Assembly (NCBI GenBank): GCA_965223505.1
Contig: CBDCWP010000030.1
Span: forward strand, 96,001-160,000
Reading direction: 5' to 3'
DNA length: 64,000 nucleotides
Source: Planctomycetota bacterium
GTDB taxonomy: Bacteria > Planctomycetota > PLA2 > JAEUHO01
Shown: in pieces, positions 1 to 64,000 of the stretch
Numbering within the stretch: position 1 is the stretch's first letter
Layout of the letters: each line of letters opens with the position of its first letter
Made by a program: the position numbers and the translations under genes
The notes under the pieces: model-generated
What the model was told of the DNA's origin: nothing
The model's database searches: none
What the model saw: only the letters and a program-made list of their open reading frames with translations

Positions 1-639
1 AACCTCGCGGACGAACTTCAATGGGACTACGCGGTGACATGGTGCCGGTCGCCGGATGACATCGCCGTCGATGCAGCCGTTCAGTTCGACCTCGTCGTGC
101 TGGACATGTCGAGGAACTCCGACGCCGGACTTCGATTCGTGAAGCAGGTGCGACTCGAGGGCGACATTCCGATCCTCGCCATGTGTCCCGCGATCGAGAG
201 CGCGCTCAAGTCGGCGGTGTTACGTGCCGGCGCGGACGGCATCCTTGCCCCGACCGTCGGAAGCGAGGAGCTTCTGGCACGAATCGAAGCTCATCTTCGC
301 CGGCCGGTCTTTCGAAGGTCCGGACCGCTCAGCAACGGGGGAATCGTGCTCGACCTCGACGCCCGCCGTTGCGAAGTGCAAGGTGAGGAGACGGCGCTGA
401 CGCGCATCGAATTCGATCTGCTCGCGGCAATGATCTCTCGTCGAGGCGCCACCCTCACCAGGGCGTGGTTGGCCAAGAACGTGTTACACGATCGTTCGAG
501 GTCGGCGGAGCGCAATCTCGACACGCACGTCAGTCATCTTCGCCGCAAGCTGGGGACGGAAGGCGGCGAGATCGAGACGGTGCGTGGAACCGGCTTTCGA
601 CTCCGAGCCGCGCCTGAGCGCGCATCGCCGGACCGCTGA
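1..639 (+). CDS. OmpR/PhoB-family response regulator (5' truncated by window edge)
   Basis: Frame open from base 1. Receiver with phospho-acceptor motif DLVVLD, followed by a winged-helix tail LTRIEFDLL...RNLDTHVSHLRRKL...IETVRGTGF. Confidence 0.85.
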   Translation, partial: NLADELQWDYAVTWCRSPDDIAVDAAVQFDLVVLDMSRNSDAGLRFVKQVRLEGDIPILAMCPAIESALKSAVLRAGADGILAPTVGSEELLARIEAHLRRPVFRRSGPLSNGGIVLDLDARRCEVQGEETALTRIEFDLLAAMISRRGATLTRAWLAKNVLHDRSRSAERNLDTHVSHLRRKLGTEGGEIETVRGTGFRLRAAPERASPDR

Positions 640-647
640 TCCAGAGC

Positions 648-3167
648 CTAGGGCTCTCGAAGGACGATCAAGTCGTCGACGGCGATGTCGTCCGTGACGA
701 CCTGCTTCGAGCCCGACGGCCAGACTACCTCGATGCGATCCACGGACTCCGCGTCGCCCAATCCGAAGTAGAGCGGCTTCGAGCTCTGCGACAGATACCC
801 GGACTGCCCGTCGTAGACCTGGGTGAGGGTACGTCCGGCGAACGTCACTCTAACTACTGCGCCGAGCCCGTCGCGGTTCGACTTGGTGCCCCGAAGGGCA
901 ACCTTGAGAAAGTGGATCTCGCGGCGATCCGACAGGTCGCTCACCAGCACGAGGGGCTCGCTGTTGCAGTCGTTGGTCACGACGTCTAGGTCCCCGTCGT
1001 CGTCGAGGTCGAAGATGACGGACGACCGGCTCCCGAGGGGAGCCCACGCGACCAGCTCCCCTTCTTTGTCCTTGCACAGAAAATGGTCACCGTCCGTCGA
1101 ACAATCGAGGTCGAACCACGGCTTGAGCAACCGGCCGCGACGGGGCTCGACGCCGAGGACGAACTCGCTGTCCAGGAATCGCTTTCCGCCGTCATTGAGC
1201 AGGACCGAATTGACGCCGTAGCGGAACATGTAGTTCATGCTGGCGGCCACAAAGACGTCCTCGTACCCGTCGGCGTTGAGGTCGCCCACGCTGATCCCCC
1301 AGGGCCAGTAGGTCTCGGCGCCGATCGCGTCCGAGACCTCTTTGTAGCGCCCCCCGCCCTTGTTCTCGAAGAACGTATTGCCCCAAACGCTCTTGCCCTC
1401 GCTGCGCAGGATCGACTCGGGCCAGACCATGTCGGACTTCAACTTCTCCTGCGCCTGCTCGGGGTCGACGCCCTGGCTCATGTCCGAGTGCATGTCCGTG
1501 ATGAAGAAGTCCAGATCTCCGTCGGTGTCGAAATCGAAGACCTTCATACACATCGCTCCCCACGACGTCTTGGGAAACACTGCCCGGCTCCTCTTCACGA
1601 AGCGTTTGCCGGCCACGTTTTCGTAGTACTCGTCGTGTCCCTGCATGCTCAGGACGTACAGGTCGACCCAGCCGTCGTCGTTCACGTCGATCGGGCTGGC
1701 CGCTCCGGTCCAGGTCTTGTCGTTCAGCCCGACGCGGTCGTTGACGAGTTCGAAGCGGTTCTCACCCAGGTTCCGATAGAGCAAGCTGACCTCGGAGCGT
1801 GCCGGTTTCAGGTGCCCACTGAACCCGTCCAACACGCCTTCGTAGTAGTAGAACGGTCCTGGAGGGAGCCCCGCCGTCGTCGAGTCGTCGATGACGCGCC
1901 GCAGCGTGTTCGTCGTGTAGACGCCCACGTTGCAGACGAAGATGTCCAGTCGACCATCTCGATCGAAGTCGAACAGGACGGCGGAGGACGAATGACCCTC
2001 GTATACGAGCCCGGCCGCCTCGGTCACGTCCTTGAACGCTCCCTCCCCGTCGTTCACGAACAAGAAGTTGCCGCCTCGCACAGTTGTGACGAACAGGTCC
2101 GGATCTCCGTCGTTGTCGAGGTCGCCGAACGATGCCGTCACCCCCACCGGATCAGTCACGGCGACGCCCGCTTCCTCGGTGATGTCCTCGAACGTGCCGT
2201 CCCCTCGATTTCGCCAGAGCTGATTGCTACCGACCTGATTCGAGAAGTAGATGTCGAGCAGGCCGTCTCCGTCGACGTCCGCGACCGCGACGCCGTTGCC
2301 GTGGTCGTAGTGAACGGCCTTGTAGCGCTTGCCGCAGTCGTCGACGACGCGATTGACGAAGCGGATGCCGCTCGACAGCCTTCGATCTCGAAAGCGAAAA
2401 TCGTGGACCACCTTCCACGAGCGGGCCGCCGCGATCTGCTTCGCGGCCCGCGCCTCGAGCCAGCTCGTATCGAAGACGTCGGGGGGAACGCCGACGGCCT
2501 TCGGAGCAGGCTCGGCCAAGACCGTCTCGGTGGCCGCGACGAGCTCCTCGACGCCGGCATCCGTCTGGCTGTCGAAGTAGCCCCGGACCAGACCCCGACG
2601 GTCGACCAGAACAAAGCGGGCGCTGTGCGCAATTGGCATACGCGTGTTGGTCGGATCCGGCTCGACCGGCAGCTTGAATGCGTGCGAGCTCAGTGCCGAG
2701 GTCTCGCCGTCATCTCCAGTCAGAAATGACCAGTGTGCGAGGTCCGCGCCGTACGTTTCAGCGTACTTCTTCAGCGCTGTGGGCGTGTCGTTGCGTGGAT
2801 CGATGCTCAGGCTGAGGAAATGGAGTTCGTCTCGGGGCCGGCGATCGGCCCAACGCGCCTGCAGTTGCGACAGTCGACCGGTCTGCACGGGGCACGTCGC
2901 AACGCATCGCGTGAAGAAGAAGTTCGCAATCCACACGCGTCCTGCGAGGACATCGCTCGCGAAGGCACGGCCGTCCTGGTCGATCAGCGTGAACGACGGC
3001 GCGCGTCCGAACACCCGCGGTCGCGAGCTTGCGGCCGGCTCGGTCCTCGAGTCGGAGTCCGAGCCCGGGCCCGGCGCAGGCGGGTCCTGCTCACCGCATC
3101 CGACAAACGCCAGGAGCGCCACCGTGAATGCGACCACGCGCGCGAGGCGGCGATTCCTGCGCGGCAC
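648..3167 (-). CDS. Lipoprotein: SCO/SenC copper-chaperone domain fused to CRTAC1-like FG-GAP/VCBS repeats and a C-terminal ASPIC/UnbV domain
   Basis: Lipobox FVGC. SCO motifs FFFTRCVATCP and IAHSARFVLVD. Repeated DxDxDGxxD motifs. C-terminal SNRDGLGAVV...GYLSQSS..LYFGLG..VVWPSG. Confidence 0.85.
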   Translation of the reverse strand: MPRRNRRLARVVAFTVALLAFVGCGEQDPPAPGPGSDSDSRTEPAASSRPRVFGRAPSFTLIDQDGRAFASDVLAGRVWIANFFFTRCVATCPVQTGRLSQLQARWADRRPRDELHFLSLSIDPRNDTPTALKKYAETYGADLAHWSFLTGDDGETSALSSHAFKLPVEPDPTNTRMPIAHSARFVLVDRRGLVRGYFDSQTDAGVEELVAATETVLAEPAPKAVGVPPDVFDTSWLEARAAKQIAAARSWKVVHDFRFRDRRLSSGIRFVNRVVDDCGKRYKAVHYDHGNGVAVADVDGDGLLDIYFSNQVGSNQLWRNRGDGTFEDITEEAGVAVTDPVGVTASFGDLDNDGDPDLFVTTVRGGNFLFVNDGEGAFKDVTEAAGLVYEGHSSSAVLFDFDRDGRLDIFVCNVGVYTTNTLRRVIDDSTTAGLPPGPFYYYEGVLDGFSGHLKPARSEVSLLYRNLGENRFELVNDRVGLNDKTWTGAASPIDVNDDGWVDLYVLSMQGHDEYYENVAGKRFVKRSRAVFPKTSWGAMCMKVFDFDTDGDLDFFITDMHSDMSQGVDPEQAQEKLKSDMVWPESILRSEGKSVWGNTFFENKGGGRYKEVSDAIGAETYWPWGISVGDLNADGYEDVFVAASMNYMFRYGVNSVLLNDGGKRFLDSEFVLGVEPRRGRLLKPWFDLDCSTDGDHFLCKDKEGELVAWAPLGSRSSVIFDLDDDGDLDVVTNDCNSEPLVLVSDLSDRREIHFLKVALRGTKSNRDGLGAVVRVTFAGRTLTQVYDGQSGYLSQSSKPLYFGLGDAESVDRIEVVWPSGSKQVVTDDIAVDDLIVLREP

Positions 3168-3185
3168 CGAGCCCCCCCTTCACCC

Positions 3186-3743
3186 TTAGTGGGGCCCTAC
3201 TCGCTCCATCGATGCCCAGAACGACCGCGGGGCATCGACGACGAGCCGGCCGAGCAACAGCGGGTGCGTCCACCCACACATCTGATCGCCACGCAACTCG
3301 AGTGTCCTCGGATCGCCGGTCTCGAACTCCAACGAGAACTCGAGGTCCGGCACGGCGGCCTCCTTCAATCCGAGCCGAGGCAACGCGAGGTTGTAGATGT
3401 AGTCGCGGCTTCGAAGGTGCAGCCGCGCTCGCGTGTGTGCGGGGACGTGCACGTCGCGGCGCGAGAAGACGTCGTCGCTCGTTCCGATCCGTCCGTCGAC
3501 ACCTGGGTAGCGCACATGCCACTCGAACGCCTTGCCTGTCACCTCGATCTCGAGCAACTCGGGTCGCACGACGTCCGTAGCTGGTGCTCGGTCGGACGCA
3601 CCTGCCGTCGTGAGCAGTGGCGAGAGCAGGCAGAGAGCTAGCGTGAACGATCGAAGCACGTCAAACGCCCCATGACGTCGTCTCGAACCGATGCTATCAA
3701 CGCGTTGTGCGCGGTTCTGTGCCAACACTCGTTTCGGGACCAT
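3186..3743 (-). CDS. Secreted cytochrome c oxidase subunit II-like cupredoxin domain with degenerate CuA site (start may be GTG 3659)
   Basis: EVTGKAFEWHVRYPG, HVPA..ARLHLRSRD and QMCGWTH match the COX2 periplasmic domain pattern. Hydrophobic signal-like N-terminus. Confidence 0.7.
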   Translation of the reverse strand: MVPKRVLAQNRAQRVDSIGSRRRHGAFDVLRSFTLALCLLSPLLTTAGASDRAPATDVVRPELLEIEVTGKAFEWHVRYPGVDGRIGTSDDVFSRRDVHVPAHTRARLHLRSRDYIYNLALPRLGLKEAAVPDLEFSLEFETGDPRTLELRGDQMCGWTHPLLLGRLVVDAPRSFWASMERVGPH

Positions 3744-3990
3744 CGCACCGGCACCGACGTTTCCGACGCGCTGCGTGGCAACAAAGATGCCGCATCACAG
3801 TGCGGAACAAGACGCGCGTCGTGCGTTTGATGTGCGAACGATTGCTCCAGGTCGAGATCTTGGGGGAACCCAGGTCGAGTCCGCGAGCGGGCCCGCCCCC
3901 TTTGAAGGAGAAAGAAAGTGCGAGCGCGTCGATGTCCGGCCGACAGGCCTGACACCGCTCCAGAGGACGGCGGCCTACTTCCCTAGCGGC

Positions 3991-5772
3991 CTACTTCTTC
4001 TTGTCCTCGAGCTCCTTCTTGATCTCTTCAATGATCTCAGGCACGGCCGGATCGTTGCCGCCGAGGCTGATGTACTGCTCGAACCACTTGAGCGCAGTCT
4101 CCAGGTCCTCGAGCTCGTTCATGTAGATGTCGCCGATGTCCAGCATCAAGTCGACGTCCTTCTCGTTCAGACCTGAGGCCTTCTCGAGCGCCTCGACGGC
4201 GTCCTCCCACTTCTTCTGGTGAATGAACGAGAAGCCGAGACCACGCCACGCGAAGTACGACTTGTCGTCCATCTCCGTCGCGCTCACGTACCACTTGACC
4301 GCTTCCTTGTACTTCTCCTGGAAGTAGTAGTTGTCGCCGATCCAGACCACGATGTTCGGGTCATTGGGCCGCAGTTCATGCGCCCGCTTCAGGAGCTTGA
4401 GCGCCTTGTTGAAGGTGCCGAGCGCCTCGTAGTCGAAGGCGCAGTTGATCATGGCGCGAAGGTTGTCCTTCTGCCCCTTCATCTTGAGCATCTTCTCGTA
4501 CACGTCGATGGCCTCGCTGAACTTCGCTTGCGCGTCGTACGTCGCGCCGAGGTTGGCCATCGCAGTGAGATAGTCCTTTCGGATGTTGGACGCCTTCTTG
4601 AACTGAACCTGCGCCTCCGAGATCCGCCCCTGCTTGAACAAGCAGTAGCCGACCGAGTTGATGCCTTCCGCGGAGTCCGGCTTGAGCGCGACGTGCTCGC
4701 GGTACTGCTCCTCGGCCTCTTCCCACTTCTCCTGTCGCTCGAGAAGCCAGCCCAGACCGAAATACGCGCGGTGGTTCTCCTCGTCCGCCTCGATCACCTT
4801 GTCGTAGTAGGTCTTCGCCTCGGTGTAGGCCTGCTCCGTGTTCTGCTTCGCCACGAGGTCGGCCAACGCAAGCGTGATGTCCGGGTGCTCTTGGGTGATG
4901 CGATAGGCCTTCTTCATCGAGTCGATGGCCTCGTCGAGCTTGCCGTCGCGCGACAAGGCCTCGCTGCGGACCAAGAACGCCGCCAGGAACGAGGGACGCA
5001 TCGTGAGCACGGTGTCCGCCCGCAACGTCGCCTTCGCGTAGTCGCCTTCGACCAGGTCGAAGCGCGCGAGCATCAGATGCCCCTCGAAGAACTCGTTCTT
5101 GGCCTGGACCGCGGACTGAACGCGCTGGCGCGCCTCCTTGGTCTTCCCGAGCGCGTACTCGGTCTCCGCCAGCAGCAGCGTGATGTCGCGCCGCTCCGCC
5201 GGCGCAAGGCCCGCCGCGACCTGCAGCGGCTTGAGCGCCTCCTTGAGGTTGCCGAGCGCCATGTGGGCGCGCCCGACCTCGAGGTGCGCGTCGTAGTTCT
5301 TCTTGTCGGCCTTGACCATGCCCTCGAGAACGAGAAGGCGTTCGGCCGGGGGCTTCATGCGCGCGATGTGAAGTTTCAAGCAGACGAGCTTCGGCCAGTC
5401 ACTGAGGAACGACTGGAGATCCTCTGTCAACGTCTGGGGGTCGTCACCGACCTTCAGTGCCGCTTCCTGGTAGCGAACATGCGCACGGTAGTGATTGAGG
5501 TCCGCCGCGATGGCTTTCCAGTAGGCGTTCGCGGCCGCTTCCCAGCGACCTTCCTCGCGCGCCGCCTCGCCTTCGTCGTAGGCCTCCTGCGCCTGAATCG
5601 GCTTGCCCTTGTACTGTTCCCCCGCTTCCTCGGGCTTGGTCTCGTCGGCCCACGCGGCCGGTGCCATCAGAACGGCCCCGACAAGAAGCGCGGGGAGGAG
5701 GAACGACCCCAAGAGGGTCGAGACGTCACCGGCGAACGCCTTCGACATGCGGCGCGGCATGGCAGTCTCCAC
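3991..5772 (-). CDS. Secreted tetratricopeptide-repeat protein
   Basis: Signal peptide ending AWA. Many 34-aa TPR-like units, e.g. AYFGLGWLL...WEEAEEQY and AMANLGATY...FSEAIDVY. Confidence 0.85.
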   Translation of the reverse strand: METAMPRRMSKAFAGDVSTLLGSFLLPALLVGAVLMAPAAWADETKPEEAGEQYKGKPIQAQEAYDEGEAAREEGRWEAAANAYWKAIAADLNHYRAHVRYQEAALKVGDDPQTLTEDLQSFLSDWPKLVCLKLHIARMKPPAERLLVLEGMVKADKKNYDAHLEVGRAHMALGNLKEALKPLQVAAGLAPAERRDITLLLAETEYALGKTKEARQRVQSAVQAKNEFFEGHLMLARFDLVEGDYAKATLRADTVLTMRPSFLAAFLVRSEALSRDGKLDEAIDSMKKAYRITQEHPDITLALADLVAKQNTEQAYTEAKTYYDKVIEADEENHRAYFGLGWLLERQEKWEEAEEQYREHVALKPDSAEGINSVGYCLFKQGRISEAQVQFKKASNIRKDYLTAMANLGATYDAQAKFSEAIDVYEKMLKMKGQKDNLRAMINCAFDYEALGTFNKALKLLKRAHELRPNDPNIVVWIGDNYYFQEKYKEAVKWYVSATEMDDKSYFAWRGLGFSFIHQKKWEDAVEALEKASGLNEKDVDLMLDIGDIYMNELEDLETALKWFEQYISLGGNDPAVPEIIEEIKKELEDKKK

Positions 5773-5829
5773 GAGTGTTACGTCGGCGCCGACCGTGGCT
5801 GTGCGGTGATCTCCGGCGAACCGTTCCGT

Positions 5830-6225
5830 TTAGCGAACGGTACCGGTCTTGCCTTCGTCGTCCGCGGCTTCGAGGCGGCGGTCGGCAAGCCACCCTTCTT
5901 GCTCCTTCGTGCGATCCGCTTCCATCAGGTTCTTGCGGCGCTCGTCGATCTGCTCCTTGCGCTCTTCTTGCTCCTGGAGCAGCTCCCATTCCTTCGCAGT
6001 CTTCCCGCTTCCGCCACGACCGCCGCGGTTGCCTCGTCCCTGACCGGTGCGGCCCATGCCGCCGCGTCCACCGCGTCCGCTGCGACCGCCGCCGCTGCGT
6101 CCTCCGCCGCTGCGTCCGCCGCCGCTGCGGCCTCCGCCGCCGCGACCTCCGCGCGCAAAGGCATCGGCACCGAGGAACCCAACGAAGGCTGCAACCAGCA
6201 GACACCAACTCAGAATGCGCTTCAT
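5830..6225 (-). CDS. Small secreted protein with RGG/GGGRS low-complexity tract and charged helical tail
   Basis: Clear signal peptide MKRILSWCLLVAAFVGFLGADAFA, then GGGRS repeats. Co-oriented with neighbours. Confidence 0.7.
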   Translation of the reverse strand: MKRILSWCLLVAAFVGFLGADAFARGGRGGGGRSGGGRSGGGRSGGGRSGRGGRGGMGRTGQGRGNRGGRGGSGKTAKEWELLQEQEERKEQIDERRKNLMEADRTKEQEGWLADRRLEAADDEGKTGTVR

Positions 6226-6375
6226 GGCAGTTTGCTCCGGTCAGGTCGACAGATCGACCCGCCTATCTTACGGACTGCGCCCCTGCGGGGCGCGCCTCCG
6301 TACATGAAATTCCCACTCATCTGGTTACCCAGGAACCACGGGGGGATCGACTTTGGGCCCGAATCGGCTCCTGCA

Positions 6376-7563
6376 TCAGCCTTCCAGCAGCTCGGGATTC
6401 TTGTCGAGCGCCTCGTTGAGCTTCTGAATCGCCTTGTCGCGGCCCTTCTGCGAGCCTTTCGGCTTGAAGCCGAAGTCCTTGCCCAACAGCGCCTTGACGA
6501 TGTCCCTTCCGTCCTCACGCACGCTCTCGTGAGGTGAGTACAGCAGATCCTGGACGGCGCGCACCGCCTTCTTCGGACCGGTCATCAGCGCTTCTTTGGC
6601 GGCCACGCGAAGTTCGGGCTTCTCGTCCACATCGCCGACGAGCTTCACCAGACCACGCGTCGCCTTCGCCTTTCCGTTCTTGTGATCGTCGAGCAGCTGC
6701 TGCGTCTCTTCGTCGAAACCGCTTTCGGTGCCCGCCTCTTCGACACGCAGCTCCAGGCCCTGCTCCTTCATCCAGTCCTTCGACAAGACGCCGGTCACGA
6801 CGACGTTGTCGAAGCGCGCCTGACCCTTGATGGCGTAGAAGCCGAAGTACATCTTCTTGAGCTTCTTGCCGCGATCCTTGTCGGCCATCTCCGCGCCCGG
6901 TGTATTGAAGAAGAGCTTCTTCTTCCGCAAGCCGAAGGAGACCTCGAACGACTTGCCGAGTTGGAGCTTCTCCTTGGGCGTTCGGCGCTGGCCGTATCGG
7001 AACCCGATGAAGTCCTTCGTGGCGCCGGACTCGCGCCACTGATCACCGAACTTGATGATGCTGTCCGTGCCGCCTTTGCTGTTGTCCCACGCGTGGAAGA
7101 ACGTCTCCGTCAGCGTGAATGTGGCCCAGTCATTGCCGCCACCCGCTGGTTCGAGCCACCCACCGATGTCCTTCTCGGCGAACGGCGTCACACTCACGGT
7201 GACCGTGATCTCCTTGTCCCACTCGGCGATGTGCCGCGCGCCGGCGTTTCCGACGACCTCGAGCTTGCCGTCGAACCACTTGATGCACTGGTCTTTGCGG
7301 GCCTTGATGGGCCAGGGCACGGACTCCTGGAAGTCGGCCAGCTGCGACTTCTTGCGGAAGTCGTACTTGATCGTGACTTCCTTCGTCTTCTCGTCGATGG
7401 ACACCTGCCCCTTGAAGAACTTGTCGAGTGGCCGGCCGCCCTCGGCGTGCGCCTGCGGCAGCGGGCCCAACCCCGCGGCCGGAAGGACCAGCAAGCCCAG
7501 AACGAACACGACCCATACCGCAGTCGGGATTCGCCCGGTTCGGGCGCGGCTCTTGCGATACAC
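6376..7563 (-). CDS. Hypothetical secreted protein (beta-rich N-domain, helical HEAT-like C-terminus)
   Basis: GTG at 7563 preceded by GGAG. Signal peptide ending QAHA. Lys-rich sequence with strong G/C third positions. Confidence 0.7.
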   Translation of the reverse strand: MYRKSRARTGRIPTAVWVVFVLGLLVLPAAGLGPLPQAHAEGGRPLDKFFKGQVSIDEKTKEVTIKYDFRKKSQLADFQESVPWPIKARKDQCIKWFDGKLEVVGNAGARHIAEWDKEITVTVSVTPFAEKDIGGWLEPAGGGNDWATFTLTETFFHAWDNSKGGTDSIIKFGDQWRESGATKDFIGFRYGQRRTPKEKLQLGKSFEVSFGLRKKKLFFNTPGAEMADKDRGKKLKKMYFGFYAIKGQARFDNVVVTGVLSKDWMKEQGLELRVEEAGTESGFDEETQQLLDDHKNGKAKATRGLVKLVGDVDEKPELRVAAKEALMTGPKKAVRAVQDLLYSPHESVREDGRDIVKALLGKDFGFKPKGSQKGRDKAIQKLNEALDKNPELLEG

Positions 7564-7637
7564 CAAGGACTCCCTTCCGTGAGAGCGGCCCAACGCTCCC
7601 GCAAACAACGGGGAACACCCCGTTAGATTGACGCACG

Positions 7638-8792
7638 ATGAGCCGTGGAGGTTCGGTGATGGTACCCGGCAGGCCAAAAGGCCCGAAACCCTGGTTCCCA
7701 CTGCCGGGGCGGCCCCCGCGCTTCCTGATCGTGCGCCTATCGGCGCTGGGGGACGTTCTCCACGCGCTGCCGGTGCTCAGCGGCCTGCGGGCGCGATTCC
7801 CGAAGGCGCGCATCGACTGGGTCGTGGAGGACCGCGCGGCCGATCTCTTGCGCCACCGAGCGGACGTCGACCGCGTCGTCGTCTATCCGCGCCGGTCGAT
7901 TTCCGGGGCGCTCAAGGGGGTCCCCAACCCGATCCGATTCGGGATCGAGACCACGCGGTTCCTGAAGACGCTGCGGGCCGGTGAGTACGACGTCGCCATC
8001 GATCTGCAGGGCAACCTCAAGTCGGGCGTCATCACCCGGCTTTCCGGATCGCAGCTTCGATACGGCTTCGGCCGCGGCGCGTCGCGCGAGGCCAATCACC
8101 TGTTCACGACGCGTCGCTGGTCCCCGCCGCCTTCCCTTCGGCATCGCGTCGAGCGCAACCTGGGGCTCGTGTCGGCGCTCTTGGGCGAGTCGCTTCCCTA
8201 CGTCTTGCCTGGATTTCCGGTGCCGCCGGAGGAAACCCGCTCTGCGCGTGAGCTCGTCGCGTCACTCGGTGTGAACGGCGACGGCTACGTCGTGCTGCAC
8301 CCGGGTACGAGCGGCTTCGGCTCGTTCAAGCGCTGGCCGCCGGAGCGCTTCGGCGCGCTCGCACGCCGGCTTGCGGAGTCGGGCCTCGACGTGGTCGTCA
8401 CGCACAGTCCCGCTGAAGATGACCTCGCGGCGCAGGTGGTGGACGCCTCGGACCGGGCGGCCAAGTCGCTTCGAACGCCGAGCCTCGCCGTGCTCGCGGA
8501 GGTAACGCGCGACGCACGTGCGTTCGTCGGCGCGGACACCGGGCCGCTTCATCTGGCGGGACTGGTCGGGACGCCGCTGTTGGGACTGTTCGGACCCAAG
8601 GATCCCGCCGTCTACGGGCCCTACGGCGTACGCGCCGACGGATCGACGGGCGTGCTGTCGACGCTCACGCGGAACGACGTGGCGTGCCGGCCGTGCACCT
8701 TGCGGCGCTGCGCGGATCCGCTGTGCATGCGAACGATGGCGCCGGACGACGTGGAAGAGGCGCTACGAGCGGTGCTCTCCGCAGAAACCTAG
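7638..8792 (+). CDS. Glycosyltransferase family 9 (LPS heptosyltransferase-like)
   Basis: LIVRLSALGDVLH, YDVAIDLQG, HPGTS..KRWP and DTGPLHLA..G.P...LFGP motifs. Confidence 0.9.
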   Translation: MSRGGSVMVPGRPKGPKPWFPLPGRPPRFLIVRLSALGDVLHALPVLSGLRARFPKARIDWVVEDRAADLLRHRADVDRVVVYPRRSISGALKGVPNPIRFGIETTRFLKTLRAGEYDVAIDLQGNLKSGVITRLSGSQLRYGFGRGASREANHLFTTRRWSPPPSLRHRVERNLGLVSALLGESLPYVLPGFPVPPEETRSARELVASLGVNGDGYVVLHPGTSGFGSFKRWPPERFGALARRLAESGLDVVVTHSPAEDDLAAQVVDASDRAAKSLRTPSLAVLAEVTRDARAFVGADTGPLHLAGLVGTPLLGLFGPKDPAVYGPYGVRADGSTGVLSTLTRNDVACRPCTLRRCADPLCMRTMAPDDVEEALRAVLSAET

Positions 8793-8800
8793 CTGGTCCC

Positions 8801-9229
8801 TCACACCGGAAGCGAGCCCGGCTGAAGTTCCAGCTCGACGCCCTTCGGCCCGAGCTTGATCACGTGGGTCTCGGCGTCGCAGTTCTTCAGAATGATCCGG
8901 TCGACCTTGTTGCCGTCCACGATCGTCCCGTTGGACGAGAGGTTCGTGAGCTCGACCATGTCGGGCGCCAGGTAGGAGATGCGGACGTGCTGACGGCTGA
9001 CGGATCGAAACGCGAGGCTCTTGCGGATGCCGTCGCGTCGTTGCGGTGATCCGCCGAGGTACGCGGGCGCGCGCTTGAGCGACCAATCGCAGTGCCGGCT
9101 GCGGCCGCAGACGATCGTCTCTCCCATGCTGAGCTTGAGGTTCTCGCCGGCGCCGAGCTCCCCGATGCCCTTGAGCGACAGGAACCGCCGGCTGTCGTAA
9201 CCGTTCTCTTGGGGTTTGACTTCGATCAT
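8801..9229 (-). CDS. FHA domain protein
   Basis: FHA signature CGR...SVSRQH...SSNGT. ATG at 9229, directly downstream of the kinase. Confidence 0.8.
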   Translation of the reverse strand: MIEVKPQENGYDSRRFLSLKGIGELGAGENLKLSMGETIVCGRSRHCDWSLKRAPAYLGGSPQRRDGIRKSLAFRSVSRQHVRISYLAPDMVELTNLSSNGTIVDGNKVDRIILKNCDAETHVIKLGPKGVELELQPGSLPV

Positions 9230-9362
9230 CACTGACTCCGTCCGACGACGCGCAACCCCGTGCGCCGCGGCTCTTCGCGTACCCACAGTCTGCCAGATTG
9301 TTGGGCGCCTGCGGCCCGATCCGGACGAACTGAACGAACCAAGTGTTGGACGCCCCTGAACC

Positions 9363-12300
9363 TCATTTCTTCTCCCCAACCTCGCTTGTCTTCTCCTTGG
9401 CTTCCTGCGCCCGCCGCCAGGCGGGATGAATGGCGCCGGTCAGCCGCAGGTCGTCGATGATCATCGGGGTCCACGTCAGGATCTGCAGCAGGCCCGTGCC
9501 CTTGCTCATCCGGAGGCCCGCACGCTGCGTGCCGGAACCGACCTTCCGCCACTCGGACCGCTGGATGGTGTACACGTTTTGGAAGGTCGGTTCCGCCACG
9601 CCCTTCGGTTCGTTGGCGACCCAGAGCTCCAGCTTGTCCACGTTGCGCACGATGCGGATGCGCCCGCGGAACGCCGGCGGCAACGCGAACAGCTCGGGCT
9701 TGAGGCTGCCGTCGAGCGGGTCGGTCTGCCTGCTCCAGCGCTCGAAGTGCCGGCCTTGGTGCTTGTCTTGCCAGTGCCACTTGTCGCCGTTCCACAACTT
9801 GCCGAACCCCGGGCCGTCGTGATAGCCGATTCCGCGGCCGCGGCCGTAGTAGTCCACCAGCGTCTTGCCGTCCTTCCCGAGCTGCTCGAGCGAGAGCGGG
9901 ATGCGCCAGGCGGGATGGAAGTTCGGGTCGGCCGAGACGATTGCGAGTTGCACGCCGTCGATGTCGAACGCGAGCACCACCGAGCCGCCGAGAAGGTTGA
10001 CCGAAAACTCCAGGGAGATCTCGTAGCCCGGATCGAACATCGACTCGATCGACAACGGACGGCCTCGCCGAAGGCCCGGCTCGCCGGCGAGCAGGTGCAG
10101 GTAGCGCTCGGTCACCGGATCGGGCGACACGACCGCGCCGGCCTCGAGCTCGAGCCGCCCGAGCACGTGCTTGAAGTTCTTCATCTGCTCGGCGTCGTCG
10201 AAATTGACCAGGATCTCGACCCGCTTCTTGCCGTCGAGTGCCGGGGGTGCGGCCTTGGGAATGAAGCCCCGCAACCACAGCGCGAGCTTGTTGTTCTCCA
10301 GCTCCGCGTTGCATTGGCGCAGCAGCTGTTCTGCGCTCTCTCGGAACTTCTCCTTCGCTTCGGTCTCGAAGGGGTCGTCCAGGAACGCCTCGAACTTCCG
10401 CTTGGCGGTGTACCAGGAGTCTTCGCCGTGCAGCGCCTTTCCGGCGCGATAGTTGTCGAACGCCAGGCTCTCACGTTCGTCCTGAAGCCCGCGCAGCCTC
10501 TGGTAGTTGCGGTCGACGTACTTCGACCAGACGCCGAGATAGTCCGCTTTGGCCATCGCCGCCTGGATCCTGCCATAGTCCCGGAGCGCCGGGCGCAGGT
10601 CCTTCGCAGCGGCGTCGACCGGCTCGACCAGCGCGACGTCGATGATCAGGAGGGACTGTTTGTCGATGGGCCGCTTCGTCGCCCAGTTGCGCAGCTGTTG
10701 GAGCGGGAAGTCGCGTTCCAGCTCGAAGGTCTGGGTGCTCTTGGATGAGCCGCGTCCCCAGGTCGCGACGACGGTCCGGTCGTCGCCGCCGACGGACTGA
10801 ACGCGAAACTTCTGGACCGTGATCACGCTGCCGTTCGGCAGCCGTCGCTTCACGTCGGACGGCTCCGCATCGACCTGCGTCTTGACGTACTCGAATGCGG
10901 CGGCGAACACCTGCTCGAGCGCGTCGGACGCGGTACTCAGCTGATCGATCAACGCGCGGCGCGGCCAGGCGTTGGGGTCGTCGCTCGCGCGCTGCACCGA
11001 ACGCTCGATGCCATCGCGGTCCCCGGCTCGCAAGGCCTCCAAGACGTCACTCAACGTCCGCTCGAAGAGCGACTCCGCCGACTGAACGGCGATCTTGTGG
11101 CGGCTGAGCAGGCCGCTGAGCCGCACCTTCGCCTCGAACGCCTCCTCGGGATACATGCCCCAGCGCTCGAGGTCGCGGATGAACTTCTCGAGCATGTCGC
11201 GGGCCTCGCTCACCGCGTGGTCGGCATGCTTCTCCTCGAGCCGATCGATGTCCTGCTTGCGATCGCTCCACTGCGCTCGGAACTGGTCGTCGACGTCCCG
11301 CTCCAGCTTGTTCGTGATGCGCGTAACGTGGCCGGTGCGCTCGTCGCGCGCGTCGAGCGTCTCCAGCTTGCGCCAGTGAACGTGCGGTCCCCACAAGGCG
11401 CGGACCACCCTGCGCAGCGCCGTCACGTCGTCGAGAAGATCGGCGCGCAGCTTTCCGGCCTGATACGCGTCGAACGCGCGCTTGACGTGATCGGGCGTGT
11501 ACGCCTCGAGGAGTCGCTCGACCTCTCGTTCGATGTCACGCGCGGCCTTGGCAAGGGCCCTGGCGGTGCGCCGGTGGGTATCGAGCTCCGCGCGGGGTTC
11601 GGGCAGCCTGGGCGTGATGAACTCGTCGTTCAAAATGCCATCATCTTTGCTGGCGAGGCTCGTCCAGATCGCGACGAACTCCGCGAGATTGGAGGCGCCC
11701 CGGCTCTCGGCGCGTCGTACGAGTCCGCGCCAGGTGATGATCGAGTTGTACCGGATCCGCTCCTCGAGCTTGGCACTCGCAGAGAGCACCGGCCCCTGGG
11801 GCCGGTGTTGGACTTGATGCTCCAGACAGCGCTTCAGTGCGGAGTTGAACTTGAACTTGCCGAGCAGGTCATTGCACTCCGCCTCGATCTTGGCAAAGAG
11901 CTGGAATTGCCGCTGTAGCCCTTCGAGCTCTTTGATGCGTTCCTCGAGCTGCTGCGTATCCGGGGCGGAGATGCCGTGCTCGCTCTTGATCTCCTGGATC
12001 CGACGAAGCGCCCGACGGGCGTCGTCAAGCTTGCGATCGATCTCGGCCGCCGAATCGTCGTTCTCCGCCTCCGCGAGCTCGGCGGCAGGCTCTTGTATGT
12101 CCTGCGCGGTCCGGTGAGCGTCCTGCTTCTCGAAGTGGTCTTGCAGCATCGCCGCTCCGAGGCCGGCAATCAGGAGCGTGACCGCCGTAATGCCCGCGAT
12201 ACGCATGCGCTTCTTGTTGCGCCGGCGCAGCAGAAACGCTTCCCAGTTCCCCTGGAACCCTTCGGGGATGATCGATCGTCCGCCGACGATCTCGTCCACG

Positions 12301-13307
12301 TCGTCGACGACCTGCGCAGGCGTTTGATACCGAAGCGTCGGGTCCTTGAGCATCATGCGCTCGACGAGATAGCCCGTCTCCGGGCTGATCCGCTGGTTGC
12401 GCGCCCGGACCGGGGTGGGCTGCTCGTACAAGACCTTCGTGAGAATCTCCGCGAGGGTCGCGCCCTTGAAGGGCGGCCGCCCGGTCAGCATCGCGTAGAG
12501 CGTGGCGCCCAGACTGTAGATGTCGCTGCGGGTGTCGGCCTTGCGTGGATCTTCCGCCTGCTCGGGCGAGATGAACTGCGGCGTTCCCACCGTCGCGCCA
12601 TGCTGCGTCAGCTCGAGATCGACGGGCCCTTTCGCGAGTCCCAGGTCCATGAGCTTGGGCTCGCCGCCGCGCTTCGACATGAGCACGTTTCCGGGCTTGA
12701 CGTCGCGGTGGACGACGCCCATGCGACGCGCGCGCTCGAGCGCGTCCGCGAGCGCGCGCGCGATGCGCAGCGCCTCGTTCTCTGAGAGCGGGCCTTCGCG
12801 GTTGATGCGGTCGCGCAGCGTCTCGCCCTCGACGTACTCCATGACGACGTACGGGAAGCCGTTGCTCTCGCCGGCATCCAGGGCACGAACGATGTTGGGG
12901 TGATCGAGGCTGGCGAGGATCGACGCCTCGCTCTTCAGACGCTCGACGTGCGTCTTCTCGGAGATCAGCTCACGACGCAAGATCTTGATCGCGACGACGC
13001 GATGCAGGTTGAGGTGAATCGCCTTGTAGACGGTTCCCATCGCGCCGCGTCCGATCTTCTCGACGAGGCGGTAGCCCGCAATCTGCGTTTGCCGGCCCTC
13101 GGGCTCGATCAGCGCGTAGACCTGCTTCGCCTGCTCCTCGGCGAGCCATCCGCGCTTCACGAGGATGACCGCGAGCCGCTCGTCGATCTTGAGGTCCTCT
13201 GTCATGCGCTTCTGCAGCATGAAGGCCTCTTCGATCTGGGCCTCCGTAACGAAGCCGCGGCTCTGCGCCTCCTGAGCAAACAGGAAGTCCTCGTTGCGCA
13301 CGGTCAT
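9363..13307 (-). CDS. Membrane-anchored Hanks-type Ser/Thr protein kinase with large C-terminal region
   Basis: IGRGAMGTVY, VAIK, HRDVKPGN, DLGLAK and GTPQFISPEQ motifs. TM helix after RRRNKKR. Confidence 0.93.
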   Translation of the reverse strand: MTVRNEDFLFAQEAQSRGFVTEAQIEEAFMLQKRMTEDLKIDERLAVILVKRGWLAEEQAKQVYALIEPEGRQTQIAGYRLVEKIGRGAMGTVYKAIHLNLHRVVAIKILRRELISEKTHVERLKSEASILASLDHPNIVRALDAGESNGFPYVVMEYVEGETLRDRINREGPLSENEALRIARALADALERARRMGVVHRDVKPGNVLMSKRGGEPKLMDLGLAKGPVDLELTQHGATVGTPQFISPEQAEDPRKADTRSDIYSLGATLYAMLTGRPPFKGATLAEILTKVLYEQPTPVRARNQRISPETGYLVERMMLKDPTLRYQTPAQVVDDVDEIVGGRSIIPEGFQGNWEAFLLRRRNKKRMRIAGITAVTLLIAGLGAAMLQDHFEKQDAHRTAQDIQEPAAELAEAENDDSAAEIDRKLDDARRALRRIQEIKSEHGISAPDTQQLEERIKELEGLQRQFQLFAKIEAECNDLLGKFKFNSALKRCLEHQVQHRPQGPVLSASAKLEERIRYNSIITWRGLVRRAESRGASNLAEFVAIWTSLASKDDGILNDEFITPRLPEPRAELDTHRRTARALAKAARDIEREVERLLEAYTPDHVKRAFDAYQAGKLRADLLDDVTALRRVVRALWGPHVHWRKLETLDARDERTGHVTRITNKLERDVDDQFRAQWSDRKQDIDRLEEKHADHAVSEARDMLEKFIRDLERWGMYPEEAFEAKVRLSGLLSRHKIAVQSAESLFERTLSDVLEALRAGDRDGIERSVQRASDDPNAWPRRALIDQLSTASDALEQVFAAAFEYVKTQVDAEPSDVKRRLPNGSVITVQKFRVQSVGGDDRTVVATWGRGSSKSTQTFELERDFPLQQLRNWATKRPIDKQSLLIIDVALVEPVDAAAKDLRPALRDYGRIQAAMAKADYLGVWSKYVDRNYQRLRGLQDERESLAFDNYRAGKALHGEDSWYTAKRKFEAFLDDPFETEAKEKFRESAEQLLRQCNAELENNKLALWLRGFIPKAAPPALDGKKRVEILVNFDDAEQMKNFKHVLGRLELEAGAVVSPDPVTERYLHLLAGEPGLRRGRPLSIESMFDPGYEISLEFSVNLLGGSVVLAFDIDGVQLAIVSADPNFHPAWRIPLSLEQLGKDGKTLVDYYGRGRGIGYHDGPGFGKLWNGDKWHWQDKHQGRHFERWSRQTDPLDGSLKPELFALPPAFRGRIRIVRNVDKLELWVANEPKGVAEPTFQNVYTIQRSEWRKVGSGTQRAGLRMSKGTGLLQILTWTPMIIDDLRLTGAIHPAWRRAQEAKEKTSEVGEKK

Positions 13308-15067
13308 CGGTCGAACACCATCGCGTCGTCGGGGCTCGCGACGCTCTTGCGCCAGCCACGGTCATGGCGGAACTCGACGCGTGAGAAGTAGGGATAGCGG
13401 TCCAAGTACGACTTCAGATACAGCTGCGCCTGCTGGTCTTTCTTGGGATCGCCGGGCGAACCCTTGGTGAGGGTCTTCAGGCCCCAGAACTCGAGCATGA
13501 ACTCGTTCACGCGATGCGCGCAGGCGTCGATCGGGTCCTTGGCAAGCAGTCCGTACTTGCAACGGAAGCTGTTCTCGACCGCTTCGAGGCCGGCCCTCGA
13601 GATGCGGTTGCTCGTGTTCGCCTTGATCTTCGGCGCCTCCTCTTCCAGAACGCGCTCGAGCGCGATCCGGCACGGCGCGTCCTTGGCCATCCCCGTCTTG
13701 ACCGCATCTTCCAACGCCTCAACGGCTTGCTCGCGAAGCTCCTTGTCTTCGATGCGACCGAGGTGCAGCGCACGCAGGAGGCCGACGGCGGCATGAAAAC
13801 GCACGTCCCAACCGCCGCCCTCGGCGCGCGGCCTCTCCGCCGGATCCCGGAGGTACTCGCGGACGGCTTCGATGCCCTGGCGCGTCCCGTGCTGCCCGGC
13901 GTGCAGCAGGCACATGGCGAGGACGGGCGGCGCGGCGCGGCGACCGCTGTTCCCGGCGGCAACGCGGATGGCCGCGTCGAGGAACCACCGTTCCTCGCAG
14001 AAGAGCAGCATCTGCGCGGCGGCGATCGCGATCTCCGTCTTGGTGCTCGGCGTCTCGGCGATGTGCCAGAGCCTCTTCCATTCGAGGATCTTCTGGAACT
14101 TCCAGATGCAGACCCCCATCGCGAACACGGCCTCGGGCCCCTGCTTCTGATGGGAGAGATCCGCGCGGGAGAGACGCTTGAGGATCAGGTCGCTGTTCCC
14201 GGTCCACTCCGGCGGTCGATCGATCAGCATCCCGACGGACAGCGCCAGTGCGGCCGCTCGCTTCATGTCGCTGCTGTCGTCGTCGAGCGCGTCGAAGAAG
14301 GGGTCGATGTGGGGTTCGCCGAGAAAGGCCAGCGTGAGCAAGTGCGCCCACGGCGTTACGGGATCCGCGACGACCTTCGGATTCCAGCGTTCGTTGAGAC
14401 GCTGCAGGGTCACGTCGCCTCCGCGCTTGGCGAGCGCCATCAGGGCCATCGCGCGTACCTGCGCATTGTCGTCCAGCACGCGTCGCAGCAACACGCGATC
14501 CGCCTTCTGAAGGCTCCTCTGCATGGCGCCGCTTCGGTCGGGGTTCAGAATGTCCGGGACGCGACGATACCGATCGCGGTCGACCCCCTCTCGCCAGTGG
14601 AAGCAGCCGAGCGCAAGGCAACCGACGGCGCGTTGCCACGGATCCATGCTGTCGGCGTCCGCGATCTTGATGAGTGGGTTGAGGGTCTCCCACAGCTCCG
14701 GCGCGGGACCGCGGCGGTCACGCAGCGCGGCAACGGTGAGCGCACTGTTGATGATCGCCGTGTGGTTCCCACCGACCAGCTCGTCGATGAGCGCAGGAAC
14801 GCTCCACACGTGGTACTGCCAGACCAACCGCTCGCGCGCGACCGGCGTCTTGTTCTGGTCAGCGAACGAGTTGGCGATGATCGCGCGGATGATCGGGTCG
14901 TGGTGCGCGTCGGGCTCGGGGAAGAAGATCTGGGGCGGCACAGGCTCGAAGTCGCGCTCGTCTTCGGCTGAGGCGGGCAGAGCGCAGAGGAAGATGATCG
15001 CGAGCGCGGCGAGTCCGCGGCCCGCGAGGCGTCGCGTCGGGAGCTGGCGACCGGTCGAAGCCCTCAC
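13304..15067 (-). CDS. Secreted HEAT/armadillo-like helical repeat protein
   Basis: Signal peptide ending ASA. HEAT-like units (DDNAQVRAMALMALA, DVRFHAAVGL). 4-bp overlap with the kinase start. Confidence 0.65.
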   Translation of the reverse strand: MRASTGRQLPTRRLAGRGLAALAIIFLCALPASAEDERDFEPVPPQIFFPEPDAHHDPIIRAIIANSFADQNKTPVARERLVWQYHVWSVPALIDELVGGNHTAIINSALTVAALRDRRGPAPELWETLNPLIKIADADSMDPWQRAVGCLALGCFHWREGVDRDRYRRVPDILNPDRSGAMQRSLQKADRVLLRRVLDDNAQVRAMALMALAKRGGDVTLQRLNERWNPKVVADPVTPWAHLLTLAFLGEPHIDPFFDALDDDSSDMKRAAALALSVGMLIDRPPEWTGNSDLILKRLSRADLSHQKQGPEAVFAMGVCIWKFQKILEWKRLWHIAETPSTKTEIAIAAAQMLLFCEERWFLDAAIRVAAGNSGRRAAPPVLAMCLLHAGQHGTRQGIEAVREYLRDPAERPRAEGGGWDVRFHAAVGLLRALHLGRIEDKELREQAVEALEDAVKTGMAKDAPCRIALERVLEEEAPKIKANTSNRISRAGLEAVENSFRCKYGLLAKDPIDACAHRVNEFMLEFWGLKTLTKGSPGDPKKDQQAQLYLKSYLDRYPYFSRVEFRHDRGWRKSVASPDDAMVFDR

Positions 15068-15103
15068 AACACTCCAGTCTATCGGACCCGCGCACCGGCG
15101 GGT

Positions 15104-16642
15104 TCAGGGATGCTTGAGCCCGTTCTTGACGAAAGCCCGCCACTTCTCGTCGAGCTGCCGGAAGCTGACGCCGTAGGCCTCTTTCAGCGCGTCCTTCTCA
15201 TCGACGGGCACGCCCTGGGCGTCGGTCTTCTTCGTTAGGTCGATGAACTGCTTGAACTTGGCCGCGTCCCACTTGATGAGGCAGTCGACGACGCTCCAGG
15301 CCTTGACGAGCTCGACGTACCCGAATTGGTCGGTGCCCATCTTTGCGAGGCGCTTCATGGGCGGGTCGTTGCCGGCGTTGACGAGCGCGAGCAGCCCGGC
15401 TTTCCACTTGCTGCTGTTCGCCCAGATCGGCCCCTCGGTTCCGCCGCCCGATGCCGTCCCGCCCTTGCCGAGCGTGAACGACTGGGTGTACCCGTACGTC
15501 TCGAGCTCGAGGTGATAGGCATACCCCTCGCGCAGCCAGACGCTCGGGTACTTGTAGTTGATTCTGTAGCGGGTCAGCAAGATGAGCGCCACGTTGTGCA
15601 GCACGACGCTCGCAAACGTCTTGTCGGTCTCCGGGAACTGATAGGCGACGGCCGCCTTGCGGGGGTGCGTCCACCAGTAGCTGTGCTGGCGAGTCACCGA
15701 GCGGGTCCACCCGGGCACGAGGTCCTCGCAGTTCTCGGTCTCGTCGAACCACTTCGCGAAGCGCGCATACGAGGGCGCTTTCTTGAAGATCACGATCTGG
15801 ATGCGCTCGCCGATCTCCTCCGGGTAGTCGTTGCCCTGCGGCTTGAGCAATCGGCGTTGTAGTGCGTAGAACTCCTCGGCGGCCTTGGCGATGCGCTCGG
15901 TGATCTCCTTCGTCTGGTCACCGATGATGTCGAAGTGCGGCGTCCAGTGGTACTTGACCTTGAGGCGCGCGCCAGCCTTGATGTCCTGGACGTACTTCTT
16001 GCCTTCCTCGAACCCGACTTTTGTCCACTTGCCGTCGATGAGCTTCTCGCCGCGGCGCTTGTGGTACTCCTCCTCGGTGACCCAATCGTCACCGTCTTTC
16101 ATGAGGCCCTTCTCGCGGGCGTCCCGCTCCTCCGGCGTAACCCAGCCGCCCTTGTAGAAGACGAGACCCTTGGCCTTCATCTCGGCCTCGTACTTCTCCT
16201 TGAGGTACTGCTCCTTCTCCGACGGGCTCATCCACTGATCGTCGACGAGCTCGTGGCCGAGCATCTTGCGCGCGCGCTTGTCCTTGGGTTTGAGCTCGAT
16301 GATGCGTTCGAGGAACTGCGTGAGCTCATCTTCGAAGCCCTGCTTCTTCGCCCACTTGTGAAGCTCCCACATCTTCTTGGGGTCGTCCTTGGCGAGGCCG
16401 TATCGGAAGCTGAGCTGATTGCGGAGCGGGGGAACGGACGTGTTGACGAGCTTGACCTTGCTCCGCGGCAAGGTCTTGACACCGTCGAAGGTCGTCTTGA
16501 TGACCACGGTCTCTTCGTCTTGGCTGACGACCTCGCCTTCGAGGACCTCACCGTCGGTCGTGGTGACCGTGTGGGCGAGCGCGAGCGACGGAACACCCAT
16601 CACCAGGCCGAAGAGCCCTAGAATCAGGGGGCGGAAGCGCAT
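15104..16642 (-). CDS. Secreted protein with degenerate gluzincin/peptidase MA-like domain
   Basis: Signal peptide ending ALA. N-terminal TTDGEVLEGEV motif, repeated G-x5-G/D-x-W units, and WLREGYAYHLE. Confidence 0.6.
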   Translation of the reverse strand: MRFRPLILGLFGLVMGVPSLALAHTVTTTDGEVLEGEVVSQDEETVVIKTTFDGVKTLPRSKVKLVNTSVPPLRNQLSFRYGLAKDDPKKMWELHKWAKKQGFEDELTQFLERIIELKPKDKRARKMLGHELVDDQWMSPSEKEQYLKEKYEAEMKAKGLVFYKGGWVTPEERDAREKGLMKDGDDWVTEEEYHKRRGEKLIDGKWTKVGFEEGKKYVQDIKAGARLKVKYHWTPHFDIIGDQTKEITERIAKAAEEFYALQRRLLKPQGNDYPEEIGERIQIVIFKKAPSYARFAKWFDETENCEDLVPGWTRSVTRQHSYWWTHPRKAAVAYQFPETDKTFASVVLHNVALILLTRYRINYKYPSVWLREGYAYHLELETYGYTQSFTLGKGGTASGGGTEGPIWANSSKWKAGLLALVNAGNDPPMKRLAKMGTDQFGYVELVKAWSVVDCLIKWDAAKFKQFIDLTKKTDAQGVPVDEKDALKEAYGVSFRQLDEKWRAFVKNGLKHP

Positions 16643-16734
16643 CGTCGGGATTCCGGAGCCTCAAAGCTCCGAGTATATCGCCCCCGTGGCGGTCGACGTC
16701 GTTTGAGGGCCGCGTTCGCCGGTCGTGTACGGGC

Positions 16735-17043
16735 CTAGGACTCGCTGTCGTCGTCGGTGCCGGGGCACTTGCCCTTGCCCTTGCCCTTGCCCTTGCCTTT
16801 GCCCTTGCCCTTCCCCTTGCCTTTGCCCTTCCCCTTGCCTTTGCCCTTGCCCTTGCCCTTCCCCTTGCCTTTGCCCTTGCCCTTGCCACGGCGGCGGCGA
16901 CGGCCTTCATCCTCGCCTTCCTCCGCGAAGACGGTATTGGCGGCAAGTACGGTCGCCGGAACGGCTACGGCGAGCGCGGCAAAGCGCTTGAAGAGGCTGC
17001 GACGGTCGATCTCGCTCGACGTGTCCTGCGGGCAGTTGTCCAT
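16735..17043 (-). CDS. Tat-signal small protein with (Gly-Lys)20 tract
   Basis: RBS AAGGAG upstream. Tat motif DRRSLFK, h-region and VFA cleavage site. Repeat variation is only synonymous in this frame. Confidence 0.8.
   Translation of the reverse strand: MDNCPQDTSSEIDRRSLFKRFAALAVAVPATVLAANTVFAEEGEDEGRRRRRGKGKGKGKGKGKGKGKGKGKGKGKGKGKGKGKGKGKGKGKCPGTDDDSES
16768..16887 (-). repeat. Hexanucleotide tandem repeat, 20 units, encoding GK
   Basis: Plus-strand units cttgcc/tttgcc/cttccc, equal to GGC-AAG, GGC-AAA and GGG-AAG on the minus strand. Confidence 0.95.
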
Positions 17044-17118
17044 TCGTGGCTCCTTTTCTCGGCGGGTGACGTTGGAAGACTAGGGCTGCCTCCCGGCGCT
17101 TCAAGTCGAAAGTACGAC

Positions 17119-18480
17119 ATGAGCGCCCTTCTCAGGCTCCTCTCATCTTCGGATAAGAAACGGCTGCGAACGCCGCTAGATTGCGCCTCGATCATGCACA
17201 CCGAGACTCGACGACCGAAAGCGCCGCTCATGCAGTGGCTGGGCGAACACGGTGGACGCCTCGACGGCTGCCGGGCGGTCGCGGTGCCCGGAATGGGCAC
17301 GGGGCTGGTCGCGTCGCGCGACCTGCGCGAGGACGAGACGATCTTGTTCGTCCCCCGCGCCTGCTGGTTGACACGCAAGACGAAACAAACGCGCTTCGAG
17401 CCTCTCCTGACATGGGCGCAGGACGAGGGACTGTTCTCTCACAGCATGTCGCGTCTCGCGTTGCTCGTGTTGCTCGAACGGTACAATCCGTCCTCGTTCT
17501 TCGCGCCCTATCTGAGCGCGCTCTCGCCCCCGACACTTCCGGTCTCACTCAGCGAGAGCGAGGAGGCGGAACTGCAGGACCCGCTGCTCGGGACGTGGAT
17601 TCGAGAGCAAGGCAAGACCGTCGACGAAGAGTGGCGCCGATTGTCGAGCGCGCTTCCGCATCGGTTTCCGGATATCGTGACTCCGGGCGTCATCGACGCA
17701 TCGAGCTGGCACTGGGCATACGGGCATGTCGTCCAACGCACGTTCACCGTCGACGTGGACGACGAAGAGGTGTGGGTGTTGGTCCCGGGCATGGATCTGT
17801 GCAATCACGACTCGACTTCGCGCAACGCCTACTTCGCCGAAGAGGACGGGTGGCACCTGGAGACGACGCGTGCGCTGGGCGCGGGCGAGCCGATCACGAT
17901 CCACTACGGCAAGGAGAAGAACTCCGCCGACTTCTTCCTCTACTACGGATTCGTGCCACCCGACAACGTCAATGACCGGGTTTCCTTGCGTCTGGAACTC
18001 GACGCGACGGATCCCAACCGCGACGAGAAACGCGATGCGCTTGAGCTGCTTGGCCTCACGGACAAGTGCCGCGTCGGCGCCGACGGGGTGCTGCCGACGG
18101 CGTTCCTCAATGCGGCGCTGCTCTGGGGGCTAGCCGGCGACGAGTTCCGAGCGGAAGAGACCGACTGGCGGCAGCCGGGGTTCGAGAGCCGGACACTCGA
18201 TCGGTTGGCGGCGGTACTCGAGGAGCGGTTGGCGAGATTTCCGACAACGCTCGACGAAGACGGGGCCTTGTCGTCGTCGGCACCGGCCGAGGAATGGTCG
18301 CGGGCGCTCGTGTCATACCGCATCGCGTACAAGCGTGTGCTTCACGGCGCAGCCGACGCGATCCGGACGCGGGCGGCAGGCATTCGCGACGGCACGATCG
18401 AGTCGTGCCTACACGTGCCGGTCGATCCCGAAGCGAGCTACGGACTCGTCGATGTCACGGTGCGGGTCGGTGGTCGCTGA
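17119..18480 (+). CDS. SET-domain protein methyltransferase, Rubisco-LSMT/SETD3/SETD6 class, with C-terminal substrate-binding-like domain (start may be 17194 or 17230)
   Basis: GMGTGLVASRDL..ETILFVP, S.FAPYL..L, LVPGMDLCNHD and IHYG..NSADFFLYYGFVPPDNVND motifs. Helical C-terminus with FPTTLDED...YRIAYKRVL. Confidence 0.88.
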   Translation: MSALLRLLSSSDKKRLRTPLDCASIMHTETRRPKAPLMQWLGEHGGRLDGCRAVAVPGMGTGLVASRDLREDETILFVPRACWLTRKTKQTRFEPLLTWAQDEGLFSHSMSRLALLVLLERYNPSSFFAPYLSALSPPTLPVSLSESEEAELQDPLLGTWIREQGKTVDEEWRRLSSALPHRFPDIVTPGVIDASSWHWAYGHVVQRTFTVDVDDEEVWVLVPGMDLCNHDSTSRNAYFAEEDGWHLETTRALGAGEPITIHYGKEKNSADFFLYYGFVPPDNVNDRVSLRLELDATDPNRDEKRDALELLGLTDKCRVGADGVLPTAFLNAALLWGLAGDEFRAEETDWRQPGFESRTLDRLAAVLEERLARFPTTLDEDGALSSSAPAEEWSRALVSYRIAYKRVLHGAADAIRTRAAGIRDGTIESCLHVPVDPEASYGLVDVTVRVGGR

Positions 18481-18482
18481 TC

Positions 18483-18575
18483 TCAGATCCTGAGAGCCCG
18501 GCACGCCGCGAAGAGCGCGAGGATCAGAAGCGTGGCAGCGGCCGCACGTAGATTGAACTGCGTGGGGTAGCTCAT
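18483..18575 (-). CDS. 30-aa ORF consisting of a lipoprotein signal peptide (micro-protein or gene remnant)
   Basis: GGAGA RBS before ATG 18575. Sequence MSYPTQFNLRAAAATLLILALFAACRALRI with lipobox-like FAAC. Confidence 0.4.
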   Translation of the reverse strand: MSYPTQFNLRAAAATLLILALFAACRALRI

Positions 18576-18667
18576 GGTGGTCTCCAAGGGGCCGTGCGGT
18601 CGGGCCCTACGTACGGAACTCCCGATTCGCGCCGGAATTGGACGCGCGTCCCGCCGGAAGAACCACG

Positions 18668-19303
18668 ATGCGCTATGCTCCGCTCGTGACTGCACAGCGG
18701 GACGAGGATCTGGAAGCCCTGGAGGCCGCCGAGGATCGCTCGACAGCGCTGGCAACGCAGTTCGATCGGCACCGGCACCGGCTGCTGCGGATGATCGAGC
18801 TGCGCATGGACCCGGCGATGCGCCAGCGCGTAGGGGCATCGGACGTGTTGCAGGAAACATGGCTCGAGGTGTCGGGACGCATCGCTGACTGGCTTGCGGA
18901 CCCGCGCATGCCCTTCTTTGTCTGGGTCCGTTTCATCGCCGCACAGCGCCTTCAGAAGCTGCGCCGGTACCACGTCGGCGCCAAGAAACGCTCGCTCGAG
19001 CAGCAGGTGGGACTCGGCGCGTTCGCACGCGCGACGTCGGTCGCGTTGACGGACCGCCTGATCGTCTCGGGAATCAGCCCCTCCGGCGCGGCGGTCCGCG
19101 CCGAGATGCGGCTTCAGCTGGAAGATGCGTTGGAGACCATGCCCCCCACCGACCGGGAGGTGCTCGTACTACGGCACTTCGAGCAGCTCTCGAACAACGA
19201 GGTCGCGACCGAGCTCGGGATCTCGGTCAGCGCGGCGAGCCGCCGCTATGTCCGCGCCCTCGATCGTCTCCGAACCGTTCTCGATGCGGACCGCGCTCCG
19301 TGA
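18668..19303 (+). CDS. ECF sigma-70 factor, planctomycete kinase-associated type
   Basis: Sigma2 LRMIELRMDPAMRQRVGASDVLQET and sigma4 DREVLVLRHFEQLSNNEVATELGIS. GTGA overlap with the kinase. Confidence 0.9.
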   Translation: MRYAPLVTAQRDEDLEALEAAEDRSTALATQFDRHRHRLLRMIELRMDPAMRQRVGASDVLQETWLEVSGRIADWLADPRMPFFVWVRFIAAQRLQKLRRYHVGAKKRSLEQQVGLGAFARATSVALTDRLIVSGISPSGAAVRAEMRLQLEDALETMPPTDREVLVLRHFEQLSNNEVATELGISVSAASRRYVRALDRLRTVLDADRAP

Positions 19304-22300
19304 CCGGCGCCGACGACTCGGTCGAGCAGATCCTGGAACGGCTCGCGGAGCAGATGCGCGGCGGCAAGCTCGTGAACCTCGATGAGATCGTCGCAGAGCA
19401 CCCGGCGTACGAGGAACAGCTTCGCCGTCTGCTGCCGGTGCTCTTCCTGCTTGAAGGCGCAGGGGCGCAAGCGACGCCGGCGGGGCCGTCACACGTCGCA
19501 CCCGAACAGATCGGCGCGTACCGCGTCGTTCGCGAAATCGGGCGCGGTGGTATGGGGCGCGTGTTCGAGTGCCGCGGCAAGAACGACGAGAGAGTCGCCA
19601 TCAAGGTCATTCACCCGCACCTCGTGACCCATGAGCGCCATCGGGAGCGGTTCCTTCGCGAGGCCGACGTAGGGCGCGGTGTCTCACATCCTTCCATCGT
19701 CTCCACACTGGGCGCCGCGACAGCGGACCTCGACGGCGTCGAGACGCCGTACATCGTTCTCGAGTACGTCCAAGGGCAGACGTTGCGCCAGCTGCTCGAC
19801 GAGGTCGGCGTCGTACCGGAACGTCTCGTGCGGTTCATCGGAGAGCGCGTCGCATCCGCCCTGGCAACGCTCCACGCCGAGGGAGTGACGCACCGTGATG
19901 TCAAGCCTGAGAACGTCGTCATCACGAGCGACGAAACCGTCAAGCTGATGGATCTCGGCGTCGCATTGCTCACGGAGCAGGCGCTTCGGCTGTCACGCAC
20001 GGGCGAGTTCGTCGGCTCGCTGCTGTACGCGGCGCCGGAGCAGATCCACGGCGGCGCACAAGGACCGGCAACCGATCTCTACGCCCTCGGTCTACTGCTC
20101 TTCGAGCTGTCCGCCGGCGAACACCCATTCCGACGCAATCCGCAGGGTGCCGTCGAAGGCGCAGTTCCGAGCTTGTCCGCGATTCGCGCGAACGTCAGTG
20201 CATTCCTCTCTGCGATCGTCCAGGAACTGCTTGCGCCCGACGCCGGTCGACGTTTCGAGAGCGCCCAATTGCTCGCCGAGGTGCTACGGGACGGCGACGA
20301 GTCCGACTGGTGGAAGTCACGCGAGGTCACGCCGCGCTGGCATCCGACATGGCGCCGGGGCGACGACGACATTCGACTGCACGGACGTGACGACGAGCTC
20401 GCGCGGCTGGACGCGTTGCTCGAGCGCGCCGAGGCCGGCGACGGCGCGGCTTTGGTCGTCGAAGGCGAGGCGGGCGTCGGCAAGAGCCGCATGGTCATGG
20501 AATGGCTCACGCGGCTCGAACGGCGATCGCATCCCCCACGCGTGACGGTCGCCGCGTGCTCGAGCGACGCCTCCGTGGGCACCGCTCCGCTCGCAACCGC
20601 GATGCGGGTGTTGGTCGGGGCCATGGACATCGAGGAGCGAGTGAATCAGCTCCTGGATACGGATGCACCCCTGGTCCAAATCCTGTCAGAAGAGCTGCGG
20701 GACGGCAGCACGTCGATGACACCCACGGCTCGCGCCACGGCCTACCAGCGGCTGTTGTCCGCCCTCGCACGAGAGCAGCCGCTCGTGTTCGTCATCGAGG
20801 ATCTGCAGTTCGGCGGCGAGGGCGTGTGGGAGTTGTTCATCGCGCTCGCCCGAACCGCTCCCGGTCAGCGCGTGTGCGTCGTCGGGACGACGCGGCCGGA
20901 CGTCTCCGAGAAGATCCGGCGTTCGGCAACGTCCACGCCGGAAACGCAGTGGATGACGCTGAGCGGACTGGACGCGGCCAGCAGCCACGCGCTGCTGCGC
21001 GAAGTACTCGGGCGCCGCGCTGCCGGCTCGACCGGAGCAGCGGACCTCATCCGAGCTGCCGACGGCAACCCGTTCTGCTTGCTCGAGTTCGGCCGCGAGC
21101 AGCGCCGGCAACGCAAGCGCGTCGACACGTCCAAAGGCGCGGCGGCGGGGATCCGTGTCCCGGACTCGTTGCGGGCTCTCGTGGAAGATCGGCTCGCCGG
21201 GATCGACAGCGAGGCCCGTGAGCTCTTGTCTGTCGCGGCTTGTTGCGGCGCGCAGTACGACCCGGAGCTCATCTGCGACGTTCTCGAGATGCCTCGACTA
21301 CGCGGTCTGCGGAGGTTCCTCTCGCTCGACCAGGAGAACGCCCTCGTCTCCGTGGACGGTGACCAGTATCGATTTCGCCATCACCTCGTACAGGAAATGC
21401 TCTACGAGGACATTCCGCCGGCGCTTCGACGTTCCTACCACACGTCGCTCGCTCGTGAGCTCGAGCGGCGCAGCACCACAGGGGACCGTCGGGTGTCTGA
21501 CCGCACCGCCCGGTCGCTGTTGCGACACTTCCTCTACGGCGACGAAATCGAAGCGGCGGTGCCCTATCTGAGGCAGGGTCTGGAGGCGCTGCAGCGAAGC
21601 GGCGACACGTCTCGCATGATCAAGCTTGCGCGTTTGATCGACGAGCAACACGAACGAGTTCCGCGATCGCTCCACGTCAGCGCACTCGCGATCCTTGCGG
21701 ACGGACTGCTTTCGTTGGACTCCGTCTCCGAAGCGCACGACGCATCTCGGCGAGCGTGGGCACTCTCCACGCACGAGGATCCAGCGGCGCGCGCCACCGT
21801 GGCCACCGGGTACGGGATCGCTCTGCGGCTGCTGGGACGGCAGAAGCAGTCGATCCAAATCGGAGAACAAGCGGTCACCCTTGCGCGCGAAGCAGACGAT
21901 GCGGGGGTATTGAGCGACGCACTGGGGCGACTGGCGCTGGTCTACATGCTGACCGGTCGCACCGAACACGCGCGCACGTCGGCTGACGAGGCGCTGCAGT
22001 CGGCACTCTCCACGACCGACTTCGCACGGCAAAGCTCGGCCGCTCGCCACCTCGGCGTGATCGAGATGGAGTTGTCGAATCTCGAACGGGGACGCGAGCT
22101 GCTCGAGTTCGCCGAACGAGTCGCTCGCGCGCACGGTCACCGCGACCGCGAGGCGGACGCGACCCATGCACTGGGGCTGGTGGCCCGTATGGAGGGACGG
22201 ATCGACGACGCCGTCGAGCTGACTCGACGCAACCGTGAGCAGGCGCGGTCTCTCGGGTTGTCGCGCATGGAAGCCGTCGCCTGGGCCAACTACGCCAATG

Positions 22301-23130
22301 CGCTGCTCGACGTCGGGCGGGCCGCCGAGGGCGAAGCCGAGGCGCGCGCTGCGCTGGCATTCGGCGCGACGCTCGACCACCCGTTCGTTGCGGTGCACGG
22401 AAACGCCGTGCTTTCGAACGCACTCGAGCGCGTAGGACGCCTGTCAGAGGCCGCGACGGCGATGGCCGGCTCACTGGAACGAGCGGAGCCCCTGAAGATC
22501 ATCCCGATGGAAACGGCTTTCCGAAGCGTCTACGCGGGGCAACTCGCATGGCTCGGACGGTGCGAAGAAGCGGAGGTCCAGCTCGAACGCACGAAGGAGC
22601 GTGCCGGCGCGGGGGCCACCCCCTTGATGCGCGCTCACATGGTCATCGCCGAGGCGAAATTGCTGGAGTCTCGACAACGGCCCGCCGAGGCGCTGGAGAT
22701 CCTGTCCGAGCGAATCGACGCCATCGGCACTCGGGAGCTCTTCTTCGAGATGCGGCTCCGGTTGTTGGCCGGGCGACTGGCTCTTGCGTGCGATGCCCCC
22801 GACGAGGCGCGCCGGCATCTCGATGACGTATTGGCAGATGCGCGCCGACTCGGACTGGAGGGCGTCACTGCCCACGCCTTGCTCCTTCGCGGAGGTCTGC
22901 CCGATGAGGAACTCCTGCCCGCGTACGTGTCACTCGAGGAGCAAGGCGAGGCGCTGCCGATCATGGAGCGGATGCTGTGCTCCTCTGTCGTGGGTCGTGC
23001 CCGCGCAGACCGAAAGTTGGTGGCGCAGGCACACTCGGACCTGGCGCTCGTGATCGAAAGGGTCGATGCATCCTCGCGTGCGGCTATGGAGGCGATGCCG
23101 TTCTATCGGGCGATTCGTGAGACGCCCTAG
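19300..23130 (+). CDS. Cytoplasmic Ser/Thr kinase - P-loop AAA (STAND-like) ATPase - TPR protein
   Basis: IGRGGMGRV, HRDVKPEN and DLG kinase motifs. GRDDEL, Walker A GEAGVGKS, Walker B VFVIEDLQ, GNPF, then TPR-like helices. Confidence 0.9.
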   Translation: MTGADDSVEQILERLAEQMRGGKLVNLDEIVAEHPAYEEQLRRLLPVLFLLEGAGAQATPAGPSHVAPEQIGAYRVVREIGRGGMGRVFECRGKNDERVAIKVIHPHLVTHERHRERFLREADVGRGVSHPSIVSTLGAATADLDGVETPYIVLEYVQGQTLRQLLDEVGVVPERLVRFIGERVASALATLHAEGVTHRDVKPENVVITSDETVKLMDLGVALLTEQALRLSRTGEFVGSLLYAAPEQIHGGAQGPATDLYALGLLLFELSAGEHPFRRNPQGAVEGAVPSLSAIRANVSAFLSAIVQELLAPDAGRRFESAQLLAEVLRDGDESDWWKSREVTPRWHPTWRRGDDDIRLHGRDDELARLDALLERAEAGDGAALVVEGEAGVGKSRMVMEWLTRLERRSHPPRVTVAACSSDASVGTAPLATAMRVLVGAMDIEERVNQLLDTDAPLVQILSEELRDGSTSMTPTARATAYQRLLSALAREQPLVFVIEDLQFGGEGVWELFIALARTAPGQRVCVVGTTRPDVSEKIRRSATSTPETQWMTLSGLDAASSHALLREVLGRRAAGSTGAADLIRAADGNPFCLLEFGREQRRQRKRVDTSKGAAAGIRVPDSLRALVEDRLAGIDSEARELLSVAACCGAQYDPELICDVLEMPRLRGLRRFLSLDQENALVSVDGDQYRFRHHLVQEMLYEDIPPALRRSYHTSLARELERRSTTGDRRVSDRTARSLLRHFLYGDEIEAAVPYLRQGLEALQRSGDTSRMIKLARLIDEQHERVPRSLHVSALAILADGLLSLDSVSEAHDASRRAWALSTHEDPAARATVATGYGIALRLLGRQKQSIQIGEQAVTLAREADDAGVLSDALGRLALVYMLTGRTEHARTSADEALQSALSTTDFARQSSAARHLGVIEMELSNLERGRELLEFAERVARAHGHRDREADATHALGLVARMEGRIDDAVELTRRNREQARSLGLSRMEAVAWANYANALLDVGRAAEGEAEARAALAFGATLDHPFVAVHGNAVLSNALERVGRLSEAATAMAGSLERAEPLKIIPMETAFRSVYAGQLAWLGRCEEAEVQLERTKERAGAGATPLMRAHMVIAEAKLLESRQRPAEALEILSERIDAIGTRELFFEMRLRLLAGRLALACDAPDEARRHLDDVLADARRLGLEGVTAHALLLRGGLPDEELLPAYVSLEEQGEALPIMERMLCSSVVGRARADRKLVAQAHSDLALVIERVDASSRAAMEAMPFYRAIRETP

Positions 23131-23254
23131 GCTCTGCTCTCGAGAGCAGAGCCCCACCCCTTTCGGCCAAATCGTAGTCGGGACGACGAATCTTCGCGTC
23201 GTTGGGAGTTCCCCCTTCATGGGCCCGGTTGGTCGGGTCCGTTGGAGACTCTCA

Positions 23255-25132
23255 ATGGCCCCTTCCAAGAACCCTGTCGGCGCCCGGACGGGCGCCATTT
23301 TCAGCATCCTCTGCTTCCTCCTCGCGGCCTGTGGCGGCGGCGGTGGAGGAGGCAACGACAACGGCAACGGCGGTGTCGCCGTTCCGCCGGGCAGCACCCC
23401 CATCAACGATCTGGAGACACCGCGGATCATCGCCGTGGCTCCCGCTCCGAATTCGGTCGATCAGGACCGTGGTACGAGCGTCGTCATCCACTTCGAGGTT
23501 CCGGTGGACATCGCCAGCTTGCAAGGCGGTGTGTTCAGCGTCTCGACGGGCGACGGACCGCTCGACGGCAACCAGCTCCTGGCGGACGGCGGAACGACGC
23601 TGGTGTTCAACCCCGAGGGCGGCATGCCGCTGAGCGCGGAGCCGCGTGTACTACTCAAGGCGGGCGTCCGTGATCTGGCAGGCAACCAGCGTCAGAACGA
23701 CTTCGAGTTCTCGTTCCGCACGCGCGAGACAGCGCCGCTTCCGCCTTCGCCGTTCGAAAATGAGAGTGATCAGACGTCGCTGCGTGACCTGCGTCTCGCG
23801 GATGACGGCACCGGCGTCGCGGTGTATGTCAAGCGCGGCGTGGTGAACAACGAGCTCATCGCACAACGCTTTGAAGGCGGCTTTCCCACCGGCCTGCCGG
23901 ACACGCTGTTCACCACGAGTGGCAGCATCGACCTCGGGCCCCAGGGTGTCGCGGTTGCCCGCGGACGGCAGGCAACGGTTGCGTGGCGGGTCACGTCCGC
24001 AGGCGACCCGAACGCATTCGCGGCGTTCCTGAATCCCGCCACGCTCACGTGGGAGACCGAGGAGCTCGAAAACGAAAGCACGCGCGGCGCGGACCTGCCG
24101 CTGGCCGCTGTGATGGCCTCGGGTCGCAGTCTGGTGATCTGGCTCGAAGAGCCTCTGACCGGGACCGACCCGATCGTTCGCAATGCGATTCGCTTCAGCC
24201 CCTCTGGTTCGATGCTCATCGACAATCACGGTGCGGTTGCCCCCGCGTCAGGGCTGTCGATGGCGATGAACGAAGACGGCAACGGCGTCATCGCATACAT
24301 CGAGGAGGTCTCCCCGACGACCTTCGACGTCAAGGTGAGCGGGATCCTCGGCGGACAGCCGCTGCTTCCCGTCGACGTCGAGACGCGCACGAACGGCTTC
24401 GAGCGCGAGACGACCTCGAGCGTCGATGCGAACGGCCGCGGTCTCGTGGCGTGGATCGAGCGCGATAGCGTCGCGACCGCGGAACGCGTTCTAGCGGTCT
24501 TCGGCGACCCAGGGCTCGGCAACTGGAGTGACGACATTGTGCTGCAGACGGCTTTGGAGATTCGCCAGCTGAAGGTGGCGGGCGCGGAGGAGACGGGAGT
24601 CGTCTTCTGGGGGGCGACGATCAGTGGCGCAAACCGCATCTTCGGCGTGCGACTCGATCCGAACAACGGCTTCGGGGACGCCGAAACGCTCTCGGGCGTG
24701 CTCTCCGACGTCGAGATCGGAACATCGGCGAGCAACGTTCGGGGCGACCTGCTTCTGGGCCTCGTGAACGCCCAGTTCCAGGTCCATGCCGTGTGTTGGC
24801 CGGTTGATGGCGCGCCTTCGGGCAACGTGCCCGTTTCGCTCGGTCCGCCCCACGAGCCGCAGGTCGCGCTCGAGCCCAGCGGCGCCGGGCTGATCGTGTA
24901 CGCGGTCCACAACCTGCAGGCTGATCCTCAGCAAGGCAGCCACGCCGTGGTCCGACGGATTCGGGCTGACGGCACGTTGGAATCAGAGCAGCGGTTGCTA
25001 CAGCCCAACATTCCGTCGGCTGTCAACCGGCTTCGCGTGGACGTCGACGGTCAGGGCCTTGGCACCGCCCTGGTCAACATGTTCACGCCGGGCGTCGGTG
25101 ATCTCGACATCTTCGGCGTTCTCTTGCAGTAG
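23255..25132 (+). CDS. Lipoprotein with Ig-like (SbsA/Big_5-type) domain and beta-repeat C-terminus
   Basis: GGAGA RBS, lipobox LAAC with poly-Gly linker, P.IIAVAP...F..PVD...GVRDLAGN...FSFRT. Repeated GxG-V-A/V-W units. Confidence 0.75.
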   Translation: MAPSKNPVGARTGAIFSILCFLLAACGGGGGGGNDNGNGGVAVPPGSTPINDLETPRIIAVAPAPNSVDQDRGTSVVIHFEVPVDIASLQGGVFSVSTGDGPLDGNQLLADGGTTLVFNPEGGMPLSAEPRVLLKAGVRDLAGNQRQNDFEFSFRTRETAPLPPSPFENESDQTSLRDLRLADDGTGVAVYVKRGVVNNELIAQRFEGGFPTGLPDTLFTTSGSIDLGPQGVAVARGRQATVAWRVTSAGDPNAFAAFLNPATLTWETEELENESTRGADLPLAAVMASGRSLVIWLEEPLTGTDPIVRNAIRFSPSGSMLIDNHGAVAPASGLSMAMNEDGNGVIAYIEEVSPTTFDVKVSGILGGQPLLPVDVETRTNGFERETTSSVDANGRGLVAWIERDSVATAERVLAVFGDPGLGNWSDDIVLQTALEIRQLKVAGAEETGVVFWGATISGANRIFGVRLDPNNGFGDAETLSGVLSDVEIGTSASNVRGDLLLGLVNAQFQVHAVCWPVDGAPSGNVPVSLGPPHEPQVALEPSGAGLIVYAVHNLQADPQQGSHAVVRRIRADGTLESEQRLLQPNIPSAVNRLRVDVDGQGLGTALVNMFTPGVGDLDIFGVLLQ

Positions 25133-25155
25133 TCGACCATCGCTGTCATCAAGAG

Positions 25156-25187
25156 AAGGGGGCGCGCCCGGGCGGGCGCGTCCCCTT
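25156..25187. terminator. GC-rich hairpin between convergent genes, probable terminator
   Basis: aagggggcgcgccc...gggcgcgtcccctt stem. Followed by TTCTCTT on the minus strand, just after the cstA stop. Confidence 0.5.
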
Positions 25188-26913
25188 ACGTCGTCGTAGA
25201 GGCATCCGCTGAACGTCCGCGAAGTAGCACCCGGGCCGCTTCGGCGAACACGAGCACCTCCAGAGCGAGGAACAGCGCGCCGAAGGTGACGACCAACCAG
25301 TTCGTGGCTTGGATTTGCTTCTCGAGCCCCATCACCCCGGCAATCGTCGTCATCACGACCAGAAAGACCATCGGCAACGCGACCGGTAGCACCGGCTTCT
25401 TCGCGAACTTCAAGTACACGAAGAGCAGCAGCAGCGTGATCGCGCCGATCAGCTGGTTCGTCGTTCCGAACAGCGGCCACAAGATGAACCCGCCTGAGCC
25501 GGGTCCCTTGCCGCCCTCGGTGAAGATCGCCAGGCAACCTGCGGGAAGCACGGCAATTGCCGCGCCTATGAATCGATTGCCGATGACTCTCTGTACGCCA
25601 GGCTTGCCCGTCGACGCACCCAACTCGCCCAACACGAAACGTTGGATGCGGGCAGCAGTGTCGAGGGTCGTCGCCGCGAACGAGATGACGATGACTGCGA
25701 CCACGGTCTCAGCGAAGTCCGGCTTGTTCGACCACGCAACGAGTGGTTCGAGAAACGTCCCTGCTCCCTCTACAAAGTTTCCGATCCCCGTGGTGCCGAC
25801 GGTCTCCCACGACGCGTACTTCTCAGCCCACACGTCGGCCGACCCCAAGCCCGCGGAGACGGCGAGCACCGAGACCATCGCCAGTGTTCCCTCCCCAAGC
25901 ATGCCGCCGTAGCCGATCGTTCGCGCATCACGCATGCAGTCGAGCTGTTTCGACGTCGTACCGCTGGCCACGAGGCTGTGGAACCCGCTGATCGCGCCAC
26001 ACGCGATCGTGATGAACAACAGCGGGAATATCGGAGGCGCCGCGGGGTCGACATTCTCGTTGAACGCGGGCGCCGACACCTCGGGATTGAGGATCAAGAT
26101 GCCGACGATGAGCGCACCGAGACCCACGAAGAGTTGGTGGCTGTTGATGTAGTCCCGGGGTTGCAGGAGCACACGTACCGGGAGAATACATGCGACGAAC
26201 GAGTAGATCAGAAGGAACACGATCCACGCGACGATCGAGTCGCCCTTGTCGAGATCGGCACCGAGGATGTTGCTGAGCGTCCCCCACTCCGGGTGATCGG
26301 CGCAGACGTAGACGACGACGTACAACGCGATGACGGCATAGATCGAGGGCCACAGCAGGGTGCCCTTGCGTTTGTAGATCCACCAACCGATCAACACAGC
26401 CACCAGGATCTCGAAATTCACCGGGATCACCGACTGGGGCTTCCACCAGAACAGGAACGCGATGATGTATCCAAACGCGGCGATCACGACCCACGTCAGC
26501 AAGATGATGATCAACAAGAAATAGACCCGCGCTCGCGGCCCGAGGATCTCGCCGGCGAGATCCCCCATCGTGCGACCGCCGCGCTTCGCAGAGAGCGCCA
26601 ACGCGCCGAAATCGTGCACGGCGCCGATGAAGATCGTACCCAGCACGACCCAGATGAGCGCCGGCAGCCAGCCCCAGATCACTGCAATGGCCGGCCCGAC
26701 AATGGGTGCGGCGCCTGCGATCGAGCAGAAGTGGTGCCCGAAAAGGACGTGCTTGTTGCACGCAACGAAGTCGATGCCGTCGGGCGTCGTGTGCGCCGGC
26801 GTCGGTTCGTCGTTGTCCGTCTCGTAGACGCGCCGCTCGATCCATCGCGCGTAGAACCGAAAGGCGAGGAAGAAGAGCGCCAACGAGATGACGGCAAGGA
26901 CGGCGGCGTTCAT
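25186..26913 (-). CDS. cstA: Carbon starvation protein A family transporter
   Basis: TPAH..DG.DF, LFGHHF.SIAGAAPIVGP, ITIACGAISGFHSL and WPLFGTTNQL motifs. Many TM helices. Confidence 0.93.
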   Translation of the reverse strand: MNAAVLAVISLALFFLAFRFYARWIERRVYETDNDEPTPAHTTPDGIDFVACNKHVLFGHHFCSIAGAAPIVGPAIAVIWGWLPALIWVVLGTIFIGAVHDFGALALSAKRGGRTMGDLAGEILGPRARVYFLLIIILLTWVVIAAFGYIIAFLFWWKPQSVIPVNFEILVAVLIGWWIYKRKGTLLWPSIYAVIALYVVVYVCADHPEWGTLSNILGADLDKGDSIVAWIVFLLIYSFVACILPVRVLLQPRDYINSHQLFVGLGALIVGILILNPEVSAPAFNENVDPAAPPIFPLLFITIACGAISGFHSLVASGTTSKQLDCMRDARTIGYGGMLGEGTLAMVSVLAVSAGLGSADVWAEKYASWETVGTTGIGNFVEGAGTFLEPLVAWSNKPDFAETVVAVIVISFAATTLDTAARIQRFVLGELGASTGKPGVQRVIGNRFIGAAIAVLPAGCLAIFTEGGKGPGSGGFILWPLFGTTNQLIGAITLLLLFVYLKFAKKPVLPVALPMVFLVVMTTIAGVMGLEKQIQATNWLVVTFGALFLALEVLVFAEAARVLLRGRSADASTTT

Positions 26914-26959
26914 GCGGGGAGAGGTTGCCGGAACCGATGCGAGGGCGCAAGGGGCGTTG

Positions 26960-27982
26960 TCACAACGCGTGCCAAGGTCGCGCGCGAGTTCGCAAGGGGT
27001 TCGCCGGCTCTCGTCGACTGCCTCGATACGGCGGCGCGCGCTCCCGAACGACGCCACCGCCGTTCGCGCGGGCATGTTTCAGGTCCTCCTCGTCCGTCGC
27101 TGCGCCGCGCTCGGCAGGAGCGATCGGCCACGGAATGCGCCCGGCGTCGTACAGAACGTGATGCCGCGTGCAGAGGCTTCCGATGTCGTCGACCTCCCGG
27201 CCGCCGCCATGGCGATGCGGCGTCCGGTGCGCGAACTGCAAACCGATCTTCCGATCGCAGCTCGGCACCTCGCACGCCCCACCGGAGCGATCGCGTACGG
27301 CACGCCTGACTTCCGCCGGGATGTAGCGGCTGCGCGGCATGGCACCGGTATCGCCCAGCCGGCGCGTGCCGCCCTTCTGGCGAAGCGGGTCGTTCTTCTG
27401 GAGATAGAAACCGACGACCCGTGTGAACGTCTGACCGTCGGTCAACGGCTTGCCCGCTTTCTGTGAGGCGACCTCACGTGCGCGGTCGAAGTCGTCCTTG
27501 ACGCTTGCGGTGACGAAGACCGAGACCTCTTCCACGCCCAGCTCACCCTGCGCGTGCAGCTCGAAGCGCTCCCTGATCCGCCGACGCAACACGCGTAGTG
27601 GATCCGTCGCGGCGGCGGTGAGCCAGTCGTCGCCGGCGCGTCGTAGCTCCGGATGCGCCAGCACGCGCCCGATCAATGCCGCTGCTTCGACGGAGACTTC
27701 GCCGCTTCGCACGCGAGCTTCGGCCTCCGGCGCCGCGATCAGCGTCTTACCCAGATTCGTCAACATTCGCGCTTCCGGAGTGCTGAACCCGAGCTTCCGT
27801 GCGTACTCCACGACGGATGCGCAGCCTGAGAAGACGAAGTGGGCATCGGCGTCGACCCTCGCCAGATCGCGAGCGAGCCGGATCTGCAAGTCACGCAGCG
27901 TCCTCAGTCGGCGCGCGATCCGGTCATCTGCGGTCGGATGTCGCCGCGCCCTGATGCTCCGTTTGTCGGCTGTGATGCGCAT
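26960..27982 (-). CDS. DUF222-like/HNH endonuclease protein
   Basis: C-terminal RYIPAEVRRAV..R..CEVPSC...H..P...GG......LCTRHH. Helical N-terminus. Confidence 0.75.
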   Translation of the reverse strand: MRITADKRSIRARRHPTADDRIARRLRTLRDLQIRLARDLARVDADAHFVFSGCASVVEYARKLGFSTPEARMLTNLGKTLIAAPEAEARVRSGEVSVEAAALIGRVLAHPELRRAGDDWLTAAATDPLRVLRRRIRERFELHAQGELGVEEVSVFVTASVKDDFDRAREVASQKAGKPLTDGQTFTRVVGFYLQKNDPLRQKGGTRRLGDTGAMPRSRYIPAEVRRAVRDRSGGACEVPSCDRKIGLQFAHRTPHRHGGGREVDDIGSLCTRHHVLYDAGRIPWPIAPAERGAATDEEDLKHARANGGGVVRERAPPYRGSRREPANPLRTRARPWHAL

Positions 27983-28048
27983 GAGAACAAAATACTAACA
28001 ACTGGCAGAGACAGCCGGTCGGAGCCAGAAAATGGAGCTCGGACGGCA

Positions 28049-29599
28049 TCATGCACCGAACAGCTTGCGCGCCTCCGCGAGACCCGGCGCCTCGAAGCCG
28101 TAGCCGCTCGCCATGACGCGGGTCAGCGCCGTCAGATGTACCCAGCGATGCGCCGCCCGGCTTCGCGCGAACTCCTCGAGCGCGGTGAGGAAGTACTTTT
28201 CGTGGTGAAGCGCGCCATCGTGCGCGATCGCGGGCTCGATGAGCACGTCGATCAACCGCTTCGGATCGCCGCCCGCTTCGCCATAGCGCTCCGCCAGAGC
28301 CGCAGCGGCAGGTTGATCGCGCCCGCGCAGGGCCTCTTCGATCGCCCCGAGCAGCTCTTCAGGCTTCACGGCCGCCGCGTCCTTGCGCGCGGACGCGTGA
28401 TGGGGCGCGTCCCCGTCCATGCCGCCCGACTGTCCCGCCGTATGCCAGGCCCCAGTGACGAGACTCGCGTTCGCGACGCCGGCGTCCGTCGCTTGACCGA
28501 TCCCACGCCACGCGTGCGCGGAGTCCGCCGCGTGCAGGCCGATCGACGCGCCGTGAACGCTGCCGATGGGCTTGCCCGTCTCGGCTCGCTTCTTCCCCGG
28601 ATCGTGCAGCAGCAGCCGCGCGGAGGCCAACGACAACGCCTCCCCCACGTCCTCGCACGAAACGCCCTCCGCGAGCAGCGCCGCGACGTGCGCTGCGGAT
28701 GCGTCGCGGTCCTTTCTGAACACGAAGTCGGCAACCGCCTCAAGCTCCTTGTCGCTGAGCGACCTGGACGCGGCTGGTTTTCCATGGAGACCGTGTTCGT
28801 CGATCAACTTCGGCAGGAGCGCACGAATGGACGGCGCCGTTCGACCGCGCCGCTGCCGCCCCCGCTCGCGATCCATGCACTGCCGCAGGGACTGACGCAG
28901 CATGACGTCCGCCCGCTCCATGCCGACGAGCGTCAACATGTCCCACGAACGGAACGTGAGCACGACCTGGTGGACGTCGATGTTGTCGCGTGTGACGGGT
29001 TGCAGGGCCAAGTACCCGGCCTTGGGTTCCCCCGACATCAGCACGGCGAGCCGGCGCTCCGCCGCGTCGACGTCGGCGCCGCGGCTGTCCTCGAGCAACG
29101 CTTCGGCAGGCGCCGCCTCGGCGGGATCGTTCTCGGACTCCAGGCGCAGCGGCTTGAGCCGCTCGTTGCTTCGTCCACCCTTTTGTTGGATGCGCGTGGC
29201 GTTGCGATGCAAGACCTTGAACACGGGTATCGCCGCGCGCGCGGCCGGAAGCCGCTTCGACATCTCGAGCGCCGGAACCATCGCGAAGAAGCAGTGGTAG
29301 CCGACGTAATCGTGACCACCGAACGTGCGCACGTTGGCGAGGGTCGCAGCCGTCACGAGTGTTTGCAGCGAGGTGCCGGCGTCGAGTTCGGCCTTCAGCA
29401 CCGGCATCAGGGCGTCGGCCTCGGTGCTCTGCATTCGGTCGACGAGCGGCTCGAGCTTCCCGAAGTGAAGCCGGTCATCGCCTTCCGCTCGCGCGTCCGC
29501 CAGCAGCCCGAGTTCGCGCACGGCGCCGACGCCGATTGCGCCTGCCAGGGCGCCGGCCCCGACTCTGCCAAGAAAGGTGCGGCGTGTGGTCTGCTCCAT
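28049..29599 (-). CDS. Tat-exported His-rich helical protein of unknown function
   Basis: TRRTFLG Tat motif. Clusters GHDYVGYH, DVHQVV, SVHGASIGLH and HDGALHHEKY. Confidence 0.75.
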   Translation of the reverse strand: MEQTTRRTFLGRVGAGALAGAIGVGAVRELGLLADARAEGDDRLHFGKLEPLVDRMQSTEADALMPVLKAELDAGTSLQTLVTAATLANVRTFGGHDYVGYHCFFAMVPALEMSKRLPAARAAIPVFKVLHRNATRIQQKGGRSNERLKPLRLESENDPAEAAPAEALLEDSRGADVDAAERRLAVLMSGEPKAGYLALQPVTRDNIDVHQVVLTFRSWDMLTLVGMERADVMLRQSLRQCMDRERGRQRRGRTAPSIRALLPKLIDEHGLHGKPAASRSLSDKELEAVADFVFRKDRDASAAHVAALLAEGVSCEDVGEALSLASARLLLHDPGKKRAETGKPIGSVHGASIGLHAADSAHAWRGIGQATDAGVANASLVTGAWHTAGQSGGMDGDAPHHASARKDAAAVKPEELLGAIEEALRGRDQPAAAALAERYGEAGGDPKRLIDVLIEPAIAHDGALHHEKYFLTALEEFARSRAAHRWVHLTALTRVMASGYGFEAPGLAEARKLFGA

Positions 29600-29739
29600 G
29601 GCGCCCTCCGATCGGGCTCATTGTCGCAGATGCGCGAGGGCCGTAGGTAACGAGGGAGGCGCTGAGGACGAAGCGTCGAATTCGGGCCGGGCGCAGCCAG
29701 TGGACCCCGACCGCAGCGGGACGGGGCTTCAGACCGCGC

Positions 29740-31650
29740 CTAGTCGTCGGCGTACTTGTCCAGCTTGCGCTGCAGCGTGAAGCGGCTGATCCCCAGCAGG
29801 TCGGCGGCGCGCGTCTTGTTCCCGTCGGCTGTCTTCAGCGCCTTCGCGATCTCGTGCCGCTCCACGTTCTCCACGAGCTCGATCAGGTTGCGCACCGGCT
29901 CCCCGTCGTCACCGCCCAGGCCGCCACGCGCGCCGCGCTGCACCTGCTCGGAGAGTACGTCCGCCGTGATGACGTCGTCCGACAGCGCGATCATTCGCTT
30001 CACCTCGTTCTCGAGCTCACGCACGTTGCCGGGCCAGTCGTAGGTCGCGAGGATGTCGAGCACGCCTTCATCGAGCCGCTTCACCGGCTTGGCGCCGGCG
30101 TGCAGCGCCAGGAAGTGCGACGCCAACATGCCGACGTCGCCCTTGCGTTCGCGCAGCGGCGGCAGGTCGATGTTCAACACCTTCAGGCGGTAGTACAGAT
30201 CCTCGCGAAACTCGCCGGCGCGCACCAGCTTCTCGAGCTTCTTGTTGCTCGCGCTGACGATGCGCACGTCCACTTTCTTGACGCTCTTGCCGCCGACGGG
30301 CCGCACCTCGCCTTCCTGCAACGTGCGCAAGAGCTTCTTTTGCATGTCGGGACTCATGTCCGCGACCTCGTCCAGGAAGAGCGTGCCGTTGTCGGCGAGC
30401 TCGAACAGGCCCTTCTTGTCGCGATCGGCGCCGGTAAACGCGCCGCGCACGTGCCCGAACAGCTCGCTCTCGAGCAACGTGTCCGTCAGCGCCGCGCAGT
30501 TCTCCGACAGGAACGCCTTGCTGGCCCGCGCACCCTTCGAGTGAATCGCGCGGGCGATGAGCTCCTTACCCGTGCCGGACTCGCCCGTGATCAGGATCGG
30601 CTCGTCCGTCTGCACCAGCTTGTCGAGCAGCTTGAGCACGCTCTTCATCGCGGGCGAGTCGCCGATGATCTGCGGATAGACGCCCTCGGGCTGCCCGACG
30701 CTGCGCAAGCGGTCCTTCACCTCGGTCAGCTCGTGCGCCTGGGTCTCGACGCGCATCTCGAGACGCTTGTTGAGCTGCTCCAGCTCGCGCGCCTGCGCCT
30801 CGTTGTCCTCGTACAGCCGCGCGCGCTCGATCGCCGCCGCCGCGAGGTCGGCCAACGACGTCAGCGTATTGAGCTCCGCCTCGCCGAACGCGCCCTGCTG
30901 CAGCCGGTTGTCGACGTAGACCGCGCCCAGGATCTGGCCGCGCACCCGGAAGGGGAGGCACATCACCGAGCGGGCCCGGATGGCGTTGACGGACAGGGTG
31001 TCGGAGAATCGCACGTCCTCGACGGCGTTCGCGGTCACGACGGGCTCGCCGCTGTCCATCACCTTCGAGACGATCGAACCGGAGAACGCGACCTCCGGCG
31101 CCTCGACGTCCTCCTGTTCGAAGTTGCGCGCCACACGGGCGGCCGGCCGGCCGTCGCGGGCACTCAGCACCAGGAAGCCCCGCTCCGCCTGCGACACCTC
31201 GACCAGATGGTCGATGATGATCTTCAGCAGCGGGTCGAGGTGCAGCTCGCTGTTCAGCGCCTTCGCCACGCGGTGAAATCGCTCGAGGCGGTCCTGCCCG
31301 GACCCGACCTTCAGCGCCTCCATCGACGTGACCATCGTGTCGCGCGTGTCGACGGCGTCCGGCGGCGGCGCCTTCTCGTACCAGAGCCGCGCGCTGCCGA
31401 CGCGAATCTCGTCGCCGGTCTTCAGCGCGGCCCGGTCGACGAGGTGGCCGTTGAGCCGCGTGCCGTTCTGGCTGCCGAGGTCCACGACGAGGTACTGCTG
31501 GCCGTGCTGCTCGATGCGGCAGTGCACCCGCGACGCGCGCAGATCCATGACTGCGACGTCGTTCTCGGTCGATCGGCCGACCAGGATCGTGTCCTGATCG
31601 AGCTCGAAGACCGTCCGGCTGTCCTTTTCGTCCAGGATGAACCGCGGCAA
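29740..31650 (-). CDS. Sigma-54 enhancer-binding protein with FHA and GAF input domains
   Basis: FHA (VGR..ASRVH..SQNGT), GAF, GESGTGKE, ESELFGH.RGAFTGA, FREDLYYRL, WPGNVRELEN and Fis-type HTH. Confidence 0.95.
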   Translation of the reverse strand: MPRFILDEKDSRTVFELDQDTILVGRSTENDVAVMDLRASRVHCRIEQHGQQYLVVDLGSQNGTRLNGHLVDRAALKTGDEIRVGSARLWYEKAPPPDAVDTRDTMVTSMEALKVGSGQDRLERFHRVAKALNSELHLDPLLKIIIDHLVEVSQAERGFLVLSARDGRPAARVARNFEQEDVEAPEVAFSGSIVSKVMDSGEPVVTANAVEDVRFSDTLSVNAIRARSVMCLPFRVRGQILGAVYVDNRLQQGAFGEAELNTLTSLADLAAAAIERARLYEDNEAQARELEQLNKRLEMRVETQAHELTEVKDRLRSVGQPEGVYPQIIGDSPAMKSVLKLLDKLVQTDEPILITGESGTGKELIARAIHSKGARASKAFLSENCAALTDTLLESELFGHVRGAFTGADRDKKGLFELADNGTLFLDEVADMSPDMQKKLLRTLQEGEVRPVGGKSVKKVDVRIVSASNKKLEKLVRAGEFREDLYYRLKVLNIDLPPLRERKGDVGMLASHFLALHAGAKPVKRLDEGVLDILATYDWPGNVRELENEVKRMIALSDDVITADVLSEQVQRGARGGLGGDDGEPVRNLIELVENVERHEIAKALKTADGNKTRAADLLGISRFTLQRKLDKYADD

Positions 31651-31714
31651 GCTCTGGTGACCTCTCTATCCGTACTGTGCGGGAACTCGGAACCTCGCAC
31701 CAGCGGCTATCTTA

Positions 31715-31746
31715 CGGCAACGCCGGCTGAGGGCCCGGCGTTGCCG
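31715..31746. promoter_or_regulatory. Perfect 12-bp inverted repeat in divergent intergenic region (candidate operator)
   Basis: CGGCAACGCCGG-N8-CCGGCGTTGCCG. Confidence 0.4.
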
Positions 31747-31870
31747 GACCACCCGACGGGGACCTCCGCGGGCGATCCGCGCCTGGGGGTGAGGCTCGGT
31801 ACAGTCCCCTCAACGTCCGATCTCACCGGATGGGCGCTGCGCCTGCCCTGGAAACGGCGCGGAAACGCGA

Positions 31871-32929
31871 ATGCAGAAGACCTACACCATCGAAGAGCTG
31901 GCGGAGCTGGGCGGTGTCACGGTGCGCCAGGCCCGCGAGTGGAAGTCGAAGGGCTACCTCGGCAAGCCGGTGCTGGACGACTCGGGAAGGCGACTGTTCG
32001 GATTCGAGCAGGCCGAGCGCTGCGTGGAGCTGGGTGGACGCGGGCTGCAACGCCGGCTGTGCGTGGTCAACCAGAAGGGCGGCGTCGGCAAGACGACCAC
32101 CGCGTTCACGCTCGCGGCGGCCCTGGCGGATCTCGGTCGTCGGGTCCTGGCGGTCGACCTCGACGCCCAGGCGAACCTGACGACGTCGTTCGGATTCGAC
32201 CCCGATCTACTGGACCTGACGAGCTCGGACCTGCTGGTCGAGGAGCACGTGACCCCCGAGGACGTGATCCTCGAGACCGCGATCGAAGGCGTGCACGCCA
32301 TTCCGGCCGACATCAAGCTTTGCGCCGTCGAGACGCGCATCCAGGACATGATCATGCGCGAGCGGATCCTGCACACGAAGCTGCAGCCGCTGTACGACCG
32401 CTATCACTACGTCATCTTCGACTGCCCGCCGAATCTGAGCCGCGTGACGATCAACGCACTTGTCGCGAGCGAAGAGGTCATCGTCCCCGTCGAGACGCAG
32501 TCCTACTCGATCAAGGCCATCAGCGACCTCACCAACACCTTCGCGCTGCTCAAGGCGAAGATGGGCCACGACCTCCACGTGTGGCTCCTGCCCACGAAGG
32601 TCGACCGCCGCATGCGGCTCGCCTGCGACATCCTCGACGCGCTCGACGAGGCGTTCCGCGGCCGGATCATGGATCCGATCCACGTGGACTCGAACCTGAT
32701 CCGCGCGCCGCTGGTGTGCGAGCCGGTCACGCGCGCGTTCCCCACGACGCGCTCGTCGATCGAGTACTCGCGCATGGCGCGCTTCTTCACGCTGCCTGAC
32801 GCCGACCGCACGCGCTGGATGAACCTGACGCTGGAGCAGCGGCGGCAGGTGCTCGACAAGGGCGCGTCCTCGGTCGTCGAATCGAGTGTCGGCTCGGAAA
32901 AGGGCGACGGGAAGAAGGCGACGGCGTAG
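31871..32929 (+). CDS. ParA/Soj-family ATPase with N-terminal MerR-like HTH
   Basis: YTIEELAELGGVTVRQAREW HTH. Deviant Walker A NQKGGVGKTT, VDLDAQAN and IFDCPP. Confidence 0.9.
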   Translation: MQKTYTIEELAELGGVTVRQAREWKSKGYLGKPVLDDSGRRLFGFEQAERCVELGGRGLQRRLCVVNQKGGVGKTTTAFTLAAALADLGRRVLAVDLDAQANLTTSFGFDPDLLDLTSSDLLVEEHVTPEDVILETAIEGVHAIPADIKLCAVETRIQDMIMRERILHTKLQPLYDRYHYVIFDCPPNLSRVTINALVASEEVIVPVETQSYSIKAISDLTNTFALLKAKMGHDLHVWLLPTKVDRRMRLACDILDALDEAFRGRIMDPIHVDSNLIRAPLVCEPVTRAFPTTRSSIEYSRMARFFTLPDADRTRWMNLTLEQRRQVLDKGASSVVESSVGSEKGDGKKATA

Positions 32930-33985
32930 CTACGCCGGCAGCATCTTCCGCACCTCGCGCAGCACGCGCGCCACGCCGATCTTCGACAGGCACGGATGCC
33001 CTTCCACCGGGCAGGTGCGCAGGAAGCACGGGCTGCACGGCTCCGGCTCGTAGATCACATGCCGCGGCCCTGGGCCGATCGGCGCGCTCACGACCGGATC
33101 GCTCGCGCCGAACAACGCGAGCACCGGCGCCCCCACCGCCGCTGCCACATGCATCGGTCCGGTGTCGTTCGACACGACCACGTCGGCCTTCGACAACAAC
33201 CCGATCAGAACGTTCAGGTCGTCCGTGCGCCCGGCGCCGCGCAACAGGCCGGGCGCGCGTTGTGCGACGACACGCTCGATCGGACGCGTCGCATCCATGC
33301 CCACCGTCACGACGTCCGCGAGTCCGCCCTCGATCAGCGCGCGCGCAAGATCGCCGAAGTGCTCGGCCGGCCAACACTTCGCCGCGCCGTAGCTGGCCCC
33401 AGGCTCGAGCACCACCAGCGGCCGCTCGGTCTTGCGGCCGAGCGCCAGCAACAGCCGCTCGGCATCGTCCACCGCGGAACGAGGCGGCGTCAGCGACCAG
33501 TCGTCCTCGACCGTGGCGCCGAACGCCTCGGCAAGCGACGCGAAGTAGCGGCTTCGGTGCGCACTTCGAAGCGGCCGCCAGCCCGTCAAGGGATGCGTGA
33601 GAAACCGGCGCCGGCCGGGCGCGTCGTAGCCGACCCGTACCCGGATGCGCGCCAGCCAAGGGCCCAGCGCCGAGCGAAACGAACGCGGGAAGATCAACGC
33701 CGCGTCGGCCTCGAGCTCCCGCAACGCGCGGCGGCTTCGGAGCAGGTCGCGCAGGCCCTTGTCGCGCCCGGCGGGCACGACCTTCGAAACGCCCGGAAGC
33801 AGCGCCGCGAGCGGCATGAAAGGCCTCTTGACCTGGGCGACGAGCTCGACGTCGGGCCGCGCGCGATGAATCGCCGCTACCGTCGGCGCTGCCATGACGA
33901 CGTCGCCGAGCCAGTTCGGCAGCCGTACGAGGAGGCGGCGAATGTCGCCGCTCACGCTGCCGACGTGGATCTGTTCGGCTTCCAA
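32930..33985 (-). CDS. waaF: LPS heptosyltransferase II (GT9)
   Basis: VRLPNWLGDVVMA, PRSFRSA, PGASYGAAKCWP and SNDTGPMHVAAA motifs. Confidence 0.85.
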   Translation of the reverse strand: MEAEQIHVGSVSGDIRRLLVRLPNWLGDVVMAAPTVAAIHRARPDVELVAQVKRPFMPLAALLPGVSKVVPAGRDKGLRDLLRSRRALRELEADAALIFPRSFRSALGPWLARIRVRVGYDAPGRRRFLTHPLTGWRPLRSAHRSRYFASLAEAFGATVEDDWSLTPPRSAVDDAERLLLALGRKTERPLVVLEPGASYGAAKCWPAEHFGDLARALIEGGLADVVTVGMDATRPIERVVAQRAPGLLRGAGRTDDLNVLIGLLSKADVVVSNDTGPMHVAAAVGAPVLALFGASDPVVSAPIGPGPRHVIYEPEPCSPCFLRTCPVEGHPCLSKIGVARVLREVRKMLPA

Positions 33986-34004
33986 GAGCCCCGCGGGATT
34001 CAGA

Positions 34005-34169
34005 TCACCGGGCCGTCGACGGCTGCGCGTCGATCATGTAGCGCGCGTAGAAGATGATCAGCGCGAGGAACAAGATACCGAAGCACAGCTTCAGCCATCC
34101 GGGGACCTTCGCGTGCCCCTCGACGATGCCGATGTCTTCGCTCGGGTCGTTCTCGTGGGTGTCACTCAT
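34005..34169 (-). CDS. 54-aa single-TM protein resembling the CcoP/FixP N-terminal segment (not in ORF track)
   Basis: MSDTHENDPSEDIGIVEGHAKVPGWLKLCFGILFLALIIFYARYMIDAQPSTAR. GAGGGA upstream. Follows ccoS. Confidence 0.6.
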   Translation of the reverse strand: MSDTHENDPSEDIGIVEGHAKVPGWLKLCFGILFLALIIFYARYMIDAQPSTAR

Positions 34170-34186
34170 GGCCGTCGATTCCCTCG

Positions 34187-34408
34187 CTATCGTGCCTTCT
34201 CGTCATCCTGCGCGCCGACGGTAACGGTCTCGTCGTCGCCGGACGGAGAATCGGCGCGCTCGTACTCCTGGTTGTCCCATTCGAGCATCTGCTCGGCGGT
34301 CTCCTCGGCGTCCCTGAACTGCCCGGAGCGGACCGCCCACATGAAGATCAGCCACGCCGCGAGCCCCATGAAGAGGCACATCAGGAAGAGGAACCAGGTG
34401 AGGGACAT
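34187..34408 (-). CDS. ccoS: cbb3-type oxidase assembly protein CcoS/FixS
   Basis: TM helix followed by WAVRSGQFRD. Located after ccoI. Confidence 0.85.
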   Translation of the reverse strand: MSLTWFLFLMCLFMGLAAWLIFMWAVRSGQFRDAEETAEQMLEWDNQEYERADSPSGDDETVTVGAQDDEKAR

Positions 34409-34467
34409 GCTGAAGGCGAGCACGCTGGAATGGTACCTACTGTGGAGGATTCCTGCCCCGTTTGCGG

Positions 34468-36573
34468 TCAGCCGGGCTCGGCCGCGTCGAGAATCCGGGC
34501 AAGCGTCATGCGCAGCCGCACCGAGTTGCCGATGACGAACAGGCTCGACGCCACCATCGCCAACGCCGCCAGCACCGGCGGAAGACCCCGCCACGCGGCC
34601 CAGGTGACGGCAGCCCCGTTGTAGGCGAAGGCCCAGAACAGGTTCCACGCGACCGTGCGGCGTGTTCGCCGCGACGCCTCGAGCAACGCGGGAATCCGCT
34701 GCAAGTCGTTGCCGAGCAGGCTCACGTCGGCGGACTCCTTGGCGAGCGCCGTTCCCGACCCGACCGCGATGCCGAGGTCGGCCGCGGCGAGCGCCGGCGC
34801 GTCGTTCAGCCCGTCGCCGACGAAGACGACCCCCCTGTCGCTCTGCGCTCGCAGCTCGCTGACGGCCTCCACCTTCTCCGTCGGCAGGAGCGCGCCGCGC
34901 ACGTGCTCTGCATCGACGCCGACGCGCGCCGACACCGCCCGCGCGCGGTCGACGGCGTCGCCCGAGAGCACCCGCACGTCGAGGCCCTCGTCCCGTAGCG
35001 CGCGCACGGTCGGCCCTGCGCTGTCGCGCGGCGCGTCGTCGAGGTCGATGGCGCCGATCAAGTTGCCGTCGAGCTGTACCGAGACGGGCAGTCCGACGGT
35101 CGCGGCGCCGAGCCACCCGGCACTGCCGACGCACACCGTGCGCGTACGCCCGTTCACGGTGATCGTTCCCTCGATACCGAGCCCCGGATGCACCTTCGTC
35201 TCGACCGCTTCGAAGAGCTCGAGTTCGCGCGCCTGCGCCGCGTGGACGATGCCGCGCGCCCAGGCATGCTCGCTGTGGCGCTCGAGCGACGCCGCGTAGC
35301 GCAGCACGTCGTTCTCGTCGACGTCGACCGTCGGTACGACGCGTGACACCGCCGGTTCACCGCGCGTCAACGTGCCGGTCTTGTCGAAGACGACCGTGCC
35401 GACGTCGGGCAACTCGGAGAGCGCGCTACCGGACCGGACCAGCACACCGCGCGCGGCGAGTCGTCCGAGCGCCGCGGTGGTCGCGAGCGGGGTCGCGATC
35501 CCCAGGGCGCACGGGCACGCGACGACGAGGATCGACAGGCCGCGCATGACGGCATCCGCCACGTTGGCCCCGCCACGCAGCTGCAGCACGCACACCACGA
35601 CGGCGAGCACGAGCACCGCCGGAACGAAGACGGCCGCGATGCGGTCGGCGAGCCGCTCCGCCGGCGCGCGCTCCGCACGGGCGTGGGAGAGCACCTTGCC
35701 GATCTGGGCGAGCAACGTCTCGCTGCCCACGCGCTCGACACGCACGACCAACGCGCCGTCGGCGGGGACGGTCGGGGACCGCACCTCGTCGCCCTCGCCG
35801 ACAACGCGCGGCAGCGGCTCGCCCGTGAGCGCCGCCTCGTCGACGTGCGCCTTCCCCCACACGACGCGACCGTCGGCGGGAATCGCCTCCCCCGGAAGCA
35901 CGCGTACGCGGTCGCCGACCTCCAAGGCGTCCGCGGCGACGTCGACCTCGATCTCTTCGCCGTTCCTGGTTTCGATGCGCCGGGCCGGACGGCCGGCGTC
36001 GCTCAGGAACGTGCGCAACCCCGCCGTTGCGCGCTCTTTCGCGGACGCCTCGAGCCAGCGGCCCACCGTGACCAGCGTCGCCAACCCGGCGACGGTGTCG
36101 AAGTAGAGCGGGTCGGCCTCGCCACGCGCCATCGTCGCGACCGACGCCGCGTAGCCGGCGAAGATGCCCAGCCCGATCAGCAGATCCGCTCCGATCCGCA
36201 GGCGGCGAAGCTGCGCCAGCGCGTTCCAAAGGTACGGAACGCCGAGTACGAGCAATACCGGCGTCGTCGCGACGAGCATCGCCCACGGCGCGAACGCCTC
36301 GTACGACGCTTCTTCCGCGGCTTCGGGCGTGACGTAGCGCACCCACTGGATGAGCATCACGATCATCGTCATGACGACGCCGAGGCCGATGCGCAGCAGG
36401 AACGCCGCGGCCTCGCTGCCGCCTTCCCCCTTGCCGCCGCCCGCGAAGCGCCATGCGATCGAACATCCGAGGCAGCAAAAAGCGCGCTCAGTCTCGTCGT
36501 AGACACGCTCCACGCCGCCGACGCCGACCGGCAGCGCGCAGTGGTCGCAAAACTGGGTCTCGTGCGTGCTCAC
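34468..36573 (-). CDS. ccoI: P1B-type copper ATPase CcoI/FixI
   Basis: N-terminal CDHC...FCCLGC, LTGEP, ACPCALG, DKTGT, SEH and GDGLNDAPAL motifs. Lies in the cbb3 cluster. Confidence 0.88.
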   Translation of the reverse strand: MSTHETQFCDHCALPVGVGGVERVYDETERAFCCLGCSIAWRFAGGGKGEGGSEAAAFLLRIGLGVVMTMIVMLIQWVRYVTPEAAEEASYEAFAPWAMLVATTPVLLVLGVPYLWNALAQLRRLRIGADLLIGLGIFAGYAASVATMARGEADPLYFDTVAGLATLVTVGRWLEASAKERATAGLRTFLSDAGRPARRIETRNGEEIEVDVAADALEVGDRVRVLPGEAIPADGRVVWGKAHVDEAALTGEPLPRVVGEGDEVRSPTVPADGALVVRVERVGSETLLAQIGKVLSHARAERAPAERLADRIAAVFVPAVLVLAVVVCVLQLRGGANVADAVMRGLSILVVACPCALGIATPLATTAALGRLAARGVLVRSGSALSELPDVGTVVFDKTGTLTRGEPAVSRVVPTVDVDENDVLRYAASLERHSEHAWARGIVHAAQARELELFEAVETKVHPGLGIEGTITVNGRTRTVCVGSAGWLGAATVGLPVSVQLDGNLIGAIDLDDAPRDSAGPTVRALRDEGLDVRVLSGDAVDRARAVSARVGVDAEHVRGALLPTEKVEAVSELRAQSDRGVVFVGDGLNDAPALAAADLGIAVGSGTALAKESADVSLLGNDLQRIPALLEASRRTRRTVAWNLFWAFAYNGAAVTWAAWRGLPPVLAALAMVASSLFVIGNSVRLRMTLARILDAAEPG

Positions 36574-36577
36574 AGGC

Positions 36578-37252
36578 CTAGTGGTGCGTGTGTCCGAAGT
36601 GCAACAAGTCGGGGAACATCCCGCGCAACAACGTGACGACGCCGAGCAACAACACGACGACGCCCGCGACGCGGATGAACTTCACCCGCGTCTGCGCGCG
36701 GATCTTCGCGCCCGTCAACGCGACGAGCAGCAACGCCGGCGCCGAGGTCAATCCGAGGATGGACATGGTCCCCATCGCGCCGAGCACCGACCCCACCTTG
36801 AGCGCGTACGCGAGAAACGCGTAGACGAGCGGGCACGGAAGAAACCCCGTGAGCGCGCCCATCGCGAGCGGTGCGACGGGCCCACGGATGTTGAGCGCGG
36901 CGTTCACTCCCTTGCCATAGAGCGAGTCGGGACCGAACCACGAACCGACGGGCAGCTCCTTGAGCAGGCCCATGATCTGCAGGCCCGCCAGGATCATGAG
37001 GCAGCCCGCGACCACGGACAGCACGATCTGCGCGGAATGAAACCAGGGCGCGCGCAGCAATGCCGCTCCCGCCAAGCCGGCGATGCCGCCCAGCAGGACG
37101 TACGTGGACGTCTTGCCTAGATGGAAGAGCGCCTGCGCGCCGACGCGTCGCCAGGGAAAGGCGCCCGGCCGATCCAGCGCGATGACGAAGCCGCCGCACA
37201 TCCCGACACAGTGAAGGGAGCCCATCAGGCCGGTGGTGACCAGCTCCCACAT
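36578..37252 (-). CDS. TauE/SafE/DsbD_2-like membrane protein (cbb3 biogenesis-associated)
   Basis: GSLHCVGMCG and GFLPCPLVY motifs. About 6 TM helices and a His-rich C-terminus. Confidence 0.85.
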   Translation of the reverse strand: MWELVTTGLMGSLHCVGMCGGFVIALDRPGAFPWRRVGAQALFHLGKTSTYVLLGGIAGLAGAALLRAPWFHSAQIVLSVVAGCLMILAGLQIMGLLKELPVGSWFGPDSLYGKGVNAALNIRGPVAPLAMGALTGFLPCPLVYAFLAYALKVGSVLGAMGTMSILGLTSAPALLLVALTGAKIRAQTRVKFIRVAGVVVLLLGVVTLLRGMFPDLLHFGHTHH

Positions 37253-37270
37253 GCGTGATCCCGCGCGGCG

Positions 37271-39319
37271 TTACTCGTCCTCTTCTTCGAGCATGTACGG
37301 CCAGCCCAGGCCGGACAGGTGGCGCACGTACAGCACGAGCGCCCAGTCGTCACCCATGAACAGCCGATTGCGTCTCTCGTAGGTACGGCGGAACGACTCG
37401 ATGAACTCGGCGTCGGCGCCGTTCTCGTCCTTGCCCGAGACGACGCCGTCGATGCCCTCCTTGAGCGGATGGAACAGCTTCTGCCGCGCGACCATCGCCG
37501 CGGCGTCGATCTGGTCCTGGGGCGCGCCGTCCGCCTTCAGCTGCGCCAGCGCGTCCGCTTCGTCGAACTTCTTGTCCATCTCGGCGGGCGGCATGCCGGC
37601 GCCGGCCAGCCCCGTGTAGATCGTGCGGAACAGGTCCTCGGGCGTCGCGCCGCCGCGATAGCGAAGCGCGACGATGTCGCGTTCGTTGCGCGGCACGAAG
37701 TCGCGCGGACGGATCACGCCGCCGTTGTCCTTCGTCTGTGTGTTCCACCCGGGGCCGTCGCCACGGCCCTCGGTGCCGTGGCAGTTGTTGCAGTTCATCG
37801 CCATGTAGACCGCGCGTCCGCGCGCGACGAGATCGTCGTACTCCTCGGCCGCGATGCGCGGCACGGCGGGCACTGGAACGGTCTTCGCGACGTCGTTCCA
37901 CGGCTTGCCGTAGTCGCCGCGCTTCGACTCGCGGAGAGACTTCACGTAGTCCACGACGAGCCACATCTGATCCTCGGTCAGCTTCTCACGCCAGGACGGC
38001 ATGGAGCTCCCAGGTAGTCCGCGGTAGAGCGTGCGGAAGATGTCGCCGTCGAGCGGCATCGACGCGTACGTCGTGCTTCGATAGCGATAGACACCCAACG
38101 TGAAGTTGCGGGGCCGCACGAGCAGGAACGCCGACGCGTCGCCGTTGCCACGGCCCTCGTCGCCGTGGCAGACGGCGCAGTGCTGGTCGAACAGGGCCTT
38201 GCCCTGCGTCAGCCGCTTGTCCCACGCGGGATTGGCGTCGCGCCAAGCCGCCATGAGCGCGTCGTACTCGCGCGTGTAGTTGGCCGACTCGCGCAGCGCC
38301 TCGGGCGTTGCGTTGGTGCGGTGGTAGCCGTACCGGCGGGCGGCGTTGTCGCGCTGGGGCATCATGCCGTCGCCGATCTTCGCGGTCCGCGTCTCCCACT
38401 CGTTGTCGCCGACCGCGGCCTCGTACTCGACCTCGACGCCCTTCATGGGCGGCGGATCGGCGCGCACCGCATGCACCGGCGGGACGGGCTTGCGCCAGGG
38501 GCCGATCGAGACGCCGAGACGCTGCAAGTAGGTCACGAGGTCACGCCCGTCGCGGGTGATGCGCGGGCGGGAGTCGTAGTTCGACAGCAGCCCGTCCCCG
38601 CTGTCCTCGCCGGTGAAGACGTTCTCGTACGCTCGGTTGCCGTCGGCGTCGAGCCAGATGTCGGAGCCGTCGCCGGTCTGCTTGGCCTGCGGCTCCAACA
38701 CGCCGCCGGTGTCGTACCGATCGCTCTTCATCATCTTGAGCAGGTCTTCGACCCGGTCGGCAGGCCAGAACTCGCGCGAGTCGAAGTCGCCCTTGGGCGA
38801 TACGACGCCGTCGCCGTCCGAGTCGAGCTTCGCGATCAGGGCATCGACGTCGTCGTGCCACGGGTAGTCCTTGAAGAGCCAGGGAAACGCCGGCATGACG
38901 CTGGCCTTCACGGTGTAGCGCGGGTTGTAGAGGTGGGCGATGTGCCAGTCGTCGACGCGCCGCCAGCCCTCGCGCGCCAAGTCGGGGCCGATCCGGCGGG
39001 TCGAGTACAGGTGCGGCGTGTCGATCGCGCTCTCGCCGGGCTGCGAGACGGGGCCCCAGCGGTACTCTTCGTTGTTGACCGGGCGCACGAACTGGCTGTG
39101 ACAGTGCCAGCACACCTGATTGATGTACACGTCGCGGCCGCTCGCTTCTTCCGCCGTGTACGGCGCCACGTCGACCTTGTTGCCGTGGATGTCGATCACC
39201 GTCGCCTCGTCGGCGTTGGTGAGCATCCACGGCGCCCAGACGATGATGGCGCCCGCGAAGAAGTAGCAGAAGAAGCCGGCCATGAGGGCGACGCCGCCGA
39301 AGCTCTCGAGAATCTTCAT
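37271..39319 (-). CDS. ccoO: cbb3 oxidase subunit II (CcoO) fused to a dihaem cytochrome c (three haems in total)
   Basis: GRDVYINQVCWHCHSQFVRP, RRIGPDLAR and SVMPAFPWL motifs. Additional CAVCH and CNNCH. Confidence 0.85.
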   Translation of the reverse strand: MKILESFGGVALMAGFFCYFFAGAIIVWAPWMLTNADEATVIDIHGNKVDVAPYTAEEASGRDVYINQVCWHCHSQFVRPVNNEEYRWGPVSQPGESAIDTPHLYSTRRIGPDLAREGWRRVDDWHIAHLYNPRYTVKASVMPAFPWLFKDYPWHDDVDALIAKLDSDGDGVVSPKGDFDSREFWPADRVEDLLKMMKSDRYDTGGVLEPQAKQTGDGSDIWLDADGNRAYENVFTGEDSGDGLLSNYDSRPRITRDGRDLVTYLQRLGVSIGPWRKPVPPVHAVRADPPPMKGVEVEYEAAVGDNEWETRTAKIGDGMMPQRDNAARRYGYHRTNATPEALRESANYTREYDALMAAWRDANPAWDKRLTQGKALFDQHCAVCHGDEGRGNGDASAFLLVRPRNFTLGVYRYRSTTYASMPLDGDIFRTLYRGLPGSSMPSWREKLTEDQMWLVVDYVKSLRESKRGDYGKPWNDVAKTVPVPAVPRIAAEEYDDLVARGRAVYMAMNCNNCHGTEGRGDGPGWNTQTKDNGGVIRPRDFVPRNERDIVALRYRGGATPEDLFRTIYTGLAGAGMPPAEMDKKFDEADALAQLKADGAPQDQIDAAAMVARQKLFHPLKEGIDGVVSGKDENGADAEFIESFRRTYERRNRLFMGDDWALVLYVRHLSGLGWPYMLEEEDE

Positions 39320-39328
39320 CGCTACCTC

Positions 39329-40810
39329 CTAGTTCCCAGCCGTGCCGACCGGCGAGGCGGTCAGCTCTTCGGTTTCGACCGGGTTCTGGCGGCCGTCGTG
39401 CTCCTCCTCCTCCTCGCTCAGCTTGCGACCGAGGACGAGCGTCATGACCATGTTGTAGGCGAAGAGCGCAAGACCGATGTCCATCAGCGTTCCGCCGAGC
39501 GTGCGTGCGATCCAGAGCGGCTTGATCGCGATGACGGTGTCGATCCATGGGATGTCGACCGACTGCTGCATCTCGCCCTGGACGAACCCGCTGAGGGTCA
39601 GCACGGAGAACATGAGCCCGAAGCCGACGACCTGCAGCCAGAAGTGCCAGTTGGCCAGGGCGGTCGACCACAAGCCGCGTCCGGTGACGCGCGGATAGAC
39701 GAAGTACAGCGCGGCCATGATCCAGATCGAAAACGCGCCGTAGACCGCACTGTGCGCGTGGCCGACGTTGTAGTCACCGAAGTGCGTCAGCTCCTGCATC
39801 TCGCGAAACGCCTGCGTCGGCCCCTGAATGCAAGTGAGCAGGTACCAGAGCGCGCCGAGGATGCCGAACTTCACGGCGAAGTTGTAGCCGGTGAACTTGC
39901 GCCACTGGCCGATCATCGTGCCCCACATGTTCGCGGTGAACGCCAGCACGGGCAGAAGCAGCATGAGCGACGCGCCGATCGCGATCGTCTGCGCCCAGTC
40001 CGCGATCGGGCTGTAGATGTAGTGGTGCACGCCGTTGAAGGGGTAGAAGAACGCGAGCCCCCAGAACCCGATCAACGACAACGTGTGGCTCCACAGCTTG
40101 TTGCGCGCCGCGATCGGAAGGATGTAGTAGATGACGCCGATCCCCATGGGCGTGATCCACAGGCCGACGACGTTGTGCAGGTAGAAGCCGTGCAGCGCGG
40201 CGCTCGTCGCGCCGGTCGGGCCGCTCGGAAGCACCAGATTGCCGAGCGGGAGGTTGATGCCGGTCCACAGCAGGCCTGCGCTCCAATACCAGAGCGACAC
40301 GTACATGCGCTTGATGCGCCGCTTCGCGATCGTCCCTAGGTAGACCGACATCAGCGTGATGAAGGCCGCCGTGAGGGTGAGATCGATCGCGGTCCCGTAC
40401 TCGCCCGCCTCGATGGCCTGGATGTAGCCGCCGAGGAGAGCGCTCTCGCCGGCGAGCACGCCGACATTGAACACGACCATCCCGATCCACGCGGCACGGA
40501 TGTTCACCAGCGGACGCCCGGTCAGCTTGGGCACCGCGTACGTCATGAAGCCGAAGATGCCGCTGCTGAAGAGCCCGAACACGACCCCGTTCACGTGCGC
40601 GATCCGCAGGCGCCCGAACTGCAACCACTCGACGTTGCGCAGGAACTCCGGGTCGTCGAGCTTCTGCGCCGCGATCAGACCGAAGACCGGCGCCACCACC
40701 ATCCAGAACAGGGTGAAGCCGAACCACGCCCTGACGAGCTTCTTGTCGACCAGCGGCTGCCCGGTGGGTGTCGGCAGGTTCGCCGGCACCGCGGTTGCTG
40801 CGTCAGCCAT
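39329..40810 (-). CDS. ccoN: cbb3-type cytochrome c oxidase subunit I
   Basis: FGRLRIAHVN, HNVVGLW, FYPFNGVHH (helix VII Tyr) and VGHAH motifs. About 12 TM helices. Confidence 0.92.
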   Translation of the reverse strand: MADAATAVPANLPTPTGQPLVDKKLVRAWFGFTLFWMVVAPVFGLIAAQKLDDPEFLRNVEWLQFGRLRIAHVNGVVFGLFSSGIFGFMTYAVPKLTGRPLVNIRAAWIGMVVFNVGVLAGESALLGGYIQAIEAGEYGTAIDLTLTAAFITLMSVYLGTIAKRRIKRMYVSLWYWSAGLLWTGINLPLGNLVLPSGPTGATSAALHGFYLHNVVGLWITPMGIGVIYYILPIAARNKLWSHTLSLIGFWGLAFFYPFNGVHHYIYSPIADWAQTIAIGASLMLLLPVLAFTANMWGTMIGQWRKFTGYNFAVKFGILGALWYLLTCIQGPTQAFREMQELTHFGDYNVGHAHSAVYGAFSIWIMAALYFVYPRVTGRGLWSTALANWHFWLQVVGFGLMFSVLTLSGFVQGEMQQSVDIPWIDTVIAIKPLWIARTLGGTLMDIGLALFAYNMVMTLVLGRKLSEEEEEHDGRQNPVETEELTASPVGTAGN

Positions 40811-40915
40811 GAGCCATGCTCCGATCCTCTCGCGTCACGCCCGGCGTCGTCGCCGGTGCGCGCGCTTCGAACTACCCTCGACGGCCGCCTCCGCGGCCGT
40901 CTCCCATTTCGTGCG

Positions 40916-41923
40916 CTACGGCGCGGGAATCGCGAAGTCGACCTCCGACGTTCCGCCTGCCGATACCGTGACCTTCTTCACGACCTCGATGTCGGGGCCG
41001 TAGTCGTAGCCGGAGATCTCCCCGGCCTTCATCTGCGGGACCTCCTGCATGCCCTCGTGCCAGCAGACGATCTCGTAGTCGCCCGGCGGCACGTCATCGA
41101 GGGTGTAGGCCCCGTCCATGTCCGTCACGAAGAAGTACGGATGCTTGATCACCATGACGTAGGCGTTCATCCACGGATGAACGTCGCACCCCATGATGTA
41201 CTTCGCCGCCTTCTTCAGATACGCGTCGCCCGTGTCCATCTCGACCGAGTTCGCCTGCGTGAAGAAGTTGAACTGCGTCGTCTGCAGCGTCTCGCGGTAG
41301 CCATGGATGTTGTGAACGACCGCGTCCGAGTTCTTCACGTTGAGCTGTGTCTTGTCGCGCACCGGCAGGATGTGCGGAACGTACATGCACTCGACCTGGT
41401 CGAGCATCGCGGAGCGCTCGCTCTTCGCCATCTCGCCGGTCCACTTCTTCCCCTCGCCGATGTCGCGCAGGAACACGAAGCAGTTCTTCACGGTCAGCTT
41501 GCCGGCGTCGAAGACCATGCGCTCCGACGGGTGCTGCTCGTGCTTGCAAGGCGCGACATCCTTCGAGACGGGCACGGGCTTGAGCGGCGTCGGCGCCTTG
41601 TCGAACTTGCAGACTCCCTTGATCGTGCCGCCGTTCGCGACCTCGATCTCCTTGTACTTGCCGCGGCTCGGCTTGCGGGACGGCCCGGGCTTCTTGGGCG
41701 ACGTGGACGGGCGAACGGGCTTCGTCGCGCCCGCAGCGGGCTTCACCGGCGCTGCGGACGCCATCCCGGGGCCGACCGAGCCGCCGCCGTACTCGGTGTT
41801 GTCGACGACGCCGTAGCGTCGAACGCCCTCGCTGTCCTCGCTGTACGAGCTGTCGTTCCCGCACGCCGTCAGCAGCACGATCGCGACCACCAGCGCAACG
41901 ATGAATAGGAGTCTGTTGTTCAT
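40916..41923 (-). CDS. Lipoprotein: cupredoxin-like domain within carboxypeptidase-regulatory-like beta domain (paralogue 2)
   Basis: Lipobox LTAC. DQVECMYVPH, NSDAVVHNIH, CDVHPWM and PPGDYEIVCWHE motifs. Confidence 0.8.
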   Translation of the reverse strand: MNNRLLFIVALVVAIVLLTACGNDSSYSEDSEGVRRYGVVDNTEYGGGSVGPGMASAAPVKPAAGATKPVRPSTSPKKPGPSRKPSRGKYKEIEVANGGTIKGVCKFDKAPTPLKPVPVSKDVAPCKHEQHPSERMVFDAGKLTVKNCFVFLRDIGEGKKWTGEMAKSERSAMLDQVECMYVPHILPVRDKTQLNVKNSDAVVHNIHGYRETLQTTQFNFFTQANSVEMDTGDAYLKKAAKYIMGCDVHPWMNAYVMVIKHPYFFVTDMDGAYTLDDVPPGDYEIVCWHEGMQEVPQMKAGEISGYDYGPDIEVVKKVTVSAGGTSEVDFAIPAP

Positions 41924-41933
41924 AGTCCTGCTC

Positions 41934-42917
41934 TCACTTCGGCGCAGCCGGCGTCGGGATCTCGAAGCTCACCTTGGCCGTGGCGCCCGGCTTCACGTCG
42001 ACTTCGCGGTCCTCCTCGAAGTCGTCGCCGTAGTCGTATCCGCTGATCGCCCCCGCGCTGTAGAGCGCGACCTCCTGCATGCCCTCGTGCCAACACCGCA
42101 ACGTGTACGTGCCCGGTGGCACGTTCTCGATACGGAATGTCCCGTCTTTGGCCGTGACCGAGAAGTACGGGTGCGAGAAGACCCAGACGTAGGCGTTCAT
42201 CCACGGATGGATGTCGCAGCCGACGATGTACTTGTCCGGCTTCGTCAGGAAGGCGTCGCCGACGTCGGCCTCGAAGGAGTTGGGCTGCGTGAAGAAGTTC
42301 GACTGCGTCATCGCGAGCGAACCCTTGTAGACGTGGATGTTGTGCACGACGACGTCGGAGTTCCTGACGTTCACCTGCGTCTTCGCGCGCACCGAGAGGA
42401 TGTGCGGAACGTACTTGCACTCCCGCTGGTCGATGACCGCGGTGCGGTCCTTCAGCGCGAGGTCGCCGGTCCAGTCCTTGCCTTCGCTGATGTCGACGAG
42501 CGAGATGACGCAATTCGCGACGCCCAGCGTCTGCGCGTCGAACACGACACGCTCCGAAGGATGCGACGTGTGCCGGCAGCCTTCTTCGTCCTTGCTCACC
42601 GGGACGCTCCAGACCGAAGGGGCCGACGCGAAGCGCACCGTACCCTCGATCGTTCCGCCTTCCTCCACCTCGATCACGGTGTAGCGACCGCCGCGAGCCG
42701 AACCGCTCCGGCGCCGCTTCGGCGACGTCGTCGCCGCACCGTCGATGGCCGCGCTCACGTCGCCGCCGGCGCCGTGCCCCACGAGCGGGACGAGGCCGTG
42801 CGGGTCCGCCGCCGCGCCGTCCGTCTCCGCATTCAGGAAGTGCGCGACGACGAAGGCCAGCAGGAACACGCCGGCCAGCACGAGCGATTGACGATTGCGT
42901 GCGAGGAACGAGCTCAT
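41934..42917 (-). CDS. Membrane-anchored/secreted cupredoxin-like protein (paralogue 1)
   Basis: N-terminal hydrophobic helix. DQRECKYVPH, NSDVVVHNIH and CDIHPWM motifs. Clearly similar to 40916-41923. Confidence 0.8.
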   Translation of the reverse strand: MSSFLARNRQSLVLAGVFLLAFVVAHFLNAETDGAAADPHGLVPLVGHGAGGDVSAAIDGAATTSPKRRRSGSARGGRYTVIEVEEGGTIEGTVRFASAPSVWSVPVSKDEEGCRHTSHPSERVVFDAQTLGVANCVISLVDISEGKDWTGDLALKDRTAVIDQRECKYVPHILSVRAKTQVNVRNSDVVVHNIHVYKGSLAMTQSNFFTQPNSFEADVGDAFLTKPDKYIVGCDIHPWMNAYVWVFSHPYFSVTAKDGTFRIENVPPGTYTLRCWHEGMQEVALYSAGAISGYDYGDDFEEDREVDVKPGATAKVSFEIPTPAAPK

Positions 42918-42921
42918 GGGA

Positions 42922-45900
42922 TCACTTCGGCGTGGAAGGCGGCGTGTAGTGGTAGAGGACGTAGTCGGTCAGCGCTTCCATCTGCACGTTGGCGAGAATG
43001 GCCTCGGCCTTGGCGCGCAACGCCGGGTCGCCGGAGTTGTACATGCCCTGCCACTCGGGATCGTCACGCAGGTGGAACTCGAACACCTGGTACTGCAGGT
43101 CGCACGAGCGGCCCCCGTCGCGCTTGAGGGGGTACACGTTCGGCATCTTCGTACCGTTGATCAGGTGCTGCGGGTTGTTCAACAGCATGCGCACCCAGGC
43201 GTGACGTAGCCGCTCGGCGGAGTGACCGAACGAGGGGGCGACGCCGCCGTCGTTGGGATCCGCGCCGGGCATGCCCTTCGGCAGGTGGCACTTGTTGCAG
43301 TTGATGACGTTGAAGAGCGTTCGCGCCTCTTCTACGGCGTTCGACACGACCCCGTGGACGTCGCCGACGTTCTTGCGGCACTCGAGCTTGACCGGCTGGT
43401 CGTACTCGACGCCCTCGAGACGGCTGCCCGGCTGCGGGATGACCATGCGCTGATCGCTTCCGGCCAGCCGCAGGAAGTAGTTCGCGAGCGCGATGGCCTC
43501 GTCGTCGTTCAGCCCGAACTTGGGCATGTGCACCTCGACGATGGGCCGCAGCGGGATCGGATGCTGCAGGAACCGCACGAGCCACTCCGACCGCGTTCGC
43601 CATCCCTGCGCGAAGAGGTTCGGCGGCAGCGTCGCCGGGTCCATGCCCTGCTCGACACGCTTGCCCCATAGGTAGCCCTGCTTGCCCTCGATCGTGTGGC
43701 AGTTGTTGCAACCGTAGCGTTTCACCACCTTGCGTCCGGCGATGATGTCGCGCTCGTAGTCGCCGGGCTGGTAGATCGCCCCCGGCTTGATCGGCTCTTC
43801 GACCAGCCCGAGCACGACGCCCGTCACGGCGCCACGGGTCGAGATCGCCTTCGTCTCGTTGCCGTCCGCGTCCGAGATCCAAAGATCGTCGTCCATGCGC
43901 AGGTTGAAACGCGGCATCCGCAGCTTGTCGACCCAGCGCAGCTGCTTGCCGTAGTCCCACACCCGCGGGTAGGTGATCTTCGTGCGGAAGAAGTCGTAGC
44001 GCGTGTGCGGCGCGAGCGGCACTGTCTTCTTGCGCGTCGTCTTGTTGCCGTCGGCGTCACGTTCGGCGACGTCGATGACGGCGTACTTCGGCACGCGCCC
44101 GAAGTCGAGCTGGTGGATGTCCTTGATGCCTTCCTTCGTGAGCTCGGTGCCGATGGGCATCTCGTGCTCGCGGCCGGCGACCTCGTGGCATCCGAAGCAG
44201 CCCTTCCGCGCCATCAGCCGTTCGCCGATGATCGCGAGGACCGTCTCGAGACGGTTCGGATCGCTCAGGTCGCCGATCTCGCCCTCGACCACGCCTGGCC
44301 GCTTCGACCGGCCGGATGCGTCCTTCGAGAAGAACTCCTCCCACATCTCGCGCACGATCTTTTCGTACGACTTCTTGAACGGCGACGTCGGGATCTCGTC
44401 GAACTCCGCGTCCTCGAACGAGATCAGGTAGTCGATGATGTCGGCGCGCTGTTGCTCGGCCGAGTACACGACGTTGCCGTCGAGGTCCTTGTCGTCCTCG
44501 ATGCGCATGTTGGGCATGCGCGTGTGCGCCGTGTAGTGACGCGGGTCGGCCAGCCACGCGTTGAGCCAGCGGCGGTCCTTGAGCTTGCTTCCGAGGGACG
44601 TCAGCCGCGGCCCACGGTGGATCGGCGGCTCGTGGTCGAAGCGGGCGGAGCCGTCCTCTTCGTAGACGGCGTTGCCCTCCGCGTCGTAGCCCGTGCGGAA
44701 CTCGGGCACGATGTGACAGGCGACGCAGCCCAGCCGGTTGACCAGATCACGCCCCTTGTCGGGGTCGCCCTTCGGCGGATCGATCGTGTAGAGCGGGTCG
44801 TAGCCGGGATCGGTCGGGTCGGAGCGCGAGCGCAGCCGGCCGGACGGCGCGCGTTGATTCAGCAGGTACGCGACGAGCGCGCGGATCTCGATGTCCGTCA
44901 GCGCCTCGTCGTGCGGCGTCGAGATGACGCCCAGCGCCTGGCTGAAGCGGCCGTCGCCGTAGAAGCTGTCCAGCAGGTGGGCGTCCTTGACCGGCAACGT
45001 GACGCGCTTGCCGTCCTTGTCGAGCGGGAAGTAGTTCCACTCGTGGTCCTTCAACGTGAACTCGTAGAAGGACGGCATCGGCGTGTCGACCCGGTACATG
45101 TCCGGATGCCGGATCCACTTGTCGATGAACGCGCGCGTCATCTTGTCGCGCACGTACGTCAGCGTGGGACCGACGCGCGGCGGCTGCTCGTAGCCGACCT
45201 GCTCGCCGAAGTCCTTGATCTTGTGGCAGCCGATGCAGCCGTACGACGTCATCGTGTCGTAGCCGCGCTCGAACGATGCCGCGCGCCAGCCATAGGTGGG
45301 AACGAACGCGTCGCGGTAGCGCCCGCCGTCCTCCTGCGCGCCCATGTGCTCCTTGAGCCAGAGACGTGTCTCGGCTGCGACCTTCTCGGGGTTGCCGTCC
45401 ACCGGCGGCGGCGCGGTCGGCAGCGCGTAGTCGCCGAACACCTCGAGCGGCGTGAGCTTGCGATCCTCGGGGCCCAGGTAGCGCTCGTCGTCGGGCGAAA
45501 AGAGACGCTGCGCGACGGTGCCGGCGGGATCGTCGTCGACGAAGCCGTGATCGAGGCTCTCGTCGTAATGCGGCGGATAGAACAGGCCCGCCTTGTGGCA
45601 CTTGAAGCACATGCCCTGGGTGTATTCCAGCGGCAACATCGGGTAGTCGATGTACTTCGCCTTGTACCAGCCGTGCGCCTCCTCCCAGTGCGCCTTCTGT
45701 TCGGCGGAGATCGGCGTGTGCGCGACGCGCGCGAAGTGCACGGCCCAGCCCACGCCGTGATGGCACACCGTGCAGCCGAACCGCTCGGTCGGGTGCGGGC
45801 TGCTGGTGCCGGCGATCAACGACGCGTGCGAGTGCTCGCGCATGTACGCGGGCACGTCGATCTCGTTCTCACCCGCTTCACGGCGGCGCGCGTTCAGCGC

Positions 45901-46818
45901 GTCGACGGCGTCGTCACTGAAGTCGGGAATGTCGATGCCGAGATGGCAGGTCATGCACCGGTCCACCTTCACGTTCGTCGCGAAGTTCCAGTTGTCGTGG
46001 ATGTCGTTGAGCACGACCTGGCGGATCTTGATCGTCGGCGAGATGAAGTCGATGAAGGGCGCGTTGCGCCACTGGTTGCGCTGGTACTGCTGCTTGACGC
46101 CCTCGACCTTCGTCTGCTGCTTCGTGTACTCCTCTTTGGCCAGCTCGATCGCCTTGTCGGCCTCGACGAGCGGGCGCTCCATCGCCCTGATCTTGTCGTT
46201 GAGATCCTGGTAGTCCACGACGAGGTCCTTGTACTCGATCTCCGCCATGTACCAGTCGTGCGCGAGGCGGTTCAGCTCGTCCTTGCGGGCCTCCATCTCC
46301 TCCTTCGCGCTCTCGAGATCGCCCTGGGTGTACAGATCGCTCTGATCCTCCAGCGCTTCGGCGATCTCCTTGACGCGCAGCCGCGCCATCACGAACTCGT
46401 AGTTGGCGGGCGCGTGCAGGCCCTTGATCCCCTTGAACGTCCGGTCCGCAGCGATGCGGTCCTTCTTCAGCGCATGCAGCTCTTCCTTGAGCCGGTCGAT
46501 CTCCGCCTGGTCGTAGGGGATGTCCGGGTGCTTGCCCGCGGCGATCGCATTGCGTGTCTTGCCGAGCGCCGTGATCTCGTCGTCCGGGAGCTCGCGCTTC
46601 AGGTGCGTGAGTCGCGCCTCCTCCATCTCGACCATCTTGTCGTAGAAGTCGGCCTGGTAGTCCTTCCACGGCCGGTCGTAGTCCTTCCAGAGCATCCACA
46701 CCCACGAGATGACGAGGAAGACGCTGGTGACAGCCATCCAGAAGCTGAGCTTCCCGGGCTTGTACAGCGACTCCTTGTCGCGGTTCTTGCGAGAGGCAGG
46801 CTTGGTTTGCGCAGGCAT
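42922..46818 (-). CDS. Membrane-anchored octahaem cytochrome c with coiled-coil stalk (cytochrome c subunit of Rieske/cytb complex)
   Basis: GGGAGA RBS before ATG 46818. One TM helix. CxxCH x8: CMTCH, CTVCH, CFKCH, CIGCH, CVACH, CFGCH, CNNCH, CNKCH. Confidence 0.88.
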   Translation of the reverse strand: MPAQTKPASRKNRDKESLYKPGKLSFWMAVTSVFLVISWVWMLWKDYDRPWKDYQADFYDKMVEMEEARLTHLKRELPDDEITALGKTRNAIAAGKHPDIPYDQAEIDRLKEELHALKKDRIAADRTFKGIKGLHAPANYEFVMARLRVKEIAEALEDQSDLYTQGDLESAKEEMEARKDELNRLAHDWYMAEIEYKDLVVDYQDLNDKIRAMERPLVEADKAIELAKEEYTKQQTKVEGVKQQYQRNQWRNAPFIDFISPTIKIRQVVLNDIHDNWNFATNVKVDRCMTCHLGIDIPDFSDDAVDALNARRREAGENEIDVPAYMREHSHASLIAGTSSPHPTERFGCTVCHHGVGWAVHFARVAHTPISAEQKAHWEEAHGWYKAKYIDYPMLPLEYTQGMCFKCHKAGLFYPPHYDESLDHGFVDDDPAGTVAQRLFSPDDERYLGPEDRKLTPLEVFGDYALPTAPPPVDGNPEKVAAETRLWLKEHMGAQEDGGRYRDAFVPTYGWRAASFERGYDTMTSYGCIGCHKIKDFGEQVGYEQPPRVGPTLTYVRDKMTRAFIDKWIRHPDMYRVDTPMPSFYEFTLKDHEWNYFPLDKDGKRVTLPVKDAHLLDSFYGDGRFSQALGVISTPHDEALTDIEIRALVAYLLNQRAPSGRLRSRSDPTDPGYDPLYTIDPPKGDPDKGRDLVNRLGCVACHIVPEFRTGYDAEGNAVYEEDGSARFDHEPPIHRGPRLTSLGSKLKDRRWLNAWLADPRHYTAHTRMPNMRIEDDKDLDGNVVYSAEQQRADIIDYLISFEDAEFDEIPTSPFKKSYEKIVREMWEEFFSKDASGRSKRPGVVEGEIGDLSDPNRLETVLAIIGERLMARKGCFGCHEVAGREHEMPIGTELTKEGIKDIHQLDFGRVPKYAVIDVAERDADGNKTTRKKTVPLAPHTRYDFFRTKITYPRVWDYGKQLRWVDKLRMPRFNLRMDDDLWISDADGNETKAISTRGAVTGVVLGLVEEPIKPGAIYQPGDYERDIIAGRKVVKRYGCNNCHTIEGKQGYLWGKRVEQGMDPATLPPNLFAQGWRTRSEWLVRFLQHPIPLRPIVEVHMPKFGLNDDEAIALANYFLRLAGSDQRMVIPQPGSRLEGVEYDQPVKLECRKNVGDVHGVVSNAVEEARTLFNVINCNKCHLPKGMPGADPNDGGVAPSFGHSAERLRHAWVRMLLNNPQHLINGTKMPNVYPLKRDGGRSCDLQYQVFEFHLRDDPEWQGMYNSGDPALRAKAEAILANVQMEALTDYVLYHYTPPSTPK

Positions 46819-46832
46819 GCGTCTCCCTTCCG

Positions 46833-47939
46833 CTAGATGTTCATGTCGATGCCTGGGATATCCAGGTTGACGATGTACTTCAGGTTGAACAGCCAACGCA
46901 GGATCATCTTGATCGGCACGGCGGCCATGATGAGACCGAGATTGATGACGATGCCGAAGCGGATCGCGCCGAGCTCGCGGAACAGCTTGCGCCCCACGGT
47001 CTTCGCGATGAACAACGGCAGGACCGTCAGATAGAGCACGACGAGCACGAGTCCCGGCGCCTCACGCAGCAGCACGCTGTCGGGCTCGTGGCCGCCGAGC
47101 ATGTTGATGTAGAAGATTTCCGAGACGTCGATGTTCTGGAGTGGCTCGACCTTGTTGACGTCCCAATACTCGTAGACGCCGAAGAAGTTCCATCCGGGCC
47201 CGCGCAGGAACGTCCCCAGGAACACCTGCAGCACCCACAGGATGAGGAAGCCGAACAGGAACACGAAGATGGCGCCCTTGCGCTCGTGCAGCGTGTAGTA
47301 GCCGTTGCCCTTCGGGTTGCGATCCACGTACGGGATGATGATGAGGCCGATGACAATCGTGCCGGGAAGCAGCACGCCCGCCAACCAGGGGTCGAAGTAG
47401 ACCAGCATCTCCTGCAGGCCGAGGAAGTACCACGGCGCCTTCGACGGGTTGGGCGTGCGCGCGATGTTCGCCGGTTCCTCGATCGGCGCCGCCACGATGA
47501 TCGACCAGAAAATCAGGATCGTGGTGCATACGACCATGCAGATCATCTCGGTGTAGACGAGGTCGGGCCACACCAGCACCTTGCGACTCTTCTCGGCGGC
47601 CTCGAGCGGCGGCTTGCCCTCGCGAATGCGCTCGTCGTTGATGCTGGCCTTGCGCAGCGATAGCCAATACGTGACGTACAGCAGCGCGAGGATGATCACG
47701 ATCGGGATGTTGTCCGCCTTCGTGATGCTCTCGCGGAACTGCCAGTGGCTCACCCCGGGCCAGTCCATGCAGCTGTACACCAACAGGAGCGTCATGAACC
47801 CGCCGATGCCGAGCGCGACCTTCGGCCGCGTCCAGACGTGGGCGTACTTCATGCTCAGGATGAGCAGCACCACCGAGATCGGGAACAGGATCGCCGGATT
47901 GGTGAGGTAGTTGAACGCGGCGTCAATGGTCTGGAACAC
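46833..47939 (-). CDS. Cytochrome b C-terminal/subunit IV-like protein with extra N-terminal helices
   Basis: VWPDLV, APIEEPAN..RTPNPSKAPWYFLG and PYVDRNP motifs. Follows the cytochrome b6 gene. Confidence 0.85.
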   Translation of the reverse strand: MFQTIDAAFNYLTNPAILFPISVVLLILSMKYAHVWTRPKVALGIGGFMTLLLVYSCMDWPGVSHWQFRESITKADNIPIVIILALLYVTYWLSLRKASINDERIREGKPPLEAAEKSRKVLVWPDLVYTEMICMVVCTTILIFWSIIVAAPIEEPANIARTPNPSKAPWYFLGLQEMLVYFDPWLAGVLLPGTIVIGLIIIPYVDRNPKGNGYYTLHERKGAIFVFLFGFLILWVLQVFLGTFLRGPGWNFFGVYEYWDVNKVEPLQNIDVSEIFYINMLGGHEPDSVLLREAPGLVLVVLYLTVLPLFIAKTVGRKLFRELGAIRFGIVINLGLIMAAVPIKMILRWLFNLKYIVNLDIPGIDMNI

Positions 47940-47962
47940 CCTTGCTTCCTCCGTTCAACCGA

Positions 47963-48739
47963 TCAAAGCGGCCCACTGATGCCGCCGTCCTTCCGCACGC
48001 GCCAGAAGTGAACCGCCATGAGCACCATGGCGATCACCGGAACGGCGATGCAGTGAAGGACGTAGAACCGCAACAGCGTTCCTTCGCCGACGAACCGTCC
48101 GGCGAGCAGCGCGTATCTGATGTCGCTGCCCGACGTGACGAACTCGATGTCCTCGAACTTGAGCAACCCGGCGCCCGGGCCTTCGTGGCCGATGACCGGG
48201 TGGGCGCGCGCCATGTTGGTGCCGACCGTGACCGCCCAGATCGCGAGCTGGTCCCACGGCAGCAGATAGCCCGTGAACGAGAGCAGGAGCGTGAGAACCA
48301 ACAGCACCACGCCGATGGCCCAGTTGAACTCGCGCGGCGGCTTGTACGACCCCGTCATGAAGACGCGGAACATGTGCAGCCACACCGTGATGACCATCAA
48401 GTGCGCGGCCCAGCGGTGGATCTCGCGCATGATCCCGAGCGGCACGTCTTCGCGCAGCGCCATGATGTCCGTGTAAGCGCTGGCCGCGACCGGCCGGTAG
48501 TAGAACATCAACAAGATGCCGGTCACGGTCTCCACGAGGAACAGGAAGAACGTCAATCCGCCCATGCACCAGGTGAAGGAGAGGCGGATGCCGGACGAAC
48601 GGGCACGCACCGGATGCAGGTGCAGGAACACGTTCGCGAGCATGACCATCGCGCGGTTTCGGGCGGTGGTGGGCGGTCCGTGCCGGAAGATGCTCTTCCA
48701 GAACTGCGAGCCGCGGATGTAGTCAGCGACCTTCTTCAT
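47963..48739 (-). CDS. petB: Cytochrome b6-type (split cytochrome b N-terminal) subunit
   Basis: WCMGGLT (haem ci Cys), HRWAAH..LH, FTGYLLPWDQ, LH-x14-H and terminal GISGPL. Confidence 0.9.
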   Translation of the reverse strand: MKKVADYIRGSQFWKSIFRHGPPTTARNRAMVMLANVFLHLHPVRARSSGIRLSFTWCMGGLTFFLFLVETVTGILLMFYYRPVAASAYTDIMALREDVPLGIMREIHRWAAHLMVITVWLHMFRVFMTGSYKPPREFNWAIGVVLLVLTLLLSFTGYLLPWDQLAIWAVTVGTNMARAHPVIGHEGPGAGLLKFEDIEFVTSGSDIRYALLAGRFVGEGTLLRFYVLHCIAVPVIAMVLMAVHFWRVRKDGGISGPL

Positions 48740-48772
48740 GCCCTCCCTCTCGGCCCCTCGGACCTGCGGCGC

Positions 48773-49393
48773 CTATGCCATGTCGATGTAGAACTGATCT
48801 GCTTCGCAGGTCTCCAGCTCGACGCGGCACTTGGAGTTCTTGTCGACGACGACGTTGCCCGTGATGGCGTCCTCGTAGACCCGATAGCGCTCGAGCGGAC
48901 GCGGAGTCGGTCCCTCGAAATTGACGCCGTTGATGTAGTAGCCCGACCCATGGCAGGGACACTTGAACTTCTGCTCACCGTTCAACCAGTTCGGCGTGCA
49001 ACCCAGATGCGTGCAAACGGTGGAGATCGCGACGAGCCGGCCCTCGGTGTGCACCATCCACACGCCGTTGCTCTCCTTGTAGGTCTCGTCGACGGTCTCG
49101 GCGCCGAACGTGGACTTCGGCTTGGTCTGGAAGACCTGCGGGGGCTCGAAGTTGACGTTCGGGAACAGGAAGCGCACGCAAGCCAGCGTGCCGATGCCGC
49201 CGGCCGTCGCGAACGCGCCCCAGCCGATGAACGCGGAACCGAACAGACCGCGGCGTGTCACGGTGACCGGCGGACGTCCGTCCGTCACGACCAGGCGCTT
49301 GACCTTGTCGGCGGACGACTGCGCCTCGCCTTCCACCGGGAAGTCGTACGGCCACGGGCTCGGCCAGTGTTGAACCTTCGTCTTTTCGGCCAT
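48773..49393 (-). CDS. Rieske 2Fe-2S subunit of quinol:cytochrome c oxidoreductase
   Basis: TRRGLF Tat-like anchor. CTHLGC and CPCHGSGY boxes, GPTPRPL. Confidence 0.93.
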   Translation of the reverse strand: MAEKTKVQHWPSPWPYDFPVEGEAQSSADKVKRLVVTDGRPPVTVTRRGLFGSAFIGWGAFATAGGIGTLACVRFLFPNVNFEPPQVFQTKPKSTFGAETVDETYKESNGVWMVHTEGRLVAISTVCTHLGCTPNWLNGEQKFKCPCHGSGYYINGVNFEGPTPRPLERYRVYEDAITGNVVVDKNSKCRVELETCEADQFYIDMA

Positions 49394-50466
49394 CAGTCGG
49401 TACTCCAGCGGGCCAGCGCCTCGCGCGCGATCTGGCGCACGTTGCCGTCCTGCTCGGTCTCGGTGCTCGAGAGTCGTGTCACGAGCACTTTCAGTTCGTC
49501 GTCTCCGAGATACGCAGCGCCCCGGATCGCGTTGCGCAGCGCTTGCGCGTGCAGATCCGGCGGGATGCCCATCTCCTGCAAGTCCTTGCGTGTGAGCGAG
49601 CGGCGCAGGAGCGGAACGCCGGCCGGATCGCCGCGAACGGCGAGCGCATAGGCGGCATTGACGCGCACCCCGGCCATCGGATCCTCCAACCCCTTGCGCA
49701 GCACGGGCATCACCTGCGGTCCGTCCGCCGCCTTGCCGCCGTGTTTCGGCAGCCCGAGGAGCGCGAGCGCGTTGTACGCGATGTCACGGACCTGCTCGTC
49801 GTCGTCGCCGGCGGCGCGCACGAGCGCACCCTCCGCAGCGCGGTCTTCCATGAACAAGAGACCGACGGCGGCCTCGCGCCGCACGGCCGCGTCGAAGGGC
49901 TCCTTGCCGTCGCCGGGATGCAGCACGCTCGACAGCAGCGCCACGGCGGCGGGGTCCTGCGTTCGGCCGAGCGCGCGCGCCAACGCGCCGCGACGCTCGT
50001 TCGTGCCGTCCGCGCCGAGCGACACGCGGAACGCCTCGTGCAGCTTCTTGCGGAACATCGGGTCCGCGTAGAACGGCGGCTCGTCCTCGTCTTCCCCGCG
50101 CTCGACGCGCCTGCGCTCGCGCGAGATCTCGATCGCGAGCTGCTGCGCCGCCTGCTGCTGCTCGTTGTCGCCGCCGGTCAGGACCTTGTCCAGGAGCTCG
50201 GCGGGCGTCGCTGCGGAGCCCGACACGGCGCCGAAGAGGACGAAGACACCGACGGCCGCGGCGACGATCAGGACCGGGAAGAGGAAGAACTGCCAGAGCA
50301 GGATCGTGCTCTTGTCGGCCCTGCGCTTCGGCTCTTCTTTCTGGAAAATGGGGTCAGCCGCGTCCCCGCCGGATCCCTGGGGATCGGCCCCAGCTGAACC
50401 GGGGGGGCGTCGTGCGTCGGACAAGGCGTCTCGCGTGGACTTCGAGGGGACACGGCGCGGCGGCAA
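49393..50466 (-). CDS. Membrane-anchored HEAT-repeat protein (start uncertain)
   Basis: TM QFFLFPVLIVAAAVGVFVLFG. HEAT units VRREAAVGL and VRVNAAYALA. Stop overlaps the Rieske start. Confidence 0.75.
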   Translation of the reverse strand: MPPRRVPSKSTRDALSDARRPPGSAGADPQGSGGDAADPIFQKEEPKRRADKSTILLWQFFLFPVLIVAAAVGVFVLFGAVSGSAATPAELLDKVLTGGDNEQQQAAQQLAIEISRERRRVERGEDEDEPPFYADPMFRKKLHEAFRVSLGADGTNERRGALARALGRTQDPAAVALLSSVLHPGDGKEPFDAAVRREAAVGLLFMEDRAAEGALVRAAGDDDEQVRDIAYNALALLGLPKHGGKAADGPQVMPVLRKGLEDPMAGVRVNAAYALAVRGDPAGVPLLRRSLTRKDLQEMGIPPDLHAQALRNAIRGAAYLGDDELKVLVTRLSSTETEQDGNVRQIAREALARWSTD

Positions 50467-50620
50467 GGATGGTGCTCAAAGCCGCTTCGCTAGGGGAGAA
50501 GGATAGGAATCGCCCCCCTTCTCCCCAACCCAAATCGCGGGGATTTCAGCAGCCGCCGGGCCGGTTCGGGGAAGGGTCCGCAGGCGCGACGCGAAGATCG
50601 GGAGCGGCGGATGCGCCGCG

Positions 50621-51646
50621 CTACTCGGGAGAGGCGACGTCGCGGCCGCGCACCTTCTCCAGCAGCCGCAGGTCCTCGCAGAGATCGCGGAATGCGGCGG
50701 GTTGCAGCGCCTGCTCCGCATCGGAGAGCGCCTGCTTCGGACGCGAGTGCACCTCCATGATCAGACCGTCGGCGCCGGCGGCGCAGGCGGCCTTGGCCAG
50801 GGACGGCACGTAGGCCGCGTTCCCGGTGGCGTGGCTCGGGTCGATGATGATCGGCAGGTGCGAGCGCTCGCGGATGACGGGAATGGCCGCCAGGTCGAGC
50901 AGATTGCGGGTCGCGGGGTCGAACCCGCGCACGCCGCGCTCGCAGAGAACGACGTTCGGGTCGCCCTGCGCCAGGATGTACTCCGCGGCGTTGAGCCAAT
51001 CGGCGATGGTGGCGGAGCGGCCGCGCTTGAGCAGCACGGGGTGCCCGCTGCGTCCGACCTCGACCAGCAGGTCGAAGTTGCTCATGTTGCGGGTGCCGAT
51101 TTGGAGCATGTCGAGATTGGTGACGCAGGCCTCGATGTGGCGGGGATCGCAGATCTCGCTCACGGTCGGCAGGCCGGTCTCCAGGCTGATGTCGCGCAGC
51201 ATGCGCAGGCCGTCGAGCCCCAGGCCGCGGAACGCGTACGGGCTGGTGCGCGGCTTGTAGGCGCCGCCGCGCAGCATGTCCGCGCCGGCCGACTTGACGG
51301 CCTGGGCGATCTCGCGGAGCAGGGCCTCTTCCTCGACGGCGCACGGCCCGGCGATGACGGCGAGCGCGCCGCCGCCAAAGCGCACGTCGCCGACTTTGAC
51401 GACGGTGGGCTCCCTTTGGTGTTCGAGGCTGGAGAGGGTGTAGGGCTTGGTGAGGTGAACGAAGTTGCGAACGGCCGCGAACATGGCGAGGGGAATGCGG
51501 CGGAGGCGATCGAGATCGCCTTCGATGGTGAGGACGTCGCCCTTGGGTGTGGCGGCCTCGGTCGCGGTGCATCCGGCGTCCTGGATGACGCCAAGCAGCT
51601 CCGCGCGCTGCTCCGGTGTGCTTCCGGGTTGGATGAGGATCAGCAT
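50621..51646 (-). CDS. aroF: DAHP synthase type I-beta
   Basis: IAGPCAVE, RGGAYKPRTSPY, QIGTRNM, LLKRG, CERG, DPSH and EVH motifs. Confidence 0.93.
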   Translation of the reverse strand: MLILIQPGSTPEQRAELLGVIQDAGCTATEAATPKGDVLTIEGDLDRLRRIPLAMFAAVRNFVHLTKPYTLSSLEHQREPTVVKVGDVRFGGGALAVIAGPCAVEEEALLREIAQAVKSAGADMLRGGAYKPRTSPYAFRGLGLDGLRMLRDISLETGLPTVSEICDPRHIEACVTNLDMLQIGTRNMSNFDLLVEVGRSGHPVLLKRGRSATIADWLNAAEYILAQGDPNVVLCERGVRGFDPATRNLLDLAAIPVIRERSHLPIIIDPSHATGNAAYVPSLAKAACAAGADGLIMEVHSRPKQALSDAEQALQPAAFRDLCEDLRLLEKVRGRDVASPE

Positions 51647-51881
51647 GGGAGGAAGAGTCTATGCTTGATCCCGGGAAGGCGAGGGAATCCCTGGACGACG
51701 CCCCAACCCATCCCGAACGGACCCGTGCCCGTTGCCTGGCCCCGGCGCCCGTCCCCGATCCCGATCCCGACTGCCCGTCCCGGTCCCCCACCCGATCCCG
51801 ACGAAGCGCCCTCTCCGTTTCGAGGGCGGCCACGCGGGCCGCCCCTACATCCGAGCCCCCATCGGGTTTAGGGTTTCGCCC

Positions 51882-52652
51882 ATGAGCGCTCGCAGAACGA
51901 TGGTTGCCGGCAACTGGAAGATGAACGGGTCCCGCGACGAGGCCGTCGCGTGGGCCCGGGCCGCAGTCGAGCACGCCGCGGCGACCGAGAACGAGATTGC
52001 CCTGTTCCCCCCCTACCCGTGGCTCGACGCGGTGGCCGCGATCACCGGCGACGCCGTCAGTCTCGGCGCCCAGGCCTGCCACCCCGAGGCCTCCGGCGCC
52101 TTCACCGGCGCGATCTCGGCGGCCATGGTGGTCGAGACCGGCTGCCGCTACGTGCTGTGTGGCCACAGCGAACGCCGGCACGTCTTCGGCGAGACCGACG
52201 CGTTCGTCGCCGCGAGCCTCGCTCGAGCGCTGTCCGCAGGGCTCGAGCCGGTGCTGTGCGTCGGCGAGACCCGTGAGGAGCGCGACGCCGGCCGGACCGA
52301 AGCCGTGCTCGAACGCCAGCTGTCGGCCGGCCTGGACGCCCTGAGCAGGCCGTCCGCTCCGCTGGTCATCGCGTACGAGCCCGTCTGGGCCATCGGCACG
52401 GGCACGCCCGCCACGCCCAAGGAAGCGGACGAGGCGCATACCTGGATCCGCGCGCGCGTGGCGCAGGACGACCCGGAGCGGGCCGCTTCGGTCCGAATCC
52501 TCTACGGCGGCAGCGTGAACGCCGACAACATAGAGAGCTTCCTCGCGGTTCCGGACGTCGACGGCGCGCTCGTAGGGGGTGCGGCGCTCGACCCGGTCGG
52601 CTTCGGGCGGATTGCCCGCGCCACGCCCCGGGGCGCGAGTCAGGATGCTTGA
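51882..52652 (+). CDS. tpiA: Triosephosphate isomerase
   Basis: VAGNWKMN, GAFTG, GHSERR, AYEPVWAIGTG, YGGSV and GALVGGA motifs. Confidence 0.97.
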   Translation: MSARRTMVAGNWKMNGSRDEAVAWARAAVEHAAATENEIALFPPYPWLDAVAAITGDAVSLGAQACHPEASGAFTGAISAAMVVETGCRYVLCGHSERRHVFGETDAFVAASLARALSAGLEPVLCVGETREERDAGRTEAVLERQLSAGLDALSRPSAPLVIAYEPVWAIGTGTPATPKEADEAHTWIRARVAQDDPERAASVRILYGGSVNADNIESFLAVPDVDGALVGGAALDPVGFGRIARATPRGASQDA

Positions 52653-52688
52653 GCGGTCCCGCCGGGGGCCGGACTCGAGGAGGTTGGT

Positions 52689-53276
52689 GTGTTGATTCCG
52701 GATCTCTCCATCGGCGCGGTCATCGACATCGTGCGCGGTCTCGTCATGGCGCTCTTCGTCATTTCCGCGCTGCTGCTGATGCTGGTCATCCTCCTACAGG
52801 AGGGCAAGGGCGGCGGCCTGGCCGGCGCGTTCGGCGGCGCGGGCGCCGAGACGTTCGGCGTGAAGGCCGGCACGGTCAACAAGTTCACGGCGTACCTGGG
52901 CGCGGCCTTCCTGGGCCTGGCGCTCCTGCATGCCGGCCTGGCTTCCGCCAGCAACCCGATGCTCGGTGAGGACGAGGACGTCCTCGAAGAGGGCGACACC
53001 GTCGAGGATCCGGACACCGGCGATACGGGCGACGCGACCGGCGGCTCGGAAGACGGTGCGGGCGACGGCGCCGGTGCGGGCGGCGACCCCAAGGACGGGG
53101 GCGGCGCCGGCGACGCGAAGGACGACGCGGGCAGTGACCCGAAGGACGCCGATGACGAGCCGAAGAAGGACGACGCCGGTGACGAGCCGAAGAAGGACGA
53201 CGCCGGCGACGATCCGAAGAAGGACGACGCCGGCGACGATCCGAAGAAGGACGAGCCGGGCGGCGACGACAAGTAG
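52689..53276 (+). CDS. secG: Preprotein translocase SecG with long acidic repeat tail
   Basis: VILLQEGKGGGLAGAFGG...FG. Two TM helices. Follows tpiA. Confidence 0.9.
   Translation: MLIPDLSIGAVIDIVRGLVMALFVISALLLMLVILLQEGKGGGLAGAFGGAGAETFGVKAGTVNKFTAYLGAAFLGLALLHAGLASASNPMLGEDEDVLEEGDTVEDPDTGDTGDATGGSEDGAGDGAGAGGDPKDGGGAGDAKDDAGSDPKDADDEPKKDDAGDEPKKDDAGDDPKKDDAGDDPKKDEPGGDDK
53145..53249 (+). repeat. 27-bp tandem repeat (about 4 units) encoding DDAGD(E/D)PKK
   Basis: gacgacgccggYgacgaKccgaagaag at 53169, 53196 and 53223, plus a shorter upstream unit. Confidence 0.85.
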
Positions 53277-53279
53277 CTC

Positions 53280-54167
53280 GTGACGAACGCCGTTCGCTCG
53301 ATGACCGGCTCGGGCGCCTTCGTCGTGGAGACGGAGATCGGCCGGATCGAGGTCGAGGCGCGCTCCGTCAACCATCGCTTCCTGAAGAGCACGACGCGCG
53401 GGCACGGTCCGCTGCCGCAGCTCGACGCGCGCGTCGACGCGAGAGTGAAGAAGTTCGTGAAGCGCGGCCACGTCAGCGTGCACGTGCGTTTCCAGCCCGC
53501 GGCCTCGGCCGGAGAGAGCCGCATCGACGAAGCGGCCTTCAACGAGACCGTCGCGCATCTCAAGGGGCTGGCGTCGGAGAACGAGCTCCCCCTGCCCACG
53601 ATCGGCGACATCCTGGCGACCCCGGGCGTTCTGAGTGACGTGCGCGCTTCCCTCGACACGGAGAAGGTCGAGCTTTCGGTCGACGCGGCCCTCGAAGGTG
53701 CGCTGGCCGCGCTGACAACCGCGCGCGAGCGCGAGGGCGCGTCGATGCGCACCGAGCTCGAGCGCTTGCTCGAGGTCGTCAGCGAGCTCGTCGCGAAGAT
53801 CGAAGAGCGAGCGGGCGAGGTGCCGGCGGCGGCGAAGGAACGCCTGAACACGCGGCTCGAGGAGCTGCTCGAAGGCACCGGAGCGTCCGTCGACCCGGCG
53901 CAGCTCGCGCGCGAGTGCGCGTTGCTGGCGGACCGCGCCGACGTGCGCGAGGAGATCGCCCGCATGCACGCGCACGTGGAGCACGCCGGCGAGATGTTGG
54001 CGAAGGGCGGGCCGGTCGGACGCCGTCTGGACTTCCTCGTACAGGAGATGCACCGCGAGACGAACACGATCGGCAGCAAGGCCAACGATCTCTCGCTGAC
54101 GCGGTTCGTGATGGACCTCAAGTCGAACGTCGAGCGCATGCGCGAGCAGGTGCAGAACCTCGAATGA
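53280..54167 (+). CDS. yicC: YicC/YloC family endoribonuclease
   Basis: RSMTG, RSVNHRFL, DVREEI.R and GRRLDFLVQEMHRETNTIGSK motifs. Confidence 0.93.
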   Translation: MTNAVRSMTGSGAFVVETEIGRIEVEARSVNHRFLKSTTRGHGPLPQLDARVDARVKKFVKRGHVSVHVRFQPAASAGESRIDEAAFNETVAHLKGLASENELPLPTIGDILATPGVLSDVRASLDTEKVELSVDAALEGALAALTTAREREGASMRTELERLLEVVSELVAKIEERAGEVPAAAKERLNTRLEELLEGTGASVDPAQLARECALLADRADVREEIARMHAHVEHAGEMLAKGGPVGRRLDFLVQEMHRETNTIGSKANDLSLTRFVMDLKSNVERMREQVQNLE

Positions 54168-54748
54168 CGCCCGCACCCGAAACACCCGGCGTGGACGAGG
54201 CGCGACTGATCGTCATCTCGGGTCCGAGCGGCGCCGGCAAGACCAGCGTGGCCCAGCGCCTCCTGGTAGACCCGCGCTTCGCCCGCGCCCTGACCGCGAC
54301 GACGCGCGCGCCGCGTGGCGACGAGCGCGACGGCGTGGACTACCACTTCCTGCAGGAGAAGGACTTCCGCGACGGCATCGCGCGGGGGGACTTCCTCGAG
54401 TACGCCGTCGTCTACAACGGCAACCTCTACGGCACGCCGCGCAAGAACGTGATGTCGATTCTCTCGTCCGGCCGGCACTGCTTGCTCGTGATCGACGTGC
54501 AGGGCGTCGGCACGCTGCGCTCGATGAACGTGGACGGGCTGTTCGTGTTCGTGAAGCCGCCGAACATGGCCGAGCTGGAGCGGCGCCTGCGGGGCCGGGG
54601 CCAGGACGACGAGGAGGCCATCGCCGCCCGGTTGGCCGCCGCCGCGGACGAGATGCGCGAGGAACGGCACTTCGACGTCGCGATCGTCAACGACGAGGTC
54701 GAGGCGGCCGCCAGGCGGCTGGCCGCGCAGGTCGGCATCGACCTTTGA
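54164..54748 (+). CDS. gmk: Guanylate kinase
   Basis: SGPSGAGKT, TTRAPR..E.DGVDYHF, YGTP and IDVQG motifs. ATGA overlap with yicC. Confidence 0.95.
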   Translation: MTPAPETPGVDEARLIVISGPSGAGKTSVAQRLLVDPRFARALTATTRAPRGDERDGVDYHFLQEKDFRDGIARGDFLEYAVVYNGNLYGTPRKNVMSILSSGRHCLLVIDVQGVGTLRSMNVDGLFVFVKPPNMAELERRLRGRGQDDEEAIAARLAAAADEMREERHFDVAIVNDEVEAAARRLAAQVGIDL

Positions 54749-54841
54749 GGCCCGCCTATCCGTGAATTTCGAGGCGCTCGGGGCCCCCTGCGTAAACATG
54801 GTGCGTTCTGCCCGATCTTGGGCCGCTGCAGAGGAGACGAC

Positions 54842-55048
54842 ATGGAGGAGAAGATCCGCATTCTCGACGAGCTCGAGTCGAAGGTCGGCGGACGCTTCAA
54901 GCTGACCGCGCTGCTCCAGAAGCGGATCCGCGAGCTGGTGGCTGGCGCCCCGCGGCTCATCGAGTCGACCTCCGACGATCCCCTCGACATCGCGATCGAG
55001 GAGATTCGCGCGAACAAGATCGAGCTGGTCCCGGAGGACGCCGAGTAG
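54842..55048 (+). CDS. rpoZ: RNA polymerase omega subunit
   Basis: KVGGRFKLTALLQKRIREL...IAIEEI. GGAGA RBS. gmk-rpoZ-coa synteny. Confidence 0.85.
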   Translation: MEEKIRILDELESKVGGRFKLTALLQKRIRELVAGAPRLIESTSDDPLDIAIEEIRANKIELVPEDAE

Positions 55049-55060
55049 CGCCGGCACCGA

Positions 55061-55594
55061 ATGGCGCGCATCGTCGTCTGCGTCGGAGGAAGCATCGCGG
55101 CCTACAAGGCCTGCGACCTCGTTTCCAAGCTCGTGCAGGACGGCCATACGGTGGACGTCGTCATGACGCGCGAGGCCGGCTGGTTCGTTCGTCCGCTCGC
55201 CTTCTCCGCGCTCACACACCGCCAGGTCTTCACGGACGAGACGTGGGGTGAGGGCGACGCCCCGGCGGCGCACCTGACCGCGACGAACGACGCCGACCTG
55301 GTCGTGGTCGCGCCGTGCACCGCGAACCTGATCGGCAAGTTCGCGCACGGCATCGCCGACGACATCGTCACGTCGACGTATCTGGGCGTGGAGTGTCCCG
55401 TGCTGATCGCGCCCGCCATGAACGCCCGCATGTGGCGGCACAAACGCGTGCAGGCCAACGTCGAGACGTTGAAGGGCGACGGCGTCACCCTCGTCGGGCC
55501 CGACGAGGGCTACCTCGCGGAGGCCGAAGTGGGACCGGGCCGCATGGCGGAGCCCGGAGCCATCCGCGAAGCGATCGCGGCGCTGTCGGCGTAG
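55061..55594 (+). CDS. coaC: Stand-alone phosphopantothenoylcysteine decarboxylase (HFCD flavoprotein)
   Basis: GGSIAAYK, APCTANLIGK.AHGIADD, PAMNARMW and GPGRMAEP motifs. No CoaB domain. Confidence 0.85.
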   Translation: MARIVVCVGGSIAAYKACDLVSKLVQDGHTVDVVMTREAGWFVRPLAFSALTHRQVFTDETWGEGDAPAAHLTATNDADLVVVAPCTANLIGKFAHGIADDIVTSTYLGVECPVLIAPAMNARMWRHKRVQANVETLKGDGVTLVGPDEGYLAEAEVGPGRMAEPGAIREAIAALSA

Positions 55595-55640
55595 CAGGAA
55601 GCCGAACGGCGCTCGTGCGTTCGGCCTACACTCCTGAACG

Positions 55641-57188
55641 ATGCGAATCGGCGCCCTCGCCATCTTTTGCGGTGCGATCACACTCGGGCTCGCGCTGCAG
55701 TCGTGCGGGGACTCGGAGCCCGAAGGGCTGACCGACACCGCGCAGACGGCGCGCGAGGCAGCAAGCCGCTTTCCGGCGACGACGGGCAGCCGCATCCCCG
55801 CCGCGTTCGCGACCCAGCCGGGCACCCCTTGGGGCGACTACGTCGGGAGCGACGCGTGCAAGCAGTGTCACGAGGACGAGTATGCCAAGTGGCGCAGGTC
55901 GTTCCACAGCCGCACGCTCTTCGACGCGCTGCCGGAAACGGTCTTCGGCGCCTTCGACGGCAAGCAGCTCAAGGCCGGCAAGGGCGACAAGAAGTTCTTT
56001 TCCATCCGGCCGTACACGGAGACGGACGAACGCGGTCGTACACGCTTCTTCATGGAGATCCGCTGGCTCACGAAGTCGGAGGGCGGCGCCGGCAACATGT
56101 GGTTCGCGGAGACCTACGGGGCGCAGGAGCTGCCGGATCTCGCGCCTCGGCGGTTCGAGGTCGTCTACGCGTTCGGCAATCGCAATCACCAGCCGTACGT
56201 CGGTCGCTGGCCCGACGGCAAGCACTGGGTGATGCCGGTCATCTGGAACGACCTCGAGAAGGAGTGGAGCTTCGACGCGTTTCGGCCGTACGTGCGCGCT
56301 TGCGCGAATTGTCATACGACGGGCATCAAGAACTCGGAGACGCCCTACTACGAAGGACAGCCGCCGATCCCCCAGACCGAGCCGGCGCACTACAACCTGT
56401 CGCCGTCCGAAGAGGGCTGGGCCGAGGGCGCCGTCGGGTGCGAGAACTGTCACGGCCCCGGACGCAAGCACGTCGAGGCCGTGGAGCGCGAGGGCGTCGA
56501 GCGCTATCGGAAGCTGCGCGAGACCGACGCGAAGGGGCCGACGATCTGGGACGGTCTGACCGCGCGCAGTCCCGCGCACGTCGCGGACGCCTGCGGCCGG
56601 TGCCACAACTTCCACACCGAGAGCTCGTGCACGTGGCAGCCGACGCCCGACGGCTACGAACGCGATCCGAAGCGATGGCCGATGCACGAGCGGGCGGGGA
56701 ATCGCCACCCGTTGCTCTTCTACCGCGACGGGACGGTGCGAAGCCCCTGCGTCGTGGTGGAGGTGTTCCGACGCACGAAGATGCACGCCGAAGGCGTGAC
56801 GTGCTTCGACTGTCACGACCCGCACGGATCGAAACACTGGCCGAGCCTCACGATGCCGTCGCGCAACAACGAGCTGTGCGTCTCGTGCCACGAGGCGTTC
56901 GCGTCCATCGACGCGCAGACGGCGCATTCGCGCCACGCCGCCGGATCCTCGGGTAATCGCTGCGTCGACTGCCACATGCCTCGGATCCTCTCGTTCGCGG
57001 ACGGCGTGCACACGATGACGCGCGAGATTCCCGAACATTCGTTCTCGATTCCCACGGCCGACCGCAGACCCGGCGGACCGCCGTCCGCGTGCAACGTGTG
57101 CCACCACGATCGCGATCAAGCGTGGACGCGCCGGATGCTCCAAGAAATGTGGCCGCCCGACGAGACGGGGGACAACGAGGAGAAATAG
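55641..57188 (+). CDS. Octahaem cytochrome c lipoprotein (c554/c552-like)
   Basis: Lipobox LQSC. YVGSDACKQCH, then CANCH, CENCH, CGRCH, CFDCH, CVSCH, CVDCH and CNVCH. Confidence 0.88.
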   Translation: MRIGALAIFCGAITLGLALQSCGDSEPEGLTDTAQTAREAASRFPATTGSRIPAAFATQPGTPWGDYVGSDACKQCHEDEYAKWRRSFHSRTLFDALPETVFGAFDGKQLKAGKGDKKFFSIRPYTETDERGRTRFFMEIRWLTKSEGGAGNMWFAETYGAQELPDLAPRRFEVVYAFGNRNHQPYVGRWPDGKHWVMPVIWNDLEKEWSFDAFRPYVRACANCHTTGIKNSETPYYEGQPPIPQTEPAHYNLSPSEEGWAEGAVGCENCHGPGRKHVEAVEREGVERYRKLRETDAKGPTIWDGLTARSPAHVADACGRCHNFHTESSCTWQPTPDGYERDPKRWPMHERAGNRHPLLFYRDGTVRSPCVVVEVFRRTKMHAEGVTCFDCHDPHGSKHWPSLTMPSRNNELCVSCHEAFASIDAQTAHSRHAAGSSGNRCVDCHMPRILSFADGVHTMTREIPEHSFSIPTADRRPGGPPSACNVCHHDRDQAWTRRMLQEMWPPDETGDNEEK

Positions 57189-57243
57189 ACCCGCTCGCCG
57201 GATCGTGATGCCGCGGTGACGGGGCACCCAGACCATCCCGCGC

Positions 57244-58038
57244 GTGCGGTGGAGACTCCCGGTTGCGCTGGCGGTCCTGGTGCTGTGCGCGGGCTGCGCG
57301 AACCGGCAGCCCAAGTTCGGCGAAGAGGCGACGCTCTTCCCCAAGCCCTATCGGCTCGAGCGCGCGCTGAAGAGCGCGGCCTGCGACCCGCACGTCTGGG
57401 CGCCGACGGCCGGCGCGCTCGTCTTCGGACTCACCGGGTGGGACGACGACGTGTCCGACTGGGCCGTGCGCGAGACGCCGATCTTCGGCTCGCCGAAGGA
57501 CGCGCAGTCGATCGGCGGGGACATTCTCGACGTGACGACGTACGCCGTGCCCGTCACGGCCGTCGCGGCGAACAGCGGCACGCGACCCGGCGAGGTCGCG
57601 TGGAACAAGACGAAGGCGCTCGCGTTCCAGGCCGCCGCGTGGCAGATCAACAAGGAGATCTCCGACGAGCTGAAGACCCGTGTGAAGCGCGAGCGCCCGA
57701 GCCGCGCGAATCGCCGCAGCTTCCCCTCCGACCGCGCGTCGCGCACGTCCGTCGCGGCGGCGATGTCGCGCCGCAACCTCGACTTCGTGCGCATGGACCC
57801 GCGCTGGCGGCCCTGGGCCAAGGGCACGCTGACCGCGGCGGAGCTCGCGGTGGCCTGGTCGCGCATCGAGGCGGGCGCGCACTATCCGTCCGACGTCCTG
57901 GCCGGCATGGCCATCGGCAACTTCATCGGCGTGTTCGTCACGGACGCATTCGTGGGCCGGCCCGGCGACGCCTTCGTGCACGTCGGTCCGACGCAGGACG
58001 GTGACGGGATCCAGGCGGGCGTCAGCTTCGACCACTAG
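57244..58038 (+). CDS. PAP2-superfamily phosphatase-like lipoprotein
   Basis: K..VKRERP, SFPSD (usually SFPSGH) and SRIEAGAHYPSDVLAG motifs. Lipobox CAGC. Confidence 0.8.
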   Translation: MRWRLPVALAVLVLCAGCANRQPKFGEEATLFPKPYRLERALKSAACDPHVWAPTAGALVFGLTGWDDDVSDWAVRETPIFGSPKDAQSIGGDILDVTTYAVPVTAVAANSGTRPGEVAWNKTKALAFQAAAWQINKEISDELKTRVKRERPSRANRRSFPSDRASRTSVAAAMSRRNLDFVRMDPRWRPWAKGTLTAAELAVAWSRIEAGAHYPSDVLAGMAIGNFIGVFVTDAFVGRPGDAFVHVGPTQDGDGIQAGVSFDH

Positions 58039-58170
58039 GCAGACTGCTGCTGCTGCGCCCGTTGCGAGCGAGCTCCGAGCTCGGACCGCGCGCAGCACGC
58101 CTGGCATCAGCGAACAACAGCCTTCGGGCTCGGCGTCAATGCACGGGGCAAACGGCCCGATCCAGGGGGC

Positions 58171-60558
58171 ATGGCCCGTACCACCACTGCCGCTTCAGCC
58201 ACACGCACAACGCCCGAACGCGTCCAGGAGCCGATGGGACTCGAGCTCATCGGGGTGGCCATGTGCCTCGGCGGCGTGCTCGTCTCGGCCGCGATGCTCA
58301 CCCTCGGTCCGGAGGGCAGCGGGGGGAGCCTTCGCAACGTGATCGGGCCTTGGGGTCGCGGGACCGCCGACGCGCTGGCACGCGGCTTCGGACTCGGCGC
58401 GTGGATGCTGCCGATCTTCGCGGTGCTGTGGGGCGCGCGCTGCGTACGCGGCGACCAGCCGCGCAACTTCGCCCGGCGGCTGATCCTGCTGCCGGTGCTC
58501 ATGGCGCTCGTCGCGACGGCCGCGGCCTTGTTCATGCGTTCGTGCCCGTTGCCGGGTCTGGAGCGCAGCGGACCCGGCGGCTATCTCGGCGTCGCGGCCG
58601 GGCACCTCATGTACCGGGCGCTCGGCGCCGGCTCCGGTCTCGTGGCGCTCTTCGGCATCTTCGCGGTGCTGCGCCTGATCACCGACGTGAACCTCGCCCC
58701 GCTCGGGGCGCGAATCCGCGAGGCGTTCGGCCTGCGTCCGTCGACGAAGCCCCGCGAGGCGGACGTCGAGTCCGACGACGACCAGGAGTGGGAGTACGAG
58801 GACGAAGACGAGTACGGGGACGCCGACTACGAGGAGGAGTACGAGTACGAAGAGGACGAGGGCGACGAGGAGTACGAATACGAGTACGAGGACGAAGCGG
58901 AGTACGAAGAGGAGGACGAAGCGCCGGCACCCAAGACGAAGCCGGCCAAGCGTCGCAAGCGCGCCGCGCCGTTGGTCACGCCGGCTGCGCGTAAGAAGAA
59001 GAAGTCACGTCCCAAGGACCGCGGCGAGTACGTCGTCCCGTCGATCGAGCTGCTGGCCGAAGGCAGCGCGGCCGACCCGGAGGCGATTCGCGAAGAGGTC
59101 GAAGCCAACGTGCAGATCCTCGAGGAGACGTTGGCGTCGTTCGGCGTCGAAGCGCGCGTGGTGTCCAGCGTACGTGGGCCGGTCATCACGTTCTGCGAGA
59201 TCAAGGTGCCTTCGGGCATTCGATTGTCGCGCGTCACGGCCTTGGCGGACGACCTCGCCATCGCGCTCAAGGCGCCGAGCGTGCGCATCGTCGCCCCCAT
59301 CCCGGGGCGTAGCACGGTCGGCATCGAGGTGCCGAACCTGCAGCGCGACACGGTGTGCATTCGCGACCTGCTCGAGCAGAGCGGCAATGCCCTCGAGCGC
59401 AAGGCGATTCCGATCCTGTTGGGCACCGACACGTCGGGACGGCCGATCATCGAGGACCTGGCCTCCATGCCGCACCTGATGATCGCGGGCGCGACGGGCT
59501 CGGGTAAGAGCGTCTGTATCAACAGCATTCTGCTGTCGATCCTGTTCACGCGTTCGCCTGACGAGGTGAACCTGATCCTGATCGACCCGAAGCAGGTCGA
59601 GCTCTCCTTCTTCGAGGGCATCCCCCACCTGATCACGCCGGTCGTGACCGACATGAAGCGCGCCTCGAAGATTCTCGAGTGGGCGGTGGAACGGATGGAG
59701 GAGCGCTACAGCTGGCTCCTGGCCTGCGGGGTGCGCAACATCGCCGGCTACAACAAGCTCCCGAAGGAGAAGCGGGCGGAGATTCGCGAGAAGCGGGCCC
59801 TGTCGGAAGACGACCTTCCGGACCACATGCCGTACTTGACGATCATCGTGGACGAGCTGGCCGACCTGATGCTGACGAACGGCAAGGACGTCGAGCTGGC
59901 GATCACGCGTCTGGCCCAGAAGAGCCGCGCAGTCGGCATTCACATCGTGTTGGCGACGCAGCGCCCGAGCACGAACGTGATCACGGGTCTGATCAAGGCG
60001 AACATGCCGACGCGCATCGCGTTCGTCGTGTCGAGCAAGATCGACAGCCGCGTGATCCTGGACGCGAACGGCGCAGACAAGCTGCTGGGCATGGGCGACA
60101 TGCTGTACATGCACCCGCGCAGCCTGCACCTGCGGCGCGCGCAGGGGACGTTGGTGACGGACGACGAGGCGCGGTCGACGGTGGACTTCCTGAAGGGGCA
60201 GTATCCGGACGTCGAGTACGAGGACTTGCTGAAGAAGGACGCGGGCCAGCTGAACGATCCGATGGCGGAGGACGATCTGTACAACGACGCGGTGCGCGCG
60301 GTGCTCAGCTCGGGATTGGGCAGCGCGAGCATGTTGCAGCGTCGGATGGGGATCGGCTACACGCGTGCGTCACGGCTGATCGACATGATGTGCGACCGCG
60401 AGATCGTGGGTCCGCACGTGGGCAGCAAGGCGCGCGAGGTATTGGTGGATCTGGACGAGTGGGAAGCCATCCAGGCCGAGATGCAGGGCAAGGGACTGAA
60501 GGCCTCGCAGATGTACGACGAAGATGATCCGCCCTGTGTAGACGAGAGTTGGGACTAG
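58171..60558 (+). CDS. ftsK: DNA translocase FtsK
   Basis: 4TM N-domain, RIVAPIPG, PHLMIAGATGSGKS, IDPK, IVDELADLM, ATQRPS and gamma domain SASMLQRRMGIGYTRASRLID. Confidence 0.96.
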   Translation: MARTTTAASATRTTPERVQEPMGLELIGVAMCLGGVLVSAAMLTLGPEGSGGSLRNVIGPWGRGTADALARGFGLGAWMLPIFAVLWGARCVRGDQPRNFARRLILLPVLMALVATAAALFMRSCPLPGLERSGPGGYLGVAAGHLMYRALGAGSGLVALFGIFAVLRLITDVNLAPLGARIREAFGLRPSTKPREADVESDDDQEWEYEDEDEYGDADYEEEYEYEEDEGDEEYEYEYEDEAEYEEEDEAPAPKTKPAKRRKRAAPLVTPAARKKKKSRPKDRGEYVVPSIELLAEGSAADPEAIREEVEANVQILEETLASFGVEARVVSSVRGPVITFCEIKVPSGIRLSRVTALADDLAIALKAPSVRIVAPIPGRSTVGIEVPNLQRDTVCIRDLLEQSGNALERKAIPILLGTDTSGRPIIEDLASMPHLMIAGATGSGKSVCINSILLSILFTRSPDEVNLILIDPKQVELSFFEGIPHLITPVVTDMKRASKILEWAVERMEERYSWLLACGVRNIAGYNKLPKEKRAEIREKRALSEDDLPDHMPYLTIIVDELADLMLTNGKDVELAITRLAQKSRAVGIHIVLATQRPSTNVITGLIKANMPTRIAFVVSSKIDSRVILDANGADKLLGMGDMLYMHPRSLHLRRAQGTLVTDDEARSTVDFLKGQYPDVEYEDLLKKDAGQLNDPMAEDDLYNDAVRAVLSSGLGSASMLQRRMGIGYTRASRLIDMMCDREIVGPHVGSKAREVLVDLDEWEAIQAEMQGKGLKASQMYDEDDPPCVDESWD

Positions 60559-60785
60559 CGGTGCGGCGCAGTGTGGCGCGCTGCGGTGTCGGCGTCGTTG
60601 CGTAGCAGACTCCGCGGCCTCCCAGCCTCCTTGCATCGCATCCACCCTGCGCAGCCCCGTTCGGGAAGAGAGAGGGCCGGCAAGGGTGCCCCGGCCCCCA
60701 CCTGCGGCCGCAGCCGCACGAGGAGCGCTCACCCGCGGCTCCGCCCCTCAGCGTCGGGGTCCCCCACCCTTACGATCCCCCCCAC

Positions 60786-62621
60786 ATGAGCACGCGCCGC
60801 CTCATCCCGGGCTTCATCGCTCCCGGTCTGGTCCTGACGCTGATCGCCGTCCAGATCGCGTTCGGTGTGCGCGGCTTCGACAACCCCAAGGGCGGATTCG
60901 CCGCCGTACTCGAGCTCCCCGGCGTCATCGCAGGCTGGGGCGGCATTCTCTTCCTCTTCCCTGTGCTCGTCTGGCTCGTTCTCGACTGGTGGGGCTTCGC
61001 GCCCAGCAGCTTCGCCCTGCGCGCCCTCGGCGCCGGCGCCCTCGCACTCGCCGCCGGCTCGCTCTTCGCGCTCTTCGGCGGCGAAGCATTCGGCGGATCC
61101 GTCGGCGCCGGTCTCGCCGCGCTGCTCGAGGACACCGTCGGCTTCCCGATCGCGATCTGCGTGCTGGCCGCCATGGCGGTCCCCGGCCTCATCCTTGCCT
61201 TCGCCGGTTTCGGCGGGGCCGGCGGCGCGAAGCGTCCCGCTCCGAAGCCGGTGCTGCAACAGACGCCGGCACAGAGCGACGCCGTCGTGGAACGCAAGCC
61301 GCTCTTCGGGTTCATGCGGCCGAAGAAGAAGGTCTCCAACCTGGCCGACCTCGTGCGCGACGCCCCCAAGGCGAAACGCAAGCCGGGCGAGCCCTGGTAC
61401 CCGTCGCAGCAATTCAGCGAAGAAGGCGACGAGGTGCCGATGGACTTCGACGGCGCCCGCGACGTCGGCGGCATTCGCTTCGTGGACGATCCCGAACCGG
61501 AAGACGTAGTCGAAGAAGCGGCGCCGGACAGCGAGACCGCCCTCGAGGACGAAGCCGACGCGATCGAGCCCGAAGAGGAACCGGAAGGTCGTCTGCACGT
61601 CGACGGCAACGGAGCCGAGGTCGTCGTCGCGGAGGTCGTCGGCGCGCCCGCGGTGGAACCCGAAACCGTCGGCGACGCGCCGGCCCCTTTCGATCTCGAT
61701 CCGGTCGACGACGACGAGGAACCGGCGCCCGCGCCCAAGCGCAAGCCGGACGCTTCGTGGGACAAGCTCGAGGACGAAGCAGAGGACGAGCCGCTGCCGC
61801 CGGGCGTGCGCTACGCAGAGCCGGCGCCGGCCGCGCAAGCACCCGCCCCGGACACCTCGGACAACGGCGAGGGCGAGGAGTCGGTCGAGGCGCTCGACGA
61901 CGAGGACGAAGCCCTGCACGAGCTGATGCGCGGCACGCCGCCGGCGGCGCAGCCGCCCATCCACACGAGCCGCGAGGTGCGGGAATCGATGCGCAACACC
62001 CTCTTGCCCGAGCAGATGCAGGAGGCCAGCCGGCGCTACCTCAAGAAGCTCGAGTCGTCGGGCATCTTCGACTTCCTGGAAGAGGACGAGGAACCGGCGG
62101 CCAAGAAGCCGGCCGCGAAACGCAAGAAGGCCGCCAAGAAGCCGGCGGCAAAGAAGAAGAAAGCCGCGAAGAAGAAGGCGGCACGAAAGCCCGCGGCCAA
62201 GCGGAGCGCCAAGAAGAGCGCGAAGAAGAAGGCCGCCAAGAAGAGCGCCAGGCGCAAGACGGCGGCGCGCCGTACGACGGCGCCGAAGAAGGCCCCGGAC
62301 AAGGGCGCGCCGTCGAAACACCGCTTCCAGGCGACCGGCGAGAGCTCCGAGGAGATCGCCGCGTCGCTCGGGATCTCCGTGGACATGCACCGTCGTCTAT
62401 CGCGCGAGAGCGTCGAGCCGCTGTTCGCACAGGCGGTCGAGATCGCACTCGAGCGCGGTGCGGCTTCTCCCGTGCTACTCACGCGCCGCATGGGCATCGG
62501 CTTCACGGGCGCCAAGAAGCTCGTGCAGCGTCTGGTCGAGGCCGGCGTGCTGGGCGACATGAACGTGAACGGCTCGCACCCGACACGACTCACACGCGAG
62601 GTCTGGGAGCACGTTACGTAG
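60786..62621 (+). CDS. Motor-less FtsK paralogue: FtsK-like TM domain, acidic linker, histone H1-like Lys/Ala tract, FtsK gamma domain
   Basis: TM motif GGSVGAGL versus GGYLGVAA in ftsK. AAKK repeats. C-terminal LFAQAVEIALERGAASPVLLTRRMGIGF..A..L...L.EAGVLG. No Walker A/B. Confidence 0.8.
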   Translation: MSTRRLIPGFIAPGLVLTLIAVQIAFGVRGFDNPKGGFAAVLELPGVIAGWGGILFLFPVLVWLVLDWWGFAPSSFALRALGAGALALAAGSLFALFGGEAFGGSVGAGLAALLEDTVGFPIAICVLAAMAVPGLILAFAGFGGAGGAKRPAPKPVLQQTPAQSDAVVERKPLFGFMRPKKKVSNLADLVRDAPKAKRKPGEPWYPSQQFSEEGDEVPMDFDGARDVGGIRFVDDPEPEDVVEEAAPDSETALEDEADAIEPEEEPEGRLHVDGNGAEVVVAEVVGAPAVEPETVGDAPAPFDLDPVDDDEEPAPAPKRKPDASWDKLEDEAEDEPLPPGVRYAEPAPAAQAPAPDTSDNGEGEESVEALDDEDEALHELMRGTPPAAQPPIHTSREVRESMRNTLLPEQMQEASRRYLKKLESSGIFDFLEEDEEPAAKKPAAKRKKAAKKPAAKKKKAAKKKAARKPAAKRSAKKSAKKKAAKKSARRKTAARRTTAPKKAPDKGAPSKHRFQATGESSEEIAASLGISVDMHRRLSRESVEPLFAQAVEIALERGAASPVLLTRRMGIGFTGAKKLVQRLVEAGVLGDMNVNGSHPTRLTREVWEHVT

Positions 62622-62633
62622 CGCTCATCCCCG

Positions 62634-63998
62634 CTAGGGCGGGTTGCCGGAGCTGTCGGGCGGCGGCGTAGCCGGCGGCTGCGCGGGCGGCGTAGGTGGT
62701 TGCGCCGGCGGTGCGGGCGAGGGTGGTTGCGCAGGCGGCGCGGCTGCCGGGGATTGACCGGGCGCGGCGGCGGCCGGGGGTTGCGCGGGTTGAGCCGGCG
62801 CAGCCGGCGGCGTGGGCTGCGGCGCGCGCGCGGCGAGCTGCGCTTCGACGGGCGCGATGATGTGTTGCTGCAACCCGGCGATCGCTTCCTCCGGCGCGTT
62901 GTACTGGAAGACCTCCAGCACCCACGGGTAGCGCTGCAGATGCTCGAACATCGCGTACTCGGAGTCGACGTTCGCCTGCAGGATCGGCTTGACCGGCACC
63001 GAGGGCAGCGCGGGGACGATCGCCATCAGCTCCTGCGGGATGCTGCGGGGTTCCGTCAGGTCCGCGATGATGAAGCGCGCCATGTGCGCGAGCGTCGAGA
63101 TGGTCTCCGTGAGGTCCCGCTGCGTCGGCTTGTCGAAGTCGAAGATGATCGGGAGGTAGTCGTGCTTGCGCAGCTCCACCCGGAGCGCGTCCAGCACCGA
63201 TTTTCGCGCCTCGGAGAAGCGGCCCAGGATCAGGACGACCTTCGAGGTGATGGTGTCGATGACGCCGCGAATGGCCTGGTTGTTGAGCAACAGGTAGATG
63301 AACTGGCCGATCTCGAGGTTGTCGACGTTGATCGTCGGCTGATCCTCGGGGGTGACGATCATGTTCGCCTGTTGGGTCCCGGTGAGGTTCACGTCCCAGA
63401 CGGAGGCGCCGTACACCCGCGCCCCGGAAAGGACGGCGTTCTCGAAGTTCACGCGCGCTGCGCGCATGTACTGCAGGTCCGTCCGCGACAGATCCGTACC
63501 GACGAACAGCGTGTCCTTGAGCACGCACGCCTCGAGCTCCGCGCCGGAGAGCTTGGCGCCTGAGAGATCGGCCGAGTCGAAGTAGCAGCGCTCGAGGATG
63601 GCGCCCTCGAGATTGGCGTTCACCAGCGTCGCTTCCGTGAAGTCCGACTGGCTGAGATCCGCGCCGGCCAGATTCGCGCCGTCCAGCTTGGCACGCTCGA
63701 ACTTCACCGCGTTGAGCTGCGCGCCGCGCATCACCGCTTGCGTGAGGTCCGCATCGATCAGCACCGCCTCACGCAGTACGGCCTGGGTCAGCAACGCCTC
63801 GCGCATGTCCGCGCCTTCGAGGACGGCCTCCACGAGCATTCCGCCTTCGAGATCGACCTTGGCGAGCTGCGCGTTGGTGAGATCCGCTCGATACAGGCTG
63901 GCGCCGTCCAGGTCGACGCCGGCGAGATCGGCGCCGCTCAGGCTGGCGTGACCGAGGTTGGCGTCGACCAGCGACGCGCCCGTGAAGTCGGCATCGCT
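62634..63998 (-). CDS. Pentapeptide-repeat protein with C-terminal alpha/beta (TIR/NDT-like) domain and Pro/Ala tail (5' truncated)
   Basis: A(D/N)Lxx repeats, with the frame open to the window end. C-domain VLILGRF...FIIADLT.PRSIPQEL. Confidence 0.85.
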   Translation of the reverse strand, partial: SDADFTGASLVDANLGHASLSGADLAGVDLDGASLYRADLTNAQLAKVDLEGGMLVEAVLEGADMREALLTQAVLREAVLIDADLTQAVMRGAQLNAVKFERAKLDGANLAGADLSQSDFTEATLVNANLEGAILERCYFDSADLSGAKLSGAELEACVLKDTLFVGTDLSRTDLQYMRAARVNFENAVLSGARVYGASVWDVNLTGTQQANMIVTPEDQPTINVDNLEIGQFIYLLLNNQAIRGVIDTITSKVVLILGRFSEARKSVLDALRVELRKHDYLPIIFDFDKPTQRDLTETISTLAHMARFIIADLTEPRSIPQELMAIVPALPSVPVKPILQANVDSEYAMFEHLQRYPWVLEVFQYNAPEEAIAGLQQHIIAPVEAQLAARAPQPTPPAAPAQPAQPPAAAAPGQSPAAAPPAQPPSPAPPAQPPTPPAQPPATPPPDSSGNPP

Positions 63999-64000
63999 GA

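Follow-up and report, generated by a model that had tools for sequence, protein, structure and literature searches.

To our knowledge, the roles of SET-domain methyltransferases in free-living bacteria are largely unknown. The characterised bacterial cases are pathogen effectors that act on host histones and one chlamydial enzyme that acts on a histone-like protein (PMC3980110, in excerpt). The 64,000-nucleotide stretch of planctomycete DNA analysed here (the window) contains a SET-domain gene and, next to it, a small open reading frame, and this arrangement raises the question of what such an enzyme may modify in a bacterium. The genome itself nominates a substrate, a peptide of about 100 residues that is nearly all Gly-Lys and always adjoins the enzyme, so that the question can be addressed directly with two small genes and mass spectrometry.

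Organization of the locus

A sequence-only reading of the region had described a 102-residue frame with a ribosome-binding site, a Tat-type leader, an acidic patch, a block of five arginines (R5), 20 GK dipeptides (a count that comes from the assembly only, with the contigs of four public runs all ending at 16742-16904), a cysteine and an acidic end. All of these features are present at the positions given in Table 1. The same reading had placed the frame divergently from a full-length LSMT/SETD6-class SET gene at a distance of less than 200 bp. This agrees with our coordinates: the two genes lie 75 bp apart if the SET frame starts at its first ATG, 150 bp if it starts at M26 (17194) and 186 bp if at M38 (17230), and both Pfam domains of the enzyme pass their cut-offs. 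M26 and M38 are the starts that fit the homologues and the 416-aa product of the gene caller.

Table 1. Positions of the features of the SET-peptide locus in the window.
Feature	Position	Strand	Basis or remark
Precursor peptide gene	16735-17043	-	ORF and translation; 102 aa plus stop
Peptide layout: MDNCPQDTSSEIDRRSLFKRFAALAVAVPATVLAANTVFA / EEGEDEG / RRRRR / (GK)x20 / C / PGTDDDSES			ORF translation
Ribosome-binding site AAGGAG of the peptide gene	17050..17055	-	last base 7 nt before ATG
Tat-type signal or leader, residues 1-40	16924..17043	-	motif reading and conservation
Twin-arginine motif DRRSLFK	16987-17007	-	followed by Ala-rich h-region and VFA ahead of the predicted cleavage position
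Acidic patch EEGEDEG and R5, residues 41-52	16888..16923	-	translation
(GK)x20 core, residues 53-92, uninterrupted	16768..16887	-	translation
C-terminal tail CPGTDDDSES	16738..16767	-	translation
Divergent intergenic region	17044..17193	.	presumed site of both promoters
SET-domain protein methyltransferase gene	17119..18480	+	longest ORF 453 aa; likely start 17194 or 17230
SET catalytic domain with inserted helical region	17296..17910	+	Pfam SET, residues 60-264
Pocket/cofactor residues	Phe 17743-17745, Asn-His 17803-17808, Tyr 17905-17907	+	alignment to SETD3
C-terminal helical domain of the Rubisco-LSMT substrate-binding type	18004..18342	+	PF09273, residues 296-408; helices in model

Neither a sigma-70-like promoter nor an intrinsic terminator was found between 16400 and 18700, and the four intergenic regions compared share no conserved DNA motif. 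None of the sequencing runs listed as containing the locus is from RNA. The flanking genes differ between the loci; only the SET-peptide pair is common to them, and no other conserved ORF surrounds it. The flanks contain no RiPP recognition element, leader protease or dedicated transporter, the enzyme itself consisting of the SET and LSMT-type domains only. No match to a defence-system family, no mineral-related neighbouring gene and no compositional anomaly was seen at the locus. Genes for an enzyme and its substrate more typically form an operon than a divergent pair.

The SET enzyme

The product of 17119-18480 (+) is a full-length SET enzyme of the LSMT/SETD3/SETD6 class. Both the SET domain (PF00856, 30.6 bits versus a cut-off of 22.4) and the Rubis-subs-bind domain (PF09273, 37.4 versus 21.6) are recognised, and the sequence matches in the PDB include SETD3 (8.3e-25) and LSMT (2.9e-15). 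With the AF2 model of the protein (pLDDT 86.3), Foldseek returned full-length matches to SETD3, LSMT and SETD6 (TM 0.63-0.73 over 414-446 aligned columns), at 20-24% sequence identity.

Residues F184, N204, H205, I236 and Y238 do not vary among 17 family members. The pocket residues map to N255, I310 and Y312 of SETD3, with N204 and H205 forming the NH motif (HMMER alignment and PMC6684798). Both SETD6 and LSMT have Phe at the position of SETD3 Asn255 (PMC6684798). The enzyme has Met at position 273, which is Ala in LSMT and SETD6 and Trp in SETD3. In the wider superfamily, 86 of 149 aligned rows have Phe and 27 have Asn at the position of SETD3 residue 255, and nearly all Asn rows among the 45 of 149 rows listed have Trp at the second position. 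The pocket is of the lysine type and not the histidine type of SETD3, and the enzyme looks active and lysine-directed.

The family comprises about 18 proteins, all from uncultured planctomycetes. They form a tight bacterial clade set off by a score gap (E 2.4e-130 to 5.3e-52), and each of the five nearest outgroup clusters with a named organism consists of eukaryotic SETD3-like proteins; the enzyme is probably of eukaryotic ancestry. It has no N-terminal hydrophobic signal, and the net charge is between -12 and -38 in all 17 members. Both traits fit a cytoplasmic location; an acidic pI, which many cytoplasmic proteins have, counts as weak evidence only.

The pair in related genomes

A SET gene of this family is present in five of the 40 genomes of the class, namely that of the window (G000), G001, G003, G017 and G022, with 43-52% identity between the enzymes. 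In all five, the gene for a leader-bearing peptide lies divergently beside the start of the SET gene, although the peptide is split over two contigs in G017 and cut by the contig end in G022. The sequence-only reading had suggested looking for Lys-rich or Tat-type neighbours of SET homologues, and all four homologue-bearing relatives have one. A profile of the leader detects exactly the five SET genomes among the 40 (E≤1.1e-6), each time adjoining the SET gene, and its other nine hits have E-values of 0.011-0.092. Within a single genus, two of six genomes have both genes and four have neither. The pairing count covers five inspected loci of a family of about 18 proteins, and the loci are not independent, because all come from one family of uncultured planctomycetes.

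A caveat raised earlier was that GK runs occur in other planctomycetes, so that the adjacency might be chance. The first part holds: (GGNAAR)6 runs are present in 16 other planctomycete genomes of 401 sampled. Chance adjacency can be set aside: none of the 16 GK-run loci inspected in these genomes (0/16) has the leader or a SET neighbour. Judged from this distribution, the two genes are a functional unit, and since the peptide is always found beside the enzyme, it is probably its dedicated target.

Searches of genome contigs with the SET sequence gave only the same four MAGs and four irrelevant short matches, and searches of metagenome contigs with two SET alignments gave no relative. A distant SET homologue in G092 (709 aa, with the SET part at the C-terminus and no GK neighbour) was set aside as belonging to a different subfamily.

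The peptide and evidence for its translation

The peptides of the window and its relatives share a leader, DRRxLLKRFAALAxAVP, with GK/GR repeats downstream (15-28 GK dipeptides in the relatives), and across four genomes 13 of the 33 leader positions aligned do not vary. What the peptides have in common is the leader, GK/GR repeats with intervening spacers (acidic or PGSGG), and a C-terminal tail that is acidic (PESDDA in G003, GDGDD in G001 and probably GDEADA in G017). Two features to which the sequence-only reading had drawn attention, R5 and the cysteine, stand in the window sequence but are not conserved. Acidic spacers also occur in relatives, whereas R5 as such does not, and the cysteine is present in two of four peptides; we therefore rejected both as defining features.

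In the 17 codons of the leader core, 46 differences are synonymous and 14 non-synonymous, and the differences are distributed over the codon positions as 16:6:56. Since the differences are mostly synonymous, the peptide ORF is likely translated, and by this pattern its reading frame is under selection at the protein level. A GGAG-like site precedes each of the four peptide genes that have a start (G000, G003, G001 and G022), and the GK frame is maintained across indels and spacers in four genomes. The GK core of the window peptide has seven departures from GGCAAG, all synonymous third-position changes (three GGG, four AAA) that are not independent events. This is the single occurrence of a run of at least four GK in the whole 5.15-Mb genome. 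A leader search against a collection of 5.8 billion proteins returned no match, and the window's own peptide was missing from the matches too; we read the empty result as gene callers missing the ORF rather than as true absence.

Arginine is not a target of SET lysine methylases. It occupies some repeat positions (3-9 per peptide), which suggests that charge, and not lysine alone, is partly what is conserved. The ratio K/(K+R) is 0.64-0.90 in the mature peptides. Across the genome's long six-frame ORFs (67% GC) it is 0.16, a baseline in which spurious frames inflate the arginine content. The comparison indicates that lysine in the peptides is kept against the arginine bias of the genome.

Leader and predicted export

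The leaders have the motif D-R-R-[SGN]-L-[LF]-[KR], in which RR and L are invariant, and which we compared with the Tat consensus S-R-R-x-F-L-K (PMC6708511, in excerpt). As read by eye, the twin-arginine motif lies at the border of the n- and h-regions, the h-region has 15-21 residues, and the leaders end in VFA, AEA, AAA and AEA, a small-x-small site of the Ala-x-Ala type in all four. The curated Tat-signal profile TIGR01409 (cut-off 16.7) gave 14.4 and 11 bits for two of the four leaders, and no match for those of the window and G003, so that the Tat call rests on the motif as read. The genome encodes Tat machinery (TatC 4.2e-66; TatA-type proteins 1.2e-12 and 1.0e-7). According to the part of PMC6708511 available, Tat accepts cargo of 100-120 residues that is hydrophilic and unstructured, and Sec is disfavoured by basic residues close to the cleavage site. 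The peptide would thus be a candidate for Tat export. Export would move +11 to +25 net charges outward, which is energetically costly and not lessened by methylation.

Proposed mechanism and alternatives

We infer from the sequences a course of methyl transfer, leader recognition, Tat export, cleavage and final role. In the proposed two-gene module, a cytoplasmic SET lysine methyltransferase of the LSMT/SETD3/SETD6 class would modify the lysines of the divergently encoded Gly-Lys peptide. The leader would probably have a double role: the enzyme would grip it, much as happens with a RiPP leader or the site bound by a Tat chaperone, and it would direct export. Once methylated, the polycation, which is short, hydrophilic and unstructured, would leave via Tat, and signal peptidase would then cut behind the Ala-x-Ala-type site. 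The product would be a methyl-lysine polycation of 60-90 residues, resistant to trypsin-like proteases, that would bind polyanions in the periplasm, at the cell surface or extracellularly. The degree of methylation, which may be mono, di or tri, would decide whether the polymer is permanently cationic, as the sequence-only reading had supposed. For the central step, methylation of the peptide lysines by the cytoplasmic enzyme prior to Tat export, we see slightly better than even chances. We regard as less likely than not the fuller version, in which a SET enzyme of probably eukaryotic derivation docks on the Tat leader and di- or trimethylates 15-28 lysines to yield a gene-encoded poly(methyl-lysine), a quaternary-ammonium-like polycation that serves as an exported antimicrobial, an adhesive or a binder of polyanions or minerals.

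The need for a peptide at all would vanish if the GGCAAG array were a microsatellite near the SET promoter and its adjacency chance. The absence of the peptide as a called protein from the collection of 5.8 billion proteins, the long antisense frames that run across the repeat and the (GGNAAR)6 runs in 16 other genomes of 401 fit that view. We regard it as extremely improbable, as the comparative sequences already contradict it: the leader is conserved at the protein level while its DNA changes mostly synonymously, it is confined to SET genomes, the GK frame survives indels and spacers, and ribosome sites are present. Hardly more credible is an activity to which the peptide is unrelated, with the SET protein acting as an effector on the histones or actin of a eukaryotic host, in the manner of Legionella or Chlamydia. 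The eukaryotic SETD3-like proteins of the five nearest outgroup clusters with a named organism, and the existence of bacterial SET effectors (PMC3980110, in excerpt), speak for such a role. The protein, however, has no secretion signal and no effector-type domains, its pocket is not of the Asn/Trp type of SETD3, and the strict 5/5 pairing amid otherwise different flanks would be left unexplained.

Two further alternatives retain the link between the genes. The peptide might not be a methyl acceptor: SET could modify another protein, with the peptide sharing no more than its regulation from the common intergenic region; the peptide could instead be a pseudo-substrate or regulator of SET, or SET could only chaperone a toxic polycation until its export. 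That the genes are divergent and not co-directional, that some Lys positions are replaced by Arg, and that a strongly acidic enzyme could simply sequester a polycation are all compatible with this. Yet none of the catalytic and SAM-binding residues varies among the 17 members, which argues against a mere chaperone that would not need them; enzyme and peptide co-occur exactly, no further conserved neighbour is found, and lysine dominates despite the arginine bias of the genome. We consider a non-acceptor peptide rather unlikely. Also unlikely, and by a small degree the more so, is that the enzyme-substrate pair is as proposed but that the hydrophobic segment anchors the peptide in the membrane or plays no part in export. 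The polycationic tail would then stay in the cytoplasm and bind nucleic acid, polyphosphate or acidic lipids, tuned by SET; tail and enzyme would be the bacterial equivalent of a histone tail with its methylase. GK-rich sequence resembles the tails of histones H4 and H2A.Z, and the positive-inside rule favours retention of a tail with +11 to +25 charges in the cytoplasm. The h-region of the window peptide, 20 residues long and by hand estimate fairly hydrophobic, and the sub-threshold Tat profile score agree with an anchor, and a precedent exists in the chlamydial cpnSET, which methylates the lysine-rich histone-like Hc1 (PMC3980110, in excerpt). Against a cytoplasmic tail, the invariant RR-x-L-L/F-K/R lies exactly at the place of the Tat motif, on the N-side of the h-region, and a small-x-small site terminates all four leaders. 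In G003, moreover, an h-region of only about 15 residues is followed by AEA and then RGRG, which fits a cleavable signal and not a transmembrane helix.

If methylation before Tat export is correct, SET lysine methylation would join the repertoire of leader-guided peptide modification, and the peptide would be a short, unstructured and polycationic Tat cargo of natural origin. The module would open a way to methyl-lysine polycations encoded by genes, which are of interest as binders of polyanions that withstand proteases, and would be a likely case of a eukaryote-type enzyme in a new bacterial job. Should the poly(methyl-lysine) version hold, the locus would represent the first bacterial case of a SET enzyme genetically paired with its substrate, and leader-guided peptide modification would gain a new class.

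Comparison with known systems

We found no description of a SET/Gly-Lys peptide pair in the literature. With Rubisco LSMT, SETD6 and SETD3, which methylate non-histone proteins, the window enzyme shares its full-length two-domain architecture, the NH motif and the catalytic Tyr, and its pocket Phe and Ile are as in LSMT. These enzymes modify a single residue in a folded protein, whereas the presumed target here is a disordered repeat with 15-28 lysines, encoded by the neighbouring gene. The sequence-only reading had pointed to SETD6 as modifying H2A.Z K7 in a GK context.

RiPP pairs resemble the locus in that a small precursor with a conserved N-terminal leader and a variable, repetitive core adjoins its presumed tailoring enzyme. 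They differ in that the window locus is without a nearby recognition element, dedicated protease or transporter, and its leader looks like a general Tat signal. Among the full-text matches listed, none placed a SET-domain enzyme in a RiPP pathway.

In the mycobacterial adhesin HBHA/laminin-binding protein, methylation guards against proteolysis, and the repeat is rich in Ala, Pro and Lys. The protein is methylated and surface-located, and a domain at its C-terminus that is rich in lysine binds heparan sulfate (PMC8467707, in excerpt). Like the proposed peptide, it is a bacterial surface polyanion binder with a methylated lysine-rich part, but it is a large folded protein with another repeat, and has neither an adjacent SET enzyme nor a Tat-type leader. 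The chlamydial cpnSET offers an endogenous lysine-rich basic substrate, the histone-like Hc1/Hc2 (PMC3980110, in excerpt). It differs from the window enzyme in being a minimal SET domain outside the LSMT class, and its substrate is a cytoplasmic nucleoid protein; in the available part of PMC3980110, the genes of cpnSET and Hc1 are not described as a conserved neighbouring pair.

The window peptide shows neither the Ser/Lys-rich repeats nor the mineral link by which silaffins are recognised, Ser being absent from its GK core, and any likeness would be one of function only. Silaffins are Ser/Lys-rich, phosphorylated and polyamine-modified, and Nemoto et al. reportedly described in 2020 diatom-specific SET methyltransferases as proposed lysine modifiers of silaffins. 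These diatom peptides are secreted, lysine-rich and methylated on lysines, with SET enzymes proposed as modifiers (PMC11151724, in excerpt). They differ from the window peptide in being eukaryotic and modified in the secretory pathway, and are unrelated to it in sequence.

Chaperones of the TorD/DmsD type are dedicated binders of Tat leaders and act in cytoplasmic maturation before export. The proposed module would have a comparable maturation step in the cytoplasm prior to Tat export, but these chaperones are not enzymes of the SET fold, and their cargo is a folded, cofactor-containing protein. The leaders of the Gly-Lys peptides are conserved beyond the RR motif, which suggests a specific cytoplasmic binder.

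Conservation of the SET and Gly-Lys peptide genes

The small ORF with a Tat-type leader and a Gly-Lys (GK) repeat, which the sequence-only reading had noted divergent from the SET gene, is borne out by the sequence and its translation, with the features described. Homologues of the SET gene were found in four of the 40 relatives first searched, and a Lys-rich, Tat-type neighbour recurs beside them. In G003, G001 and G022 a divergent small ORF adjoins the SET start and encodes the leader DRRxLLKRFAALAxAVP followed by GK/GR repeats, and in G017 the contig stops 17 residues into the same leader, beside SET; a short contig that opens with GK repeats and closes with GDEADA is probably the continuation of this peptide.

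Counting the window's genome, the SET gene is present in five of 40 genomes (the whole class and order), which are kin and do not represent five independent events. Across the 40, a 33-residue leader profile gave E≤1.1e-6 in these five genomes only, each time adjoining SET; its remaining nine places scored 0.011–0.092. Within one genus (n=6), two genomes have both genes and four have neither. The surrounding genes differ: G003 has a fusion of kinase and caspase plus a rhomboid, G001 a MacB-type permease with a tRNA synthetase, and G022 a RimK-like ligase, and no further feature is common to the loci. The pair stays together while the enzyme diverges to 43–52% identity and the neighbourhood changes, a pattern typical of functionally coupled genes, and comparative genomics strongly supports functional coupling of the two genes.

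In a phylum-wide sample of 401 genomes, six carry the SET gene; the sixth (G092) has a distant planctomycete homologue within a 709-aa protein, near which no GK peptide lies.

Features of the window and of related loci (window coordinates unless a locus or contig is named)
Feature	Position	Strand	Description
SET gene	17119-18480	+	Pfam SET 30.6 bits, Rubis-subs-bind 37.4 bits; both LSMT-class models passed
Peptide ORF	16735-17043	-	102 residues, from translation: leader with DRRSLFK, Ala-rich hydrophobic stretch to VFA, EEGEDEG, RRRRR, GK x20 uninterrupted, Cys, PGTDDDSES
Frames across the repeat	16725-17083	both	Cys-Pro and Pro-Leu repeats (+); Ala-Arg repeat (-)
Short-read assembly break at GGCAAG array	16742-16904		also at G017:C464 end, G017:C387 start, G022:C83 end
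Lys/Glu-rich protein, 512 aa	15104-16642	-	downstream of peptide gene; N-terminal signal-like segment; no Pfam family, weak Lepto_7_Nterm match
HEAT-repeat protein, 587 aa	13304-15067	-	downstream of peptide gene
Large kinase gene	9363-13307
ECF-type sigma factor	18638-19303	+	4-nt overlap with start of next gene
Ser/Thr kinase, 1276 aa	19300-23130	+	AAA_16 and TPR regions
Further SET-domain genes, same genome	G000:C10:106081-106350 (L068); G000:C33:3500-3634 (L070)		outside window; much shorter frames
Distant SET homologue, G092	L018 (G092:C1:35137-39330), ORF 1435-3564	-	LSMT-type SET part C-terminal; N-terminal half unannotated
Kinase + caspase (Peptidase_C14) fusion, G003	L006:1548-3392	-	615 aa; directly downstream of peptide gene
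RimK-like ATP-grasp ligase with TrkA_C, adjoining AstE/AspA-type deacylase, G022	L008:2460-4091; 4491-5438	-; +	downstream of SET

The peptide and its leader

Pairwise differences in the leader core (17 codons) are distributed 16:6:56 over codon positions 1, 2 and 3; of the codon differences, 46 are synonymous and 14 non-synonymous. The GK frame is kept in all four genomes despite indels and the spacers PEDEPEAD, PGSGG and DRPDEDDDED, and all four have a GGAG-like site upstream; in the window, AAGGAG ends 7 nt ahead of the ATG. Where the repeat in the window deviates from GGCAAG, at seven places, the change is always synonymous, although these sites belong to a higher-order repeat and cannot be counted as independent. 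Judged by these codon patterns, the small ORF is translated. The peptide is absent from a collection of 5.8 billion proteins, which is probably explained by the longer antisense frames that run across the GK repeat, and gene callers have probably overlooked the ORF. In relatives, such alternative frames exceed the true peptide gene in length.

Recurring features of the peptides are the leader, an acidic C-terminus and repeats whose spacers are acidic or Gly/Pro; the Cys is present in only two of the four, and the R5 block is likewise non-recurrent. Their predicted mature parts have 62–87 residues (the G022 value being limited by a contig end), including 16–28 Lys, 3–9 Arg and 8–14 acidic residues, and their net charge lies between +11 and +25. 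Contigs from four public runs all stop at the GK repeat, so that the repeat number rests on assembly; because the GGCAAG array interrupts assemblies of short reads, repeat counts in the family are uncertain, and peptide copies are likely under-reported in MAGs. Leader identity is 48–64%, compared with 43–51% for the enzyme, and 13 of the 17 core residues are invariant. Conservation to the enzyme's degree is unusual in signal peptides and suggests a specific binder of the leader.

The SET enzyme

The SET protein belongs to the LSMT/SETD3/SETD6 class. Judging from homologues and from the 416-aa product of the gene caller, its start falls at 17194 or 17230, which leaves 150–186 bp between the starts of the two genes. 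A PDB sequence search returned SETD3 (8.3e-25), LSMT (2.9e-15) and PAP7/pTAC14 (1e-5), and an AlphaFold model (pLDDT 86.3, pTM 0.85) matches SETD3, LSMT and SETD6 over the full length (TM 0.63–0.73). The Asn-His motif, Ile236, Tyr238 and Phe184 are invariant in a 17-member alignment. By HMMER alignment to SETD3, Asn-His is the cofactor motif, Ile236 and Tyr238 correspond to Ile310 and Tyr312, and Phe184 and Met200 stand at Asn255 and Trp273. Asn255 of SETD3 hydrogen-bonds the target histidine, and the lysine methylases SETD6 and LSMT have Phe in its place and Ala for Trp273 (excerpts of PMC6684798). Across the wider superfamily (149 rows aligned), the Asn255 site is Phe in 86 and Asn in 27; among the 45 rows listed, nearly all with Asn carry Trp at the second pocket position. 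The invariant catalytic residues, together with Phe at the Asn255 site, predict an active lysine methylase. No signal peptide was found on the protein, and all 17 family members are acidic (net charge -12 to -38).

The family comprises about 18 distinct proteins in all collections searched, the named ones from planctomycete MAGs. Its profile retrieved 8707 relatives from 1.84 billion representatives, with a score gap from 2.4e-130 to 5.3e-52 beyond the family. An organism is named for five of ten next-best clusters examined, all eukaryotes (Ancoracysta, Aphanomyces, Mastigamoeba, an insect and a mollusc), so the label 'eukaryote-like' is fair. Transfer of the gene from a eukaryote would be plausible; the composition shows no anomaly.

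Proposed function

We lean towards methylation of the adjoining GK peptide by the SET enzyme, followed by export of the methylated peptide through Tat, as the best explanation. That the adjacency could be due to chance, the caveat of the sequence-only reading, is right in that GK runs do occur elsewhere: (GGNAAR)6 is present in 20 of the 401 genomes, four of these being loci of the pair family. In the other 16 the runs lie in frames lacking a start or inside unrelated ORFs of larger size, the leader is absent from all of them, and none of their genomes has the SET enzyme, so that such runs fail to explain the pairing. In the window's own 5.15-Mb genome, a run of at least four GK occurs once. 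As to export, the leader shares with S-R-R-x-F-L-K its RR, its two hydrophobic positions and its basic residue (consensus from excerpts of PMC6708511), has an h-region of 15–21 residues and an Ala-x-Ala-type end, and scores below the cut-off of the curated TIGR01409 profile; the genome carries genes for TatC and for two TatA-type proteins. Tat can accept hydrophilic, unstructured cargo of 100–120 residues, and basic residues close to the cleavage site help Sec avoidance (same excerpts); a hydrophilic polycation of 60–90 residues would suit both. Retention of the tail in the cytoplasm behind a membrane anchor, with no export, appears rather unlikely to us.

The arrangement resembles a RiPP pair in that a leader-bearing precursor adjoins its enzyme, but the SET-GK system has no recognition element, protease or exporter, which keeps it out of that class. 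Functionally, it is reminiscent of silaffins with their proposed SET modifiers, a role that Nemoto is said to have put forward for SET enzymes in 2020. Functional likenesses also extend to HBHA, which is methylated and lysine-rich (excerpts of PMC8467707), and to cpnSET-Hc1 (excerpts of PMC3980110). Among the literature matches listed for SET domain with Planctomycetes, and for SET domain with RiPP and leader peptide, such a pair is undescribed.

Neighbouring genes and other loci

Neither the 512-aa nor the 587-aa gene was found beside the pair in other genomes, nor is the sigma factor-kinase pair kept there, which lies directly downstream of the SET gene and looks translationally coupled. Kinase genes lie near the pair in both G003 and the window, where large ones flank it on both sides, possibly by chance. 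Shorter GK runs at four loci of other planctomycetes (L046, L048, L051, L052) lie inside unrelated larger ORFs with no SET neighbour, including those for proteins of 294 aa (with a hydrophobic segment at the N-terminus), 622 aa (Lys/Pro-rich repeats) and 510 aa (extended N-terminally by a Lys-rich part).

Follow-up and report, generated by a model that had tools for sequence, protein, structure and literature searches.

A motor-less FtsK paralogue beside ftsK in planctomycetes, a candidate membrane-to-chromosome tether

Introduction

Known membrane-chromosome linkers of the division site include Noc of Bacillus subtilis and the MatP-ZapB-ZapA Ter linkage of Escherichia coli, both of which recognize particular DNA sites and need a divisome built on FtsZ. 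Non-specific DNA binding is a property of the Lys/Ala-rich tails of bacterial H1-like proteins, and further Lys/Ala-rich likenesses are found in the tail of mycobacterial HupB and in Pseudomonas AlgP. In FtsK, the gamma domain is a DNA-binding winged helix, as described in two studies (PMC5052618, PMC2680272), and the KOPS-reading residues of the E. coli recognition helix are R1300, E1303, and E1306 (PMC2680272). A 9-residue peptide of E. coli FtsK (1289–1297) suffices for recombination activation, and R1289 within it contacts DNA as well (PMC5052618).

The window analyzed here is the whole stretch of 64,000 nucleotides from a planctomycete contig (CBDCWP010000030.1, positions 96,001 to 160,000, assembly GCA_965223505.1). 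It holds a full-length ftsK followed by a paralogue that differs from each of the described systems. The paralogue has in common with the FtsK/SpoIIIE translocases of E. coli and P. aeruginosa the gamma winged-helix fold, a long low-complexity linker and, by putative remote homology, a four-helix N-terminus; however, the motor and the KOPS residues of the translocases are both missing from it, and a Lys/Ala tract has been added. It resembles the H1-like proteins (chlamydial Hc2, Burkholderia H1-like protein) in composition and in the AAKK/PAAK repeat style, but those are soluble nucleoid proteins, whereas the tract described here lies within a membrane protein, as one of its inner modules. With Noc and the Ter linkage it would share only the proposed job, namely to keep DNA in place at the division apparatus or the membrane, with no transport; there is no relation in sequence or fold, sequence-specific reading is unlikely here, and FtsZ was not found in the genome, which is 92% complete. 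The sequence-only reading had cited lack of FtsZ and retention of FtsK as known traits of planctomycetes. Motor-less paralogues of other planctomycetes share the site after ftsK, the order of TM domain, acidic linker, and gamma, and the missing motor, but their linkers are strongly acidic and carry no Lys tract (0/11). In the literature, searched with thin cover of subscription journals, no motor-less FtsK paralogue or H1-like membrane protein was found described in planctomycetes.

Locus and gene state

The features of the locus are listed in Table 1. The upstream ftsK matched all four Pfam FtsK families (FtsK_4TM 50.3 bits, FtsK_alpha 101.6, FtsK_SpoIIIE 213.4, FtsK_gamma 80.8). The paralogue lies directly after it, as the sequence-only reading had noted, and on the same strand. 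No sigma-70-like promoter and no intrinsic terminator were detected on scanning 60300–62900, where host promoters may differ from the sigma-70 model. The open frame had been described as intact, strongly codon-biased, and free of decay, which was borne out: its GC3 was 0.876 vs. 0.897 for ftsK, and orthologue matches were present in all 24 genomes of the same family, each open and with no internal stops. Because its GC3 is near that of ftsK and matches occur in 24/24 family relatives, the paralogue was considered a live gene.

Table 1. Features of the ftsK locus, with nucleotide positions in the window.
Feature	Position	Strand	Extent and properties	Basis
ftsK, full-length, upstream partner gene	58171..60558	+	795 aa	Pfam, four FtsK domains
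Intergenic spacer, ftsK/paralogue	60559..60785	+	227 nt	
Motor-less FtsK paralogue	60786..62621	+	611 aa plus stop	ORF list
Membrane domain, putative strongly diverged FtsK 4TM	60786..61220	+	aa 1–145, four predicted TM helices	Hydropathy, AF2, hhalign
Juxtamembrane basic segment	61221..61385	+	aa 146–200, net +10, predicted disordered	Composition, AF2
Conserved cytoplasmic element WYP..F..G.E.PMDF..RDVGGIRF	61386..61490	+	aa 201–235	Alignment, AF2
Acidic disordered linker	61491..62090	+	aa 236–435, net −46	Composition, AF2
Linker motif LPPGVRYAE	61794–61820	+		Conserved in family
Linker motif RYLKKLESSGIFDF	62034–62075	+		Conserved in family
Lys/Ala-rich "H1-like" tract	62091..62315	+	aa 436–510, 75 aa	Composition
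Folded C-terminal domain, two extra helices plus gamma winged helix	62343..62618	+	aa 520–611	AF2, Pfam, Foldseek
FtsK_gamma (PF09397) match	62412–62573	+	aa 543–596	Pfam, 35.8 bits (cut-off 30.6)

Membrane domain

Hydropathy of the N-terminus peaked at about aa 10–28, 47–65, 80–98, and 122–140, and AF2 placed helices at 7–29, 50–68, 74–98, 100–118, and 120–139. Pfam FtsK_4TM (PF13491) gave no match to the window paralogue at E ≤ 1; among the 16 family members, a single match was seen (E = 4.3). Direct hhalign comparison of the paralogue N-termini with FtsK N-termini from 24 related genomes scored 18.7, with the reversed controls at 17.9 and 17.4. A chain of two comparisons through the paralogues of other families gave a different picture: the family matched the other-family N-termini (probability 95.1, E 3.2e-8), and these in turn matched FtsK N-termini (probability 91.6, E 8.3e-7), with reversed controls for the chained comparisons scoring 10–16. 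Among the 11 other-family paralogues, one was above the Pfam FtsK_4TM cut-off and four matched more weakly. The N-terminal profile of the family also matched a genuine FtsK of 867 aa in its 4TM region (E 9.6e-7). Homology of the TM region to FtsK_4TM is thus suggested transitively, by way of the other-family paralogues only. The proposed FtsK-like TM region holds as regards the four predicted hydrophobic helices and this transitive link, but direct Pfam and profile tests lent it no support. Of the domains anticipated from an HMM scan, FtsK_gamma was found and FtsK_SpoIIIE was absent as predicted, but FtsK_4TM had no match.

Loss of the motor, distribution, and age

Neither FtsK_alpha (PF17854) nor FtsK_SpoIIIE (PF01580) matched the window paralogue or any of 16 family members, and the Pfam motor families were likewise missing from all 11 other-family paralogues. 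There is no Walker A motif (G.TGSGKS) in the paralogue. Without an alpha/beta motor or Walker A, it cannot pump DNA. The proposed replacement of the ATPase motor by a linker and tract is therefore upheld, with an acidic linker followed by a basic tract in its place.

The architecture is not peculiar to this assembly. Within the family, 16 of 25 genomes had the gene adjacent to ftsK and in the same orientation, and the same motor-less architecture followed ftsK, again on the same strand, in nine of ten sampled genomes from ten other planctomycete families. Two gamma domains were present in roughly 100 genomes. These figures answer the earlier call for distribution and linkage to ftsK, and since the gene occurs in 24/24 family genomes and in 9/10 of the other families, the motor-less group is regarded as widespread. 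All named relatives found were MAGs, with no cultured carrier among them. In a sister family of the same order, the gene was found in 0/6 by N-terminal profile and in none of five genomes downstream of ftsK; it is therefore dispensable in close relatives. The weak additional gamma matches in that sister family were traced to Fic-domain proteins that end in a winged helix and were rejected as paralogues. For the genes beside ftsK in Planctopirus limnophila (Plim_2062 and Plim_2064), either of which may or may not be a paralogue, the transposon insertion indices given in supplement file 5 of PMC10632474 are 0.074 and 0.119, and that of ftsK is 0.0016.

The gamma tree (70 columns) was poorly resolved. 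The AU test rejected an origin of the duplication within this family (p = 0.006), which shows by phylogeny that the duplication is older than the family; a tree with all paralogue gammas in one clade was not rejected (p = 0.239). On sequence grounds, the paralogue is an old, non-translocating duplicate of ftsK that lost its motor, kept gamma, an acidic linker, and probably the membrane anchor, now strongly diverged, and has remained beside ftsK in many planctomycete families.

Linker and Lys/Ala tract

Within the conserved cytoplasmic element, Y205, P206, G214, E216, P218, G228, and R231 were invariant in 16 sequences, and AF2 modelled short paired strands (pLDDT 77–83). An exhaustive search found the element confined to this subfamily. 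The acidic linker contains 22 D and 38 E, with pLDDT mostly <50; its two motifs include the invariant residues L337, R342, K421, L422, G426, and F428 (16 sequences). Altogether 32 columns were invariant in the 16 sequences, all of them within aa 13–428 and none in gamma. The YP..IRFAD, GVRYAD, and KLEASGIFD motifs seen here are missing from the paralogues of other families.

The tract following the linker comprises 27 K, 7 R, and 24 A (net +32) and is predicted to be disordered (AF2). An AAKK tract had been placed at 62097–62291 (~65 aa); its presence after the acidic linker was confirmed, while those limits proved slightly narrow. Its DNA carries degenerate tandem repeats (periods 33, 15, and 12) at 62094–62250, and the tract grew just before the gamma domain by repeat expansion. 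Of 19 complete and distinct family members, 14 had at least 19 Lys per 60 aa, three had a weaker basic tract, and two had none. The tract was absent from all 11 other-family paralogues (maximum 1–5 Lys per 60 aa) and therefore cannot explain the wider family; it is a lineage-specific addition limited to this uncultured planctomycete family, a new feature within the wider motor-less group. From the TM region to gamma, the intervening segment had a net charge of −15 to +26 in 13/16 family members vs. −30 to −142 in 11/11 other paralogues.

The description of the tract as histone H1-like does not extend to family membership. With the H1-like models (NF038053, NF038052), the window protein scored 22.5 bits where the cut-off is 80, and 20.5 where it is 135, far under the curated cut-offs, and the likeness is therefore one of composition only. 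Pfam HC2 (PF07382) matched 5/16 family members, with a best E of 1.3e-4. One family member (L009), the sole case without gamma, ends in a Lys tract, and two others (L007 and L008) have no tract but kept gamma, so that at least one candidate DNA-binding module, tract or gamma, is always kept.

Gamma domain

The C-terminal domain was modelled with pLDDT 90–97 (AF2), and Foldseek ranks 1–10 were all FtsK gamma (TM-score on target 0.76–0.86, rmsd 1.3–2.4 Å). Against the structures 2j5o and 2j5p, phmmer gave E-values of 2e-5 and 2.2e-5, respectively. Together with the Pfam match, these results confirm that the C-terminus has the FtsK gamma fold. Pfam FtsK_gamma matched 15/16 family members, and gamma was retained in 18 of 19 complete family members and in 11/11 other-family paralogues, which argues that it matters. 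The altered loop strings reported earlier were exact (TRRMGIGFTG at aa 566 of the paralogue, QRRMGIGYTR at aa 723 of FtsK).

Gapless alignment to 2j5p placed K578, Q581, and V584 of the window paralogue at the positions of R1300, E1303, and E1306. Arg was found at the R1300 position in none of 15 family paralogues vs. 17/17 planctomycete FtsKs, which makes KOPS reading unlikely; the KOPS-reading function ascribed to gamma can thus not be transferred to this protein. G1294 and R1297 were kept in 5/15 and 8/15 family paralogues, respectively, and both in 17/17 FtsKs. The R1289 equivalent was kept in 15/15 family and 10/11 other-family paralogues. In the tree, the gamma branches of the paralogues were several-fold longer than those of the FtsKs.

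Proposed role and alternatives

Because a membrane anchor and a DNA-binding-type tail were kept, a lysine tract was added, and the motor is absent, the paralogue is a candidate membrane-to-chromosome tether. The best reading, to which we assign a probability of roughly 45%, is that of a membrane-anchored, non-specific DNA-binding partner of FtsK that would hold the chromosome without pumping it. The protein would sit in the cytoplasmic membrane, where its FtsK-type membrane domain probably places it at the division site, close to FtsK or in association with it. A bipartite DNA-binding end would be presented on some 400 residues of flexible linker, and the Lys/Ala tract of this end would bind DNA electrostatically with no sequence preference. 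The winged helix, having lost the KOPS-reading arginine, would contribute contact either with DNA, non-specifically, or with a protein. The predicted net outcome is chromosomal DNA held at the membrane where FtsK works, with no translocation. Against this tether it can be said that the winged helix may no longer bind DNA at all, given the losses at R1300, G1294, and R1297, and that the basic tract could instead engage the acidic block of the protein itself. The acidic linkers of the wider paralogues, with no basic block, also make it unlikely that charge-based DNA tethering was ancestral. A narrower version, in which an FtsK-derived acidic-linker adaptor gained an H1-like tail and so became a true membrane-to-nucleoid tether, holding or locally compacting DNA at the FtsK site, is rather unlikely.

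Gamma might instead have been kept for protein contact, with the tract merely raising DNA proximity. In such a protein-binding adaptor, gamma could act on an Xer recombinase at the membrane, activating or sequestering it with no need for translocation, or could bind a different partner. The R1289 equivalent is the sole strictly kept functionally mapped residue, and R1289 forms a critical salt bridge to XerD; seven of the nine positions of 1289–1297 in the window paralogue equal those of its own FtsK, and two XerC/D-like genes with strong scores (306.8 and 300.6 bits) are present in the genome. Xer activation factors that work on their own exist, among them XafT of a Vibrio satellite phage (PMC6744903, PMC9226527). 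XafT provides a precedent for XerD activation without a translocase, relevant here because the R1289 equivalent is conserved; it is, however, a small soluble phage protein, whereas the paralogue is a membrane protein. Yet the rest of the activating surface is variable (G1294, R1297), the acidic pair of XerD opposite R1289 (positions 183/184) is partial (E-H in one recombinase, G-P in the other), and XerD E119, Q123, and I127 are replaced in both recombinases. As R1289 contacts DNA as well, its conservation fits DNA and protein readings alike, and the adaptor role appears unlikely. Comparably doubtful is a scaffold for division or a regulator of FtsK that works by way of its membrane domain, with DNA binding secondary, and that could join the FtsK membrane-domain oligomer or recruit division proteins via the short linker motifs. 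It would agree with the best conservation being in the membrane domain and in three short motifs of the cytoplasmic part rather than in gamma, which has no invariant column, with the long gamma branches, and with the one orthologue that has no gamma altogether. The retention of gamma in nearly all members speaks against it, and the linker motifs, confined to one family, cannot explain the wider paralogue.

We regard as quite improbable that the protein is a charge-block polyampholyte, in which the acidic and Lys/Ala blocks pair, inside one molecule or across several, and either mask the DNA-binding end pending a signal or give rise to a condensate attached to the membrane at the division site. 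Charge is indeed segregated, from −46 over aa 236–435 to +32 over aa 436–510, both blocks are predicted to be disordered, and the basic block brings the linker close to neutral in this family. However, the composition is equally compatible with simple DNA binding, and the basic block is missing in two family members. A decaying or non-functional ftsK duplicate, as the missing motor and the degenerate gamma recognition helix might imply, is hardly credible in view of the intact frame, the GC3, the open orthologues throughout the family, the invariant motifs outside gamma, and a duplication that predates the family; a pseudogene was ruled out by this conservation.

Significance

The paralogue stands beside ftsK in about a quarter of the sampled planctomycete genomes. 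At least one member is publicly annotated as "DNA translocase FtsK," a label that is misleading because the protein has no motor. If the narrower version of the tether, with the acquired H1-like tail, is true, the protein would correspond in function to Noc or the Ter linkage and would have been invented in bacteria whose division does without FtsZ. With members that have or lack the Lys/Ala tract and that have or lack gamma, the family constitutes a natural experiment, and as a conserved, undescribed FtsK paralogue it offers a concrete candidate component of the planctomycete division and segregation machinery.

Locus and protein architecture

The ftsK gene of the window is full-length, matching FtsK_4TM, FtsK_alpha, FtsK_SpoIIIE and FtsK_gamma. 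The paralogue begins 227 nt past its stop codon and encodes 611 aa, in which the sole Pfam match was FtsK_gamma (35.8 bits, threshold 30.6; aa 543–596); the sequence-only reading had expected FtsK_4TM and FtsK_gamma without FtsK_SpoIIIE. These two genes carried the only gamma domains found in the genome (5.15 Mb, 92% complete). The strong codon bias claimed for the intact ORF was borne out by its GC3 (0.876 vs. 0.897 in ftsK), and the two loop strings quoted in that reading are exact in the sequence. The tandem repeats in the tract DNA suggest that the Lys/Ala tract grew by repeat expansion.

Features of the ftsK locus and of the motor-less paralogue
Feature	Residues (aa)	Window position (strand)	Description
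Genes 5' of ftsK		55061–58038	Flavoprotein family (106 bits); multihaem c-type cytochrome (515 aa, several CXXCH families match); PAP2-family phosphatase
ftsK		58171–60558 (+)	
Stretch of ftsK linker		58768–58923	Glu/Asp/Tyr-rich (EYEYE-type); degenerate tandem repeats, period 6, 18 and 45
Paralogue	1–611	60786–62621 (+)	
Membrane region	1–145		Four hydrophobic helices
Juxtamembrane segment	146–200		Net charge +10
Conserved element	201–235		YP..IRF motif
Linker repeats	229 and 340	61470–61487, 61803–61820	G-[VI]-R-[FYW]-[AV]-[DE]
Acidic linker	236–435		22 D, 38 E; net −46
Lys/Ala tract	436–510	62091–62315	27 K, 7 R, 24 A; net +32
Repeats in tract DNA		62094–62250	Degenerate tandem, period 33, 15 and 12
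Gamma wing	589–598; region 579–587	62520–62546	GDMNVNGSH
C-terminal domain	up to 611		Gamma winged helix
Pentapeptide-repeat protein		62634–63998 (−)	Pfam Pentapeptide, 131 bits; Pro/Ala-rich C-terminal tail

In the linker of ftsK itself, the unusual Glu/Asp/Tyr-rich stretch is followed by a short Lys/Arg patch, repeating in miniature the acidic-to-basic order of the paralogue. The pentapeptide-repeat gene converges on the paralogue, with stop codons 12 bases apart; the three genes upstream have no evident tie to ftsK. Open frames around ftsK in relatives were about 800–930 aa, apart from 1203, 1317 and 1424 aa (G005:C20, G016:C5 and G019:C66), which could be long N-terminal extensions or just open upstream frames in GC-rich DNA.

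An AlphaFold2 model built from a 16-sequence family alignment had a mean pLDDT of 61.4, with the membrane helices at 50–91 (TM3 and TM4 at 85–91), short paired strands at aa 201–227 (77–83) and a confident C-terminus (aa 520–611, 90–97), and the acidic linker and Lys/Ala tract predicted to be disordered (<50). The ten top-ranked Foldseek matches in the PDB were all FtsK gamma chains from E. coli or P. aeruginosa (TM-score on target 0.76–0.86, rmsd 1.3–2.4 Å, 59–64 columns), with E-values from 9e-3 upwards, an effect of querying with the whole 611-aa model; a PDB sequence search retrieved 2j5o (2e-5) and 2j5p (2.2e-5). The wing of the paralogue is closer to that of P. aeruginosa FtsK (TPMNTNGSR) than to that of its own FtsK (GPHVGSKAR).

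Distribution and linkage to ftsK

All 24 other genomes of its family held a match to the full-length protein, as did one of 11 from the sister family of the same order, where FtsK gamma alone aligned. Counting the window genome, 16 of the family's 25 genomes have the paralogue immediately 3' of ftsK; three have it 2.4–24 kb off on the ftsK contig, and six, whose assemblies are fragmented, on a separate contig. In a phylum-wide sample, an N-terminal profile found it in 15/16 own-family genomes, in none of six sister-family genomes, and as three weak matches only in the other 378; with a stricter first look in that search, these counts are minimum values. HMMER, run exhaustively against 1.84 billion representatives, returned 65 proteins at E ≤ 1e-3, of which 42 reached E ≤ 1e-10; matches confined to the cytoplasmic element resemble pieces of this family truncated at the 5' end. 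No cultured carrier turned up: all 17 named relatives came from MAGs, 16 labelled Planctomycetota, Planctomycetia or Planctomycetales and the other, a weak 41-residue match, Aequorivita. The absence of FtsZ assumed in the earlier reading was upheld: none was found in the window genome (92% complete), with the control positive in 13/14 reference genomes.

FtsK_gamma was present in 378 of 401 sampled planctomycete genomes, and about 103 (hand count) had at least two matches, an upper estimate because at least two second matches are unrelated Fic-domain proteins. Two-gamma genomes clustered by family (12/12, 8/8, 8/8 and 5/5 in four families vs. 0/20 in another). Of ten genomes, each from a different such family, nine had the second gamma 1.9–3 kb 3' of the FtsK gamma, on the same strand. 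These ten paralogues and a chance find in an eleventh family are alike in layout, with TM region, extended acidic linker and C-terminal gamma above cut-off (11/11), and the domain scan detected motor families in none of the 11; the architecture is thus not peculiar to this assembly. The second gamma matches of sister-family genomes G028 and G029 were ruled out as paralogues, being Fic-domain proteins (HPFLDGNGR motif; L109:457–1722, and L110, a 382-aa frame on the minus strand) whose C-terminal winged helix matched FtsK_gamma weakly and below cut-off (27.8 and 26 bits).

No description of a motor-less FtsK paralogue was found in the literature, in which subscription journals were thinly covered. 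One member is publicly annotated as 'DNA translocase FtsK', JGI names a relative after its two domains, and the nearest protein-atlas clusters were three unnamed Planctomycetota clusters with FtsK_gamma (scores 0.90–0.92).

Origin of the membrane domain and age of the duplication

The claim of an FtsK-like TM region found no support in direct tests but was supported indirectly. Pfam FtsK_4TM did not match the window paralogue at E ≤ 1 and matched 1 of 16 family paralogues (E = 4.3), and in hhalign the family N-terminus scored 18.7 (P = 0.036) against FtsK N-termini from 24 related genomes, close to the reversed controls (17.9, 17.4). The family N-terminus did align with those of the 11 other-family paralogues (probability 95.1%, E = 3.2e-8, 110 columns; controls 10.0 and 13.1), and these with FtsK N-termini (91.6%, E = 8.3e-7; controls 15.8 and 13.3). 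One of the 11 exceeded the FtsK_4TM cut-off (32.4 bits), four more matched at E 5e-4 to 0.045, and the N-terminal profile of the family matched the 4TM region in an authentic FtsK (867 aa) from another family (E = 9.6e-7). From these profile comparisons we conclude that the membrane domain is probably a strongly diverged FtsK 4TM domain.

In a poorly resolved gamma tree (36 rows, 70 columns), end branches were 0.18–1.9 for paralogues and 0–0.87, mostly <0.45, for FtsKs, and no paralogue grouped with support with the FtsK of its own genome. The AU test rejected a grouping of own-family paralogues with own-family FtsKs (p = 0.006), placing the duplication before the family; a single clade of all paralogues was not rejected (p = 0.239). 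Together with the patchy distribution, this implies losses or transfer.

Gamma residues and the Lys/Ala tract

According to PMC5052618, residues 1288–1297 of E. coli FtsK form a surface touching both XerD and KOPS DNA, with R1289 critical, and peptide 1289–1297 alone suffices to activate recombination (its Table 1); KOPS is read by R1300, E1303 and E1306 (PMC2680272). A gapless alignment to E. coli chain 2j5p placed T566/R567 of the paralogue at 1288/1289, G575 at 1297, K578 at 1300, Q581 at 1303 and V584 at 1306; the FtsK of the same genome reads R, D and C at the last three.

Conservation of gamma residues (E. coli numbering)
Residue	FtsK (n = 17)	Own-family paralogues (n = 15)	Other-family paralogues (n = 11)
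Q1288	17/17	0/15 (T/S/A)	11/11
R1289	16/17	15/15	10/11
G1294	17/17	5/15	5/11
Y1295	17/17	11/15 (Y or F)	9/11 (Y or F)
R1297	17/17	8/15	3/11
R1300	17/17	0/15 (one Lys, the window's)	6/11
D/E1303	17/17	9/15	8/11

FtsK-type KOPS reading by own-family paralogues is thus very unlikely, and KOPS recognition, known for gamma, cannot be assumed for the window protein. The R1289 equivalent is the only mapped residue strictly conserved in these paralogues, which is compatible with contact to the DNA backbone or to a protein.

In the 19 distinct family members whose C-termini are complete, the tract is strong in 14 (≥19 Lys within some 60-aa stretch), weaker in three (9–10 Lys plus Arg) and missing in two from one genus. 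In the 11 other-family paralogues the maximum is 1–5 Lys per 60 aa, and the TM-to-gamma charge is −30 to −142 without a basic block; in 13/16 own-family members it is −15 to +26 because the basic block offsets it, a count that misjudges the gamma-less member, whose tract lies in the excluded tail. By this comparison the tract appears to be a new feature of the family. Of the histone H1-like character proposed for it, the Lys/Ala composition stands, and the likeness is one of composition only: curated H1-like models stayed below cut-off (22.5 against 80, 20.5 against 135).

Gamma is kept in 18/19 members, both tract-less ones included, and the exception ends in its Lys tract, so every member retains at least one candidate DNA-binding module, although the sample is small and its members related. 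In the exception (L009:1462–3126, genome G001, from a related genus), the next gene is unrelated, resembling a radical-SAM methylthiotransferase, and ftsK lies ~9 kb away.

Possible roles

Decay is scarcely credible for an intact, codon-biased frame found throughout its family. An adaptor contacting Xer or another protein through gamma is unlikely; the invariant R1289 equivalent would suit it. The two Xer-like recombinases of the genome (306.8 and 300.6 bits against the XerD model, whose equivalog cut-off is 329.6) carry E-H and G-P at XerD E183/E184, so the E. coli salt-bridge logic is not simply transferable.

A role as a scaffold for division, or in regulating FtsK, exerted through the membrane domain and the motifs of the linker, has similarly low odds. 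Three motifs are family-specific: YP..F..G.E.P…G.IR (invariant Y205, P206, G214, E216, P218, G228 and R231), L..G.R (LPPGVRYAE in the window) and KL...G.F (KLESSGIF). The linker repeat, present in several further copies in two relatives (P0011 and L014), looks like a putative docking motif for some partner. Self-interaction of the opposite charge blocks is more doubtful still.

We favour, at a probability of roughly 0.45, a membrane-anchored protein holding out a DNA-binding end near FtsK. This end would consist mainly of the Lys/Ala tract, together with a winged helix that no longer reads sequence; its placement near FtsK is likewise putative. What is firmly shown is that this FtsZ-less lineage possesses a conserved motor-less FtsK paralogue, genetically linked to ftsK.
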